Below, piece by piece: positions 1 to 64,000 of a stretch of 64,000 bases of DNA. Position 1 is the first letter of the stretch. Each line of letters starts with the position of its first letter. The notes under the pieces were generated by a model. It worked only from the letters and a program-made list of their open reading frames with translations. It was not told the DNA's origin and did no database searches. The position numbers and the translations under genes were made by a program. Source of the stretch: an uncultured Gemmatimonadales bacterium (GTDB taxonomy: Bacteria > Gemmatimonadota > Gemmatimonadetes > Gemmatimonadales > GWC2-71-9); assembly GCA_963842945.1 (NCBI GenBank), contig CAWJIM010000019.1, positions 96,001 through 160,000 on the forward strand, given 5' to 3'.

Positions 1-1381
1 GCCAGCGCTCGATGAGGCTGTCGAACTCGCGCGCGGCCTCCCTCGAGTGCCCGCTCAAGAGGGCGACCATGGCCGACCGGAAACGGGCGGTGGGCGCGAA
101 TCGGCTGGTCGGATAACGGCTGGCGACCAGGCGGTAAAGGCGACGTGCCTTGCCGTCTTGCCGATCGTCCGACGCCAGATCGGCGAGCAGGAAGTACGCC
201 GACGCAGCCGCGGTGGTGTCCTTGGCATAAGAGCGGGAGACTCGGACCAAGGCGGCGCGGCCCGGCTCGAGCTGCCCGTCGCGAACCAACGCGCGGGCGC
301 CCTGGTAGGCGGCGAGTGCCGCCAGGTTACGAGGCGAGTGGACCTGCTTGAACTGGGCTGCGGCGTCGCGATTTCGCTTCAGGCGGGTGAGGGCATTGGC
401 GTAGTCGAAGCGGTCCTGCCCATTCCCCAGGCTACGACTTCCGGCGCGGGCGAATCCTGCCGCCGCCCGGGCGGAGAGTCCCGCATCGGATGCCACTCGG
501 GCGGCGAGCAACTCTTCCTTTGAAGACAGAGGAGCGAAGGCACTGTCGATCAGGGCAAGCGCCTGCCGCGCCGCGCCCGGTGAGACCCTGCCCGTTAGAA
601 GGGCAAAGGCCTCTTCCCGGATGGTGGCATGCGAGGCGCTGTCGGAGCTCACGGCCAGGCGGAGCCGCAGGCTGGTCAGCGACTCTCCGAGCACGGCGTA
701 TCGCCGGGCCGCTTCGGCCCGGTCACCGATGCGCTCGTAAGCGGCCGCCTCTGCCCAGGGCATCCGTGCCTGGGGCAGCGGGTCCTGAATCGCAGCATAG
801 AGCCGGGCCCGCGCGGTACTGTCTGAGGTTACGCTGGCCGCACGCAGTCGGAGCCAGTCGGCTATTTCCGGCAGGCGCTGGGCAGCGCGCAGGTACACGG
901 CCGCCGCGCTGTCTCGCGCCTCAGTCCGGTCGAGTGAGGTGGCAAGCAGCATGAGACGCTCGCTCGACGTGGGAGCGCGCCGCAAGGCCGCGGCGGCGTG
1001 TTCCAATGCAGTACTGTCCTCATTCCGCTCCAAAGCGGCCCGTGCCAGCAGGACCCGGGCGCGACCCTCGTACAGCGAATCGATCCAGGGCTCGCCCTGG
1101 AGCAGCTGCAGCACTTCGTTCCACCCACCCCACTCGCTTGCGGCGGTGGCGGCCAGGAATACCGCGGCTGGGCTACGACTGGAGGAATCGCGCAGGATAG
1201 GATCTAGCAGGCGGGTAGCCTGCCAGGGCCTTCCCCGGGTGAGGGCCTCTCCGGCTCGCGCCAGGGTCGAGTCGACGGCGTTGGCAACCTCGCCGGTGTC
1301 CGCCCGGAAGGCTGTTGAGCCGGGCGGTTGGGGTGTGCCAATGGCAGCCAACCAGAGCCATATATGAACGAAATGCGTCAC
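1..1381 (-). CDS. Secreted TPR/helical-repeat protein, probably the N-terminal part of a soluble lytic transglycosylase (runs off the window)
   Basis: Not in the ORF track because no stop lies in the window. Hand-translated from GTG at 1381: MTHFVHIWLWLAAIGTPQ...GRPWQATRLLDP...AYFLLADLASDD...YRLVATRYPTSRFA, open to the window edge. Signal-like N-terminus and TPR-like Ala-rich repeats. The SLT domain itself is not seen. Confidence 0.6.
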   Translation of the reverse strand, partial: MTHFVHIWLWLAAIGTPQPPGSTAFRADTGEVANAVDSTLARAGEALTRGRPWQATRLLDPILRDSSSRSPAAVFLAATAASEWGGWNEVLQLLQGEPWIDSLYEGRARVLLARAALERNEDSTALEHAAAALRRAPTSSERLMLLATSLDRTEARDSAAAVYLRAAQRLPEIADWLRLRAASVTSDSTARARLYAAIQDPLPQARMPWAEAAAYERIGDRAEAARRYAVLGESLTSLRLRLAVSSDSASHATIREEAFALLTGRVSPGAARQALALIDSAFAPLSSKEELLAARVASDAGLSARAAAGFARAGSRSLGNGQDRFDYANALTRLKRNRDAAAQFKQVHSPRNLAALAAYQGARALVRDGQLEPGRAALVRVSRSYAKDTTAAASAYFLLADLASDDRQDGKARRLYRLVASRYPTSRFAPTARFRSAMVALLSGHSREAAREFDSLIERW

Positions 1382-1512
1382 GGCATGACCGTTGATGAAG
1401 GACGTAGTCTGCTACAGCCCCGCAAATGCCGCGCCGCCGTAGACTTAGGCCCCAGGCCCCCAATCCGGGGTCGCCGCCTCGGATTCTGCCGGGGAGCCGC
1501 TACTTTGCACCT

Positions 1513-1908
1513 ATGGACGAAAGCGAGGACAAGACCAGAGTCGATAAATGGCTTTGGGCGGCACGCTTCTATAAAACGCGATCACTAGCGGCCGAAGCTG
1601 TGGCGGGAGGGAAGGTCCAGGTCAACGGGGAGCGGGTAAAACGGGCCAAGCCGCTACAGGTTGGCGACGAGATCCGAATCCGGCAGGGACCGTACGAGCA
1701 TCACGTCGTGGTTCGAGAGCTCTCAAGCCAGCGCGGCCCAGTGGCTCGCGCCCTGCAGCTCTATGAGGAAACCGCGGAGAGCCGCGCCGCGCGGGAAGCC
1801 ATGGCGCTGCAACTGAAGAGTCTTCACTCGGCGTTTGTGCCGGATCGTGGCCGTCCAACGAAAAAGGATCGCAGGGACATCAATCGACTAAAAGGCCGTG
1901 AACGGTAA
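1513..1908 (+). CDS. hslR: Ribosome-associated heat shock protein Hsp15 (S4 domain)
   Basis: RVDKWLWAARFYKTRSLAAEAVAGGKVQVNG and C-terminal GRPTKKDRR motifs; ATG at 1513. Confidence 0.93.
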   Translation: MDESEDKTRVDKWLWAARFYKTRSLAAEAVAGGKVQVNGERVKRAKPLQVGDEIRIRQGPYEHHVVVRELSSQRGPVARALQLYEETAESRAAREAMALQLKSLHSAFVPDRGRPTKKDRRDINRLKGRER

Positions 1909-1922
1909 ACAGTGAACACGTT

Positions 1923-3178
1923 TCACATGTTCTCCACCATGGCCCGGCCGAACTCGCTGGTCTTGAGCAGAGTGGCGCCCGGCATGAGCCGCTCGAAGTC
2001 GTAGGTCACCCGCTTCTGTCCAATCGTCTTCTCCAGCGACCGGATGATGAGGTCGGCCGCCTCGTGCCACCCGAGATAACGAAACATCATTTCACCCGAG
2101 AGAATTACCGAGCCGGGATTCACCTTGTCCTGGTTGGCATACTTGGGCGCGGTACCGTGGGTGGCCTCGAACACGGCGTGGCCGGTCATGTAGTTGATGT
2201 TGGCCCCAGGCGCGATGCCGATTCCACCCACCTGCGCCGCCAGGGCATCGGAGATGTAGTCGCCATTCAGGTTCATGGTGGCGATGACGCCGTACTCCTT
2301 GGGCCGGGTGAGGATCTGCTGCAGGAAGGCGTCGGCAATGACGTCCTTGATGACCAGCCCGCCCGGCAGCCGGCACCAGGGTCCGCCGTCCAGCTCGGTG
2401 GCGCCGTACTCCTCGCGCGCCAGCGCATACCCCCAATCACGAAATCCGCCTTCCGTGAACTTCATGATATTGCCCTTGTGCACCAGGGTGACGCTCTCGT
2501 ACTTCTGGGCCAGGGCATATTCGATGGCAGAGCGGATCAGTCGCTTCGAGCCTTCCTCGGAAATCGGCTTGATCCCGATGGCACTGCTCTCGGGGAAGCG
2601 GATGGATTGGACTCCCATCTCCTCCCGCAGAAACCTGATGACCTGTATGGCCTCTTCGCTCCTGGCCTTGTACTCGATTCCGGCGTAGATGTCCTCGGTG
2701 TTCTCCCGGAAGATCACCATATTGACGTCCTGGGGAGCCTTGACCGGCGAGGGAACTCCGGGGAAGTAGCGGACCGGGCGAACGCAGGCGTAGAGGTCCA
2801 GCTTCTGGCGGAGCGCCACGTTCAGCGAGCGGAAGCCGCCTCCAACCGGCGTGGTAAGCGGCCCCTTGATGGCAACGAGGTAGCGTGCGATGGCTGCCAG
2901 GGTCTCTTCGGGGAGCCAACTGCTGGTCTGGTTCTTGGCTTTTTCGCCGGCCAGCACCTCCACCCAGGCGATCCGCCGCTTCCCGCCGTAGGCTTTGGCT
3001 ACGGCACCGTCGAATACGAGCTGGGAGGCGCGCCAGATGTCCGGTCCGGTGCCGTCGCCCTCGATGAAGGGAATGATCGGGTCGGGCCGGCACCTCGAGG
3101 CGGCCATTGCGGAGCGTGATGGCCTCTCCGTCAACGGAGGCGGGAGGGCGGCTGCGTAGCGGTACGGGTGGCTGACAT
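1923..3178 (-). CDS. icd: NADP-dependent isocitrate dehydrogenase (E. coli-type); indels in the first ~35 codons
   Basis: [80 protein letters not shown] at 3178 has an upstream AAGGA. The [14 protein letters not shown] segment lies in another frame. Confidence 0.95.
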
Positions 3179-3247
3179 CGGGCGGATCCTTGTCGCCGGA
3201 ACGATCGACATTTGTTTTGGGGTTGCCGCAATCTGACTGGGTCATCG

Positions 3248-4980
3248 ATGAACAGCAATACGACGCTCCGCCCGGTTGGTGCCGCGGTAGCGGCCATCCA
3301 TTCGGCCTACGATGAGTATGCCCGCGGGCTTTGAAGAGATCACCAGCCGGGCTCGCCGCCGATTCGAGCTGCGCGACTGGGCCGGCTCCCAGGCCGACGC
3401 AACGGCCAGGCTGGAGCTCTATAAGGCCCACGTCGATGCCGCCGTCGCTGATGTCCGCGACATCCTCGACGATGCGGTAATGGAGCGAACGGTGTGGGGC
3501 GCGATGAAGCTCGAACACGCCTCTCGGGTGGGCCGCAGACCCGATGCGGAGCTGGCCGAGACGCTTCTTCAACTCCGTTACCCGCCGGGTGTTCAGCACC
3601 GTGGGAGTGGACCCAGCGATCGAGTATCTGCAGCCCGCGGCGGCGGCCAAGACGGAGACAGAACCCGAGATCTACGTCACTCACTCGGTGTTCCGGGTAG
3701 AGGCCGAATTGATTCACCGCATCCTGAGCGAGATTCCCTGGACGGTTCCCTACGCCCAGCTCGACCGGGATGCGGCACTGGTGGCAGAGCTGATCGAGTC
3801 GCGCGTTCGGCAGGAATCCTCGGACAGGGAACCCCGCCAGCTCGAGCTGCTTCGCTCGATTTTTTACCGAAACAAAGGCGCGTATCTGGTTGGCCGGATT
3901 CGCGCCGGCTCCTCCACTATCCCCCTGGTCCTCCCGCTACTGCACGCCGAGCGAGGGATCGTGGTGGATGCGGTGTTGATGAGCTCGGACGAGGCCAGCG
4001 TCGTGTTCGGATTCAGCTGGAGCTATTTCCGGGTTGAGGCGCCACGGCCCCGAGCGCTGGTGGATTTCCTGAGCACGATCATGCCGCTCAAGCAGATCCA
4101 CGAGCTGTACACGGCCATCGGGCATAACAAGCATGGGAAGACCGAGCTCTACCGCGGCCTGATGCGGCATCTGGAGGAGCCCGACGCCCGCTTTGCCTTC
4201 GTCGAGGGCGACGAAGGCATGGTCATGGCGGTGTTCACCCTGCCCTCCTGGAACGTGGTGTTCAAGATCATCAAGGACAGCTTTGGCGCACCCAAGAACA
4301 CCACTCGCCGGGCGGTCATGGCCAAGTACCATTTCGTGTTCGTGCGAGACCGGGTGGGAAGGCTGGCGGACGCCCAGGAGTTCGAGCACCTGGAGTTTCC
4401 TCGCCACTGTTTTCCCGAGGAGCTGCTGAACTATCTCCTGGAGGTAGCCGGCTCAACGGTGCGGGTGGAGGGTGACCGCGTGGTGGTGCGCCACCTGTAC
4501 ACCGAGCGGCGGGTCATTCCGCTCAATCTGTTCTTGCGCCATGCCGATGAGGGCGCAGCTCGTGAGGCGGTGATCGATTACGGCAACGCCATCAAGGATC
4601 TCGCCGCCGCGGACATTTTCACTGGGGATATGCTGGCGAAAAACTTCGGCGTGTCCCGACATGGCCGGGTGATCTGCTACGACTACGACGAGCTCTGCCT
4701 GTTGTCCGAGTGCCGCTTCCGGCGCCTGCCTCAGGCCACCTCGATGGAAGACGAGTTTGCCGCCGAGCCCTGGTTCCACGTGAATGAGCAGGATGTCTTC
4801 CCCGAGGAGTTCGGCACGTTCCTGCTACCCCCCGAAAAGCTACGAGACACCTTTCTTGATGCCCATGCCGACCTGCTTGGGATCGAGTTTTGGCTCGAGG
4901 TCCAACGGAAGCTCTCCCGGGGAGAGGTGGTCGACGTCTTTCCCTATCGGCGGGAGGCGCGGCTGCAGCGCAGGCGCTAG
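3248..4980 (+). CDS. aceK: Isocitrate dehydrogenase kinase/phosphatase; two frameshifts (~3325 and ~3560)
   Basis: [98 protein letters not shown]. Joined from ORFs 3312-4037 and 3544-4980 plus an upstream ATG at 3248. Confidence 0.93.
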
Positions 4981-4987
4981 AGGTCGG

Positions 4988-5338
4988 TCAGCGCTCGAAG
5001 TTGGTGAGCCCGGCCGCGGCCTCGAGAATTCGCCGGGTGTAGTCTCCGGCCGACTCGCGAGCCTTGCGCTCGGGAAGCACGAAGTTCGGATTGTCTGGCT
5101 CCGCCGAATCGGGCGAGTTGGTCATGGTGTCTCCACCCCGGGACTCGACCAGCGACTCGAACCGGTCGACCGCGGACCAGAGGTCGGCCAGCTCATCGTT
5201 GGACTCATCGCCGGTCAACAGTACCCCTCGGCGGGCGAGAATGTCAGCGGTATGCTCCCGGGCTCGCGCCTGCTCCTCGCCGCGATGCGGATTCAGGGCT
5301 TCATCGATCTCGCCCGATTCGGTTGTCTCCCGATCCAT
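4988..5338 (-). CDS. Hypothetical acidic protein (116 aa)
   Basis: ATG preceded by GGGGGA RBS; co-oriented 9 bp after the upstream ORF; contains AVDRFESLVESRGGDTMTN...DNPNFVLP. Confidence 0.7.
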   Translation of the reverse strand: MDRETTESGEIDEALNPHRGEEQARAREHTADILARRGVLLTGDESNDELADLWSAVDRFESLVESRGGDTMTNSPDSAEPDNPNFVLPERKARESAGDYTRRILEAAAGLTNFER

Positions 5339-5347
5339 CTCGTCCCC

Positions 5348-5650
5348 CTAAGAATGCTTGCTGCGTGACTGCCGGTTGGACGCCCGTAGGTAACGCTCGG
5401 CCAGCTGCTCCAGGCGTTCATTTCCGTCCTCCCGGGCCTCCTCGAGAATGCGTTCTACCCAGGGCAGAAGCTTCGGCTCTCCCCAGTAGTAGCCGGTGGC
5501 GGATTCAGCGCTCGCGGTGTCCCCGGCATCCGCGCCCCGGAGCAGAGCTCTGGCTGCGGCTAGATCGTAGGAGGGGTCTTCGGGCGAGGGAAGCGGATAG
5601 CGGGGCGCTTCTCCGGTACCAGCGTCTTCGTTAACGAACGCTCTGGACAT
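5348..5650 (-). CDS. Hypothetical protein (100 aa) beginning MSRAFVNED
   Basis: Compact ORF with natural composition; N-terminus resembles the MSRAFVKE start of some GreA/GreB-like proteins. Confidence 0.65.
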   Translation of the reverse strand: MSRAFVNEDAGTGEAPRYPLPSPEDPSYDLAAARALLRGADAGDTASAESATGYYWGEPKLLPWVERILEEAREDGNERLEQLAERYLRASNRQSRSKHS

Positions 5651-5688
5651 GCCGGAGTATAGCCTTTTTTGCGCCTGCCGACAGCCGG

Positions 5689-5726
5689 AAAAACACAGCC
5701 CCGGACGGTGGACCGTCCGAGGCTGT
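5689..5726 (-). terminator. Rho-independent terminator after the lipoprotein gene
   Basis: On the minus strand ACAGCCtCGGACGG-tcca-CCGTCCGgGGCTGT followed by GTTTTT. Confidence 0.75.
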
Positions 5727-5742
5727 CGAGTGTTACGGAGCT

Positions 5743-6492
5743 TCAGCTACGGCGGAAGGGCGTGCCCAGGGTGACCTTCAGGCGGGACCCGGCGGGAACG
5801 ACTACATCCCGATCCTGGGTCTGGATCGCCCGCTGAGTTCCTACTGCCGCACCGGCGACGCCGCCGATGACCGCGCCCTTGGTGCTGCCACCGCTCACCA
5901 CCGTGCCCAGGAGGGCGCCGGCACCGGCCCCGGCGCCGACCTTGGCCAGGTCACCAGCGTTGGTTTTCCGGTCCTTCAGGGTCCGGTCGAGTGCCGTGGC
6001 AGAGCCCTTGAGCGGATAGGTCTTGCCCGCAATGGACACCAGAGTCGGGGTCAGGACCAGCTTGCCGGTCTTGTCCGACTTGTTCTCGGACTCGTGAATC
6101 GCGGCGATGGTGAGATAAACCTTCGAGCCCTTGGGAATGACTACCCGGCCGCTCTTGTCCTTCACGTCGGACGAAACGGTCCCGGTCAGCTTCTGTCCCG
6201 CCTTGTGGGTCCGGGAGCTGATGCCCTTGTCGAACTTGGCCGAGATCGCCGTCCCTGACGAGAGCATCGATACTGTGCCCTTTGCAGCCGGTTTCGCCAC
6301 CGGCTTCGGCGCCGCCTTGGAGGATGCCTTCGTCGCCGGCTTGGAAGCCTGATCATTCAGGGGGGCGCTGGCATCTACCCCGGGACGTTGCAGATCGCGG
6401 TCGGACTCATCGATGAGGGAAGATTTTCCCTTGTCGCCGCCGCACCCCGCCAGAAGGGCTAGAGTGAGAAGTACCAGTCTGTTACCTGCCAT
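5743..6492 (-). CDS. Lipoprotein with Lys/Ala/Pro linker, TrbI/VirB10-like beta domain and glycine zipper
   Basis: Lipobox LLAG-C; ISSRTHKAGQ...VSSDV...VVIPKGS; GAGAGAGALLG...GAVIGGVAGAAVG; DVVVPAGS. Confidence 0.75.
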   Translation of the reverse strand: MAGNRLVLLTLALLAGCGGDKGKSSLIDESDRDLQRPGVDASAPLNDQASKPATKASSKAAPKPVAKPAAKGTVSMLSSGTAISAKFDKGISSRTHKAGQKLTGTVSSDVKDKSGRVVIPKGSKVYLTIAAIHESENKSDKTGKLVLTPTLVSIAGKTYPLKGSATALDRTLKDRKTNAGDLAKVGAGAGAGALLGTVVSGGSTKGAVIGGVAGAAVGTQRAIQTQDRDVVVPAGSRLKVTLGTPFRRS

Positions 6493-6546
6493 GTGACGCC
6501 TCCAGAACTATTGGACTGGATTGCTGATCGGGATGCAGACCGTGGG

Positions 6547-6704
6547 CTCAGGGGCAAGTCCGAGGCCAGGGGCGGCGGGGCAGCGGGGCAGCGGGGCAGC
6601 GGGGCAGCGGAGGCGCGAGGCAGCAGATCGGACCTAAAAGAGAAGCGGGACCGATCCGAAGATCCGCCCCGCTGCCCCGACTTTCCCGCCTGCCGGCCCC
6701 TGAG
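6547..6704. repeat. Gene-less inverted tandem-repeat cassette, 8-mer GGGGCAGC
   Basis: GGGGCGGC plus 4x GGGGCAGC at 6569-6608; inverse arm CCGCCCCGCTGCCCCG at 6664-6679; outer inverted pair CTCAGGGGC (6547-6555) / GCCCCTGAG (6696-6704). Confidence 0.8.
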
Positions 6705-6711
6705 GACCGGC

Positions 6712-7920
6712 CTATTGCACCGCGTTCATCATGTCGAAGATCGGCAGGTACATCGCGACCACCATACCACCCACGATAACGCCGAGGACGACGATCATCA
6801 GGGGCTCCATGAGCGAGAGCAGGGCGGAGACCGCGACGTCGACCTCTTCGTCGTAGAAGTCGGCGATCTTGGTGAGCATCTCGTCCAGGCCGCCCGTCTG
6901 CTCGCCGACGGCAATCATCGAGATCACCATGGGCGGGAACACCTTGGACTTCTCCAGCGGAGCGGCGATGGTCTCACCGCCGGCAATCGAGTGGCGGGAC
7001 TGCATGACCGCGTTGTGGATGACCATGTTGCCCGCGGTCTTGGCCGTGATCTCGAGACCATCCAGAATCGAAACGCCAGAGGAGATCAGCGTACCGAGCG
7101 TCCGGGTGAAGCGCGACACGGCGGACTTCCGGAGGATGTCGCCCAGCACCGGCGCCTTGAGCATCATGCCATCGATCTGGAGCTTGCCGCTCGAGGTGGC
7201 GTAGTAGCGGTTGACGGAGAAGAACATGCCGGCAAAGGCGGCGATGATGGCCCACCAGTACCCGAGCAGCAGCTGGGACATGCCGATCACGACCCGAGTC
7301 GGCAGCGGCAGCTCCAGGTTGACCGAGGCGAACATGCTCTGGAAGGTGGGGATCACGAAGATGAGCAGCACCGCAATGGCGATCACGGCGACGCTCATGA
7401 TGACCGCCGGATACACCATAGCGCCCTTCACCTTGCGGATGAGCGCATCGCTCTTTTCCAGGAACGTGGCCAACCGGATCAAGATGGTATCGAGAATACC
7501 GCCGGCTTCACCGGCGGCCACCATGTTGACGTAGAGGTCGGTGAAAGCCCGGGGGTGCTTGCGGAACGCGTCGGCCAGGGTGTTGCCGGCCTCGACGTCG
7601 TGGACCACCGCCCTGGTCACTTCCTGCAGGGTCTTGTTCTCGGTCTGCGATGCCAGGATGCTGAGCGATTGAACCAGTGGAAGTCCCGCGTTGATCATCG
7701 TGGCGAACTGGCGGGTGAAGATGACGATGTCGCGGGTCTTGACCTTGCCTTTGCGGAAGCTGCCCAGGGTGATCTTGGTGGGCGCCTCGCGCACGCTCAC
7801 CAGAATAAGCCGGTTCTTCCGAAGGTAGGCGCTGACCTCCTCCTTCGACTTGAGATCCACCTGGCCCTTTTGGATCTGGCCGTTCGCGGCATTCCGCGCG
7901 GTGTATTCGAACAGTGGCAT
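6712..7920 (-). CDS. pilC: Type IV pilus platform protein PilC (GspF family)
   Basis: FTRQFATMINAGLPL, AGEAGGILD, GAMVYP, GEQTGGLD, EPLMIVVLG...AMYLPIF. Confidence 0.95.
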   Translation of the reverse strand: MPLFEYTARNAANGQIQKGQVDLKSKEEVSAYLRKNRLILVSVREAPTKITLGSFRKGKVKTRDIVIFTRQFATMINAGLPLVQSLSILASQTENKTLQEVTRAVVHDVEAGNTLADAFRKHPRAFTDLYVNMVAAGEAGGILDTILIRLATFLEKSDALIRKVKGAMVYPAVIMSVAVIAIAVLLIFVIPTFQSMFASVNLELPLPTRVVIGMSQLLLGYWWAIIAAFAGMFFSVNRYYATSSGKLQIDGMMLKAPVLGDILRKSAVSRFTRTLGTLISSGVSILDGLEITAKTAGNMVIHNAVMQSRHSIAGGETIAAPLEKSKVFPPMVISMIAVGEQTGGLDEMLTKIADFYDEEVDVAVSALLSLMEPLMIVVLGVIVGGMVVAMYLPIFDMMNAVQ

Positions 7921-7962
7921 CAGTCCTCTCCGATTCAGGGGCGCGGGTAGTACACCCTGGGA

Positions 7963-9108
7963 TTACCGCCGGATACCGGCGGATTTCTGCTGCGAATGCT
8001 GCTGCGGCCGGTCCGAGCTACCCATGCTCTCGTCCTCCATGGGCGTCACCCCGATCATCCGCAGGAATTCCTTCGGGTCGCTGGAGACCCGCTCGCACTC
8101 TTCCTGAGATACTTCCCGGCTGGTGTAGAGCTGGTACAGCGCGTCATTCATGGTTTGCATGCCGAACTTCTTGCCCGACTGCATGGCGGAGTAGATCTGG
8201 TGGATCTTGTCGTCGCGAATGAGCGCCCGGATGGCGGGGGTGGCGACCATGATCTCCGCCGCCATGGAGCGTCCCCGGCCCTTGGCCTTGGGCAGCAAGG
8301 TCTGGGTGATGACGCCCTCCAGCACGAAGGCCAGCTGGGCTCTCACCTGGGACTGCTGATTCGACGGAAACACGTCGATGATCCGGTTGATCGACTCGGC
8401 GGCGGAGTTGGTGTGCAGCGTGGCCAGCACCAGGTGACCGGTTTCGGCGATGGTCAGCGCGGCGGCCACCGTCTCGAGGTCCCGCATTTCTCCCACCAGA
8501 ATCACATCGGGATCTTCCCGCAGGGCATACTTGAGCGCGTTGGCGAAGGTCTTGGTGTCGGTGCCGATTTCGCGCTGGTTGACGATGCAGGCCTGGTGAC
8601 GATGAATGAACTCGATCGGATCTTCGACGGTGATGATGTGGCCCTTCCGCTCCTTGTTGATCTTGTCGATGATGGCCGCCAGGGTCGTCGACTTTCCGGA
8701 CCCGGTGGGGCCGGTCACCAGAATCAATCCGCGGGGCCGCTCGGACAGCTTGGCGAGGACGGCCGGAAGGCCTAACTCCTGAAACGTTCGCACATTGAAG
8801 GGAATCATGCGGATTACCATGGCCACACACCCGCGCTGCTTGAACACGTTGCCACGGAACCGCGCGAGGTTCTGGATACCAAACGAGAAGTCCAGCTCGT
8901 CGTCGGTTTCGAAGCGCTTCTTCTGGTTCTCGGTGAGAACCGAGTACGCCAGCTGGAGGGTATCCTTGGGCGTCAGCACATCGGGCACGGAGCTGTCGAC
9001 GATATCGCCGTCGACCCGCAGCTTGGGCTTCTCGGCTGCAGTGATGTGAAGGTCGGAGGCATCCTTCTGGATCATTTCCTCGAGAAGGGCCCGCAGGTTC
9101 AGCGTCAT
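7963..9108 (-). CDS. pilT: Type IV pilus retraction ATPase PilT
   Basis: ASDLH, GPTGSGKST, EDPIEF, ALREDPD..GEMRD, ATLHTN, AIRALIRDDK (AIRNLIRE-like), GMQTMN. Confidence 0.95.
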   Translation of the reverse strand: MTLNLRALLEEMIQKDASDLHITAAEKPKLRVDGDIVDSSVPDVLTPKDTLQLAYSVLTENQKKRFETDDELDFSFGIQNLARFRGNVFKQRGCVAMVIRMIPFNVRTFQELGLPAVLAKLSERPRGLILVTGPTGSGKSTTLAAIIDKINKERKGHIITVEDPIEFIHRHQACIVNQREIGTDTKTFANALKYALREDPDVILVGEMRDLETVAAALTIAETGHLVLATLHTNSAAESINRIIDVFPSNQQSQVRAQLAFVLEGVITQTLLPKAKGRGRSMAAEIMVATPAIRALIRDDKIHQIYSAMQSGKKFGMQTMNDALYQLYTSREVSQEECERVSSDPKEFLRMIGVTPMEDESMGSSDRPQQHSQQKSAGIRR

Positions 9109-10814
9109 TCGGCAGTCTCCTTGACCACTTCCTCCAGGGTGGTAACTCCACGTTCGATCTTCTTCATGCCATCCATGCGCAGCGTCAGCATGCCGTCGAT
9201 GACCGCCTGCTCTCGAATTTCGACGACCGAAGCGCCCCGAAGGATCATGCGCCTGAGCTCGGGAGACAGGGCCATGACTTCATAGAGGCCGGCCCGGCCC
9301 TTGTAGCCGGTTCCGCTGCAGGTATCGCAGCCGGTGCCCTTCATGAACGTGAGCTTGCGCAAACTCTCAAGATTTGTGCCCAGGGCAGACAGCTCCGGAT
9401 CGGTGTATTGGTGCTCCGTCTTGCAGTCTTTGCAGATCCGACGCACCAAACGCTGCGCTACGACGAGGTTTACTGCGCTGGCGACGTTGAACGCCTCGAT
9501 ACCCATGTCGATCATACGGGTGATGGTGCTGGGCGCGTCGTTGGTGTGCAGCGTCGAGAGCACGAGGTGCCCGGTGAGCGCGGCCTTGATGGCAATGCCG
9601 CCGGTCTCCAGGTCTCGGATCTCACCGATCATGATGATGTTGGGATCTTGCCGGAGGAACGCTTTCAGCGCCGCGGCAAACGTGAGCCCAATCTCGGTGC
9701 GCACCAGCACCTGGTTGATGCCCATCAGGTTGTACTCGACCGGGTCTTCCGCCGTCATGATGTTGACTTCCGGCGTGTTGATCCGCGACAGCGCCGAGTA
9801 GAGCGTGGTGGTCTTGCCCGATCCGGTCGGGCCGGTGACCAGCACCATGCCGTACGGATTCAGGATGGCCTTCATCAGGTCCTTCTCGGCCTTGACCTCG
9901 AATCCGAACTTGGTGAGGTCGAGCGTCAGGTTGCCCTTGTCCAGGATTCGGAGCACGATCTTCTCGCCGAACAGGACCGGCAGGGTTGAGACTCGGAAGT
10001 CGATGACCCGGCTGCCCATCTTCAGCTTCAGACGGCCGTCCTGCGGCACCCGCCGCTCCGCGATGTTGAGCTGAGACAAAATCTTTACCCGCGAAGTGAG
10101 GGCCGCCTTCATTTTCAGCGGCGGCCGCATGATCTCGAGCAGCGCGCCGTCAATTCGGTAGCGGACCCGGATTTCGTGCTCGAAGGGCTCGATGTGGATG
10201 TCGCTGGCGCCCCGCCGTACCGCGTCGGTCAGCAGTCCGTTGATCAGCTTGACCACCGGCGCATCGTCGATTTGCGCCTGAGTGGCGGCCTCGTCCTCCT
10301 CCTGCTCCACCACCTCCACATCCTCGCCGGTCTCCTCCATGTCCTTGAGGATGCTCTGCAGCTGCTGGTCTGAGGCTTCGTAATACTTCTCGATCAGATT
10401 GCGCAGAGTGTATTCACCGGCGATGACCGGAAACAGATCGAAGCGAGTGATGAACTTCAGGTCTTCCAGCAGACCGAGATCGGTGGGATCGGCCATGGCG
10501 ACGGTGAGGGTGCGGCCTTCCCGTTTCAGCGGGAGGACCACGCTCTTGGTGGCCATGTCGGCGGGTACCAGCTTGATGATCTTGGGATCGACCTCGAACC
10601 GGGAGAGGTCGACGGCAGGCATGCGGTACTGGCGGGCCAGCAGTTTGGTGATCTCCAGCTCTTGGACGAGCCCGAGCTTCACCAGCACATAGCCGAGCCG
10701 GTGCTTGGTGTTTTTCTGCTCCGCGAGCGCCTGCGCGAGCTGCTCCCGCGTGACCAGGCCTTCGCGGAGAAGGATTTCGCCGAGCCGATCACCACCGGCC
10801 GCTGCCGTTGCCAT
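9105..10814 (-). CDS. pilB: Type IV pilus extension ATPase PilB with N-terminal MshEN domain
   Basis: ASDIHIEP, ERRVPQDGR, GPTGSGKTT, LRQDPN, tetracysteine CKDC/CDTC; two RLGxxLxxxGLV motifs at the N-terminus. Confidence 0.95.
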   Translation of the reverse strand: MATAAAGGDRLGEILLREGLVTREQLAQALAEQKNTKHRLGYVLVKLGLVQELEITKLLARQYRMPAVDLSRFEVDPKIIKLVPADMATKSVVLPLKREGRTLTVAMADPTDLGLLEDLKFITRFDLFPVIAGEYTLRNLIEKYYEASDQQLQSILKDMEETGEDVEVVEQEEDEAATQAQIDDAPVVKLINGLLTDAVRRGASDIHIEPFEHEIRVRYRIDGALLEIMRPPLKMKAALTSRVKILSQLNIAERRVPQDGRLKLKMGSRVIDFRVSTLPVLFGEKIVLRILDKGNLTLDLTKFGFEVKAEKDLMKAILNPYGMVLVTGPTGSGKTTTLYSALSRINTPEVNIMTAEDPVEYNLMGINQVLVRTEIGLTFAAALKAFLRQDPNIIMIGEIRDLETGGIAIKAALTGHLVLSTLHTNDAPSTITRMIDMGIEAFNVASAVNLVVAQRLVRRICKDCKTEHQYTDPELSALGTNLESLRKLTFMKGTGCDTCSGTGYKGRAGLYEVMALSPELRRMILRGASVVEIREQAVIDGMLTLRMDGMKKIERGVTTLEEVVKETAE

Positions 10815-10889
10815 GGACTCGCCGTCTTAAGAGGGATGGGTGGACAGGGGTAATAATCGGCCGCTGGCGCCGCGAACCTTAGCCGTTCC

Positions 10890-11540
10890 TTACCGGGCAA
10901 CGAGTTGACTCTGGAGGCGCGAGACGGCCGCGGGTCCGAAGCCGGGCACCCGCTCGAGCTCGTCTACCGAGGAAAACCGGCCCTTCCGCTCCCGGTACTG
11001 CAGAATGGCTGCCGCCCGGGATGGACCGATTCCGGGAAGCGCATCTAACTCGCTGATGGTGGCAGTGTTGAGGTTCAGCGGGGAAGCCGGCTGGCCGGGG
11101 AGCGGGGACGCGGCGGCAATGGCAGATGACGGGGAACTCGGGAGACCTGCCGCCCCGCTGAAGGCCACGTGAGGGCTCAGGGTCTTGAGCAGTCCGGGGC
11201 CGATCCCCGACACTCGATCGAGGCCGGCCAGAGAGCCGAAGGGCCCGTGCGCCTGGCGGTCGTCGACGATGACCTTGGCCAGCCGGATGCCCACCTTGGG
11301 CAGGCGGGCAAGCTCCGTGGCCGACGCCAAATCCACGTTGATTCGCTCGGCCGGGCCCAGCGGCCTGCCCTGCCGCATGGCGCTATCACGCTGGGCACCG
11401 GGGGAGCCCGGCGGCAACGCGCCCAGGAGTTGAACCTGGCCGGGAGGCTCGCCCGGGCGAGTGAGAAAATGCCGAACGCCCTGGCCGAGCACCGCCAGGG
11501 CCAGGAGCAGCAGCATGGCGCGAGCTTCGGATGGGGGCAT
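10890..11540 (-). CDS. comEA: ComEA-family DNA-binding protein with two helix-hairpin-helix modules
   Basis: INVDLASATELARLPKVG...LDRVSGIG and LNLNTATISELDALPGIG...F.SVDELERVPGFG; N-terminal hydrophobic segment. Confidence 0.85.
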   Translation of the reverse strand: MPPSEARAMLLLLALAVLGQGVRHFLTRPGEPPGQVQLLGALPPGSPGAQRDSAMRQGRPLGPAERINVDLASATELARLPKVGIRLAKVIVDDRQAHGPFGSLAGLDRVSGIGPGLLKTLSPHVAFSGAAGLPSSPSSAIAAASPLPGQPASPLNLNTATISELDALPGIGPSRAAAILQYRERKGRFSSVDELERVPGFGPAAVSRLQSQLVAR

Positions 11541-11610
11541 GGTGGCACGGTAAAGCGGTAAGGTGGTTTTCTACTAATCAGCTTCGCGCAGCGTGGTGCC
11601 TTAAAAAACT

Positions 11611-11753
11611 GGGAAGGACGGGAAAGGCGGGAAAGACGGGAGGGTATGAGGAATAGGGAGAAAAGCTTTTAGGCGTTTGTTCCCCTTATCGCTTTCACGC
11701 CTTCCTGCGTAACCTTCACGTCCTACCCGTCTTTCCCTTCCTTCCCGTCCTCC
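11611..11753. repeat. Gene-less inverted tandem-repeat cassette, 9-mer GGGAAAGAC
   Basis: Left arm GGGAAGGAC GGGAAAGGC GGGAAAGAC (11611-11637); right arm GTCCTACCC GTCTTTCCC TTCCTTCCC GTCCTCC (11720-11753), abutting the M28 gene stop. Confidence 0.75.
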
Positions 11754-12676
11754 TAGTCCCTCCCCTCCCGCCGTATCAACTCCAGCGCCACGTCGCCCAC
11801 CACCTGCAGACTGTTGGCGCTGACCTTGTCGATGGTGTCGTACTGGGTGTGCCAGGCGGGATAGTCGAAGTCCACCACGTCGATGGCTCGGATGCCGGCC
11901 TTCTGCAGCTCCAGATGGTCGTCAATCAGCGTGTGCCGGGGTGAGGCGATGAAGTACCCGGCGTAGCCCAATTCCTTGGCCGTGTCCCAGACCAGCTCCA
12001 CCACCTCTGGAGCGCCGACCAAGGAGTTCCCCTCCTGATAGATCTGCAGGTCCTTGTCGGCGATCAAATCGAACAGCACGGCGTAAAGTGGTTTAGGACC
12101 CGCGGCCTGATGGGCGCCGTAATAGCGGGAGCCGATCAGAACATCGTTCGGGGACTTGGTGAAGTCGCCATAGTCCTCCCCGTCTACGAAGAGTAGATCT
12201 ACCCCAATGGTCGAAGGAGCTCGCTTCAACACATCGGCCACACCGAGGAGCAGCGCCACACCTGATCCACCATCGTTTGCTCCCATCACCGCATGGCTGG
12301 AGTCGCGAGAGGTGGGGCTATCCGACACCGGACGACTGTCCCAGTGCGCCAGGAACAGCAGCCGCTTCTCTGCGGCGGGATTGAACCGGGCCAGGAAATT
12401 TCGAAGCCGCAGCGTGTCCCCCTTCCCGGTGACGTGGTTCCAGCTCTGCACCAGCAGCGTGTCAGCCCGGGCATGCAGCAAGCTGTCCAGCCAGTTCCCC
12501 ATCTTCTCGTGGGCGGGCGTACCCGGCACTCGGGGACCAAAGGCCACCTGGCTCTGGATGTACCCGAATGCTGTCGAGCCGACGAATTCCTGAGGAGGGC
12601 GAGGTTTCTCGCGGCAGGATAGGACGGAGAGAAGGAGGGAGCAGGCGCAGACAACGGAGATGATGGAACGGCGCAT
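11753..12676 (-). CDS. M28-fold lipoprotein, glutaminyl cyclase (QC)-like
   Basis: Lipobox VLS-C; QVAFGPRVPGT, AHWDSRP, GANDGGSGVA, DGEDYG, GSRY, DDH, WHT, the motif set of zinc-dependent animal/Bacteroidetes-type QCs. Confidence 0.8.
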   Translation of the reverse strand: MRRSIISVVCACSLLLSVLSCREKPRPPQEFVGSTAFGYIQSQVAFGPRVPGTPAHEKMGNWLDSLLHARADTLLVQSWNHVTGKGDTLRLRNFLARFNPAAEKRLLFLAHWDSRPVSDSPTSRDSSHAVMGANDGGSGVALLLGVADVLKRAPSTIGVDLLFVDGEDYGDFTKSPNDVLIGSRYYGAHQAAGPKPLYAVLFDLIADKDLQIYQEGNSLVGAPEVVELVWDTAKELGYAGYFIASPRHTLIDDHLELQKAGIRAIDVVDFDYPAWHTQYDTIDKVSANSLQVVGDVALELIRREGRD

Positions 12677-12753
12677 GAGGCTCTGGGCTGGGGTCTCTGG
12701 TTGCGTCGACGTCTGGAACGTAATGGATACCGCTCTCCGTCGTGCCTCCCCGG

Positions 12754-15700
12754 TTACCGGTAGTCTCCCGCGTAGAGCGACAATTGGACTGACAGCAGCA
12801 CGAAAATTTGCGAGGTGCGCCGGCTCAGATGGCGAGCGTCATTGATGGAATAGCCGAACTGCAGCCCGCCGCTCACCGTTTTCAGCAGATCGGTATCGAG
12901 TCCGCCCCGGATCTCCTGCCGTCTGACATCGGAGACCACAGTGCACTCGGGATTGAACCCCTGCTCCAGACAGGTGACCGTCTTGGACGAAATTGCCGTG
13001 AGGTTGGAGCGTACCCGCTTTCGGGTCCGGCTGAGGGCAGCGGGCAACGCAAACGCGTAGTTGAGCGAGCCGGTTATATCATCCTGATCGAGCAGGGTGG
13101 CATTGCCGTTGTTCTCGGTGCGCTGGGAGCGGGTGGCCAGCGAGGCCGTGAGCGCCAGGCCGTTTCTGAACGACAGCTGCAGGTCCGGAGTGAAGGTCGA
13201 GGATGAGGTGGCGCTCCGGGCCCCGCCGAATCCACCCGGCTGGGTCGAGGTGCCTTCCCGCTGGCGTACAGCCGCGCCCGCCGCCACCAGGGTAATCGGC
13301 CCCCTGGGAAAAGGGCGGGTCCAGCGAAGACTCCCCACCGGCCACTCCCGCTGGCGGCTGGAGGTCTCACTGAAGCCATCGGCCACCAGCTGAAATCGAT
13401 CGGTCTTGGTCAGCGAGTACGAGATGGTCGCGGTAAAGCCGAAGGGCAGATCCGCACCCGAGGAGAGTGTGCTGGAGCGGGTCTCGGTAGCCCCACGGGC
13501 GCTCTCGCCTTCGTGACTCAGGAAATCATCCAGTCCACCCAGACCAAGCATGAATCCGAGGTCGGGATCGAAGACGTTCAGGTCGTAAGTCGAACCGCGG
13601 GCCAGTCTGGTGGTGAAGTCGACCGGCCGTACCCGAGCCACTGCTTTGCCGAGGCCTCCACTGTCGCTCGAGATCTGGCGCAGGAGGCGGGCAAGGTCAA
13701 CCGACACCCCGATGTCGCGGCTTCTGGTGTTGTTCAGGGTCTGCGGCAGGATGAAGGCGCCGCTATCGCCGTTTTCCTGGATGGGGGCTCGGCTGGTAAA
13801 TGTCCGGGAGAGAAGGAAGCTGCTGCTGGTGCTGTAGCGAGGACGAAGCCAGGAGCTGATCCGGGGCGTCAATGCGAGGGCTGTTGTCACCGTCCGGTCT
13901 CGCTCCACCCCAACCGGTATTCCCAGGAAGAACTCGCGCTCGGCATAGGCAAGCCGGCCGAGGGAGGTCGAGTCGGGGTACACCCGGAGGTCGCGGGTGC
14001 TGGTGATGTCGGAGTTGAGCGACAGCATGCCGAGCGGCTGCCAGGTCAGCCCTCCGGTGTTGCGCCAGATGTGGGTCAGAGAGACGTTAGGCTGGATGAA
14101 CTCGTCCTCGGGGCGCGCCACCGGTACGGAAAACAGCGAATAATCGGCCTGGTCCTTGGTCAATCCACTACTCCAGCGGACATTTGAGGGAACCAGGTTG
14201 AACTCGGCATCGCGCAGCGCCTTCCCTCCCTCGCTTTCCCGTAACCACTTGGGCAACCGCTTGGCGATACCCGAGAACGGGAGTCTGAAGCCATGCCGGT
14301 TGAGCTGGAGGTTGTATCCCAGAACCCCGGAGTAGGCCTTGCTGTTGGCGTCGGACAGCTCGGTGCGGGCGCGGCCCTGGGTCATATTGCTGATCAGGGA
14401 TAATGGGTCCAGCAGCCCTCGGCTTACCCAGCCTCTGCCGCGCTGGCTCCGTCGGATCGCCAGGGTATAGGTGGCCGTCCAGGACACCGGGGTGCGCAAT
14501 CGCTCAGTGCGTCGCCCCGGATGTCGGTGCCGGTGAGCAGCTGCGGGTCTACGTTGGTCCGGTTGTAGGAGACGCTGAACGGAATGGAAAGACCGAGCGA
14601 GGTGGGCAGGAACCGGTCGAGCCGCCAATTCGTGCCCATCACAAATGCGCCGGTGGTCCGATAGGTGGGATCGCTGTTGATCTGGTGAAACTGCCCGTCC
14701 CGGCGGATAAACGAGGCGTTCACGCTGCCGACATCGGATGCGATGAAGCGGGTGTCCACCGCCATCGCCGTGCCGATGTCCGATACCGGTCCGCTGAGCC
14801 GGATATCGTCGACCCAGAGCTCGGCATCAGGGCCGGCGGGCGATCCGGCGAGCCGATAGATACCGGCAGAGACCTCCTGCACTGCGGCCAGATTGGGCGG
14901 GCTGATGCCCGGATCGGCCAGCTGGACCATATAGGGCCCATCACAGATCACGTACGCGTTGGGGTCTCCCCCGCACTCCTCAGCACCGGACGGCGGCGCA
15001 CCGCTGAGCCAGCGATTCTCCAGCGTGGCGCGAAGGCTCCGCCAGGTCTCGAGATCGATGACGAATTCGGGCTCCCACGTAGTACTTCGGGCGGGAGCGC
15101 GGTACAGATAAAAGTTCCGGTCGTCGCTCCCCAGCTTGATGAAGGCCTGGTAGTCGCCGGCCTCCCATTCCGCGCCCCTCCCTCGCATCCACACTCGTAG
15201 GGTCCGATAGCTCAGCACGTTCTGGGGACCGGCGGGAAATCGGAGATACGCTTCGGCGCGATCACCGACCTCCAGCCCCCGGCCGATCAGGCGCAGGGAC
15301 TTCTCGTTGATCTGCGTGCCCAGTGCGGCGCGGTCTAGACCCCGGCGGGTTGCCCCTTCGAAAACACCGGGCGGGGGCTCGTATCCCAGGTCAGTCTGGT
15401 TCTCGGTCGAGATGATCGAAGCGATCACCTCACCAGTTGGCTCTCCCAGAGAGCCGGAAAGGCCGGCGATCGGAGTCTCGGCCCGGCGGATCCAGGGGGA
15501 CCCGACCAGGCGGAGCCGAGCCATGGCGAATTTGGCCACGACGTCAGGCTGACTTGGATCCGGCGGCGCCACCACCGTCATCCGCAGATGCTGGATGAGT
15601 CTGAGGTTCGGCGTGCCGATGGTATCATCGGGAGTACGAATCGGGATCCGGTATAGCTGCCAGCCACTGGGGCTGCCGTCGCTCAGGACCCGCCCGTTGC

Positions 15701-18700
15701 GTACGTAATACTTGTCTCCCGGAACCAGGCTGACGACGTAGCGAAAGACGTTCTCGTTGGTACCGGTGGCGTTGAGGACGTTGTCGCCGTTCAGATCCTC
15801 GGTGTCCAGCGCGCCATTGCCGTTGGTGCAGCGGCCGCTCAGGTCGCCCCAGGGAAAGACCGGCACCGCGGTGCTCAGCTCGCGATGACAGAGCGGCAGG
15901 TTGCGGACCTCTCCTCCGGTCGTCGCGTCAACCAGCACGTCGGGGCGATCGCCCAGGATGCCGGTGTCCGCCACCTGGGCATCGAAGATGTCGATGTTGC
16001 TCCGCTCGGTGTCGAGCCGGCCTGAGCCGATGTATTGGCGCCCGGCGTACGTGGTGTCGCTCCCGTTGGTCGTAATGCTGTCGGGAGCAATGCCGATCGC
16101 GTCCTCATTCACCGTCCCCAGATCGAACACCACCCGCACCCCCGCCGCCTCGGCGGTCCGCGTTGCCGGGTCCTGAAAGACCCAGAACTCGAGGTATTCA
16201 TCGCGGGTAAGGTCCAGCCCGGTGGGACTGAGAGGGGTGACCATGGAGCGCCACCGGGGGCGCCCCAGCCGTTCGGGCTGGCTCCAGCGCGAGGCGTTGT
16301 TTTGCTGGACAACTCCACCGGCGGTGTCCGCGTGCAGGGTGAGATACAGCGCGGTTTCCAGCTGCTCTGCGCGTCCGGCGATCCGGATGAGAGTGTCGAT
16401 GTCCTGAGCCCGGAGCTCGAACGGCTGATCGGTGCCAGGTTGGGGAATCAGGTTTTGCCAGGTCAGCGCTACTGCGTCCTCGGGGAGAAAGCCGCCGGCA
16501 AATCCGATGTCCTCCACTCCATCGGCCTGCTGCGGCTGGCTGCCGAACTCCCAGACGTTCTCCTGCAGTGACAGCGGCACCCCAGCCTCGGCCTCGAACT
16601 CTTCTACATAGGCCTGCCCCGATCGATTCTGGTCCGGCTTGGTAAAGGCAAACTCGGCGTTCACATCGAGCAGCGAGGGAGCGGTGGCTGGCTTGGTGGT
16701 GAGTTGGCTCAGGAAACGGCTCACGCCGCTGGGCTTGAAATGAAGGGCTGTGTTGACTCCCCCGATGAGATTGGCCGAGGCTTCGAAGCCCAACGGCGGC
16801 CGGTTGAATGCGCTCTGCTCCTTCTGGTATATGCCGATGAGGTTGACCGCTCCGACTTCGCCCAGACTGTAGGTAGTGGCCAGGCCGAGAATGGTGGTGG
16901 GAGCAACGGCGAAGATCCCCTGCTCCTCGAACCTCGCCGTGATCTGTCCGGTCCCCGCCCCGAAGAGCGCGTCCGGGTTCAGGAAGGTGACCTGACCCAG
17001 CTCGTAGGAAATGGTGTAGTCCGTCCCCCGCTCCAGATGCCTCCCGCCCAGCAGGAGCTGTTCACTTCCTTCGCGGATCTGGAGGGCGCCCAGGCTCAGA
17101 GTCGACCGGTCACCGGCACCGGTGGAGTTGTACCGGAGCCGCACCTGAAATCGGGCTGGAGGCCCCTGCGCCAGAAGGAGATAAAGCGGCGTGCGATAGA
17201 GTGAGTCCGAACGCTCGGCAGCACTCAGGCGGGGATCGGCAAAGGGCGTAAGCGTAGGAAAGATGATGTACGATTCTTTGAGAACCTCCGAGGCGTCCGG
17301 GTCACGCGGCCGGGGAAACAACCGGTTATCCCGGTCGAAGACATTCTGGTCCGTCGACGAGGCCAGCCCCAGCAGAGCCAGATAGGTGCTCGCCTGGCCC
17401 TGGGGACGTTCGGAGCGATTCACCGACAGGTTGACCAGCAGCGATGAGCGGTCCAGGTCGGTGCCGGCCGCCCGGTAGATCTGCCGCATCTCGTGGCGGA
17501 AGGTGACGGCCTCTGGTCCGGTCTTGGGCTCCACGATCAACCGCAAACTGTCACTGGAGCCCTGCCCCTGGTCCTCGGCCGGAAAGCTGCCAACCGTGGT
17601 TCCCGCCGCAGTGGTATAACTCACGGCCAGGAAATCGTTCTGATCCAGCTTGGTGGCCAACGCAAACCACAGCCCTGAAGGGTCGACGTAGTAATCGGTA
17701 CCCTGAATCAGCAGCTGCCAGCGGACTGGCCCGAAGCTCTGCGCCGGGTCAATGGTCCGGGCCAGAGCTGTGATGCCGCCGAGATTCGGGTCGGCACCGC
17801 TCTCGGTCTGGGGCGGCCGGTAGCGGTAGACCCTGACCTCGACCGGCTGAACTGCCGGAGCGAGTCCGGCGGTACTCAGATTCAGAATATCGATGGCGGG
17901 ATAGCCAGGGATGGCTGTGGTTGGGTCCACCACCCAGAAGAAGCGTCCGGTCTCGAAGTCCAGATCACGGAGCTGCCGGTCCTGGGGCTGGCTGTTCGTC
18001 TGGCCAATGGTGTAGACCCGTTCGGCAACCTGGCTTCCCTTCTGGGTAGCGGCCAGGGTCTGAAACTGGAGAGGCCCGACCTCGAACCTGGCGTTGACCC
18101 CGAAGTTGTTGGCCGGAATGGCCGCGGTGATGAACCTGGATTGGGGCGGCTGAAAGGTCACGGTACCCACCTCTATCCGCCGGATGATCTCGTCCTCGAG
18201 CCCCTGGTAGTAAACTTGGATGTTGTTGTTGGCGGAGAAGTCCCGTTCAGTGTCGTAGTCGACCGCCAGGTGTACCCGCTGCCCGATCACGCCGCCCGAC
18301 TTGACGTTCACCTGATTGTCGAGGCGCGGAGGCTTGAACCCGCCCTGGCAGCCCGAATTCGGGTCGATCAGCAGCGCGGGCGAGCATCGCTCGTTCTTGA
18401 GCCGATCGGTTCGGATCTCCAGTCTCACTTGGCCGTCCATGGCCAGGTCGGCATACTTCTTGGAGAGCCCGAGCACACCCTTGCCCTGCTGCGGAGCCTC
18501 CTCTTCTTCAGAAGGCAGAGGTGGAAGCGGCTCCCCGTAGAGAGTCAGGAGCCGCTGGGCCACGGATCGCTCACGCCGGGTGGAATCGAGCACCGCAGAC
18601 ACCGTGGTGTCCCACGCGAACCCCCGAAGCAGCGGCGAGAGCCGCTCGGCGCCGAGCCAGGGAGCGCGCAGCTGCTCGGGCTCCTGCAGGATCAGCGGTG

Positions 18701-18821
18701 GAGTGGCAAAGGTGAGCCGGACCCCAAAGGGAACCGTGTCGGCCCGAGCCGTATCGGCTTGGCCCACCAGAACCCGCGGTATCGTGATGAGGCAAAACAG
18801 GGCGACGAGAAGGCGCGCCAC
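12754..18821 (-). CDS. sprA: SprA/Sov-like type IX secretion translocon (~2000 aa); frameshift near 14500
   Basis: LDNQVNVKSGGVIGQRVHLAVDYDTERDF..NNIQVYYQGLEDEIIRRIEVG, IREGSEQLLLGG..LERGTDYTISYELGQV, AYVEEFE, TEDLNGD, WQLYRIPI, INEKSL, ELWVDDIRL; amphipathic beta-strand C-half. Joined from ORFs 14424-18869 and 12754-14628; GTG 18821 chosen as start. Confidence 0.85.
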
Positions 18822-18915
18822 TCTAGCGGAACACAGCGATAAGTCGTGAGCGTTGTTGGAGATAGGCAAATATAATGGTCGAACGAAACCCCTACAACCA
18901 GAGTAGTTAGCTCAG

Positions 18916-20475
18916 GTGAGACTGCTCAGCCGATACCTCCTGCGGCAGCTCGCTGCGCCGTTCGTCTTTGCCCTGGCGGCCCAGACCAGCCTGATGCTGC
19001 TGAGCCAGATCGCGAAGAAGTTCGGCGCCTTGGTCGGCAAAGGCCTGCCCTGGACCGTGATCGGGGAAGTGTTTGCCCTCAGTCTTCCCTTCATCATTGC
19101 CATGACCTTGCCCATGGCAGTGCTTCTGGCTGTGTTGTACACCTTCAGCCATCTCGCGGCCGATAACGAGATCACCGCCATGCGAGCCAGCGGCATCAGC
19201 GCCTACCAGGTGCTCAAGCCGGTTCTGATCTGGGGCGCCTGCATGGCCGCATTCAACTTTGTCTTCGTGGATCAGGTTCTCCCCCGAAGCAACGCCCGGC
19301 TCCGGGCCCTGCTGATCGATATCGGCCGGAAAAAGCCCACCTTCGAGCTTCGAGAACAGGTCATCAACGAGGTGCCGCCGTCGCAGTACTTCCTCCGGGC
19401 GAGCCGCATCGATGCTGCCACCGGGAAGTTGCGCGGGGTGACCATCTACGATGTGGGCGGAGAGGCCAGCCGGCGGATCATTTACGCCGACAGCGGCTCC
19501 ATGGCATATGCCGAAGGCCAGACCGACCTCAGCCTTCGGCTCTACGATGGAGCGATCCACCAGTACCGCCCGGCTGAGCCTACCCGTTTTCAGCTGACGT
19601 ACTTCTCGGTGAACGACATTCGGGTCAAGAACGTGTACGACCAGCTGCAGCGGAACACCAGCGAGTCTATCCGGGGAGACCGCGAGATGAGCACCTGCGA
19701 GATGCTCGAGGTCATCCGCGATGCGAGACAGCAGCAGGAGGAAGCCCGGGAGGAACGTTCCCTGCTGGCGGTCAACGATCTCCGGCTTCTCCTCAATCTG
19801 CCCCGAGTCGAGGCTACTCCGGTTCGGCCGCCGAAGGCCCAGGCCGCCTACTGCGGTTGGCTCAAGTCTTTCCAGAATCTCATTCTCCCCAAGACGGCCA
19901 AAGCCCAGTCCAGTGCACAGCAGCCTGCTCCTGCAGCCCGATCCAAGGGACGACGGGCAGCGGCTCCCGTCCAGTCCAAAGCGCAGGCGGCACCGGCTCC
20001 TCCGAAGCCCGCGCTCCGCCCTCCTTCCCGGCCCAGGGTCAAGCTGTCCAGCTGGTCCGAGGTGACGTCGGCTGCCGATCGGGTGCGGGAGGCGGACCGG
20101 CGGGCCGACCGCTACGCGGTCGAGGTCCACAAGAAGTGGGCGATCAGTCTGGCCTGCATTTCCTTTGTGATTGTTGGAATAGTGATGGCGCTACGCTTTC
20201 CCCGGGCAGGAATCGGACTGGTGATCGGCGGGGGGCTGGCGGTCTTCTCGATTCACTACGTGGGTCTTACCGCGGGCGAAAGCCTGGCCGACCGCGGGCT
20301 GGTATCGCCCTGGCTGGCAATGTGGACACCCAACATCGTGCTGACCGTGGTAGGGATCCTGGGGCTGGTGCGGGTCAGCCGCGAATCCGGCAGCACCCGA
20401 GGTGGCGACTTCCAGGAGATCCTGGATGGACTCCGTCACCTCCTGCGCCGAATTCGGGGAGCGGTTGTCCGATGA
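18916..20475 (+). CDS. lptF: LptF/LptG-family LPS export permease (LptF-like, with a Pro/Ala-rich insert)
   Basis: LSRYLLRQ, LPMAVLLAVL, DNEITAMRASGIS, VEVHKKWAI, AMWTPN. Confidence 0.85.
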   Translation: MRLLSRYLLRQLAAPFVFALAAQTSLMLLSQIAKKFGALVGKGLPWTVIGEVFALSLPFIIAMTLPMAVLLAVLYTFSHLAADNEITAMRASGISAYQVLKPVLIWGACMAAFNFVFVDQVLPRSNARLRALLIDIGRKKPTFELREQVINEVPPSQYFLRASRIDAATGKLRGVTIYDVGGEASRRIIYADSGSMAYAEGQTDLSLRLYDGAIHQYRPAEPTRFQLTYFSVNDIRVKNVYDQLQRNTSESIRGDREMSTCEMLEVIRDARQQQEEAREERSLLAVNDLRLLLNLPRVEATPVRPPKAQAAYCGWLKSFQNLILPKTAKAQSSAQQPAPAARSKGRRAAAPVQSKAQAAPAPPKPALRPPSRPRVKLSSWSEVTSAADRVREADRRADRYAVEVHKKWAISLACISFVIVGIVMALRFPRAGIGLVIGGGLAVFSIHYVGLTAGESLADRGLVSPWLAMWTPNIVLTVVGILGLVRVSRESGSTRGGDFQEILDGLRHLLRRIRGAVVR

Positions 20476-21593
20476 AGGCCTGGCTGGCGCGGCTCCGGCG
20501 GTTTCGGCCCACGGGTCTGCGCCATCTCGACCGATACGTGCTCCAAAGCTGGATCCGGATCTTTATCCTGACCGCGCTCGGATTCCCGCTGGTCTCGATC
20601 GTCATCAACTTGACCGACACCCTGAACCGATTGCTGGACCGCGGTCTCACCATGAAGGAGATCGTCGTCAGCTACATCTACTCCATCCCGGAGAACGCGT
20701 TCATCGTGATGCCGGCGGCGGTGCTCTTTGCCACCGTGTTCACGGTCGGCGCGATGGGGCGGCACTCGGAGCTTACGGCGGCCAAGGCGGGAGGCCAGAG
20801 CTTCCACCGGTTGATGCGGCCCATCTTCATTGCCGCCGCCGCGGCGTCAGTCCTGGCCTTTGTGGTGGGTGAGCTGGCGCCGGGCGCCACTGCGCGCCAG
20901 CTCGAGATTCAGAAGGCCAAGCAGGCCAGGCCGACGCGCACCCGCTTCAATTTCGTGTACCGGGGAGACCAGGGCTGGGTATATACCATCCGCTCGCTCG
21001 ACGTGGCCAACCGTCAGCTCAAGCAGCTCATGCTGGAGCGGCAGGGCACCGGTCTCAATTACCCCGGCCTGGTTCTGACGGCGGACAGCGCCACGTACGA
21101 TGACTCGCTCAAGATCTGGCGATTGCGGCGCGGAGCCAGCCGGATCATAGCGGGGCCCGCGAGACAGGCCACGTTCAACTTCCGCACGATGCGGCTTCGG
21201 GCCCTGCGCCAGGCCCCTACCGACCTGCTGGCGGAGTCCAAGGCGCCGGATGAGATGCGATATGCCGAGCTGGGCCGGTACATCGACGCGCTGAAGCGGT
21301 CGGGAAATGACGCCAACAAGCTGATCGTGGAGCAGGCCCTGAAACTGGCGCTGCCCGCCACCTGCCTGATCATCGCGCTCTTCGGTGCTCCGCTGGCAGT
21401 CACCTCGCCCCGCGCCGGAGCCGCCGTTGGCGTGGCCATCAGCCTCGGCACGACGGTGATTTTCCTCTTGTTTGTCCAGATCACCAAGGCTATTGGCGCC
21501 GGCGGAGTAATCGATCCGACCGTGGCGGCATGGATTCCCAACGTGGTGTTTCTGTTTGCGGGATTGGTGCTGCTGGCGCGAGTGAGGACGTGA
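20472..21593 (+). CDS. lptG: LptF/LptG-family LPS export permease (LptG-like)
   Basis: LDRYVL, HSELTAAKAGG, PDEMRYAEL, KLALP, AAWIPN; ATG overlaps the lptF stop (ATGA). Confidence 0.85.
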   Translation: MKAWLARLRRFRPTGLRHLDRYVLQSWIRIFILTALGFPLVSIVINLTDTLNRLLDRGLTMKEIVVSYIYSIPENAFIVMPAAVLFATVFTVGAMGRHSELTAAKAGGQSFHRLMRPIFIAAAAASVLAFVVGELAPGATARQLEIQKAKQARPTRTRFNFVYRGDQGWVYTIRSLDVANRQLKQLMLERQGTGLNYPGLVLTADSATYDDSLKIWRLRRGASRIIAGPARQATFNFRTMRLRALRQAPTDLLAESKAPDEMRYAELGRYIDALKRSGNDANKLIVEQALKLALPATCLIIALFGAPLAVTSPRAGAAVGVAISLGTTVIFLLFVQITKAIGAGGVIDPTVAAWIPNVVFLFAGLVLLARVRT

Positions 21594-22207
21594 GGGCAGC
21601 GGGGCAGCGGGGCAGCGGGGCAAGGCAGCGAAGCAGCGAAGCGGCACGAAGCGGGGCAGGACTCAGCCACTTAATACTCTGCTGCGTAAACTCATGCCCA
21701 TGTCACCGCCACCGACCGATATAGGCCCCAGGTCAGTCGACCAGCGTGATCTCTAGAGCTTCGATCTCGCCCCATTCTTCGGCCTTGAGATAGGTCAAGA
21801 TCTCGAGCCAGCAGCAGGATATAGGACAACTTCGGATATCGAACCGAGCGAGATATCGAGAAAGCGGCGGAATTCAGCGCTTCCTCGCTTTGCCGACTCC
21901 TTCCGGCGATGTTGGCTGCGGTGGAATACGCCGCCCGCCGAGCTTGAGCTATAAGACCATACTCCTCGTGACGAGGCCAGGCTCGAGAGACTTGGTACAC
22001 TTCGATGCGCTCAAACTCGTGGCAGGCCGACCAGGACTTCAGCTTTCATGTCTTCTATTCGGCCCGCTTGCGTCGCCGAATACGACGCCGCTGCATGTAG
22101 CAAGTTCAGAGGCTCTGCAGCCAGCCATCTCACCATTTGCTCGCCGGCAGGATCGGTCGCACAGTTTCACCTGCCCCGCCTCCCCGCTGCCCCGCTGCCC
22201 CGCACGT
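21588..22207. repeat. Inverted GGGGCAGC tandem arms enclosing a four-helix-bundle gene
   Basis: Left arm 21592-21660 (GGGGCAGC)n; right arm 22170-22203 (GCTGCCCC)n; outer ACGTG (21588) / CACGT (22203-22207). Confidence 0.85.
21692..22060 (-). CDS. Four-helix-bundle protein (23S rRNA IVS protein / Avd-like family); several indels, start approximate
   Basis: Reconstructed across frames: LKSW.ACHE...VYQVSRAWPRHEEYGLIAQARRAAYSTAANIA(E)G..KRG..EFRRFLDISLGS.SELSYILLLARDL.YL...GRLTWGL. Confidence 0.8.
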
Positions 22208-22217
22208 ATATTTGATC

Positions 22218-23718
22218 ATGTCGACCCCCCTCCCCGTCATCGTCGGCACCGGCATTGCCGGCCTCTGGACGGCTTGGCGGCTCGCCTCCGAGGGCGGCTC
22301 CGCCGTTCTCATTACTAAGGAAACTCTGGTTGACAGCGCCAGCGCCTGGGCCCAGGGCGGCATCGCCGTTGCCCTGGGACCGGGGGACAGCCCGGGGCAG
22401 CACGCGGCCGACACCCTGGCCGCCAGCGATGGCCTGGCCGACCCCGAAGCAGTCCGGATTCTCACCAACGAGGGGCCCGACCGGATCTACGAGCTGCTGG
22501 AGCTGGGAGCCAAGTTCGACCGGGGGCCGGACGGCAGGCTCCGATTAGGCCTGGAAGCGGCCCACACTAGACCCAGGATCATCCATGCGGGGGGAGACCG
22601 AACCGGCGCCGCCCTCATCAGCTGTCTGGCACAGGTGATCAGGGATCATCCCGAAATCGAGATCCTGGAGCACACCGAGGTCACCGGCCTGGTCAATCAG
22701 AAGGGCCATATCGTTGGCGTCACGCTGATCCGGCAAGGCGGCCCAGCCGAGATACTGCCGGCATCGGCAGTCATTCTCGCGACCGGTGGAGTGGGCCAGC
22801 TGTATGAGGTCACCACCAATCCCCGGGTGGCGACGGCCGACGGCTGGGCTCTGGCCCACAAAATCGGCGCCCAGCTCCGCGACATCGAATTCCTTCAGTT
22901 TCATCCCACTGCGCTGAAGATCCCCGGTCTCAATCCAGCTCCCCTCATCTCCGAGGCCGTCCGCGGCGCCGGAGCCGTACTGCTGAACAAGGCCGGCCAC
23001 CGGTTTTCACTGGACTTCGACAGTCGCGGCGAGCTCGCTCCCCGGGATATCGTAGCTCGCGCCGTGGCCGCAGCCGACGCCAGCTGGGGGTGCCTGGCTC
23101 GACGCGCGGGAAATTCCAGACTTTCCTACCCAGTTCCCCGGAATCACCGCGATGCTCGCGCGGCACGGTCTCGATCCCAGGACCGACCTCCTGCCGGTGG
23201 CGCCCGCCCTGCACTACGCCATGGGGGGCATCCAGACGGACCTCAAGGGGCGAACCACCAGGCCCGGCCTCTGGGCAGTAGGGGAAGTTGCCCGCACCGG
23301 CGTGCATGGCGCCAACCGCCTGGCTTCCAATTCACTCCTGGAGGGTCTGGTCTTCGCCGACCGGGCCGGCCGATCCGTCGCCGAGAAGTCGAGGAGCAAG
23401 ACGGGAGCGAATCTCTCCGGTGGGGACATCGGGATCGAGGAGACAGGAGCAGACCTGCAGTACGAGGCCACCCGCGAGCAGATGCGTCATCTGATGACGG
23501 CCAATGTCGGGCTGCAGCGGAGCGAGACGTCCCTGCTCCAGGCCGAGCAGGAGCTCGAGCGACTTACCAGCACCACGCCGGTGGAGGCCTGGCGCACGAG
23601 AAACCAGCTGCTCGTGGCAGGACTCATCACCCAGGCAGCGCGCCGCAGACGAGAAAGCCGGGGAGGCCACCGCCGCACCGACTATCCGCCTGACTCGCTC
23701 AAGCGCGAGGCCGTCTGA
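22218..23718 (+). CDS. nadB: L-aspartate oxidase; frameshift near 23085
   Basis: VGTGIAG, SAWAQGGIA, EAAH..PRIIHAGGD.TG, QFHPT, LISEAVRG, ELAPRDIVARA, HYAMGG, TGVHGANRLASNSLLE, ESRGGHRR. Confidence 0.93.
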
Positions 23719-24728
23719 TGGCGGCCTCCACCAATGGCGGCCTTTCGCTCCCGGTCATCGAGTCTCCCCAGGAAACGCCGGAGCAGATCGCTGAGCTGCA
23801 GGCGGAAATCCGCCGGCTGGCCCGGGCCAGAAACGCGGTGGTGCTCGCGCACAATTACCAGCGCCCCGAAATCCAGGATGTGGCCGACTACGTGGGCGAC
23901 TCATTGGGTCTGTCCCGTCAGGCGGCAGCCACCCAGGCCAACGTCATCATCTTCTGCGGTGTCCACTTCATGGCGGAGACCGCGGCCATTCTCTCTCCCC
24001 AGAAGCGGGTTCTGCTGCCCGACCTGCGGGCGGGGTGCTCCCTCGCGGCGACCATTACGGCTGATGATGTTCGGAGCTGGAAGGCTCAGTTTCCCGGCTA
24101 CATCGCGGTGGGCTACGTCAACACCACGGCCGAAGTGAAAGCCGAGCTGGACTACTGCTGCACCAGCGGCAACGTGCTCGACGTGATCGACGCCATTCCG
24201 GAAGACAAGGGGATTCTCTTCCTGCCCGACTTCTTCCTCGGCAGTCACGTCCGGCGGATGCGGCCGGACCGGCGGATCGAGGTCTGGATGGGAGAGTGTC
24301 ACGTCCACAAGGGTATTCGCCCCGACGTACTGAATCAGGCGCGGGCCGATTATCCCGAGGCAGAGGTGCTGGTTCACCCGGAGTGCGGGTGCGCCGGTCA
24401 GCTCATCTACAGCATGGGTCTGGGCGACATCAGCCCCGAAGGACTGCACATCACCTCGACCGAGGGGATGATTCGAAAGGTCACCGAGCGTCCGGCCACC
24501 ACATTTATCGTGGCCACCGAGACCGGGATCATGCACCGGATGCAGCAGGTTGCGCCCAACAAGCAGTTCATCCCGGCGGATCCTGAGGCGGTGTGCGCAT
24601 TCATGAAGACGATCACCCTTCCCGAGGTCCGCAATTCACTCGCCCTCGATCGATATCACATCACCGTACCTTCCGACATAGCTGCCCGAGCTCGCCGAGC
24701 CATCGATCGCATGGTGGCGCTGGGATAA
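23718..24728 (+). CDS. nadA: Quinolinate synthase
   Basis: LAHNYQ, GDSL, FCGVHFMAE, AGCSLA, YVNT, CTSGN, CHVH, HPEC, CAFMK. Confidence 0.95.
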   Translation: MAASTNGGLSLPVIESPQETPEQIAELQAEIRRLARARNAVVLAHNYQRPEIQDVADYVGDSLGLSRQAAATQANVIIFCGVHFMAETAAILSPQKRVLLPDLRAGCSLAATITADDVRSWKAQFPGYIAVGYVNTTAEVKAELDYCCTSGNVLDVIDAIPEDKGILFLPDFFLGSHVRRMRPDRRIEVWMGECHVHKGIRPDVLNQARADYPEAEVLVHPECGCAGQLIYSMGLGDISPEGLHITSTEGMIRKVTERPATTFIVATETGIMHRMQQVAPNKQFIPADPEAVCAFMKTITLPEVRNSLALDRYHITVPSDIAARARRAIDRMVALG

Positions 24729-24738
24729 CGGCAGAGTC

Positions 24739-25582
24739 TTGGCGCCCCAATCGGCAATAGATCAGATCGCCGCTCTCGCGCTGGAAGAGGACGGCGTCCG
24801 CGACATCACCTCCGAGCTTACCGTTTCACCGGCGCTCAAGGGTTTTGGTGTGATCGAGTTTCGGAGTGGAGGTTTACTCGCGGGCACGGAATACGCCACC
24901 GCCGTGGCCCGGGCCTGCGGCTGCGCCATCGAGTGGAACGTTGGAGACGGCGACGTGGTTCGGCCTGGATCGACGATCGGCCTGGTGAGTGGCGAACTCC
25001 GCGGTATTCTCCGGGCCGAACGTCCGCTGCTGAATCTGCTGCAGCGCGCCTCCGGTATTGCCGATGCCACCCGGGGCTTTGTGGATGCGATCCAGGGCAC
25101 GAGCTGCCGAGTCCTCCACACCCGGAAGACTGCACCCGGGCTTCGAGCGTTGGACATTGACGCGGTGCTGGCGGGAGGGGGACAGCGTCACCGGGCAGAC
25201 CTGGCCCACGAGCTGATGCTGAAAGACAATCACTGGCAGGCCCTGGCCCGCGAAGGGACCACGCTGGCTCAGGTGCTCGCGCGAGCCGGGGCCGAGGGAG
25301 TGACCGCCATGTATGTCGAGGTGGAATCGGTCGAGCAGCTGGAGACCGCGTGTCGGGCCGGCGCTACCCGATTGCTGGTGGATAATCAGACGCCGGGCAC
25401 GCTGCAGGCCTGGGCCAGGCTGGCGCGGGAGCGATCGCCGGGAATCGAGATCGAAGCGACCGGAGGAATTACCCTGGAGAACGCGCGCGGCCTACGCGGA
25501 AGCCGGCGCGGACTTCATCTCGGTAGGAGCCCTCACCCACAGTGTGAAGGCGGCGGACATCGCCGTCGAGATCAAATTTTAG
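24739..25582 (+). CDS. nadC: Nicotinate-nucleotide pyrophosphorylase (carboxylating); frameshift near 25490
   Basis: ALEED...DIT, ER.LLNLLQRASGIA, TRKTAPG, HR, KDNH, VEVE, LVDN, EATGGIT, then ISVGALTHS in the shifted frame. Confidence 0.92.
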
Positions 25583-25643
25583 TACTTGGCCGCATGCACC
25601 GCTCCGCGGGTATCCGACGGAGGTGAACGCAATCAGAACAGCT

Positions 25644-25865
25644 TAGCCACGGATGAACGCGGATAACTGCAGGGATCGTTCCCTATACCCAACAGTTCCC
25701 TGCTTTGAACTCTAAGATCAGCACTTTGGTCAAAGGCACACGGTTAAGTCTTAATGTGGGAAGTCTGTCAGGGAGCTGTTCTGGCCGGGGAGCGATCCGT
25801 GTTGTTATCTGTGTCCATCTGTGGCAGACGTTGTATCTGCGTTCATCTGCGTTCATCGGCGGCAA
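25644..25865. repeat. Gene-less inverted repeat cassette, ~10-mer ATCTGCGTTC type
   Basis: Left arm GCCACGGATGAACGCGGATAAC (25646-25667); right arm GTTATCTGTGTCCATCTGTGGC and ATCTGCGTTCATCTGCGTTCATCGGCGGC; AT-rich spacer of about 120 nt. Confidence 0.75.
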
Positions 25866-27237
25866 AATTCTTTTCCAATGCCGGCCCCGCTTCCAATGAC
25901 CCTCGGCTTCTCCTCCACCAGGCCCACGCCAGATACGCCGGAATGCCGGCGAGAATGATTGCGAAGGTAATGCCGGTGTTTACCGGGTCGGTCCAGAGCG
26001 CGTTGATCACCATTGCCAGTGAGGCGAGAAGGAACAGCGCCGGAACCGCCGGATAGCCCCAGGTCCGATAGGGCCGGAGCAGATCGGGTCGGCTACGCCT
26101 CAGTACAAACACCGCCCCGACCGCGAGAGCATAGAAGGGCCAGATGCCCAGGATGAACTTGTCTGCCAGCTGCTGGAAGTCGTTGAGCAGGACATAGACC
26201 ACGCCGAGTGCCGTGGCCAGCCACACGGCAACCGAAGGGCTGTGGTATCGAGGGGAGACCCGGGCGATCGACTGAAAGAAGAGGCCGCGGTCTGCCATGG
26301 CAAAGAAGATCCGGGGTCCCGTCATCATCGATCCGATCAGGGTGCTGAAGCAGGAGACCATGACAACGGCGGAAATTGCCGCACCAGCGTACCGGCCGAG
26401 CAAGGGTATCTGCTCCGCTGCCGTCGCGGCGATCAGGGGAGAGCGCGCCATCTGATCCAGCGGCACGAGGTAGATATAGGCGAGGTTGAGCAGGAGATAG
26501 ATCAGCAGGATGCCGGATGTCCCAACGATCAGCGCCAGCGGCAGGGTGTGGCCCGGATTCCGGACCTCGCCCCCCACGAACGAGAGATCGGCCCAGCCAT
26601 CGTAGGTCCACATGATGGCGATCAGCGCCGTCGCGATCAGTGAAAGATTGATCCCGCTGCTCCAGGCCGGGGTGAAGTGCGCCGTGCTGCCCTGCCCCGC
26701 CGCGAACGCCAGGATCACCAAAACGGCGAGCGCTCCGTACTTGGCAACGGTGGCAAGATTCATCAGAACAGCTGCGCGATTTACCCCGAGATAGTTCAGG
26801 AGTCCCACCGCAATCACCGCTGCAGCGGCCACCCAGCGGACCTGCATCGGAGTCAGCGCAATGAATCGGCCGAGATACTCGGCGAAGATGGTAGCGATGG
26901 CTCCCAGGGCGGAGGCGCGGATCACGGTGAGCTCCGACCAGCCGAACAGGAACGCCGGCATCGGGCCGAACGCCTCCAGGATGTAGGCGAAGACACCTCC
27001 CGATCGCGGAAGGGCTCCCGCCAACTCAGCCAGAGTGAGGGCACCGAAGAGGGCGATGACCCCGCCGAGAACCCAGGCCAGAAGGACCGGCCCGGGCGAC
27101 TGGAGCCGCTCCGCGACGCTTGCGGGCACCCGGAAGATGCCACTTCCGATGGTCGAGCCGATGAGCACCGCGACGGCGCTCCACAAGCCCAGGTGGCGGG
27201 GTAGTCGTTCGCCCCAGGCGTCGCGTTCTGGAAGCAT
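25843..27237 (-). CDS. APC-family amino acid permease
   Basis: LGLWSAV...IGSGIF, AELAG..PRSGG, YDGW, GEVRNP..LP, PRIFFAMA, RPYRTWGYP; about 12 TM segments. Confidence 0.9.
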   Translation of the reverse strand: MLPERDAWGERLPRHLGLWSAVAVLIGSTIGSGIFRVPASVAERLQSPGPVLLAWVLGGVIALFGALTLAELAGALPRSGGVFAYILEAFGPMPAFLFGWSELTVIRASALGAIATIFAEYLGRFIALTPMQVRWVAAAAVIAVGLLNYLGVNRAAVLMNLATVAKYGALAVLVILAFAAGQGSTAHFTPAWSSGINLSLIATALIAIMWTYDGWADLSFVGGEVRNPGHTLPLALIVGTSGILLIYLLLNLAYIYLVPLDQMARSPLIAATAAEQIPLLGRYAGAAISAVVMVSCFSTLIGSMMTGPRIFFAMADRGLFFQSIARVSPRYHSPSVAVWLATALGVVYVLLNDFQQLADKFILGIWPFYALAVGAVFVLRRSRPDLLRPYRTWGYPAVPALFLLASLAMVINALWTDPVNTGITFAIILAGIPAYLAWAWWRRSRGSLEAGPALEKNFAADERR

Positions 27238-27303
27238 GGCCAAATATATGCCTCGCCAGCTATAATGGCTCACGTCACCATCTTGGAACGCTCAAAATCA
27301 GCG

Positions 27304-29190
27304 ATGAACGAAACACGACACAGGGACCCAGGGCTGCTCCGGCGGCTGGCATGGACGGGAGCAGCGCTGGCCTTCGGGCTCATCGTGCTTGGTGGGGTGG
27401 TCCGGATTACCGGCTCCGGAATGGGGTGCGGCGAGCACTGGCCCCGGTGCCACGGGGAGTGGTTCCCCCCGCTCGACCTGCCCACCATGATCGAGATCGG
27501 TCATCGCTGGGCCGCTGCGCTGGTCGGCCTGGTGGTGCTCGCGCTTACGACCGTCGCCTGGGTGCGCCATCGCAGTGAGCCGAGGCTGAGGACACCGGCG
27601 ACGCTGGCCTCGGGTCTCCTGGTGGTGCAGGTCCTCCTGGGGGCGGTAACGGTGAAACTGGCGCTGCCGCCCTGGGTCGTGATCACCCATCTGGCCAATG
27701 CCATGGCGCTGCTGGCCGTGCTCCTTGTAACGGCGCTCAGAGCGGGAGAGCCGAACCAGCCGGCGGTTCCGGCGACTCGCCATCGGCTCCAGAGGCTGGT
27801 GTGGACCACCGCGGGCCTCGGCTTTGTCGTGATTCTCTTCGGAGCCCAAGTCGCGAACTTCAGCGCTGGTTTGCTCTGCCTCGGCCTTCCGCTCTGCAAC
27901 GGAACGCTGCTGCCTCCGGCTGCCCCGTTAGCCGCCCTGCACTGGACCCACCGGGTTCTCGCCTTCCTCTTTCTCGGTCTGGTGCTGACCCTGACCATCC
28001 TGGTGCTGCGGGACCGGACCTCCGGCCCCGGCCTCCGGCGGTGGACCCTCGTGGCTGCCGGGGTGACCGGGCTCCAGCTCTGTGTGGGCGCCATCATGGT
28101 AACCCGCCTGCTTCCTCCGGAGCTTCGCGCCGCCCATTTGATGGTGGGTACGCTCCTTTGGGCGACTCTGGTGATACTGGTATTCCAGGCGAATCGAAGC
28201 CCCAGCGGCGTATTCGAGACGGGTAAGACCCACACCAGCCCGCCCGGCCTGCTGGCCGACCTGGTCACCCTAACCAAGCCACGGATCATCTCGCTGCTGC
28301 TGGTCACCACGGTGGCCCCGATGTTCATCACCCCGGCGGGGCTGCCCTCACTCTCGCAGGTCCTGTGGGTGCTGCTGGGCGGCTATCTGATGGCGGGCGG
28401 CGCGAACGCGATCAACATGTGGTTCGATCGGGATATCGACGACAAGATGAGCCGAACCCGGTTGCGTCCCATTCCAGCAGGCCGAATCTCTCCCTCGGCC
28501 GGCCTGGGCTTCGGGATCGGCCTGGGAGTGGTGGCTTTTGCCGTCCTCTGGTACAGGGTCAATTCGCTGAGCGCCTGGTTGGCGCTGGGTGGGCTCCTGT
28601 TCTACGTCTTCATCTACACCATCTGGCTCAAGCGCTCCAGTCCGCAGAACATCGTGATCGGCGGTGCGGCTGGCGCCTTTCCTCCGCTGGTGGGATGGAC
28701 CGCCATGACCGGAGAGCTGGACCTGGCAGCCATCTACCTGTTCGCGATCATCTTCTACTGGACCCCGCCACATTTCTGGGCCCTCGCGCTGATCAAGCAG
28801 GGTGAGTACGCCCGCGCAGGAGTGCCCATGCTGCCCGTGGTGCACGGCGAGCAGCGCACGAAGTTCGAGATGCTGGCGTACACCCTGATCCTGCTGCCAC
28901 TCACGCTCATGCCGGCATTCTTCGGCGCCCTGGGCTCCTTCTATGGTTTGGCGGCATTGCTTCTGGGGGCCAGGTTGCTGTGGTATTGCGTCCGGTTGTT
29001 GCGAGAGCATTCCTCGACGCCGGTTGCCTGGAAGATGTATCGCTATAGTCTGCTCTACCTCGCTTTATTGTTCGTGGCCATGGGAATAGACCGGGCCCTG
29101 CCCTTCGGTCACCGTCCTGCCAGAGTGTTCATCCTCAATCACCCCGAGCGGGTGCTCGCAACCCCCGCAGGCGGGCACCACGACCGCTAG
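27304..29190 (+). CDS. Fused heme A synthase (CtaA/COX15) and heme O synthase (CtaB/CyoE)
   Basis: N-half GSGMGCGEHWPRC, EIGHRW, HLA, CLGLPLCNG, HWTHR, HL; C-half LTKPRIISLLL, NMWFDRDID.KM.RT..RPIP, QNIVIGGAAG, WTPPHFWAL; one open frame. Confidence 0.92.
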   Translation: MNETRHRDPGLLRRLAWTGAALAFGLIVLGGVVRITGSGMGCGEHWPRCHGEWFPPLDLPTMIEIGHRWAAALVGLVVLALTTVAWVRHRSEPRLRTPATLASGLLVVQVLLGAVTVKLALPPWVVITHLANAMALLAVLLVTALRAGEPNQPAVPATRHRLQRLVWTTAGLGFVVILFGAQVANFSAGLLCLGLPLCNGTLLPPAAPLAALHWTHRVLAFLFLGLVLTLTILVLRDRTSGPGLRRWTLVAAGVTGLQLCVGAIMVTRLLPPELRAAHLMVGTLLWATLVILVFQANRSPSGVFETGKTHTSPPGLLADLVTLTKPRIISLLLVTTVAPMFITPAGLPSLSQVLWVLLGGYLMAGGANAINMWFDRDIDDKMSRTRLRPIPAGRISPSAGLGFGIGLGVVAFAVLWYRVNSLSAWLALGGLLFYVFIYTIWLKRSSPQNIVIGGAAGAFPPLVGWTAMTGELDLAAIYLFAIIFYWTPPHFWALALIKQGEYARAGVPMLPVVHGEQRTKFEMLAYTLILLPLTLMPAFFGALGSFYGLAALLLGARLLWYCVRLLREHSSTPVAWKMYRYSLLYLALLFVAMGIDRALPFGHRPARVFILNHPERVLATPAGGHHDR

Positions 29191-29260
29191 CGCTATCCCG
29201 CGGGTTCCGGCCCCCGGGCGGCTGGTCCGTCTCTGGCCCAGGGTCCGGCCGTATCGCCGG

Positions 29261-30977
29261 ATGCTGGCGCTGGCCTCGCTGACCCTGACGGCCAGTGCCC
29301 TCCTGGGTCTGGCCTTTCCGATGGTCGTCCGTTTCCTGCTGGATGCCGCCTTCGTTCAGCGCGATCGGACCGTGCTCGATCGGATCGCCATAGGACTGGT
29401 GATCCTGTTCAGCGTCCAGGCGGTGCTCAACTACGCTCAGACCTATCTCCTGAGTGCCGTCGGTGAGCGGGTGGTGGCAGGACTCAGGTCAGAGCTCTTC
29501 TCCAAGCTGCTGGACATGCCGCCCGGCTTCTTCGCCGAGCGCCGAACCGGCGAGCTCACCAGCCGGCTCACCACCGACATCGGACTTCTCCAGGGAGTTC
29601 TGAGCCACCAGATCGCGGAGTTCTCCCGCCAGATCCTGGCTCTGATCGGGGGCATCGTCCTCCTCACGCTGATGCAGCCCCGGCTGACCCTGACGGCCCT
29701 GGGCGTCGTACCCCTGGTGATCGGGTCGGCGTTGTTCTTCGGCCGGCGGCTCCGCCGGATGACCGTGGGAGTTCAGGACAAGGTGGCTGAAGCCACGGCG
29801 GTGGCCGAGGAGGCGTTCAGCCAGATTCGAACGGTCCAGAGCTTCGTCCAGGAGCCGGCGGAACGCGAGCGATATGGTGAGCGGATCGGGGCCAGCGTCA
29901 AAGCGGCTCTGGTCCGGGCTCAGCTGCGGGGCGTGTTCTTCGGGGTGCTCACCTTCTCCACGTTCGTCGGCATCGTCTTCGTGCTCTGGCAGGGCGGGCT
30001 GCTGGTGCTCGAAGGCCAGCTCACCCCGGGCGAGCTGGTGCAGTTTCTTCTCTATACCATCACCATCGCCGCGGCCATTGGGGCGCTGGCGTCATTCTTC
30101 AGCAGCTATCAGGAGGCGGTTGGGGCGGCCGAGCGGGTGTTCGAGATCCTCGAGATGCAGCCGGGCATCACCGACCCCGTTTCGCCGGTTCCGCTGGCTC
30201 AGCCGGTTCGGGGGGAGGTGGTCTTCGAAGGCATCTCGTTCAAGTATCAACGGGACTCCTCCCTCCCGTGGATCCTGGAGGACATCGACCTCCGGTGCGC
30301 ACCGGGCGAAGTTGTGGCGCTGGTCGGGCGCTCCGGCGCGGGTAAGACGACCCTGGTCTCCCTGCTGCCCCGCTTCTGGGACGTGGACCAGGGCCGGGTG
30401 ATGATCGACGGGCTCGATGTTCGCACTCTCCGCCTGGCGGATCTCAGAGGGGCCATCGGGATCGTGCCTCAGGACACCGCGCTGTTCAGCGGGACCATCC
30501 GGGAGAACATTGCCTATGCCAGGCCGGGAGCGGCCCACGCCGAGGTGGAGGCGGCGGCCCGCGCGGCACATGCCCACGAGTTCATCGAGCGGCTGCCCAG
30601 CGGATACGAGACGGTGGTCGGAGAGCGGGGGGTCAAGCTCTCGGGAGGTCAGCGGCAGAGGATCGCGATTGCCCGAGCCATTCTCAAGGATCCGGCCGAT
30701 GTTGATCCTGGACGAGGCCACCAGCAACCTGGATACGGAGAGCGAGCGGCTGATCGAGGATGCTCTGGCCAAGCTTCTGGTTGGCCGGACGACATTGATC
30801 ATTGCCCACCGGCTGACCACGGTGCGCCGGGCAGACCGGCTGGTAGTCCTGGATCGGGGCCGGATCGTCGAGCAGGGCTCCCATGGGGAGCTGATGGAGC
30901 TGGGCGGTCTGTACGCCCGGCTGTATCAGCGCCAGTTCCGGGACGATCGGGTCACAATGGAGCAAGCGATCGGCTAG
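29261..30977 (+). CDS. ABC exporter, fused TMD-NBD (MsbA-like); frameshift near 30700
   Basis: [25 protein letters not shown], then [11 protein letters not shown] and IIAHRL in the shifted frame. Confidence 0.9.
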
Positions 30978-31004
30978 ACGTCGAAAACAGCAGGTTACCA
31001 ACCA

Positions 31005-31028
31005 AACGCCCCGCCGAAGCGGGGCGTT
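31005..31028. terminator. Hairpin between convergent genes (likely bidirectional terminator)
   Basis: AACGCCCCGC-CGAA-GCGGGGCGTT. Confidence 0.7.
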
Positions 31029-31058
31029 GTTGTGATTAGAAAATGCTCGGCCTTTACG

Positions 31059-32138
31059 CTAGTGAGTAATGCTCAACTGAATTCTGCCGGGAGGGGGGCC
31101 GTCAAAAAGGACGGCGGCAAAACGATAGGTTCCCGGGATCAAATTAAGGTCGACACTCTCGGGGTTCAAGCTACTAGCGCCGATGAAATTGTTGTTGTCC
31201 GCATCGGCACAAGAGGCATCCGAGCAGATAATCAGGTCGACGTCGGAGGTACTCTCCCACCCGACGGCCACGGTATAGATTCCGGCTTCAGTCACCGTGA
31301 ATTGGTAATACTGGGCTCCTATACCTCCGTCGCCGGTAACATCAGCGCCGGTAAATGCACCCGCATCGAAGAAGCCGCTGGTCTGGCCGGCAGGAGGCGT
31401 GGGAATCACCGGTGCCGTTGCAGGTGCGGCAGCGGGGAAAAGAGTGTCAATCGATGGTATGGTGATCGAGTCCGCGGTTGGCACCTCGAGCGCGACTCCA
31501 GGAATGTTCGGTGCTTCGACACCAGTCACGACACCGTCTGTTCTCAGTGCAACTGTATCGAGGGTTGGGGCCGGGACGAAGCTGAATGAGGTGCTATCCG
31601 GCGACCTCACAGTGACTACCGACGGAGCTCCGGCAAACTCGATGTTTGCGTCAGGTAGGAACTTGTATCCGGGCGCCGCCGTTATCGTCACCACCTCGTT
31701 TTGGACCGGAGCGGGGTTGGAGAAGGTAGCGGCAAATGACGCTGGGACCACCTTGACCGGAACGGTGGTAGATATTCCTCCACTCACGACGTCAAAGGTG
31801 GTGGCCACCGGCGTCTGACCACTGACTATGAAACGGCTGGCGGTCTCGAGCTGGGTTCCGATGGTGGTCTGGAGGTAGGTGGTGTCCTTCTCCACCGTAA
31901 TCCCCGCCCCCACATTCTGAACCTCAAAGTCGGCGGCCTGCTGGTTGCCGAGAGTGTCGAGCAGTTGAACGACGACGAACTCCGATCCCCCCTCCCCAAC
32001 GAACACCGACGTGGGATCGGCAACGATGTGCTCGCCTACTCCGATTGAGTCCCCGGTCGGATCCCCACCGCAGGACCCAAGACCGGCGACCGCCGCGAGC
32101 ACAATTAAACCGCACATCGAACGCTTCATACTCGGCAC
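31059..32138 (-). CDS. Acidic lipoprotein with Ig-like/PPC-like beta domains
   Basis: Lipobox LGS-C followed by GGDP; Thr/Val/Asp-rich; C-terminal YYQFTV..AG.YTV.VGW..SDVDL...PESVDL.L.PGTY. Confidence 0.75.
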   Translation of the reverse strand: MPSMKRSMCGLIVLAAVAGLGSCGGDPTGDSIGVGEHIVADPTSVFVGEGGSEFVVVQLLDTLGNQQAADFEVQNVGAGITVEKDTTYLQTTIGTQLETASRFIVSGQTPVATTFDVVSGGISTTVPVKVVPASFAATFSNPAPVQNEVVTITAAPGYKFLPDANIEFAGAPSVVTVRSPDSTSFSFVPAPTLDTVALRTDGVVTGVEAPNIPGVALEVPTADSITIPSIDTLFPAAAPATAPVIPTPPAGQTSGFFDAGAFTGADVTGDGGIGAQYYQFTVTEAGIYTVAVGWESTSDVDLIICSDASCADADNNNFIGASSLNPESVDLNLIPGTYRFAAVLFDGPPPGRIQLSITH

Positions 32139-32195
32139 CTCATCGAGTGAGACTGTTGGAGACTGCGTTGGTCAACTCTTCAGTGTGGATCAGGC

Positions 32196-33623
32196 TCAAA
32201 ACCTGTTGGCCGATGTGAGATCGATACCCAGGAACTGTGCAATGTCGGTTACGGCCGGACCACCGAGAATGTCAGCCCATCCCGGGATGCCGGTCTCCTT
32301 CAGATCGCTGGATCGGATCAGGGTAAAAGCCCCGAATCCCGACCGGTCGGCAAAGATGTAGTAATAGCCCTTGCCCTTGGCGTAGCTCCACACCTCATAC
32401 GGTGGCGCCCGCCCCTTCTGCTGCTCCCGGAACACCTGGTCCGGCCGTCCGTACTTGGCGTAGATTCTCCCCCGGTCCGACCGCCACCCGGAGACCGGGT
32501 TCCGGCCGCCTTCCCTGAACGCCTTATTGGCGTAGTCCACCGCGGCGTAGTAGGACTCTCGCCGCTCGTTCTTGTCGGTCCCGGGAGTGGGATCCCGCTT
32601 CTTCCAGAAGTTGATCAGGAACCGGCGCTTGGCATCGAGGCTGAGCTTGTCACTCCAGGCGGAGAGCTCCCTCGGCTCGGCGATGTATTGCAGAGGGGCG
32701 TCGGCCGCCTCGAGATCCTCCTCGGACATCTGGCCGAAGTAGCCCTCATCGCTGACCCGCTCCGCCTCGCGCCGGGAGGCATCCTTGGCCAGGGTTTCAC
32801 TCAAGCCCGCCATGCTGAAGTCGGCCGACCGCTGAGTGGTGCGTCCGCCCAGGTTGAGGTCGGCAACCATGACGTAGTTTCCGGGAGGCAAGCCCGGTGA
32901 GATCGAGCTGCCCCTTCAAAACGCTTCCTCCCGCCGTGACCTTCACCGGCGAGAGGCTGGGTCTTCATGATGGTTTTTCCCGCCGAATCCCTGATGGCCA
33001 CCCCCAGAGTGCCGTCGGCGTCCCGCTCGGCGTACGCCTCCAGCAGGTAGAACACCGTGGCACGCAAGGGCGTGAGCAGCACCCGGGCGGTTGCGGTGAC
33101 CAGGTTGTTGCCGGTCCGGAACTCTCCCGGCCGCGGCACCGTGTCGTTGGCGGTTGCCAGCCGCATTTCGGGAGCGATCAGCAGATCCGATGCAACGCTG
33201 GAATCGGACAATGCCTGCAGATCCGTGGCGCTGCTCAGCTTCCGGCCGGAAACCGAGTCTTCAACCGCCACCTCGAACCGGTATTTACCGGGCGCCACGG
33301 CAAAGTCCACGATCTCGACCGTGTACGCGTTCGAGTCTCCCACTACACTCGCGTGACTCTGCCAGGACTGCTGGTAGAGAGCCAGCCCGGTCGAGTCTGC
33401 CACCCGGACTGCCACGGTGTAGCTGGCCTGCCCGCCCTTCGGCGCCGGCTGAAGCGACGCCAGGGGGATCTGGACCAGACCCTTGACCCGGGTGCGGTCC
33501 TGATCCGCCCGATAGAAACGAACTGCCCGCAGCACCACCCCCGAGTCGCGCTGATCGGCGGCGAGACCCAGGGGAGCAGCCGGCACAGGCAACTGCAAGT
33601 ACCAATTTCGAAAAGCTACTCAT
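32196..33623 (-). CDS. GWxTD-domain protein; frameshifts near 33590 and 32890-32960
   Basis: FWKKRDPTPGT..NE....Y...V.YAN..F...GWRSDRGRIY.KYG.PD...YEVW.Y...F.D; signal peptide from ATG 33623. Confidence 0.85.
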
Positions 33624-33681
33624 TGAATACCTTCTGCAAACGGCGGGCGATGCGGAGATCCGCACCGCCCCTCACCCAATG

Positions 33682-34812
33682 CTACCAGCCAAGGCTGACG
33701 CTGAAGAAGTTGGTTCCCCCGAGCACGCCCAGGTACTTCCAGGCGTAATCGAGGCCCAGATTGAAGTTGCCGGTGCCGTAATTGAGCCCGCCACCGAACG
33801 CGAGACCCTGAAGGCTCTCCTCGTCGCTCAGCGCCGTGGTGTTGGGATCGATCGGGTCCAGATTATTGGCCGCGGTATAGCTGTAGCTGCCCCGCACCGC
33901 AAATCCGAAGTTGGACCCGCCCAGCCGCTCCGTCATCCACTCGCCCCCGGCCGAGAAGCCGGCGCCGTTGTTGTTGGGCTGGTTGAAGTCGGAGAGGAGG
34001 GTCAGCCGGTTGTTGTCTCCGGTGATCAGGTCGTACGCCAGGCCCACCCGGAAAATGGTCGGCAGGTTATACCCGGTCGTCCGGAATTCGGACTGGCTGG
34101 CCGTTGGACGGGACGTCCGGCTCGCCCGGAATGGGCTCCCGGGGGGCGTCCGTCTCCAGCGCCTCTCCACTATAGGTAGAGGTTGGTTCCCAGGTTGGCC
34201 ACCACGAAGGAGAAGCGAACCGGGTGGCCGCTCAGGGCCGAATGGAAGCTGGTGCCGAAGTCCACGGCAAACGCATTGCCGGAGGCGTTGCCGAGATTGT
34301 CGAAGATGCCCTTGGCCGTGACTCCGGCGGAAAACCGGTCGGAGAAGTTCTGGGCGAACGTCAAGCCGGCAAAGGTCTCGCTGACGGAATAGACCGAGCC
34401 GGTTCCCTCGGGCTGCTCGACCGTGTACACCTGCTGGTCTTTGAAGCCGAAGGTGCCGATCTGAATGCCGATGGCCCTGCGAGCCGCCGCTGAACGGGAA
34501 CGCCAACGCCGCCCCAGCTATACCGGGTTTCCGCGACATAGTCGTAGGTGCCGACCATGGCGCCCGCCCTGGGCATCAGCGCCATACCGGCCGGGATTGT
34601 AGTACAGCGCGCTCACGTCGGTCGCGATGGCGGAGAAGGCGCCGCCCGAGCGCCGTTCCCCGGGCCCCGGCTCCGAACAGCAGGAATTCGGCCGACGTGG
34701 TGCCGTATGCGGTGTTGTCCTGGTTGATGTCGTCCTGCGCCATGGCAGCCGCGGGAAGCCCGCTCAGCAGGGCTGCCATCAGGGCCAGGTGTCGTGCTGT
34801 GGTGTGACTCAT
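33682..34812 (-). CDS. porV: PorV/PorQ-family outer-membrane beta-barrel; several frameshifts
   Basis: Signal peptide ending AAMA-Q; TTSAEFLLFGAGARGTALG, then ATDVSALYYNP, FSDRFSAGVTAK, AVDFG, LPTIFRVG, LDYAW...NFFSVSLGW. Confidence 0.8.
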
Positions 34813-34870
34813 ATGCTCCCCATCTCCTGGTGTGTGGGGGGCCGGCGAGCCGGCCCCCTCCCGTTGGCTG

Positions 34871-37800
34871 CTACTGAGCGAAGTTCACGACGGTGAACCG
34901 GCCGACCCGCCGGGCATCACCGGCTTCGATATGATAGAAGTACACCCCGCTGGCCACGACCTGGTTGTTCCGGTTGCGGACGTTCCAGTCTTCCGCCCCG
35001 CCGAACGTGTCGGAGTGGTGCTCCAGCAGGTCCACCAGCACGCCGCTGGAGGAGTAGATCCGGATGATGCAGTCAGCCGGCAGGTTCACGAACTTGATGA
35101 TCTTGGTGTCCGTGGTCTGCTCGAACTGGCTGGTGACGTAGTACGGGTCCGGCACCGTGTGGACCCGGGACAGATCGTCCGTTGGTGGCTGGCAGCGACC
35201 TGGTTGACCACGTTGAAGCTGAGGCGGTTCTCCGCGCCGACGGCCGTAAAGGGCCGCGTCGCCGGAGTGAAGGCGTAGGTGCCGTCGTCTGCCTGCATCG
35301 CCGTGTCCGCCGGTGATGGCCCCGGTGTAGCTCCGCATGGTCCACACCGTGCCTGCGGCGGGAACGCGCCCCCCGGTCGCAAGCTCGAAGATGAAGAAGT
35401 GCCCCGGCAGGTACATGATGAAGCCCGGGCTGGCCGCGCGGGCACGCTGGCGAACGCCGGTCGGCGATGATAGGCGATCGGGCCCGGCACCGCGGTTTGG
35501 CTCAGCGCGTACGGCTGCAGCCGCGTAGCACGGGATGAGGCCTGCACCGCGGCGGAGCGTCTTCAGCGGCTCCACGCAGCCCATGTCCGTCGGCGGTCAG
35601 CGTCGGCCGATGGCGTCCGCCGACCCGGTGCCGCTGCAGCCGCTGCGTTGAGAAGCCCCAGGTCCCGCCTACCGTCGGCGCCGAACGGCACCGGAACGTT
35701 ATGGGTGACGTCGATCACTGAATCGACCGGGCCGCCGCGCCCCAATACACATTGAAGTCCGCCGCTCGGGCCGCGCCGCCCAGGACACCTTCAATGTTAC
35801 GCCAGACATTGTCGATCGTCTGGTAGGACATGTCCTCGTGGATGGTGGCAACCCCGGTCAGCTCGCCCGCGTTGTTGAAGTTGGCTGCACCGGCCGGGCC
35901 CGCGCTGTTCGGTCTGGTTCCCGGCGTTGGGGTCGAGCCATGGTCTCGTTCTGTGCCGGCGACGGGCCATCGAACCAGCGGGCACCGTTGTAGTCGCAGC
36001 CGCGGCCTCGAGCGCAAATCCGTCTGCCTGCGTTGACGCAGCCGCGGCCGAAGGCGTTGGTGTAGTAGTTGCCCGGCAGCGTTTGAACCACTTCCGCGTT
36101 CAGGTTGAAGGCCGCCACTGCCGCCAAAGCGGTCGGCGAGCGTCGGGTCGACCGGCACCGCACTGAAGACGCCGTTGCCGGTGCCGTCGCCATCGAATCT
36201 GGTCTTGGGTGACCGCCAATGCGTGACGGGAACGTGGTCCCGTCCCCGCCGGTCGCGGTCATGAAGTACGTGTTGGGGAGTAACGTCGTACGCCGACCCC
36301 AGCGTCAGGCTGTCCAAGCGCACCGAAACCGCACCCGGAGCCGCGATGACCTGCCGGGCGAACTGGCCCGCAAAGTGGAGATCACCACCGTTGGCCGGCG
36401 GGAACGGGCCGCTGAACTTGCCGGTGGCCGGCATCGAGGGTAGGGACTCGACGTAAGCACGCTGTCCTGCGCGACCCCGCGTCCGACGAAGTTGTTGGTG
36501 AGCGTGGCCGTGATTCTCGAAGTTGCTGGCCTCGGGCTGACGGCGTGATCGACTTGGTATTCCGGGGTGACTCGATGTTCGACGGACCTGACTGAATCGA
36601 GTTCACGTCGAACGCGGTTACCGAGTAGAAGTACCGGATGTTGCTCCGGACTCCGTTGTCCAGGTAGGTGAACGGCACGCCGTTGTCCGAAAGCTCGGGT
36701 GTCGCTGCCCGACTCGGCGCCGGTCAAGGCGGTATCGGCCTTCAGAATGATGGCCTCCCCGGTGGCCAGCGTGGTGCGGCTCGCCGCCGCACGGCACCTG
36801 GATGATCGGCCCGACCAGCGGAATAGTCGTTGCTGACCGTCGGCGCCACGCCCGGGACCAGCGAGTCGAAGTCCACCGGGCAGCCGAACGTGGTATCGGG
36901 CAGGTGGGATCGGTCGTGTGATCGACGGCGGGGATGTTGATGCCCAGCTCCGGGCGCGCAGGTCCAGCTGACTCCGGCGTTGACCTGGCCGGTGAAGTCG
37001 GTGATGAAGGTTCCGCTGATAGTCGAACTGCGCGATCAAGGCGAGCTCGTTCGGCGAGTCCACCCGGCCGCGATAGACCCGGTATCCCTCGACGTCGAAC
37101 TGGCGGTAGTTCGGATCGTACAGCGGGTTCGGGCCGACGATGCCGGTGACCGGGTCGGTAATGGTCGGCTGGCTGGCCACCTGGAAGAACGGATCGCCCG
37201 TCGGTCTCGGTGGGCGAGGGCCGCCAGAGCACGGTGACCTGGTTGTCGCCCGGGATCAGGAAGAAGTCGGGCGACTCCGGGGCAAACGGCAGCAGGAAGC
37301 CGAAGTTGAACACCTGCTGCGCCACGAGCGCCTTACCGAGCAGCGAGCCCGGGACCGGCGTGGAAACTCACCCTGATCGGGCAGCCCGTTTGCCGTTCCC
37401 GCGCGGCGCGGCATCGAGTGATACCCGGTGAAGCCGGCCACCGAGTCGACCGGCATTGGCGTTGTCGGCCGTGGCCAGGCCGCTGAGCCGGGTCGGGATC
37501 GCCCGGCGCCAGGTCGCAGGTGCCGGGACCGGTGCAGCTCGCCGGTGATGACCGGGGCGGCAAAGATGTAGGCCACCGCGATCGTGCCGAACTGGCCCGG
37601 GGCCAGGGTCAGCGGGCCGGACGACTGGAAGAACCGCATGTCGTCGGGCGCGGTGTTGTTGACGAAGCAGATCTTGGTGGCTGCGGGTTGCCGGTGTTGC
37701 AGGGCGCGTCGCCGGCGGCCGGGTTGATGTTGTTGGAGATGTAGCGGAAGAGCTGGGTGGTGTTCTGCGGCGTCGTCGAAGGCGCCGCCGTTGATCGTGT

Positions 37801-38908
37801 TGCTGAACAGCGTGAGCCCCACTTCCGCGCCCGTTGACCACCGGGCTCTTCAGGTACTTGACGCCGACGAAGCCGGAGCCCGCGAAGAACGGCGGGCTGA
37901 AGATGGTGGGATCGAAGGTCCAGCCCGCGGCGCGGCGCAAAGTCATGGGCGTAGACGTAGCCCAGGGCGAACGGAACGTTTACCGAGGAGAAGTTGTTAC
38001 CGGCCTCGGCCACGTCCATGTCGGCCGAGAAGGCGGCGAACAGATTGTCGACGGTGTAGCCGCCGTCCGGGATCTGGATGCCGAAGGCCGCTTCGTTCCG
38101 CTCCTGGAACTCGTTGCCCTTGCGCGGCCAGGATGTTCGCCATGCCCGGCCGCACGCCCGCGCGGCGTAGACCGCGGGGTCGCTGGCGGTGACGTTATAG
38201 AAGGTATAGAGGAAGTACAGGATGTCCTGATTGCCCGCCGGGATAGTTCCAGCCCATGCCGCGCTGCTCGACCAGGATGCCGAGCGGGTGCGGCCGGCCG
38301 GCGCTGAGCGACGGGTTGCCGTCCCAGGAGAGCCACCAGACGTCGCCCTGCGAGGCCGCGGTCGCGGCCCCGGAGCAGCGGGAAGAACAGGTCCTGGTTG
38401 GCATCGCCCGACGGCACCTTGGCCGCCTTGCAGACGTCGTTGCAGGTCCCGGTGGTGTCGCTGATGAAGGCGTCGTCTTCCGGGTTGGTGGTGTTGTAGA
38501 TCGGCTGGACCTGCTCGCCGTGCTGGGTGGTGCCCTTGGGATCGAAGAAGAAGGCCCCGGTGGTGTCGCCGGCCCACTCCGGATTGGCATCGGCGCCGAT
38601 GATGCCCGCGATCTGCAGGCCGGAGTTGAACACGTACTGGTCCGCGGTTCCCTTGGGCCAGAATCCGCCGCCGATGGTCGACGAGTTGGTCGAATCGACG
38701 CAGACCTCGCCGGTGGTCGCGAGACCGCAGTAGATGCGGTTGATGGTGATGCGCTCCCAGCGACCGGGCGAACAGCCGGAACCCGCGGCGCTCCGGCGCC
38801 GGGCTTGGGCTTCCCGGCCGCGGTTGCGGCCGACGGCGTCGTAGCGACCACCGCCAGAGCGCAGAGGCCCACGAACAGCAGGTTGCTCTTACGCAAGAAG
38901 GAGTGCAT
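34871..38908 (-). CDS. Large secreted protein (~1340 aa) with an FN3-like region and C-terminal T9SS type-A-like CTD; many frameshifts
   Basis: Signal peptide; GGFWPKGTADQYVFNSGLQIAG; IPGDNQVTVLW; FDVEGYRVYRG; RYFYSVTAFD; C-terminus VHTVPDPY...IKFVNLP..CIIRIYSSSG.LV...WNVRNRNNQVVASGVYFYHIE...VGRFTVVN. Confidence 0.8.
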
Positions 38909-38996
38909 TGCGTCCTCTCTCGGGTGAAAAAAATGGCGAGGCCGTCCCCGCCGGGCGACCCCAAAGTGGCTCCGCCCGGCAGGTCCAGCCTGCTGC

Positions 38997-41900
38997 CTAG
39001 AAGTTCACTTCAATACCCAGCCGCATCCGGCGTGGGTTGCTGGTGAAGTTGTGGAGACCCCGGACGGTGTAGTACAGCGCGTCCGACGCCCGGCGCTGTT
39101 CGGCCAGGTCGAAGACGTGATCTCCGTTGCCGAACCGCTCCTCGGTCCGGATGAGAGCAACGCAGTTCGGGGCTGCCGGGATCGCCGGCCTGGTTGACCC
39201 AGCCGCCGCAGCCGGCCCGAGGATCGGCGGCTCCGCCGAAGCTCAGATCGATGGAACCATCCCCGAGCAGGGCGCCCGACTCGTCGGCCTCGTTGGCGTA
39301 GTCGGCGCTATCGGCCGCGAAGTTGGCCTGCTCCTCCGCTGAGTTGTTGACATCATTGGTCGTGGTGAAGACCTGGATGATGTTGGTCCAGTTCAAGACG
39401 TTCCTGGCCTCGAGGTAGCCGGTCAGGTCCAGCCCGCCGAGGCCAAAGCCCTTGGTGAGCCGAAGGTCGAGATTCTTGAACGACGGCAGCCGCGAGCTGT
39501 TGAGCGGATCGGGGAAGCGGTTGTCGCAGTTGTCGCCGGAAACGACGTCCTCGTCACCGACGCCCGGCCTCGCAGCGGGTGTACGGCGTGCCGCTGGTGT
39601 ACCGGAAGGTGGCGAACAGGCCCACGTTCTCCAGCACGGTCCCGACGATCGATCCCTGTTGCCAATCGTTCGGGAAGTTGAGCGCCGCGGCCAGGGCCAG
39701 GTTGTGCGGCCGGCTGAAGTCGGTCGGCAGAATGGCCTGCGGCGGAGGCTGGTTCCCGCCGGAGACCTGGTTGAGCACCCGGGAGCCGAAGTCCAGGTAG
39801 GTGTCCGGGTCGGAGCCCGTGTTCTTGGCCTGCTGGAAGGTGTAGGCCAGGGTGCCGTTGAACAGGTTGCCGAACCGGCGGTCGAGCCGGAGGTCAATGC
39901 CGCGGGTGTTGCCGAAGTCGGCGTTGGTCATGATCCGGATGTTCTGGTTGTTGCCCCGAAGCGGATCGAACCGGGACACCAGACGTCCGGCGGCGTTGGA
40001 CAGGTTGTCCTTGTTATACGCGGCCACGTCCAGCACCATGTCGTCGCTGAAGGCGTGCCGGATGCCGAACTCGAAGGTGATGGTCCGGCCGAAGTCGAGG
40101 TCGGACCCGTAGAAGTTGTTGGTGTTGGTGGTGGCGAGGTCGGTGTTGATGCCCTGCAGAATCACGCCGAAGTCCGGCGCCTGCACCTGGTGGGCGTAGG
40201 ACAGCCGGAAGTTGGTCCGCTCGGTCACCGGGAAGGAGACCTGGATGTGCGGGCTCAGGTAATTGTGGCTCTGGTCCTTGGGGAAGAGCGAGTCGTTGGT
40301 GAAGAACGCGTCCGGATTGTTGGGATCGAACAGCGGATTGGTCGAGATCCGGGGGAAGTTGTTCCAGTCGGCGCGCCCGGGTGTCGTAGAAGTCGTACCG
40401 AAGGCCGCCGACCACAACGACATCGCCCAGGTCGAGCCGGTCTTCCGCAAACAGGTTGTAGCGGATCGGCTGCTCCATGATAGAAGTCGGAGAAGGCCTG
40501 ACTCTCCAGCTGGAAGGAGTAGCTGTCGATGTCGTAGTGGGTAAACTCGCCGCCCAGCTTCAACCGGTTGTAGCGGTCGAACTGCCAGTCCAGGTTGGCC
40601 TTGCCGATCAGCCGGTTTTCCCGGTACATCATTGACGATTGGTGAACCGCTCGCTGCCGGCCGGGCCACCCGACTCGGGGAACAGCACCGAGGCGAACTC
40701 ATCGCGGTTGTAGAGGCCATAGGCGTTGTTCCGCTACTCGTCGACGATGGCGTACTGGGCGGTGTTCTCGAGGTCGAGCGGCGAGCGCCGGGTGCCGGGC
40801 GCGTTGGTCCGGAAATTGTGCAGCAGCTGATCGTCGAGCGGGAAGTTGTCGAAGTCGAACAGGAAGTCGATCGGCCCGATCAGGAACCCGCCGAACGGAT
40901 CGCGGCTGCCCAGCTCGCCCTCGCGGGTCATCGGACCGCCGAGGGTGCGGTCCTGCTGGTACGACAGGTAGGTCTCCAGCGCCAGCGCCCGCTCGGTCGA
41001 GCGGGACAGGTTCTGGGTCCAGTTCAGGGTGAAGACGTTGCTGTAGTTCCGGAAGGCCGGGAGGTTCCCCGGGTTGTACAGCGATCCATAGGTCAGGAAC
41101 CGGCCGGGCGACGTCCAGATTTTCCCGGAAGGTGCGGCCCTGGAACTGGCTGGTGAGAGCGGTGAAGGCCAGCCGTGATCCGGTGCCGAAGGAGTAGTTC
41201 AGCTTGCCGCTGAGCTGATAGGTCGAGCGAGCCGAGGACGGGACCCGGATGCCCTGGCAGTCGACGCCGTAGTTGCTGGCGATGTCGGGGTTGGTGCTGC
41301 TCTCGAAATCGCTGCACTCGCCCCGGCGATACCGCATAGTTGTAGACGGCGACCATCGTGGTGTCGGCCGTCGGGTCGCCCAGCGCGGTGGGGACGGCCA
41401 CCGTGGTGTCGATGCCCGCCTGCACGAACAGCGGGAAGTTCTGGCTGTCCTTGCCACTCTCCACCGTGCTCTGCCCTTCCAGCGCGGCGGACACGAAGAA
41501 GGTCAGGTTCCGCATGATCGGACCGCCGAGGCTGCCGGTGAACCGGTTGAAACCGAGGCTGTGGTTGACGCCGAACGGCTCGTCGGTCTCATAGCCCAGC
41601 GTGCCGGTAAACTTGCTGCCGCCGGTCCGGGTCTGGATCGAGATGACGCCGGACTGGGCGTTGCCGAACTCGGCCGAGGACGAGCCCGTGGTTACCGAGG
41701 CCTCTTCCAGCGAGTTGGTGCCGACGTTGATCTCGGTTCCGGCGGAGCTCACCCGGCCGCCACCCCGGTAACCCGGCGTGACCGGCACGCCGTCGACGTA
41801 GGTCACGTGTTCCTCGGTCCGGCCGCCGCGGATCGAGAGCGTGTTGCCGTTGGGGCGTCGCGGCCACGACGCCGGGCTGCAGCTGCAGCACGCCGTTCAG

Positions 41901-42371
41901 CCGGTCGACCGGGAGATTGTTGGTGAACTCGCCGTCGATCCGCTGCTTCGAGGTGACCTCGTCGCGCGGCACCAGCGGCTGAGTCTGCTGGACCACGGTG
42001 ATCTCCTGGATCTGGACCGCGGTCTGCTCCAGCTGGATGTCGACCGTGATGGTCTGGCCGGCGAGCACCTTCACGCCGTCCACCTGGGTCGACTTGTACC
42101 CGATGAAAGCGGCCCGAACACTGTAGGTCCCGGCCGGCACGTTGTTGATGAAGTAGTACCCCTGCGGATTGGTAAGCGCGTTAAACGCGCTCCCTACGAT
42201 AAAGACTTGCGCGTTGGCGATGGGTGCGCCCGCTTGGTCGCGGACCCTGCCTTCGATCTTACCAGTCGACCCCTGGGCCAGAAGCGATCCCGCTCCGAAC
42301 CCCAGTACGACTGCCGCGAGCGCGAAGTATCGCGCTGCGCGTGCGAAGGCGCTGACACAGCTTTGCTTCAT
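38997..42371 (-). CDS. TonB-dependent receptor with N-terminal carboxypeptidase-regulatory-like domain; many frameshifts
   Basis: GGAGG RBS; signal LLA-Q; GKIEGRVRD...TNPQGYYFI.NVPAGTY; IRGGR..E..TYVDG; SAEFGNAQSGVI; VGGLRYD; SPHIQVSFP; LDLRLTK; ends RLGIEVNF (terminal Phe). Confidence 0.88.
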
Positions 42372-42584
42372 GGATACGTCCTCCAAAGGCGTGGACCTGC
42401 CAGTACCGCCATGACTTCCTGAGAAGGCGCGCACACGCCTTCCCGCTGGCCCGAGGGCCTACTCCGGAAATGAGACTGCGTGGGATGACTACCTGCATGT
42501 GTGATGGGGACGGCGTAATACCAAAAGGGACTGCGTGAAACTCGAAAAGCGCGAGCGCGACCGCGGCCCGGTCGGCAGGTGCCT

Positions 42585-42613
42585 AATATGACGTGCACAA
42601 AATTGCATGTCAA
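42585..42613 (-). promoter_or_regulatory. Sigma70-type promoter for the TonB-receptor operon, overlapped by an inverted repeat
   Basis: Minus strand TTGACA (42613-42608), 17-nt spacer, CATATT (42590-42585); palindrome TGACgTGCA-N6-TGCAtGTCA at 42589-42612. Confidence 0.65.
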
Positions 42614-42782
42614 GGAAAAGTCACGGGGCCATGGCCGGCGGCGGCCCGAAGACGTAACTGTCTGAAACCCACAAAGTTGCCCGATGAAACACGGCCGGCT
42701 TCAGGCTCCATTTGTTCGGAATGGAACCGGAATCGGCCGGCGTGAAATTTTGGCGGGAGAGTTGGACGGCCGCCCGCGGTCG

Positions 42783-43983
42783 TCATTCGGGAGTGTAGCG
42801 GAGTGACGTTACCGAGTGCTCAGCCGGAACTATCACCTCCACCTGCGGTTCCCGCGGCGTCACTTCTGGCCCCGAGGGACCCATGAACACATTCACCTCG
42901 CTCCGTATGCCGAACTCACCCTGGAGATAGATCCCCGGCTCCACCGAGAACCCGACCCCGGGCAGCAGCATCCGGTCGTCGTGGGTCTCGTAGTCATCCA
43001 GGTGGGGGCCGGAGCCGTGCAGGTCCCGGTCGATCGAGTGGCCGGTCCGGTGGACAAATGCATCGCCATAGCCGGCCGCTCATTACCACGGCGCGAGCCG
43101 CCTGGTCCGCCTCGTACCCGGCGATGCTCCGGTGCTCCGCCGCGGCCTCGCCGAATGACGTCGATCGCCGCGTCACGCGCGCGCCGCACCGTCCGCCACA
43201 CCTCAGCGACCTTGGCCGGCAGCCGGCTCCCGGCAAACCCGATCCAGGTCTGGTCGGCAAAGACGGTGTCGAGGCTGCGGCCGGCCCAGAGATCCAGCAG
43301 AACCAGGTCGCCCGGCCGAAGCACCGCGTCCTTGCCCGGGTGCGGCTCGTAGTGCGGCTTGGCCGAGTTGGGTCCGAACCCGACAATCGGCGGCTCATTC
43401 AACACCAGCCCGCGGCGCTTCCAGCGCGGCGATCACCCGGGCCTGCAAGGCCGTTTCGGTGAGCGCACCGGTCTCCCGGATGGCCTGCTGCAAACGTGCT
43501 CCGGGCCACGTCGGCCAGAATCTCCGCCGCAAAATGATGGTCCGCGAGCTCCTGCGGGCTCCATCGCGCCGCGAAGCGGGAGACCAGGTCGCCCGAAGGA
43601 AGGATCTTTGCCCCCATGCTCTGGAGCAGTTGCACCACCCCATGAGGCACCCGGTCGAGATAGGGCACGGCGTCCCGGGGAGAGATCTCCATGCCGAGGG
43701 TCTTGCCCGCGACCGCGTGACCCAGCGCCTCATTCAGCTCGCTCCAGCGGGCGTACGGCACCACGCGGCCGGGAAAATTCTCCAGACCCTGCAGCTCGAT
43801 CTTGTGGGCGATGACAACGGGCTCACCCTGCCGGGGAAACAGCGCGAACAGCCTGCGGGTGTTCAGTCCGGTGAGCCCCAGCACCCGGGTCGCCACTGGA
43901 TTGAGACCCTTGAAGGCGAACAGGAGCCAACCGTCCAGGTCTGCCTCACGGAGGGCCTGCCGCAGCTCGACGAGGTCGATCAT
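42783..43983 (-). CDS. M24-family Xaa-Pro aminopeptidase; several frameshifts
   Basis: PIV.FGPNSAKPHYEP, LLDLWA, ADQTW, HRTGHSID, HG.G.HLDDYETHD, FSVEPGIY...FGIRSE. Confidence 0.88.
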
Positions 43984-44607
43984 TCGTACGCCTCCGCCAC
44001 CGCCGTCCGCCACACGCAGGCTTCCTCACCCCGGGACCGGCAGTGCTCGTGGATCAGCGCTCCCTCGAATCCGGTGAGCGCCCGGAGCAGCTCCTGATAG
44101 ACCGCCCCATAGAAGACGCAGGCCTCGCCGGTGGGCAGCGCTTCGATGGAAAGCGGCGCCGGCATGCTGACCTCGACATCATTAGGACGAGGTCGCAGCT
44201 CCCCGCCGAAGATGCGACGCGAGAGGCGCGCCGCGCTCCTGAGCGCCAAGCCGCCGGGCCATACCGCCCGGCGACACCCTCGCCAGTGTTCGGGAGGAGC
44301 GCGCCCGGTTGCGCGCGGCATAGCGGGCGGCCCGCCGCCCGGCATCCGCGAATACCAGAGCCGCATCGCTCCGGCGTCCTATCAGACGGAGAACGGAGAT
44401 CGTCTCCTCCAGCTCCACCGACCCGCCCTTGTCGGCCGCATGGCGGTACCGCTGGATTTGCGCGGCGACGGTAGGGCTGAGCCCGAGTCGCCGCACAACG
44501 ATCTCTTCGGCCAGCTCTTCGAGCCCATCCTCGACCGGAGTATCGAGGTTGCGGATCGCCTCGAGCAGGCTGAGGGGGATGAGCGCGGGAACAGAGGGCT
44601 TGGGCAC
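43980..44607 (-). CDS. V4R/BchJ-like domain protein; frameshift near 44255
   Basis: C-terminal ACVFYGAVYQELL...HEHCRSRGEEACVW pattern typical of V4R. Confidence 0.6.
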
Positions 44608-44623
44608 GGTCGGCGGGATAATA

Positions 44624-44715
44624 CAGGAGCCAGGAGCCAGGAGCTAGGAGCTTGGACTTCAGCGCTACTTCCTCCCTGAGTTCCGGCTCCAGACTCCTAG
44701 CTCCTGGCTCCCAGC
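44624..44715. repeat. Gene-less inverted tandem-repeat cassette, 7-mer CAGGAGC
   Basis: 3x CAGGAGC plus TAGGAGC (44624-44651); inverse arm GGCTCCAG ACTCCTAG CTCCTGG CTCCCAG (44685-44715). Confidence 0.8.
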
Positions 44716-44731
44716 TTCCCTACATTCCGCC

Positions 44732-45301
44732 ATGGCCGAGCCTTCTGCCGCAGGGCTTTCTTTCGATCAGGAAGCGCTGCCCCACCTCGATGCGCTGTAC
44801 CGGGTTGCCTTACGGCTGACCGGTGACGCCAGCCAGGCCGAAGACCTGGTGCAGGACACCATGCTCAAGGCCTACCGGTCCTGGCGGCAGTACCGGCCCG
44901 GCACCAACGCCAAGGGTTGGCTGCTCACCATTCTTCGAAACACGTTCATCAATGATTATCGCCGGCGAAAGCATGAGCCGGTGGCAATGGACTTGGAAGC
45001 CGTGGAGCCGCACGCGCTCGACCGCTCGATCGAGGAAGTCGATCCCGAAGGCAACTTCTTTGCGCAGATCGTGGACGCGAAGGTTCTGGAAGCGATCGAC
45101 GCGTTGCCGCACGAGTTTCGGGAGGTGCTGGTCCTGAGCGATGTGGAAGGCATGCGCTACGCCGAGATCGCCGAGACCCTGCAGATCCCGGTCGGCACGG
45201 TGAAGTCTCGACTGTTCCGGGCCCGCCAACAGCTTCAGGCCCAGCTCTATACCCACGCCGTCGAAATGGGATATATCCAGCCACGGGAGAGCCCGACATG
45301 A
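44732..45301 (+). CDS. ECF RNA polymerase sigma factor (SigH/SigR-like)
   Basis: LYRVALRLTG...AEDLVQDT, GTNAKGWL..ILRN, YAEIAETLQIPVGTVKSRLFRAR. Confidence 0.92.
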   Translation: MAEPSAAGLSFDQEALPHLDALYRVALRLTGDASQAEDLVQDTMLKAYRSWRQYRPGTNAKGWLLTILRNTFINDYRRRKHEPVAMDLEAVEPHALDRSIEEVDPEGNFFAQIVDAKVLEAIDALPHEFREVLVLSDVEGMRYAEIAETLQIPVGTVKSRLFRARQQLQAQLYTHAVEMGYIQPRESPT

Positions 45302-45543
45302 GCGGGGTTGACTGCGCCCAGGCGCTGACCAATCTGGGCGACTACCTCAAGCAGGAGCTTACGCCGGAGCTGATGGTTGAAGTTCGGCATCATCTGGAGC
45401 GGTGCCGCGATTGCTTCAAGCACGCCCAGTTTCAGGAGAGCTTCCTCAGCATGCTGGAGACGCGCGCCGGCCGGGAGACCTGTCCGGCAAAGCTGCGGGC
45501 CCGCATCCTCAGTCTGCTGCGGTCGGAGATGGAGAACCACTGA
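45298..45543 (+). CDS. Soluble zinc-binding anti-sigma factor (ZAS / zf-HC2)
   Basis: N-terminal Cys, HLERCRDC (HxxxCxxC), TCPAKLRARI; overlaps the sigma stop; no TM segment. Confidence 0.88.
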   Translation: MSGVDCAQALTNLGDYLKQELTPELMVEVRHHLERCRDCFKHAQFQESFLSMLETRAGRETCPAKLRARILSLLRSEMENH

Positions 45544-46325
45544 GCGAGCCGTCACTCCTGCTGGCGATCCTGGTCAGCGCGGGTGTCGTCTGCATTGCCT
45601 GGTTCTCGGCCACCCTCACTTCATCCGGTGCGCTGGCGGCCTGGATGGTGGGCGCCGGGATCCTCTATGGAACGGGTTGGACCGGCGCCGCAGTGCTGGC
45701 CGCCTTTTTTGTTTCCAGCAACCTGGTGTCCCGGGTAGCCCCCGGCCCACTACCGCCGATGCTCGACGCCAAGGGCGACCGGCGAGATGCCTGGCAGGTG
45801 CTGGCCAATGGAGCAGCGGCTGCGCTGCTCGCCCTCTTCGGTTCCTCCGATCCGGCCCTCAGAACCTGGCTGGTGACTGCAACGCTGTCTGCCGCAGCGG
45901 CGGACACCTGGGCCTCCGCCGTGGGTGCCCGAAGCCGCTCAGCTCCAAGGCTCTTGTGGTCCCGTAACCCGGTTCCGCCCGGCACCAGTGGCGGGATCAC
46001 CGCCGCCGGGAATGTGGGCGCTCTTGCCGGTGCGGCGGTGGTCTCGGCGACCGCCGCGCTGCTCACGGGAAGCGCGCGGCTCCTCCCCGCGGGAATACTG
46101 ATAGGTTTCCTCGGTATGCTAGTTGATTCGCTGCTCGGCGGTGTGATACAAGGGACGTTTTGGTGCCCTCAGTGCCGGCAGCCGAGTGAGTGGCGCGTAC
46201 ATCGCTGCGGAACCAGGACGGAACGGAAATCCGGATGGGTGTGGCTGAACAACGACGGCGTGAACCTGCTCGCGACGGCTATCAGCGGCGCTTTGGCTTG
46301 GGCCGTATGGCGCTGGCTTGACTGA
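45540..46325 (+). CDS. DUF92 (TMEM19/VTE6-like) membrane protein; start approximate
   Basis: FFVSS, RDAWQVLANG, AAADTWAS, VPPGTSGGIT..G, DSLLG, NNDGVN. Confidence 0.85.
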   Translation: MSEPSLLLAILVSAGVVCIAWFSATLTSSGALAAWMVGAGILYGTGWTGAAVLAAFFVSSNLVSRVAPGPLPPMLDAKGDRRDAWQVLANGAAAALLALFGSSDPALRTWLVTATLSAAAADTWASAVGARSRSAPRLLWSRNPVPPGTSGGITAAGNVGALAGAAVVSATAALLTGSARLLPAGILIGFLGMLVDSLLGGVIQGTFWCPQCRQPSEWRVHRCGTRTERKSGWVWLNNDGVNLLATAISGALAWAVWRWLD

Positions 46326-47541
46326 CCTTCCCCGCCAGGTCGACGTGCTGGTGGTCGGCGCCGGGCCGGCCGGCAGCGCTTCTGCCGCTCTGCTGGCTGA
46401 GGCGGGCTTTTCCGTTCTCGCGGTAGACCGGGCCCAGTTCCCCCGCGACAAGCCCTGCGCCGAGTACATGAGTCCGGAGGCAGTGAGAATTCTGACCCGG
46501 TTCGGCGTCGTCGATACGCTCGAACGGGCCGGGGCGGCTGCGCTCGAGGGGATGAAAATCACCGGTATTCACGGTGCCACGGCGCATGGGATCTTTGCTC
46601 TGGCCGGTCATCGGCCGTACCGCCCGACAGGACTCTCGGTCTCTCGCCGAATCCTCGATCATGCGCTGCTCAACGTCGCCCGGAAAGCCGGCGCGTCCTT
46701 CGCGGAACGCACTGCGGTGGAGGAGCTGCTGTACGAACGGGGAGCGGTTACCGGAGCCGTGCTGCGCGATGGCCAGGGACGTCGCCGATCGGTCCGGGCC
46801 CGGCTGACCGTGGGTGCCGACGGTCTCAGGTCAGTGGTGGCCCGTCGCATGGGACGGCGCACTCACCAGCGGCCTCGCCGGGTCGCATTCGTGGCGCATG
46901 TGGCCGGTGTCCGGAACCCGGGCAAGTCAGCCGAGCTCCACTTCGGCCGCAACGGCTACATGGGGCTGAATCGGATCGGCAACGACCTGGTCAATGTCGC
47001 CCTGGTAGTACCGGCGGAACGAGCAAAGGAGGCCAGGGGCAAAGCCCAGGATTTTTTCCTGCAAACCCTGGGAGAATTTCCCGATGCAGGCGGCCGTGTC
47101 CTGGCGGGAGAAATTGTCCGACCCGTCCTTGTGACCGGCCCCTTCGCGGCATGGTCGGGCCGGGTAGCGGTTCCCGGGGGCCTGCTGGTGGGTGACGCCG
47201 CCGACTTCTTCGATCCGGTCACAGGTGACGGAATCCTGAGCGCCTTGCGTGGCGCAGAGCTGGTGGCCGAGACGATGATCCCTGCTTTGTGCCAGCCAGG
47301 CTCGGTAGCCGGTGAGCCGCTTCGTCATTATCAGCGGCGGCGGCGGCAGGTGTTCGCCGGGAAGTGGATCATGGAACGGGCAACCCGCTATCTGATGTCC
47401 TCGCCCTGGTTCTTCAACCGCAGCGTCTCCCGGCTGGGCCGGTACCAGGACATGGCTCATTCTGCCATCGGCGTGGCGGGTGGGTTTGTGCCGCTCCGGG
47501 AAATCCTGAATCCGCTCTTCCTTGCCCGGATGGTCCTTTGA
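46318..47541 (+). CDS. FAD-dependent oxidoreductase (geranylgeranyl reductase / monooxygenase-like)
   Basis: VVGAGPAG, FPRDKPCAE, VGADGLRS, VGDAADFFDPVTGDG. Confidence 0.85.
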   Translation: MTDLPRQVDVLVVGAGPAGSASAALLAEAGFSVLAVDRAQFPRDKPCAEYMSPEAVRILTRFGVVDTLERAGAAALEGMKITGIHGATAHGIFALAGHRPYRPTGLSVSRRILDHALLNVARKAGASFAERTAVEELLYERGAVTGAVLRDGQGRRRSVRARLTVGADGLRSVVARRMGRRTHQRPRRVAFVAHVAGVRNPGKSAELHFGRNGYMGLNRIGNDLVNVALVVPAERAKEARGKAQDFFLQTLGEFPDAGGRVLAGEIVRPVLVTGPFAAWSGRVAVPGGLLVGDAADFFDPVTGDGILSALRGAELVAETMIPALCQPGSVAGEPLRHYQRRRRQVFAGKWIMERATRYLMSSPWFFNRSVSRLGRYQDMAHSAIGVAGGFVPLREILNPLFLARMVL

Positions 47542-48020
47542 GCGCCGCTGAGGTCGACGCGGCACAGTTCCGCCAGCTGTTGGGGCGCTTCGCTACCGGA
47601 GTCGCCATCATAACAGTCACGGCGCCTGATGGGCGGCTCATCGGCATGACCGCCAACAGCCTGTCTTCGGTCTCGCTGTATCCGGCGCTGATCTCGGTCT
47701 GCATCGAGCGTGAGGCCGGGATGCACAACGCGATCCTCGAGGCAGATCAGTTCGTGGTAAATGTGCTCTCCAGTTCCCAGGAAACTCTGGCGCGCCGATT
47801 TGCCGACAAGCACGAGGACCGTTTCGAGGGAGTCGGTTACCACACCAGCCCCGAGGGCCTCATCCTGCTCGGCGGCGCCCTGGCCCACATCGAGTGTCAG
47901 CGATTTGCCCACTATCCCGGCGGGGACCATACCATCGTCGTCGGACGGGTGACCGGCGGAACCACCAGCAAGGGACGGCCCTTGCTCTACTACCGTGGGG
48001 GGTATGCCGCGCTGGAGTAG
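47538..48020 (+). CDS. Flavin reductase-family protein
   Basis: FRQLLGRFATGV, GMTANSLSSVSL.P, GGDHTIVVG, PLLYYRGGY; TTG start overlaps the upstream stop. Confidence 0.9.
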   Translation: MSAAEVDAAQFRQLLGRFATGVAIITVTAPDGRLIGMTANSLSSVSLYPALISVCIEREAGMHNAILEADQFVVNVLSSSQETLARRFADKHEDRFEGVGYHTSPEGLILLGGALAHIECQRFAHYPGGDHTIVVGRVTGGTTSKGRPLLYYRGGYAALE

Positions 48021-48022
48021 CA

Positions 48023-48721
48023 GTGGCTGAGCTCACCATCAGTCCCATAGGGACCGAGCTGCTGGACAATCCCGCGGCCGATCCGGTCACGGTGGCGGAG
48101 TCGCTCCGCAACATCGCGCGGGCCAATCGCTGGTTCGGCGGCGCCGCAGCCGTGCGCTTCGGTTTGGAGCGCACGCTCGGTGGCCTGCCTCGGGGAGAAA
48201 CCCTATCCCTCCTGGATCTGGGCACCGGACTGGGTGATCTGCCGCTGATGGCGGTGCGCTGGGGTGCTCGGAGAGGCATTCGAGTCGTCCCCATCGGCCT
48301 CGAGCTCAACCGGGTTGCGGCCAGGATGGCCCAGCAGCGGGAGGTCGCCACCGTGGTTGGCTGTGCGGGCCAGCCGCCGATCCGGGACCAGAGCGTCGAC
48401 GTGGTGCTGGTCAGTCAGGTCGCCCATCACCTGCACGCCGACTCGGTCATTCGCCTGTTTCAGTGCTGCGAGCGCCTGGCCCGGAGAGCGGTGATCGTAT
48501 CTGATCTGCGGCGTCATCCGCTTGCTACCGCCTCCTTCCGGTGCGGCGGCCGGCTCCTGCGCTTCGATCCGGTGACACTTTCCGACGGGGTGACCTCCAT
48601 CCGCCGGGGATTCAGCCGCCGGGAGCTGCTCGATCTCATGAATCAGGCTGGTGTCAGCGGAGAAGTGGCGTACCGGCCGGGGTTTCGAGTGGTGGCAACC
48701 TGGCTTCCAGGCAGCGCTTGA
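48023..48721 (+). CDS. SAM-dependent methyltransferase
   Basis: ELLD...LRNIARANRWFGG, LDLGTGLGD, VAHHL, DL.R, DG.TSIRRGF. Confidence 0.85.
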   Translation: MAELTISPIGTELLDNPAADPVTVAESLRNIARANRWFGGAAAVRFGLERTLGGLPRGETLSLLDLGTGLGDLPLMAVRWGARRGIRVVPIGLELNRVAARMAQQREVATVVGCAGQPPIRDQSVDVVLVSQVAHHLHADSVIRLFQCCERLARRAVIVSDLRRHPLATASFRCGGRLLRFDPVTLSDGVTSIRRGFSRRELLDLMNQAGVSGEVAYRPGFRVVATWLPGSA

Positions 48722-49248
48722 TGCGTACGGTGGATCGCGTGCGGGTCCAGGCACCCGTCGAGTCGGTATTCCGGGCCGCCAGCGAGGTGGAGCGCTGGCC
48801 TCAGATACTGAGCCACTATCGCTGGGTTAAGAAGCTGGAGGGCACTGGCGCCGGGACGCTGGTGGAAATGGCTGCATGGCGTCCTTTCGGTCCACTCAAG
48901 TATCCCACCTGGTGGGTTTCCGAGATGTGGATTGACCATGCCGCGCCGGCCGTCCACTACCGGCACGTCCGGGGGATCACGACCGGGATGGATGTTGTCT
49001 GGCAGATGGTCCCCACCGCAGAGGGGACCGAGGTCACGATCGTCCACCAGTGGAGTGGGCCTCACTGGCCGATGATCGGCGCGACGGCTGCAAACTGGGT
49101 CATCGGACCGGTCTTCGTCCACGGGATTGCCTCCCGGACGCTCGCGGGCATAAAACGGTATTTGGAAGCGGAGCGGCTCGGAAGGGGGAAAGCGGGGGTG
49201 CCGGGCAGTGAAGTTGGAGCAGGAGCAGTGCGACAGGAGCGCAGATGA
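48721..49248 (+). CDS. SRPBCC / polyketide cyclase-dehydrase-family protein
   Basis: V.APVE.VF..ASEVERWPQIL.HY, YRHVRGITTGMDVVW, IASRTL.GIK. Confidence 0.8.
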   Translation: MRTVDRVRVQAPVESVFRAASEVERWPQILSHYRWVKKLEGTGAGTLVEMAAWRPFGPLKYPTWWVSEMWIDHAAPAVHYRHVRGITTGMDVVWQMVPTAEGTEVTIVHQWSGPHWPMIGATAANWVIGPVFVHGIASRTLAGIKRYLEAERLGRGKAGVPGSEVGAGAVRQERR

Positions 49249-50486
49249 AGGAACGCAGAGTTGTGATCACCGGGATTGGCGCCATCACTCCAATCGGTAC
49301 CGGGGTTGAAGGATTGTGGGAGGGGCTCCGGCGGCGGGAATCGGCCGTCCGCTGCATCACCCGGTTCGATCCCTCCATGTTCAAGTCCCGCATCGCCGGG
49401 GAGGTGCCCGACTTTGCGCCCAGCGATCACATCGAGGAGCGCCGGGTCCGCCGGCTCGATCGGTTCTCCCAGTTCAGTGTCGCCGCAACTCGAATGGCCC
49501 TGACCGACGCCGATCTCGACCCCGCTCGGGAAGACATGGACCGGATCGGCGCCACAATGGGCACAGCGCTCGGGGGCGTCGCCCACGGGGAGAGTCAGTA
49601 CCGGAACTTCATGCAGGGAGGTCCCCGGGCGGTTGATCCTGCCCTGGCCCTCACCGTCTTTGCCGGAGCCGCCAGCTGCAACATCGCCATCGAGTTCGGC
49701 TTCACCGGGCCGAACTCGACCAACGGGATGAGCTGTGCCTCGGGCGCCATTGCTATCGGCGAGGCCTTCCGGGCCATCACCCGAGGGGAAGCCGATGTGA
49801 TGGTGGCGGGGGGCGCCGAAGCACCGCTGGCCCCGCTCTGCTTTGGAGCGTTCGCCATCATCCGGGCCATGTCTACCCGCAACGACGATCCCGCGCATGC
49901 CAGCAGACCCTTCGACCAGGGTCGGGATGGCTTCGTGATGGCCGAGGGAGCCGCGGTACTGGTTTTGGAGGAGCGCGGGCGAGCTCTGGCCCGGGGAGCG
50001 CCGGTGTACGCCGAGATCTGCGGGTTCGGTCTGACCAACGATGCCTATCACATGACGGCGCCCCGGCCCGATGGAACGCAAGCGGCTCGCGCAATGCGGA
50101 ATGCGCTGACCGAAGCCGGAGTGGCCCCCCACGAGGTCGGCTACATCAACGCGCACGGCTCCTCGACTCCGCTCAACGATCCGACCGAGACCTCATCCAT
50201 CAAGCAGGTCTTTGGGGCACACGCCTACCGGCCGGCGTTCAGCGGAACCAAGGGCTACTACGGTCACGCGCTGGGAGCGAGTGGCGCTATCGAGGCTGCG
50301 ATCTGTGCCCTGGCCAGTCACCGGGGTTGGGTGCCGCCCACGGTAAATCTCCATTGCCCTGATCCGGTGTGCGACCTTTCCCACGTCGGTCCCGACGGAA
50401 TGCAGCTCCAGCCGGACTACTTGCTCAGCAACTCATTCGGCTTCGGCGGCATCAACGCCAGTCTCCTCTTCCGGCGCGTCGAGTAA
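49245..50486 (+). CDS. FabF-like beta-ketoacyl synthase
   Basis: RRVVITGIG, SCASG (catalytic Cys), SRPFD..RDGFV..EG, YINAHGSST, TKGYYGH.LGASG, SNSFGFGG. Confidence 0.9.
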   Translation: MKERRVVITGIGAITPIGTGVEGLWEGLRRRESAVRCITRFDPSMFKSRIAGEVPDFAPSDHIEERRVRRLDRFSQFSVAATRMALTDADLDPAREDMDRIGATMGTALGGVAHGESQYRNFMQGGPRAVDPALALTVFAGAASCNIAIEFGFTGPNSTNGMSCASGAIAIGEAFRAITRGEADVMVAGGAEAPLAPLCFGAFAIIRAMSTRNDDPAHASRPFDQGRDGFVMAEGAAVLVLEERGRALARGAPVYAEICGFGLTNDAYHMTAPRPDGTQAARAMRNALTEAGVAPHEVGYINAHGSSTPLNDPTETSSIKQVFGAHAYRPAFSGTKGYYGHALGASGAIEAAICALASHRGWVPPTVNLHCPDPVCDLSHVGPDGMQLQPDYLLSNSFGFGGINASLLFRRVE

Positions 50487-50502
50487 GCTCCTAGATTCGC
50501 GC

Positions 50503-51244
50503 ATGCCTTCCCTCACACGCCGGTTGACCGCCGAAGCGCTCGGCACCTTTGGATTGGTGTTCGTGGGCGCCGCGGTCGTGGTCGTCAATGGTGGGTTTCC
50601 CAACAGCGGTATCGGGCTGATCGGGATCGCACTGGCCCACGCGACAGTGCTCTCGGTGATGATCACGGCCACCATGACCATCTCCGGCGGCCACCTGAAT
50701 CCAGCCGTCACCATTGGCCTGCTGCTCAAACGCCGGATCGATCCGGTCTCCGCCTTGGCCTACATCGCGGTGCAGCTGGCCGCCGCCTGTCTGGCGGCGT
50801 TGCTGGTCAAGCTGCTCCTGCCGGTTCACGGCAGTGCGCAATGCCATGCTGGGAGTCCCGGTGATCGCCAGCTCGGTTTCGCTGGGCCAGGCAATCGGGA
50901 TCGAGCTGGTCCTGACGTTCTTCCTGATGTCGGCCGTGTTCGGAACGGCAGTGTCCCCGGATGCTCCCAGGGTGGCGGGGTTCGGTATCGGCCTGGTGCT
51001 GCTGTTCGACATTCTCGTCGGCGGGCCGCTGACCGGCGCGGCGATGAATCCGGCTCGAGCCTTCGGCCCTGCGGTTGTTTCAGGCGAGTGGGTAGGACAG
51101 CTGGTTTACTGGATTGGACCGATTGCAGGGGCGCTCTTGGCGGCAGTGCTCTGGGAGTTCCTGCTACTGCCGAAGGGTCCGAGTCGCCGGAGGAAGACGG
51201 ACGAGGAAACCGTAAGCGGGAACAGCGAGAAGCGTAAGCGGTGA
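50503..51244 (+). CDS. MIP-family channel (aquaporin); frameshift near 50830
   Basis: AEALGTF, ISGGHLNPAVT, AAMNPARAFGP, YWIGPI. Confidence 0.9.
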
Positions 51245-51819
51245 GCGGGAAATTAGCGAGATCATGACCATGGGCGGCATGAACGTTAGCTATAGCGGGC
51301 TTCTGCTACGCCGGATCATTCCTAGCAGCAGCCTCTGACTTCGTTGGTTCCTTCTGAGTAATACCGTCCCCAGTTCCTGGGAGACCGCCTGCACCTCCAG
51401 CGCCAACTCGAGCAATTCTCCTGTTTCCACTGCTGATCCGTAAGCAATAGAGAGATGTTTTCTGAAAGAGGGTGAATCACCGTAAGCGTAGCCCTCGGCA
51501 ATATTGAGCTGTACCGAAAGGCAGGCACGTTGCAGCTGTGAGAACAGCGCCGACGCCCACGGCTTCCAACCAGTATGTGCCAGGTTGATCACACCTAGTA
51601 CTACCGCTCGAGCCTCCTGCCAAGCATGTAAGGACCGATGATCTCGCATTCCGTATCATGCTTTTCGGCCTGCAACGGCACTTACCCAATTCTACCCGAG
51701 AAGTACCCGCTCACGCTGTTTGATTCCCCCGCTCACGCTTTGGTAGTTCCCGCTCACCGCTCACGCTTTTGAGTTCCCGCTCACCGCTCACGCAGTTGGT
51801 CTTCCCGCTTACGCTGTTT
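51211..51819. repeat. Inverted (CCGCTCA/CGC)-type tandem arms enclosing a four-helix-bundle gene
   Basis: Left GCGTAAGCGGTGAGCGGGAA matches 19/20 as reverse complement of right-arm TTCCCGCTCACCGCTCACGC; the right arm 51706-51819 holds about 5 related units. Confidence 0.82.
51290..51649 (-). CDS. Four-helix-bundle protein (23S rRNA IVS protein / Avd-like family)
   Basis: RSLHAWQEA...QLQRACLSVQLNIAEGY...FRKHLSIAYGSAVE; intact 119 aa; more AT-rich than its flanks. Confidence 0.88.
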   Translation of the reverse strand: MRDHRSLHAWQEARAVVLGVINLAHTGWKPWASALFSQLQRACLSVQLNIAEGYAYGDSPSFRKHLSIAYGSAVETGELLELALEVQAVSQELGTVLLRRNQRSQRLLLGMIRRSRSPL

Positions 51820-51915
51820 AAGGTAAAGCCGCACCCAGTACCCCCCCAAAATCACCGTGGTCACGATGTAGGCCGCGACCATATACCCGCCATTCTGGGG
51901 AGGCTCAGCCAACAT
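51781..51915 (-). CDS. ccmD: Heme exporter protein CcmD (44 aa, not in ORF track)
   Basis: MLAEPPQNGGYMVAAYIVTTVILGGYWVRLYLKQRKREDQLRER: YxxAAY, one TM segment and a basic tail, directly after ccmC. Confidence 0.75.
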   Translation of the reverse strand: MLAEPPQNGGYMVAAYIVTTVILGGYWVRLYLKQRKREDQLRER

Positions 51916-52612
51916 CCGAACCCCCTTCCAGCTCCCGCCTCTCATCCGCGAGAGCCAGCCCGTAACGCGCCGTCACGAATCCGACGTACAAGAGCGTAAA
52001 CACCAGAGTCGAGACCAGCAGCGTCCGTAGCATCTCGGGCGGCAGCGAGGGCGCACTTGGCTTCAGCACAATGGGCTGCGGGTGCAGCGTGCGAAACAGA
52101 TATACGCTGAGATGAATGAAAGGGATCAGCAGAAGGCCGAGGATTCCAACCACCGCGCTGAACCGCGCCCGCTCGGCCGGATCGTGCAGCGCGGCTCGGA
52201 GTGCCAGATAGCCCACGAACAGGAAGAACAGGAACAGGGTGAGCGTGAGCCGGGCATCCCAGGTCCACCAGGTGCCCCAGATCGGTTTGGCCCAAATAGG
52301 CCCGGTAGTGAGCATTACGGCGCTGAACGCTACGCCCACCTCGGCCGAGGCAGCGGCAAAGCGGTCAAGCCGGGGATCCTGCAGCCAGAGGTAGAGGGCA
52401 CCGGTCACGCCGACCAGCGAGAACGCCAGGAGCGCACTCCAGGCCGCAGGAACGTGGAGGTAGAAGATCTTCTGGGCCACGCCCTGACGGGCTTCGACCG
52501 GGGTGTAGCCCAGGGCGAGCACATAGACCAGGAGGAGCCCAAGGAAAGCGGCGCCACTGAGCCAAAGCCCGCGGCGAATGATTCGGTCGGCCTTAAGGTT
52601 TGCCGGGTCCAT
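51905..52612 (-). CDS. ccmC: Heme exporter protein CcmC
   Basis: KIFYLHVP, TGPIWAKPIWGTWWTWDARL (WWD motif), RTLHP. Confidence 0.93.
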   Translation of the reverse strand: MDPANLKADRIIRRGLWLSGAAFLGLLLVYVLALGYTPVEARQGVAQKIFYLHVPAAWSALLAFSLVGVTGALYLWLQDPRLDRFAAASAEVGVAFSAVMLTTGPIWAKPIWGTWWTWDARLTLTLFLFFLFVGYLALRAALHDPAERARFSAVVGILGLLLIPFIHLSVYLFRTLHPQPIVLKPSAPSLPPEMLRTLLVSTLVFTLLYVGFVTARYGLALADERRELEGGSDVG

Positions 52613-52617
52613 CGGGC

Positions 52618-53298
52618 TCACTCGTCCACCACCGCGGGGAAGGTCAGCGTGCAAAGTGTCACGAAGACGATGTCATAGAGCGCGAGAAGCCGAACCCACC
52701 CCAACATCTCGCTCCAGGGTCGTCCGGCCAGCAGCCGCGATGTGACCTGCACGGCTCCGATGAGCGGCGGCACCATGAAAGGCAGCAGCAGAACCGGCAA
52801 TAGCAGTTCGGCATGCCGGGTACGCACCGCCATAGCGCTGAAGATCGTTCCCACCGCCACGAATCCGATGGTGGCGAGTACCGTTGTGCCCAGGACGCCG
52901 GGCAGGCTCGACCACAGGCTCACATTAAAGAACAGAGTGAAGAGCGGGAGAGTCACCAGCTCCACTGCGCCGACGAAGGCCAGATTGGCCAGCAGCTTGC
53001 CCAGGAATAGCGCCTCTCGCGGCACCGGGGCCAGCAGCAGTCCATCTAACGCCGAGTTTTCCCGCTCGATAGTAAAGGCCCGGTTCATCGCCAGCAACGC
53101 AGCCAGCGCAAATGTCACCCATAAAACACTGGGCGCGAGCGCCGTGGCCGAAAGCGCGGTTGGATCCCGGGCGAAGTTGAAGACTACCAGGACCAGAGCG
53201 GCAAAAACCAGCGCGGAGAGGAGGGCGGTTCGGCTCCGGAGCTCCGCCCGTATGTCCTTCCCGGCCACCGCCAGAATCAGGTGCATCGATCTAAGCAC
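52618..53298 (-). CDS. ccmB: Heme exporter protein CcmB
   Basis: KD.RAELRS, ERENSALDGLLLAP, LLPVLLLPF.VP. Confidence 0.9.
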   Translation of the reverse strand: MLRSMHLILAVAGKDIRAELRSRTALLSALVFAALVLVVFNFARDPTALSATALAPSVLWVTFALAALLAMNRAFTIERENSALDGLLLAPVPREALFLGKLLANLAFVGAVELVTLPLFTLFFNVSLWSSLPGVLGTTVLATIGFVAVGTIFSAMAVRTRHAELLLPVLLLPFMVPPLIGAVQVTSRLLAGRPWSEMLGWVRLLALYDIVFVTLCTLTFPAVVDE

Positions 53299-54011
53299 CG
53301 GTCAGCATGCCGTAGCGGGAGAGGAACGCGTCGATCTCCCCACTTCGAGGCTCGTCTACCGCCCAGCGGCCTTCGATCAGCACCGCAACCCTCGAGGTCA
53401 GGTCCCACACATCGCCCAGCTGATGGGTCACGATGACCACCCCCGCACCCCGCTCCAGCCGGGATCGCAGATCCGACCGAAGCCGCTCCGCCGCCGGAGC
53501 ATCGAGCGCAGTAAAAGGCTCGTCCAGCAGGATAATGCTCGGGGCGTGTAACAAGGTGCGGGCGATCGCCGCTCGCTGGAGCAGACCCCGGCTCAGTCGC
53601 CGGGGCAGCTCCGACGCCCGGTTGCCGAGTCCGGCGGCGTCCAGCGCCGCATCGGCAACCTGACTGGGCTGATCGAGCGCATAGAGGCGGGCAGCAAAGG
53701 CAAGGTTTTCCCGCAGGGTGAGGTCGTCGTAGAGCAGCGACTGATGGGAGAGCAGACCAATCGCACCGCGAGCCCTGTCCGAGCCACGGCCCAAGCCGAT
53801 GGCCCAGAACCCGGATTTCCCCGGCGCTCGGGCGCAGGAGCCCGGCGAGAGATCTCAGAAGAGTTGTTTTGCCGGCGCCGTTGGGGCCAATGATGGCAAG
53901 CGCCTCGCCCGGCCTGAGGGAGAGGTCCAGGCCGCGCAGGACGCGGGCTTGGCCGAAGGAGCGCTGGAGCCCGCGAGCTTCGAGAAGCGGGACGCCGTCA
54001 TGAGACGGCAT
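53291..54011 (-). CDS. ccmA: Heme ABC exporter ATPase CcmA; frameshift near 53790
   Basis: GPNGAGKTT, HQSLLY.DLT..ENL, LSRGLLQR, LLDEPFTALD; directly upstream of ccmB. Confidence 0.88.
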
Positions 54012-54366
54012 CGATCCGCGCGCCGAGCTCGTCGAGGCGGAAGGGTTTGACGATGTAGCCGGAGTGGGGAAGATCGAGAACCTTGAGCTGGGGCTCAATA
54101 CTCATGTACGCGGTGGTGATGATGACCGGAAGATCCGGTTGAGTCAGCCGGATGCGGCGCAGAAGGTCCACCCCATCGGTGTCGGGAAGGCGCATGTCCA
54201 GGACCGCGACATCCGGCTTATGTTGCTCAAGCTGCTTCAATGCCTCGGCACCGGTTGAGGCGAACACCAGATCGTATCGAGGATTGAAGGCCCGCTCATA
54301 GCTCAATCGAAGCGCCGGCTCGTCCTCGACGATCAAGACGCGCCGGCGGCGTTTGCCCTTGGTCAT
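53998..54366 (-). CDS. Stand-alone response regulator receiver (CheY-like)
   Basis: VLIVEDE, LDMRLP..DG, TTA, KPF; 3' end overlaps the ccmA start. Confidence 0.9.
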   Translation of the reverse strand: MTKGKRRRRVLIVEDEPALRLSYERAFNPRYDLVFASTGAEALKQLEQHKPDVAVLDMRLPDTDGVDLLRRIRLTQPDLPVIITTAYMSIEPQLKVLDLPHSGYIVKPFRLDELGARIDAVS

Positions 54367-54452
54367 TCCGTACGCCCCTGGGGCCGGTGCTGGAGCACTG
54401 GGAGAGGAAGTTCAACTCGGGGGGTACTCTAATGGAAAACGGGGGCGATGGA

Positions 54453-54472
54453 AAGGCGGCTTGGGCCGCCTT
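54453..54472 (-). terminator. Hairpin after the STAS gene (possible weak terminator)
   Basis: AAGGCGGC-N4-GCCGCCTT; only a short U-tail on the minus strand. Confidence 0.45.
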
Positions 54473-54493
54473 CCCTATTGACTAACCGCTGAC

Positions 54494-54811
54494 TCATTGA
54501 CTAACCGCTGACTCGAGCTGAAAGAGATCGTCCAGCTTGGTGAGCATGAGAAGGAATCGAATCTCCTCGCTGGCGCCTCGGAGGGCCACGACCTGGCGCC
54601 GCTCGGCGGCCCGCCGCTGGATCAACATCAGGGCCCCGAGTCCGGCCGAATCCACGTGGCGGGTGCGCGCGAGATCGATGACCAGCCGACCGGCGCCCTC
54701 GGGCATCTCCTCCAAGAGTCGGATGGCCGTTTTCCGGATTTCCACCCGGGTATCGAGTCCGAGCGTCTCCGGTGCAGCCATGTCGCGCTCTGCGTCGTGC
54801 GGCGATCTCAT
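54494..54811 (-). CDS. STAS-domain anti-anti-sigma factor
   Basis: LVIDLARTRHVDSAGLGALM (phosphorylatable Ser motif), LTKLD.LF; GGAGGA RBS 4 nt upstream of ATG 54811. Confidence 0.88.
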   Translation of the reverse strand: MRSPHDAERDMAAPETLGLDTRVEIRKTAIRLLEEMPEGAGRLVIDLARTRHVDSAGLGALMLIQRRAAERRQVVALRGASEEIRFLLMLTKLDDLFQLESAVSQ

Positions 54812-54815
54812 TTGC

Positions 54816-54917
54816 TCCTCCTTCGGCACCGAGCTATCTCAACCAGGTCCAGCAGACCAGGTGAGACCTCTAGTTTTGCGGCCCCGAATCACTCCGGGTG
54901 TGCTCTTATCGGGCGGA
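54816..54917 (-). ncRNA. GEMM-I (c-di-GMP-I class) riboswitch, A20 variant; candidate 3',3'-cGAMP sensor
   Basis: Minus strand CGAUAAG-A-GCACA-CCCGGA-GUGA-UUCGGG-GCCGCAAA-ACUAGAGGUCUC...GAGAUAGCUCGGU-GCCGA: P2 capped by a GNRA loop, GCAAA junction, P3 with helical receptor, terminal GCCGA. Hand-aligned to known GEMM-I aptamers. Confidence 0.85.
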
Positions 54918-54961
54918 TTTGCGCTTGGCCGCATCGACCGCGCGCCCTCGTGTCTCTAAAA

Positions 54962-54978
54962 TGGCGAGACTGGTGCCA
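54962..54978 (-). promoter_or_regulatory. Possible sigma54 promoter upstream of the riboswitch
   Basis: TGGCACCAGTCTCGCCA: TGGCAC with exact GG-N10-GC spacing, about 45 nt upstream of the aptamer; -12 is TCGC instead of TTGC. Confidence 0.45.
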
Positions 54979-55154
54979 GCGGGGAGAAATCTTGGATTCG
55001 CAATCCTTTGCGAAGTGTCATACCAAGTCTTGCAGTTCCGTTTCACGCCGCACTCCGCGGCAGACTACCGCAAAAGTAGCGAATGGTAGTGCTGCACTCT
55101 TACTCCGTATGGCCGGCTCCCTTAGCTTCTGGCTGACTCTCACCCCTGCCGATC

Positions 55155-57095
55155 ATGAGCGATCAAATCGATACACTGCTCTCCGAACAACGTCGCTTCC
55201 CTCCTCCGCCCGGTTTCGCCGCGCGCGCCGCTGCAACCGAGGCACTCTATCAGGCGGGCCGCGACTGGAAAAAATTTTGGGAGCAGCAGGCGCGCGAGCT
55301 GGAGTGGATCGCGCCGTGGGATCGAGTGCTCGAGTGGGAGCTGCCTCACGCCCGCTGGTTCGTCGGTGGAAAACTCAATGCCTCGGCTAACTGTCTCGAC
55401 CGGCACCTGGATGGTCCACGCCGGAACAAGGCGGCCATCATCTGGGAGGGTGAGCCGGGCGAGCGCCGCGTCCTTACCTACTGGGACCTTGCCCGGGAGG
55501 TTCGCCGCTGCGCCAATGCCCTCAAGAATCTCGGTATCCGCCGAGGCGACCGGGTGGCGATCTACCTGCCGATGATCCCCGAGGCCGTTGTGGCAATGCT
55601 GGCCTGCGCCCGGATCGGCGCGGTGCATTCAGTGGTATTCGGAGGGTTCTCCGCCGAGTCCCTGCGAGACCGAATCAATGACGCGCAAGCCGTTGCACTG
55701 ATCACGTCGGACGGTGGGTATCGCCGGGGGCAGGTGCTACCGCTCAAGCGGTTTGCCGATGACGCGCTGGCCCAGTGCCCTTCGATCAGGCATTGCATCG
55801 TGGTCCGTAGAGTAGGCGAGGAATCGGCAGCGGTGATGCGGGAGGGGCGGGATCACTGGTGGCACGAACTCATTCAAGGCGCCTCGCTCCGGAATGAGCC
55901 CGAAGCAATGGACGCGGAAGATCTGCTCTTCATCCTGTACACCTCGGGCACCACCGGGAAGCCCAAGGGCATCGTGCACACCACCGGCGGCTATCTCACC
56001 CATGTCGCCACTACCACACGCTACGTGTTCGACCTGCGGGAAGACGATGTGTTCTGGTGTACCGCCGACATCGGATGGGTTACCGGCCACAGCTACGTGG
56101 TGTACGGGCCACTGGCCAACGGCGCCACGGTGGTGATGTACGAGGGCGCGCCCGACTGGCCGGAGCGGGACCGGTTCTGGGGCATCGTGGAGACCTATGG
56201 CGTCACCATCCTCTATACCGCGCCCACGGCTATCCGCGCCTTCATGAAGTGGGGTCCCCAGCATCCCAGTCGTCACGACCTCGGCACTCTGCGGCTGCTG
56301 GGCACCGTCGGCGAGCCCATCAATCCCGAAGCGTGGATCTGGTATCACCAGCAGATTGGTGGCGCACGCTGCCCCATCGTCGACACCTGGTGGCAAACCG
56401 AGACCGGTGGGATCATGATCACTCCGCTCCCCGGCGTCACCACCACCAAGCCGGGTTCCGCCACTATACCGTTTCCCGGGGTAACTGCGGAGCTGGTAGA
56501 CACTGAGGGCAAGCCGCTCGAGCAGGGCGGCGGATTTCTGACCATAAGCCAGCCCTGGCCCGGCATGCTCCGCACCATTTACGGCGACGACCAGCGCTAC
56601 CGCGACACCTACTGGAGCCGCTTCCCCGGCCGCTACTTCGCCGGCGACGGCGCCAAGCTGGATGAGGAGGGTTACTGGTGGATTCTGGGCCGGGTGGACG
56701 ATGTCCTCAATGTCGCGGGACATCGCATCGGGACCATGGAGGTGGAGAGCGCGCTGGTGGACCACCCCGCCGTGGCCGAAGCGGCGGTGGTGGGCCGTGC
56801 CCACGACCTGAAGGGTCAGGCGCTCGCGGCCTTTGTCACTCTGAAGGATGGGAAGCAGGCGAGCCCCAGCCTCAAGGATGATCTCAAGGAGCACGTTGTG
56901 AAGAAGATCGGCGCCATCGCCCGGCCCGATGATATTCTCTTCTCTGCCGATCTGCCCAAGACCCGGAGCGGAAAGATCATGCGTCGCCTGCTGAAGGACA
57001 TCGCGGAAGGACGCACTCTGGGCGACACCACGACGCTGGCCGATCCCAACGTGGTGAACCGGTTGAAGGAGATGTACGAGGAAAAGGAGGGGTAG
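55155..57095 (+). CDS. acs: Acetyl-CoA synthetase
   Basis: [46 protein letters not shown]. Confidence 0.96.
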
Positions 57096-57150
57096 GAGGG
57101 AGAAGACCGGGAAGACGGGAAAGACGGGAAGGTATGAAGGAGAGGAGGAA
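57093..57150 (+). repeat. Single arm of the GGGAAAGAC 9-mer repeat
   Basis: GGGAAGAC GGGAAAGAC GGGAAGGTATGAAGG, nearly identical to GGGAAAGACGGGAGGGTATGAGG at 11629-11651; starts at the acs stop. Confidence 0.65.
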
Positions 57151-57159
57151 AGGCACCTC

Positions 57160-59079
57160 CTAAATCTGCACCTGCGCTCCCAGCTCGACTACGCGATTCG
57201 GCGGCAGGTTGAAGAATGCCGTGGCCGACTGGGCGTTGCGGGCCATCAGGATGAAGAGCTTTTTGCGCCAGCGGGACAGCCGGGAGTTGCCGGTGGGCAG
57301 TAACGTCTCCCGTCCGAGAAAAAAGCTGGTCTCCATGGGTTTGGCTTCCAGCCCTCGAGCGCCAAGGGTGCTCAGCAGAGCCGGGAACGTCGGGTGACTC
57401 CATGAAGCCGTATCGGCCGGTCACCAGGTAAAACCCGCTGCCCAGATCCTTGACCTCGGCTCGGTCATCCGGCCTGACCTGAGGAATTTCTTCTCCCGAA
57501 ATCGACATGATGATCACCTTCTCATGCAGCACCTTGTTGTGCTTGAGATGGTGCAGCAGGACCACTGGCGTTCCGCCGGGGTCAGACGTCATGAACACCG
57601 CCGTTCCCGGCACCCGGGGCGGCTGGCGGCGGGTGATATCCTCGAGAAAGAGCGGCAGCGGCAGCGCATTGTCGTGCAGGATCCCGGTGACCGTTTCACG
57701 CCCCCGCTTCCAGGTGGTCATCAACAGATAGACCACGCCTGCCACCAGGAGCGGGAACCAGCCACCCTTCGCGATCTTCACCAGGTTTGCCGCCAGGAAA
57801 GACAGGTCCACCACCAGGAACACCGCCCCGAGCGTGGCGACCCGGGCCACACTCCAGTTCCATCGCTGGCGGGCCACGGCGCAGAACAGCAGCGTGGTGA
57901 TCGTCATCGTACCGGTAACGGCGATGCCGTAGGCCGAGGCCAGAGCGCCGGAGCTCCGGAATCCCAGCACGAGGAGCACGCAGAGCAGCCCCAGGGTTCG
58001 ATTGAGCCCGGGGAGGTAGATCTGGCCGATCTCGGTCTGTGAGGTGTGTTGGATCGTCACCCGCGGGCTGTATCCCAGCTGTACCGCCTGCCGGGTCAGG
58101 GAGAAAGCTCCGGAAATCAGCGCTTGGGAGGCCACAACCGCCGCGGTGGTGGCAATGAGCACCATGGGATACAACGCCCAGGACGGGACCAGGCCATAGA
58201 AAGGATTCTGCGCGGTGGCCGGCCGAACCAACAGAACGGCCCCCTGGCCGAAGTAATTGAGCGCCAGCGCCGGCAACACCACGGCTGAACCAGGCCAGAC
58301 GGATGGGACGTTTGCCGAAGTGGCCCATATCGGCATAGAGGGCCTCGGCCCCGGTCACCACCAGGATAACCGCACCGAGGACCAGGAGACCCTGACGCCC
58401 GTTGCGGAACATGAAATCGAGCGCGTGCAGCGGATTCAAGGCGCGCAACACCTCCGGATGCTGCACGATTCCCGCGACACCGAGTGCGGCGATGGTCCCG
58501 AACCAGACCAGCATCACTCGGCCGAATACGGCACCGATGCGGGCTGTCCCTCGTTTCTGGAACAGAAATAATCCAAACAGAATGATCGCGGCGATCACCG
58601 GGGTGATTGGATTCAGCGCCGGGGTGGCAACCCCGATACCCTCCACCGCGCCCAGCACCGAGATCGCCGGAGTAATCACACCGTCGCCATAGAGCAGTGC
58701 CGCCCCGAATAGTCCCAGGGAAACCAGCCAGCGCCGGGAGCCCGTCCGGTCCTGACGGGGATGCAACAGCGCGAGCAGCGCCATGATCCCCCCTTCGCCG
58801 CGGTTGTGGGCTCGCATGATGAAGACGAGATACTTGAACGACACGACGAAGTTGAGCGACCAGAAGATGAGCGACAGAATGCCCAGCACGTTGGCCGGCG
58901 TGGGGGCGATGCCGTACTCGGGCGCGAAACACTCCTTGAGAGCGTAGAGCGGACTGGTGCCGATGTCGCCGTAGACCACCCCGAGCGCTCCCAGGGAGAG
59001 CGCGAGCAGTGCCCGCCTATTTCGTCGCGGGGCCGGACGGGCTAGAGCTGGGGGGAGACGGACTGGTGACCGCGGTCAC
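57160..59079 (-). CDS. kup: KUP/HAK/KT potassium transporter (downstream copy); frameshifts near 59020, 58290 and 57390
   Basis: [69 protein letters not shown]. Confidence 0.92.
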
Positions 59080-59081
59080 GA

Positions 59082-61023
59082 CTAGAACTGAATCTGGGCG
59101 CCGAGCTCGACCACCCGGTTCGGCGGAAGCCCGAAGTACGCAGTGGCCGACTGGGCGTTGCGGGCCATCAGAATGAAGAGCTTCTTGCGCACGCGCCCCA
59201 TCCGGCGGCCCTCGAGCGGTTTCTCGCCCCGGGGTTTCTTCTTGCCTGCCGCCATGGCGATCAGGGTTTCCCGCCCGAGATAAAATGTGGTATTGGCCAG
59301 CTTGACGTTGACGGATTTGCCGTCGTCTTCCGCCCGTCCCAGAGCCCGGAGCACATCCGGCACGTCCGGCGTTTCCATGAATCCGTAACGGGCCATAACC
59401 TGGTAGAACCCTTCGCCGAGCTCGGCGCATTTGACCCGGTCTTTTTCTGCGACCTGCGGGATCTCCTCAGTGTGCACCGACATGAGCATGACCTTCTCGT
59501 GGAGCACCTTGTTGTGCTTGAGATGGTGCAGCAGCACTGGCGGCGCACCACCGGTCCCTGAGGTCATGAACACCGCCGTCCCGGGCACCCGATAAGGCTG
59601 GCGGCGGCGGATATCATCGAGAAAGAGATCCATCGGGAGCGTGTTCTCCTGCACGATGCCCGTGAGCCGCACCCGTCCCTTCTTCCACGTGGACATCAGC
59701 AGATACACCAGCGCCGCCACCACCAGCGGCAGCCAGCCTCCATTGGGAACCTTGAGCATGTTGGCGCCCACGAACGCCAGATCCACCACCAGAAACAGCA
59801 GGGTGATCGGACCCGCCTTCCACCAGCTCCAGCCCCACAGCCGCCGCATGACGATGGAAAAGAGAATCGTGGTGATGGTCATCGTCCCGGAGAGGGCCAC
59901 GCCATAGGTGAGCGCCAGAGCGCTGGCATTTTGGAACGCCACCACCAGCCCCAGGCAGGAGACCATCAGTATGGTATTCACCGTGGGGATGTAGATCTGT
60001 CCGATGGTGCTGCTCGAAGTATGGATGATCTTCATCCGCGGACTATAGCCCAGCTGAATGGCCTGGCGGGTCAGCGAGAACGCGCCCGAGATGAGCGCCT
60101 GGGAAGCCACCACGGCAGCGGCCGTGGCGATACCCACCATGGGGTACAACGCCCAGCTCCGGCACCAGCGCGTAAAAGGGGTTCCGGGCCGCACCCGGAT
60201 CATTCAGCAGCAGCGCGCCCTTGGCCGAAGTAGTTGAGAACCAGCGAGGGCAGCACCAGCGCGAACCAGGCCAAACGTATCGGGCGGCGGCCGAAGTGCC
60301 CCATGTCCGCGTACAGCGCTTCACCTCCGGTGACGACCAGAATGACGGCCGCAAGCACCGTTATGCCGGTGAGGCCCTCGCGAGCGAAGAAATCCACGGC
60401 GTAGCGGGGATCGAGTGCCCGCAGCACGCCGGGCTCGCGGCTGATTCCCATCACGCCAAGAATGGCGATGCAGATGAACCAGATCCCGGTGATGGGCCCG
60501 AAGACCGCCCCGACCCCTGCTGTTCCGCGCCGTTGCAGGGCGAACAGCGCCAGGATGATCACGAAAAGAAATGGGAACGACCCAGTGCTCGAGCGCCGGG
60601 GTGGCCACGCTGAGTCCCTCCACGGCGCTCAACACGGAGATGGCCGGGGTGATGATCCCGTCTCCATAGAGCAGCGCTGACCCGAAGAGTCCGGTCGCGA
60701 TCAGCAGCCGCGCCTCTGGTAGTGATTCGCCCACTGGGCCGAACCAGCGCCAGCAGGGCAAGGATACCGCCCTCTCCCCGGTTGTCCGCCCGCATCACCA
60801 TGGAGAGGTACTTGAACGTGACCACGAAGTTCAGCGACCAGAAGATGAGCGACAGGATGCCCAGCACGTTGCTGGTGGTTACCGGAAAGCTGTGGGGGCC
60901 GAAGAAGCACTCCTTGAAGGCATAGAGCGGACTGGTTCCGATGTCGCCATAGACCACGCCCAGCGCGCCAAAAGCCAGAAGCGCGAGCTGCTTGCCGGAT
61001 TGAGATTTGGCCTTGCGGGACAA
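59082..61023 (-). CDS. kup: KUP/HAK/KT potassium transporter (upstream copy); frameshifts near 60720, 60565 and 60160-60215
   Basis: Same KUP motif set; ends [14 protein letters not shown]. Confidence 0.92.
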
Positions 61024-61026
61024 GCG

Positions 61027-61464
61027 CTACCAGCTCCGGGTGCGGGAGAGCCTGCGAAGCTCCAGGAGCGCCACGATGAAGATGGAGATGATGATGACCG
61101 CCGAGCCGACGCACCAGCGGCAGATGGCATGGATGACGAACAGCTCGAGGTAGGTCAGATACGCGGTAAACCCGACGCCGAGTCCCGCGAGAACGGCCAG
61201 CAGCCTGGCCGGCCACCACCGCTCCGCCAGAGCAGGCTGCAGCGCGGCCAGACTCACGGCCAGCAGGCCGGCATACCCTACCAGGCCGATGAGCGAAACC
61301 TCTACTCCGGCAAACCGGCTCCAGGGACTCTGCTGGACGGTCTCACAGCCCCCGGTTCCACAGGCAAGAGTTCCGATTCTTCCGATCTTGTAGAGATAGA
61401 GGTATGCGGAGATGAAGAACCCGATGAGGCTCAGCACAGCTGCAGTCATGCGGTGGATCATCAA
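61027..61464 (-). CDS. Vitamin K epoxide reductase (VKOR)-family disulfide-bond protein
   Basis: ACGTGGCETV..S.WS loop cysteines, AICRWC (CxxC), 4 TM segments. Confidence 0.9.
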   Translation of the reverse strand: MMIHRMTAAVLSLIGFFISAYLYLYKIGRIGTLACGTGGCETVQQSPWSRFAGVEVSLIGLVGYAGLLAVSLAALQPALAERWWPARLLAVLAGLGVGFTAYLTYLELFVIHAICRWCVGSAVIIISIFIVALLELRRLSRTRSW

Positions 61465-62138
61465 CGACGAGGGGCCAGAGAATCCACCATCTTGATTATG
61501 GCGTCGGAGTCGAGCCGCCCCCGGTACAGCCGGTTGCCGATCAGCAGGGTCGGCGTGGAGCTCACCCCCACCTGGACCCCCTCATTATAGCTCGCCTGAA
61601 TCCGTCCAGCGTATTTCCCTGACTTCATGCAACTGTCATAGCGCCCGAGGTCCAGGCCGGCTGTCCGGGCGTAATTCCTGAAGAGCGGCCCCGCGTCGCG
61701 GGCGGCGGCCCACTCGGACTGGTTCTGGTAGATCTGCTCGTGCTGGGCCCAGTACTTCCCCTGCTCGTCGCCGCAGGCCGCCGAGTGAGCCGCCAGCCGG
61801 GCAAACTGGTGCTGCTGGAGCGGGAAGTCCCGGTAGCGCCAGCGGAGCCGGCCGCTGTTGATCAGCCGGTCCTCGATCGTGGGCATCTGGAGAGTGGCGA
61901 ACGTCTGACAGAAGGGACACTGATAATCGGCAAACTCGGTGATCTCGACCGGAGCATCCTTGGAGCCCTTCACGTAGCCGTGAAAGCCCGACGTGTCGGA
62001 GGGCTGAATGCTTACGTTGGCCGGGATGCTGATGGTGCTGGGCTTGAGGAGCAGATAAGCCAGGACCCCTACCCCGGCAAGCGCCAGCACCGCGAACAAC
62101 GTGTAGAACCGTTTCACTCCGGCCTGCGTCCCCGCCAT
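61461..62138 (-). CDS. DsbA-family thioredoxin-fold oxidoreductase
   Basis: N-terminal TM segment, EFADYQCPFC, RDFPL, GVSSTPT. Confidence 0.9.
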   Translation of the reverse strand: MAGTQAGVKRFYTLFAVLALAGVGVLAYLLLKPSTISIPANVSIQPSDTSGFHGYVKGSKDAPVEITEFADYQCPFCQTFATLQMPTIEDRLINSGRLRWRYRDFPLQQHQFARLAAHSAACGDEQGKYWAQHEQIYQNQSEWAAARDAGPLFRNYARTAGLDLGRYDSCMKSGKYAGRIQASYNEGVQVGVSSTPTLLIGNRLYRGRLDSDAIIKMVDSLAPRR

Positions 62139-62420
62139 GGCTCTTCGTCCTCCGGATCATCCGGGAGAAAGGAATCCTGACGCTGTGCATCCTCGACGAT
62201 TCTTCGGCTGTCGGCCACTTCCGGAGTGTCGTAGGTGCTGCGCACCTCGTAGTGGAACAGCTCGCTCCGCGCGTCGCCCATCAGCCGCAACAGCTCCGGG
62301 ACCGCCCCTGAGCAGTTGGCCCGAGCGGTCGAGCTCCTGGATACGCGCGGCCAGAGACCGCAGGAGCGCCGCCAGGCGTTGGGCCCGCTCCTCGTTGTAC
62401 ACCTCATCGTGCTCTGCCAT
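62114..62420 (-). CDS. Hypothetical protein; frameshift near 62310
   Basis: GAGGTGGG RBS; MAEHDEVYNEERAQRL... joins ...LLRLMGDARSELFHYEVR.TYDTPE... in the adjacent frame. Confidence 0.6.
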
Positions 62421-62706
62421 ACCCACCTCGAGAGGCGGTACCCACCCTCGGTCAAGTTCATGCCATTCGGGCTGATAAAGATAATGAGTCCGGAGACCCG
62501 AGTCGCGCGCCGTCAGATGGGGATCTGCCAGGGGTCAAGATGCAGGTCAGGAACCACCTGGTTAGCCGTATTGTTGTACTGCCACAGCGCTTACGTCGAC
62601 AGCTCGCGGATCTCGCGAGTCTCCGGCGACTTTGCACCAATTAGTGCAATCGGTTATCTTGATCCTGCAAGAGAGTACCCGAAATCTGTCTTTAAAAGGA
62701 TGGTGC

Positions 62707-62970
62707 ATGAACAAGAAGAAATCCCGTAGTTCCTCTGAGGCGATCTCCTTCGCCCAGGCCCGTGACGAGCTGTTCAGCCACATCCTCCGCTGCGGCGTCA
62801 TCGACGCGCTGCCGGAGCATCAGAAGGACTGGTTCGACGATACCATGGGGTATGTCGCTGACCGGTATGAAGATCTGACCGATGAGGAGCTGGCCGAACT
62901 GCGTACTCTGGGTGAGCGGTACTGCAAGCCGGTGCGGAGGGGCGAAGTGGTGGAATCAGGCGCGGCCTGA
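62707..62970 (+). CDS. Hypothetical helical protein (87 aa)
   Basis: AAGGA RBS, FAQARDELFSHILRCGV...WFDDTM.Y...LG.RYC, followed by a terminator. Confidence 0.7.
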   Translation: MNKKKSRSSSEAISFAQARDELFSHILRCGVIDALPEHQKDWFDDTMGYVADRYEDLTDEELAELRTLGERYCKPVRRGEVVESGAA

Positions 62971-62991
62971 AACGGAATCAAAGCTTGAACA

Positions 62992-63027
62992 GCGCCCCGG
63001 AGAGCCGCTCTCCGGGGCGTTTTTATT
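62992..63027 (+). terminator. Rho-independent terminator
   Basis: GCGCCCCGGAGAG-CCG-CTCTCCGGGGCGT followed by TTTTATT. Confidence 0.85.
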
Positions 63028-63502
63028 GCCTGGATATCCCGGGAAATCGGCGCCAGCGGTAGCCCGCCGCCACCCGCACCCCCCCGCCAGCCCCCAGCTC
63101 GACGGCCCAGCCGGAGCGGCTTCCTGGTGCCTGCTCCAACCCCAGGGTCAGCACCAGATATCCTCGTCCGACGGGGCCCTCCACGCCCGCAATACCTCCA
63201 GCCACGTAGAAGCCAGGTTTCCGGGGCTCCTCCGGGCTCAACAGGAAATGGCCCAGCAACTCTCCTCTGACCGCCAGCTCTCCATCGGAGACTCCGGCAC
63301 CGAAGCCCAGCGAGAGTCGGGTTCTGCCGGTGGTTCGGAGCGCCCCGAACCCGCCCGCTACCACGAGGCCAGGATCGGAAAACGTCCCGATCGCCTGCAC
63401 GCCCAGCTCTTGAATCACCTGTGCGCTGCCGGCGTGGGCCCAGGCCAGGGTTCCCCCGGCCAGGAACAGCTCACGCCAGCGACAACGCATAGGTGATGGC
63501 AA
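63023..63502 (-). CDS. Small secreted Gly-rich, beta-barrel-like outer membrane protein
   Basis: Signal peptide ending AGSA-Q; alternating Gly/hydrophobic strands; GYRW near the C-terminus. Confidence 0.55.
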   Translation of the reverse strand: MPSPMRCRWRELFLAGGTLAWAHAGSAQVIQELGVQAIGTFSDPGLVVAGGFGALRTTGRTRLSLGFGAGVSDGELAVRGELLGHFLLSPEEPRKPGFYVAGGIAGVEGPVGRGYLVLTLGLEQAPGSRSGWAVELGAGGGVRVAAGYRWRRFPGISRQ

Positions 63503-63881
63503 TGTCCGGCGCGAGGGAGTGAATGACGGAGCAATACTTCTCGAGGGACAGATCGATGGCCCGACGGACCTTGGCCGGATCCATCCCTGATCCGGTGATG
63601 CGATAGTCCAGGTGCAACGATACGTAACGGCGGGGCTCCGTCTCCCGCCTCACGCCGGAGACTTCTATCCGGAGAGCGCTGAACGCCACCCGCATCTTTT
63701 TCAGCACTACGACCACGTCGGACCCGGTGCAGGCGGCGGCTGCCAGCAGCAGCGTGAGCATCGGTCCGGGGCCCTCAGCGTTGTCGCCATCGATGAGGAT
63801 GGACGGGCCGTTGGGCTCGCCGCCGCGAAAGCGGAGATCCTCCTGCCAGTCCAGCGTGATCCGCTTGGTCTCTTCCGGCAC
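63471..63881 (-). CDS. OsmC/Ohr-family protein (YhfA-like)
   Basis: GPGPM..LL.A.AACTG.DV, AIDLSLEKYCSV. Confidence 0.88.
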   Translation of the reverse strand: MPEETKRITLDWQEDLRFRGGEPNGPSILIDGDNAEGPGPMLTLLLAAAACTGSDVVVVLKKMRVAFSALRIEVSGVRRETEPRRYVSLHLDYRITGSGMDPAKVRRAIDLSLEKYCSVIHSLAPDIAITYALSLA

Positions 63882-64000
63882 TCAAGCTCCGAGGCGCTTC
63901 TGAGCCCGGGGCGCCACCCGGTAATAGTCCCAGATCGCGATGACGGCCATCAGGGTCGTAGCCCAGGCGATGGGGCGCAGATAGGGTGAGTCCAGCAGAA
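63882..64000 (-). CDS. C-terminal fragment of a membrane protein (possibly a CDP-alcohol phosphatidyltransferase)
   Basis: ...LLDSPYLRPIAWATTLMAVIAIWDYYRVAPRAQKRLGA*, stop abutting the OsmC-family start; truncated by the window edge. Confidence 0.4.
   Translation of the reverse strand, partial: LLDSPYLRPIAWATTLMAVIAIWDYYRVAPRAQKRLGA

Follow-up and report, generated by a model that had tools for sequence, protein, structure and literature searches.

Background

The closest described relatives of the RNA element reported here are the GEMM-I (c-di-GMP-I) aptamers, whose c-di-GMP-selective subclass, exemplified by Vc2, reads the Hoogsteen edge of a guanine through G20, and whose GEMM-Ib subclass, represented in Geobacter by Gs1761, Gm0970 and pilM, has A at that position. 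Vc2 provides the precedent for a translational OFF switch (PMC13725321), whereas pilM and Gs1761 are transcriptional ON switches. A natural A20 also occurs outside the Deltaproteobacteria, in the bispecific Cbe 1-2 aptamer of Clostridium beijerinckii, which prefers c-di-GMP (30 nM, against 463 nM for cGAMP; PMC6140456). In the same report the Vc2 G20A mutant bound c-di-GMP at 53 nM and cGAMP at 120 nM, Gs1761 with a stabilised P1 was only about threefold selective, binding of guanine through a protonated A20 was described as general, and C92 was said to call for guanine at the beta site; that report leaves open what beyond A20 sets selectivity.

Non-immune signalling by 3',3'-cGAMP has, in the portions of the literature consulted, been characterised in Geobacter, Myxococcus and Bdellovibrio, and the Hypr class of cyclases is defined there by Ser or Thr at position 348 (in addition to the sources cited individually: PMC8835794, PMC10333796, PMC5888326, 10.64898/2026.01.30.702909, PMC9262584 and PMC7266159). 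Arg was found in 94% of predicted diguanylate cyclases, and acquisition of a GGDEF motif, followed by R304Y and D348S, was proposed as the route to Hypr enzymes (PMC6456294). Among HD-GYP phosphodiesterases, 4.69% carry an Rxx(Q/N) motif, and five of six such enzymes that were assayed degraded cGAMP, three of them selectively (bioRxiv 600031). Our literature search found nothing on cGAMP or A20 aptamers in Gemmatimonadota among the matches listed, and published supplements may list such cases.

Results and Discussion

A GEMM-I aptamer with A at position 20

The window (the whole 64-kb stretch of DNA analysed, to which all positions without a contig prefix refer) was searched with cmscan and gave RF01051, the c-di-GMP-I model, as its sole gathering-level match. 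This match lies on the minus strand from 54914 to 54822, scores 43.1 bits (E 4.3e-5; cut-off 35) and covers model positions 1-87 of 87, so that the GEMM-I aptamer which a sequence-only reading of this DNA had placed here passes a covariance-model check at full length. The folding energy of the region is unremarkable (z -0.3 to -1.3) and plain folding does not single the aptamer out; the evidence for it is therefore the covariance model together with the conservation described below. On these grounds the element is confirmed as a genuine RNA switch that belongs to the c-di-GMP class and has been conserved, and it is a new lineage variant of that known class. Coordinates of the features are collected in Table 1.

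Table 1. Features of the STAS locus in the window
Feature	Positions	Strand	Basis or remarks
Sigma54-type -24/-12 box (GG 54977-76, GC 54965-64)	54964..54978	-	predicted start ~54952
Leader hairpin directly 5' of P1	54921..54945	-	folds at -14.3 kcal/mol, z -1.2
UCCGCC, 5' strand of P1 extension	54912..54917	-	pairing in STAS loci
GEMM-I / c-di-GMP-I aptamer (RF01051)	54822..54914	-	covariance model and near-invariance in 30/30 same-genus loci
A20, specificity position (G20 in Vc2, A14 in Gs1761)	54904	-	sequence reading and RF01051 alignment
Shine-Dalgarno GGAGGA, 3' strand of P1 extension	54816..54821	-	sequence reading
Stand-alone STAS protein, 105 aa, DS55AGLG phospho-acceptor motif	54494..54811	-	PF13466, PF01740
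Strong hairpin 3' of STAS stop, without immediate U-run	54450..54475	-	71-nt region, -27.6 kcal/mol, z -4.75
Single-domain response-regulator receiver	53998..54366	-	PF00072, 90.1 bits
ccmA (frameshifted in assembly), ccmB, ccmC	51905..54011	-	ABC_tran, CcmB, Cytochrom_C_asm, ORF list

In what we take to be the Vc2 numbering of this aptamer, G14 falls at 54910, A20 at 54904, A47 at 54877 and C92 at 54826, and the junction pairs G21-C46 (54903/54878) and C22-G45 (54902/54879) are intact. P2 is formed by 54898-54893 with 54888-54883 and closed by the GNRA loop GUGA, just as the earlier reading wrote it. P3 pairs ACU-A-GAG-GUCUC with GAGAU-AG-CUC-GGU, and it also contains a 20-nt hairpin insert that the earlier reading had omitted. 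The P2 GNRA loop, the P3 receptor bulge, A47 and C92 that characterise the GEMM-I pocket are thus all present; the roles of the pocket positions are those described in PMC6140456. At 54904 the base is A, as had been claimed, in place of the G20 of the c-di-GMP-selective subclass and in agreement with GEMM-Ib, and it is A in all 29 of the same-genus STAS loci that could be read at this position.

With Vc2 the aptamer shares the full model match, A47, C92, both junction pairs and the GNRA loop on P2. It differs in its natural A20 and in having C24/C43 and A50 instead of A/A and G, and the locus differs in that the 3' strand of P1 is the Shine-Dalgarno sequence itself, the promoter is of the sigma54 type and the target is a STAS gene. 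The likeness to the Geobacter GEMM-Ib systems extends to the coexistence of G20 aptamers, cytochrome c maturation genes downstream, further A20 copies in front of surface or lipoprotein-like genes, and a GGDEF protein with Tyr304 and a GGDEF motif in the genome. The phylum is a different one, the cyclase here has Asn rather than Ser at 348, and the switch is predicted to be translational and OFF where those of pilM and Gs1761 are transcriptional and ON.

Promoter, STAS gene and downstream genes

A sigma54-type box, scored against what we take to be the -24/-12 consensus and absent from the earlier reading, lies upstream of the aptamer. Where the upstream DNA was long enough to judge, 74 of 75 STAS-linked pattern loci have such a box; so do 60 of 71 STAS loci from other genera, aptamer-bearing or not, and the chance rate is 0.011 per 110 nt. 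The other eleven aptamer matches of the window's genome lack one, the RpoN-box motif occurs once in that genome, and a scan for sigma70 promoters and terminators gave nothing relevant on the minus strand. We infer that the sigma54-type promoter is used. Lying between this box and the Shine-Dalgarno sequence and ATG, in a conserved arrangement, the aptamer occupies the position of a 5' UTR element. Directly 5' of P1, the leader hairpin has counterparts of similar form and different sequence in same-genus loci, as judged by eye.

The STAS target named in the earlier reading was borne out: the open reading frame from the ATG at 54811 matches PF13466 at 41 bits (cut-off 29.2) and PF01740 at 30.8 bits (cut-off 22.6). 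Its product aligns to TM1442 (E 7e-6) and has an orthologue in 85 of 96 family genomes. A 19-nt tandem direct repeat runs across the STAS stop codon (54477-54514), just before the strong hairpin. At 29 of the 30 loci of the genus a receiver gene stands beside the STAS gene, with 81-100% identity. In the window it is followed directly by the ccm genes, the start of ccmA overlapping the receiver stop. Frameshifted reading was seen in the window at 53277-54098, 56816-61023 and 50503-51244 and also at C2:357815-358741; the frameshifts in ccmA, two Kup-like transporters, an aquaporin-like gene (Kup and aquaporin labels assigned by eye) and an HD-GYP gene are probably long-read assembly errors.

A search of RNA runs gave small shares only (0.07-0.17). 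Relatives' contigs in four runs touch the aptamer, the STAS gene and the receiver separately, with none spanning them, and since these contigs show no strand, start or level they were not used as evidence.

Conservation and distribution of the A20 aptamer

The near-invariant aptamer is present at each of the 30 STAS loci of the genus, a set to which the window's own locus belongs. When other-genus loci were picked by STAS orthology alone, 15 of 60 had the aptamer, with A20 in all 15; selection by the A20 pattern added 11 other-genus loci, including the sister-family genomes G037 and G211, in which P2 is different. Reversion to G20 at the STAS locus was seen in none of the 44 orthology-picked loci. 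Across 69 distinct A20 cores whose arms had not been fixed by the search, P2 is paired in 414 of 414 cells.

A search of GTDB contigs gave at least 118 loci with the aptamer-type pattern. A STAS gene follows at 77 of them and a different gene, in many cases lipoprotein-like by eye, at 23; the other 18 were too short to assign. Among the matches listed, 78 of 80 pattern loci are titled Gemmatimonadota or Gemmatimonadales, which makes Gemmatimonadales the most likely order of the window's own bacterium, and homologues of its cyclase bear the same names. The same A20-STAS arrangement, with a STAS protein 65% identical, is present on a contig titled Bacillota (L124), which is possibly misbinned. 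A strict A20 pattern, applied to a draw of 201 genomes from the phylum, matched 47 of the 96 that belong to the own family and 4 of 104 from elsewhere. Looser patterns for A20 and for G20 matched 68 and 82 of the 201 but were dropped in its favour because controls showed that they include chance matches. Related genomes within these sets do not count as independent, and certain loci appear in more than one set; the tallies include genomes flagged unpublished (G003, G106, G143, G198 and G221), and no conclusion rests on one of these alone.

The window's genome has ten aptamers over the cut-off, three with A20 and seven with G20, on different genes. Five homologous target groups (19 loci compared) each kept a single state at position 20, and apparent A/G toggling at orthologous loci was rejected, the look-alike P2 cases preceding unrelated genes. 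The two further A20 aptamers of the genome (C18:139957-140040 and C21:370829-370911) have near-identical leaders and stand before paralogous lipoprotein-like genes, homologues of which in G141 and G236 are also behind A20. Two GEMM-I-like matches fell below the cut-off: C21:118877-118992 (28.3 bits), with a degenerate pocket, and C18:66010-66106 (23.4 bits), with A20 on a G20-type scaffold. Elsewhere, A20 aptamers at L493 (G172), L494 (G112) and L137, two of them on a different scaffold, precede homologous proteins that have a pilin-like N-terminus by eye and only a below-cut-off match to DUF7266.

Expression platform

Of the six pairs that had been proposed between the P1 extension UCCGCC (54917-54912) and the Shine-Dalgarno sequence GGAGGA (54821-54816), five are complementary and the other is a G.A mismatch (54914/54819), which the earlier reading passed over. 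Five or six of the six pairs form in 68 of 76 STAS loci, compensatory changes included. Three P1 bases are changed in six of the 76 (the TTCTCT variant), which still pair the Shine-Dalgarno sequence fully and which probably represent one event. When the bound fold was imposed on transcripts of three lengths, the cost of opening the region from the Shine-Dalgarno sequence to the AUG went from 1.3-3.0 to 4.1-5.2 kcal/mol, a rise of 2.0-3.9 kcal/mol, and the unpaired probability of the five pairing Shine-Dalgarno bases fell to 0.01-0.16. The Shine-Dalgarno sequence is already partly paired in the free-state fold.

Since the 3' strand of P1 is the Shine-Dalgarno sequence in the window's genus, ligand binding there would lower translation of the STAS gene, and the conserved P1 helix and the raised opening cost point to translational OFF as the best reading, by analogy with Vc2. 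The OFF claim of the earlier reading is supported to that extent, but it is genus-specific. The Shine-Dalgarno sequence is fused to P1 in 36 of the 77 STAS-linked pattern loci and separate in 41, mostly 50-90 nt downstream, as in the other genera. In 35 of 40 separate-site loci the spacer contains a complement to five or six of the six bases of the P1 5' strand, a count that carries no chance control, and folding of the other-genus platforms suggested mixed polarity, with three loci gaining Shine-Dalgarno access in the bound model. Such anti-P1 sequence abuts the Shine-Dalgarno sequence in STAS loci outside the genus (for example L222-L227, L204 and L395), where it is conserved, and it changes together with the P1 5' strand in G211; this arrangement may represent an ON platform from which the fused OFF form descended.

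These other-genus platforms would also suit a switch that binds its ligand with a net effect other than translational OFF, either because the P1 extension is constitutive or because an ancestral platform, with its anti-P1 sequence and alternative hairpins and possibly ON, was lost and control became weak. The mean unpaired probability of the Shine-Dalgarno sequence, which changes little in many loci (from 0.55 to 0.41 here), is in keeping with such an outcome. The energy required to open the site once the bound fold is imposed, the retention of the fused form in 36 loci and the preservation of pairing by the TTCTCT variant argue the other way, and we hold this alternative to be improbable.

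A candidate cyclase and phosphodiesterase

The genome was searched for Hypr-type GGDEF proteins, as the sequence-only reading had suggested. Neither the window's genome (87% complete) nor two relatives that are 98-99% complete have a GGDEF domain with Ser or Thr at 348. Among the 13 GGDEF matches of the window's genome is, however, a protein with 4Fe-4S, Fe-hydrogenase-like and FeS domains (C19:20169-21866; L016 in G000) that has Asn where canonical enzymes have Asp, Tyr at 304, a GGDEF motif and an intact RxxD site, and that has two orthologues with Ser348. Aligned to the Idiomarina structure 5LLX, its Tyr falls on Arg537 and its Asn on Asp581 (with a chain offset of 2 inferred from the numbering); GacA (6D9M) has Tyr and Ser at the same two positions. 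The Asn of LxNRR is missing, and Thr or Ser replaces the Asn before position 304. The protein thus resembles the Hypr cyclases GacA, Bd0367 and GSU1937 in its GGDE[F/Y]-type motif, its non-Arg residue at 304, its RxxD site and its non-Asp residue at 348. It departs from them in having Asn instead of Ser or Thr at GacA position 348, GHExGN rather than GHL(I/V/A/F)GS, the Thr/Ser before 304, and an iron-sulfur input with no receiver.

Of the family genomes, 87 of 96 encode this Fe-S GGDEF protein, against 4 of 104 from outside the family. Position 348 is Asn in 61 of 63 orthologues, Ser in two (G117 and G108) and Asp in none, in a set of which 43, the window's own included, came from a pattern that excludes Asp. 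Less biased are the 20 orthologues picked by orthology, all with Asn, and 116 full-length homologues chosen solely by their Fe-S region, of which 115 have Asn348. The GGDEF motif is kept in 63 of 63 orthologues and in 116 of 116 homologues, and position 304 is Tyr or Phe in all 63 orthologues (59 by script, four by eye); not one of 47 further GGDEF domains, taken from seven genomes, has Tyr there. In a quick tree the two Ser348 forms are sisters nested among the Asn forms. Our literature search found no test of Asn348. The 2016 paper that defined the Hypr enzymes reportedly surveyed Asn and Thr variants, the outcome of which bears on the claim made here for Asn348.

Gemmatimonadota do have conventional Hypr candidates, namely the two Ser348 orthologues (L290 and L291) and a GAF-like GGDEF protein (L292, in G208) that carries GHLVGS and matches GacA best among PDB entries. 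The Fe-S GGDEF gene lies downstream of a sigma54-type response regulator (C19:22104-23621), which is a candidate activator of the STAS promoter, and downstream of the cyclase gene is one for a 248-aa protein without Pfam match that adjoins it in 40 of 41 loci. Two other cGAMP sources were considered and rejected: a GHIGGDDF protein (C1:119874-120887) considered as a GSU1937-like synthase carries Asp at the signature position, both in this genome and in relatives. Against a CD-NTase stands the rarity of the SMODS domain (PF18144), which has no match in the window's own genome and is present in 2 of 101 genomes of the family.

Seven HD-GYP matches were found in the window's genome, one of which has an RxxQ motif (RVYQ; C16:149648-151114, L198) that aligns to RPYK of PmGH at the R314/K317 positions. 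The HD, HH and D metal ligands are present, as is the Rxx(Q/N) of PmxA-type phosphodiesterases, from which the protein differs in its N-terminal domain and in an order-wide spread irrespective of A20. The gene is embedded in a trp cluster. Most family genomes carry two RxxQ paralogues; a second one in the window's genome was rejected, since the C2 HD-GYP is frameshifted and the following frame reads RPYR. The genome also encodes several canonical GGDEF, GGDEF-EAL and RxxR HD-GYP proteins.

Co-occurrence and the ligand

Within the family the A20 aptamer and the Fe-S GGDEF are not associated, the cyclase being present in 40 of the 47 genomes that show the A20 pattern and in 47 of the 49 that do not. 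Four same-genus genomes with an intact switch (94-99% complete, in 140-190 contigs) gave no match to the cyclase or its neighbour, which may reflect loss or assembly gaps. In the A20 carriers outside the family (G037, G211, G045 and G151), none of the intact domains read among 40 GGDEF matches has Asn, Ser or Thr at 348. In one of these genomes the gene for an Asp-type membrane GGDEF has an A20 aptamer immediately in front of it (L453; G045 C3:2425105), an arrangement that suggests feedback on c-di-GMP synthesis. An RxY[Q/K/N/H] pattern, most of the 150 matches listed reading Q, occurs in 149 of 200 genomes and in 30 of 38 of sister family f2, more widely than A20 or the cyclase, and the Fe-S GGDEF occurs in 0 of 38 genomes of f2. 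Given these distributions, the coincidence of the three cGAMP-type signatures amounts to one family-level event.

The earlier reading had cautioned that A20 alone does not prove selectivity, and the published affinities agree, Vc2 G20A and Cbe 1-2 both binding c-di-GMP more tightly than cGAMP. A20 is permissive and does not fix selectivity, and the window aptamer, which has a natural A20 in common with Cbe 1-2, keeps the Vc2-type G21-C46 and C22-G45 pairs and has a long P1. Which dinucleotide is sensed cannot be told from sequence. The possible cGAMP input proposed in that reading has become more plausible than A20 by itself would make it, through the presence in the same genome of the Asn348/Tyr304/GGDEF cyclase and the RxxQ HD-GYP; it is unproven, and the co-occurrence tests were negative. 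We put the chance that cGAMP is a physiological input at about even.

The negative tests are in keeping with the element being a translational OFF switch for c-di-GMP, in which protonation of A20 at N1 lowers the affinity or tunes it to pH and so sets a threshold different from that of the G20 aptamers, the Asn cyclase makes c-di-GMP or is degenerate, and the RxxQ motif is a trait of the lineage. The generality of binding through protonated A and the preference of Cbe 1-2 fit such a switch, as do the four A20 genomes with only Asp-type cyclases, one of them with the aptamer in front of such an enzyme, the canonical c-di-GMP proteins of the window's genome, and the SMODS counts. It requires, however, that three separate cGAMP-type signatures should have come together in one family by coincidence, and it sits uneasily with the true Ser/Tyr/GGDEF Hypr set of two full-length orthologues and with the constancy of A at the orthology-picked STAS loci. 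As a complete account it is a serious contender whose probability we place somewhat below even, and the same holds for c-di-GMP as the only ligand.

Any ligand situation other than these two is unlikely. A pocket that responds to a third dinucleotide, for instance c-di-AMP or some novel compound made by the Asn cyclase, would draw on the promiscuity of Hypr enzymes, which make all three dinucleotides in vitro, and on the lack of a tested precedent for Asn348 in the literature found, but the intact C92 (54826) calls for guanine at the beta site, and we consider this explanation very improbable.

The STAS protein and a sigma cascade

A partner-switching sigma cascade downstream of the switch, as the sequence-only reading envisaged, found no support. 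With SpoIIAA/RsbV and SypA-type proteins the window STAS shares a single STAS domain and a DSAGLG serine, as expected of an anti-anti-sigma factor. It scores 29.7 against the TIGR00377 cut-off of 53.45, whereas a paralogue on C18 passes at 66.4 and sits with the genome's only clear RsbW-like kinase and only full-length SpoIIE phosphatase. The window STAS is an orphan, with no kinase, phosphatase or sigma factor adjacent and, unlike SpoIIAA/RsbV, is followed by receiver and ccm genes. By eye, the five sigma70-r3 matches, the class of sigma factor covered in this 87% complete genome, comprise four of RpoD type and one of FliA type, with no sigmaB/F-like factor among them. Many single-domain STAS proteins are not anti-anti-sigma factors (PMC10120452). 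A sigma cascade is therefore possible but unsupported.

Implications

The explanation that we consider best overall, and to which we give roughly an even chance, would run as follows. A sigma54-type promoter would drive an mRNA with the A20 GEMM-I aptamer as its 5' leader; binding of a 3',3'-cyclic dinucleotide would lock the three-way junction and P1 and, in the window's genus, turn STAS translation down. A physiological input would be cGAMP, probably with residual c-di-GMP binding, its likely source the family-wide Fe-S GGDEF and its likely eraser the RxxQ HD-GYP, both as judged from sequence signatures, and c-di-GMP would be the signal for the G20 aptamers that the genome also has. The genome has one RsbW-like kinase and one full-length SpoIIE phosphatase, and the STAS protein would most likely be their phospho-regulated partner. 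Observation covers the anatomy, the conservation and the signatures of the enzymes; the use of the promoter, the polarity, the ligand and the activities of the enzymes are predictions.

It is tempting to speculate further, though we regard this as tentative and rather doubtful, that Gemmatimonadales possess a complete, independently evolved 3',3'-cGAMP pathway separate from c-di-GMP. Such a pathway would combine a new Asn348/Tyr304 Hypr subtype fed by a 4Fe-4S/hydrogenase-like redox sensor, RxxQ phosphodiesterases and an A20 riboswitch class peculiar to the lineage on sigma54-driven STAS-receiver-ccm genes and on surface proteins, and in the window's genus loss of the downstream platform would have fused P1 to the Shine-Dalgarno sequence, maybe converting ON to OFF.

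If c-di-GMP is the true ligand, the A20 aptamers of the family would form a clean natural collection of c-di-GMP readers, informative on what beyond A20 sets selectivity. If instead the cGAMP explanation is true, the cGAMP pathway would extend to another phylum and gain an Fe-S sensory input, and the definition of Hypr would come to include Asn348, an Asn codon being a single base change away from a codon for Asp and from one for Ser.
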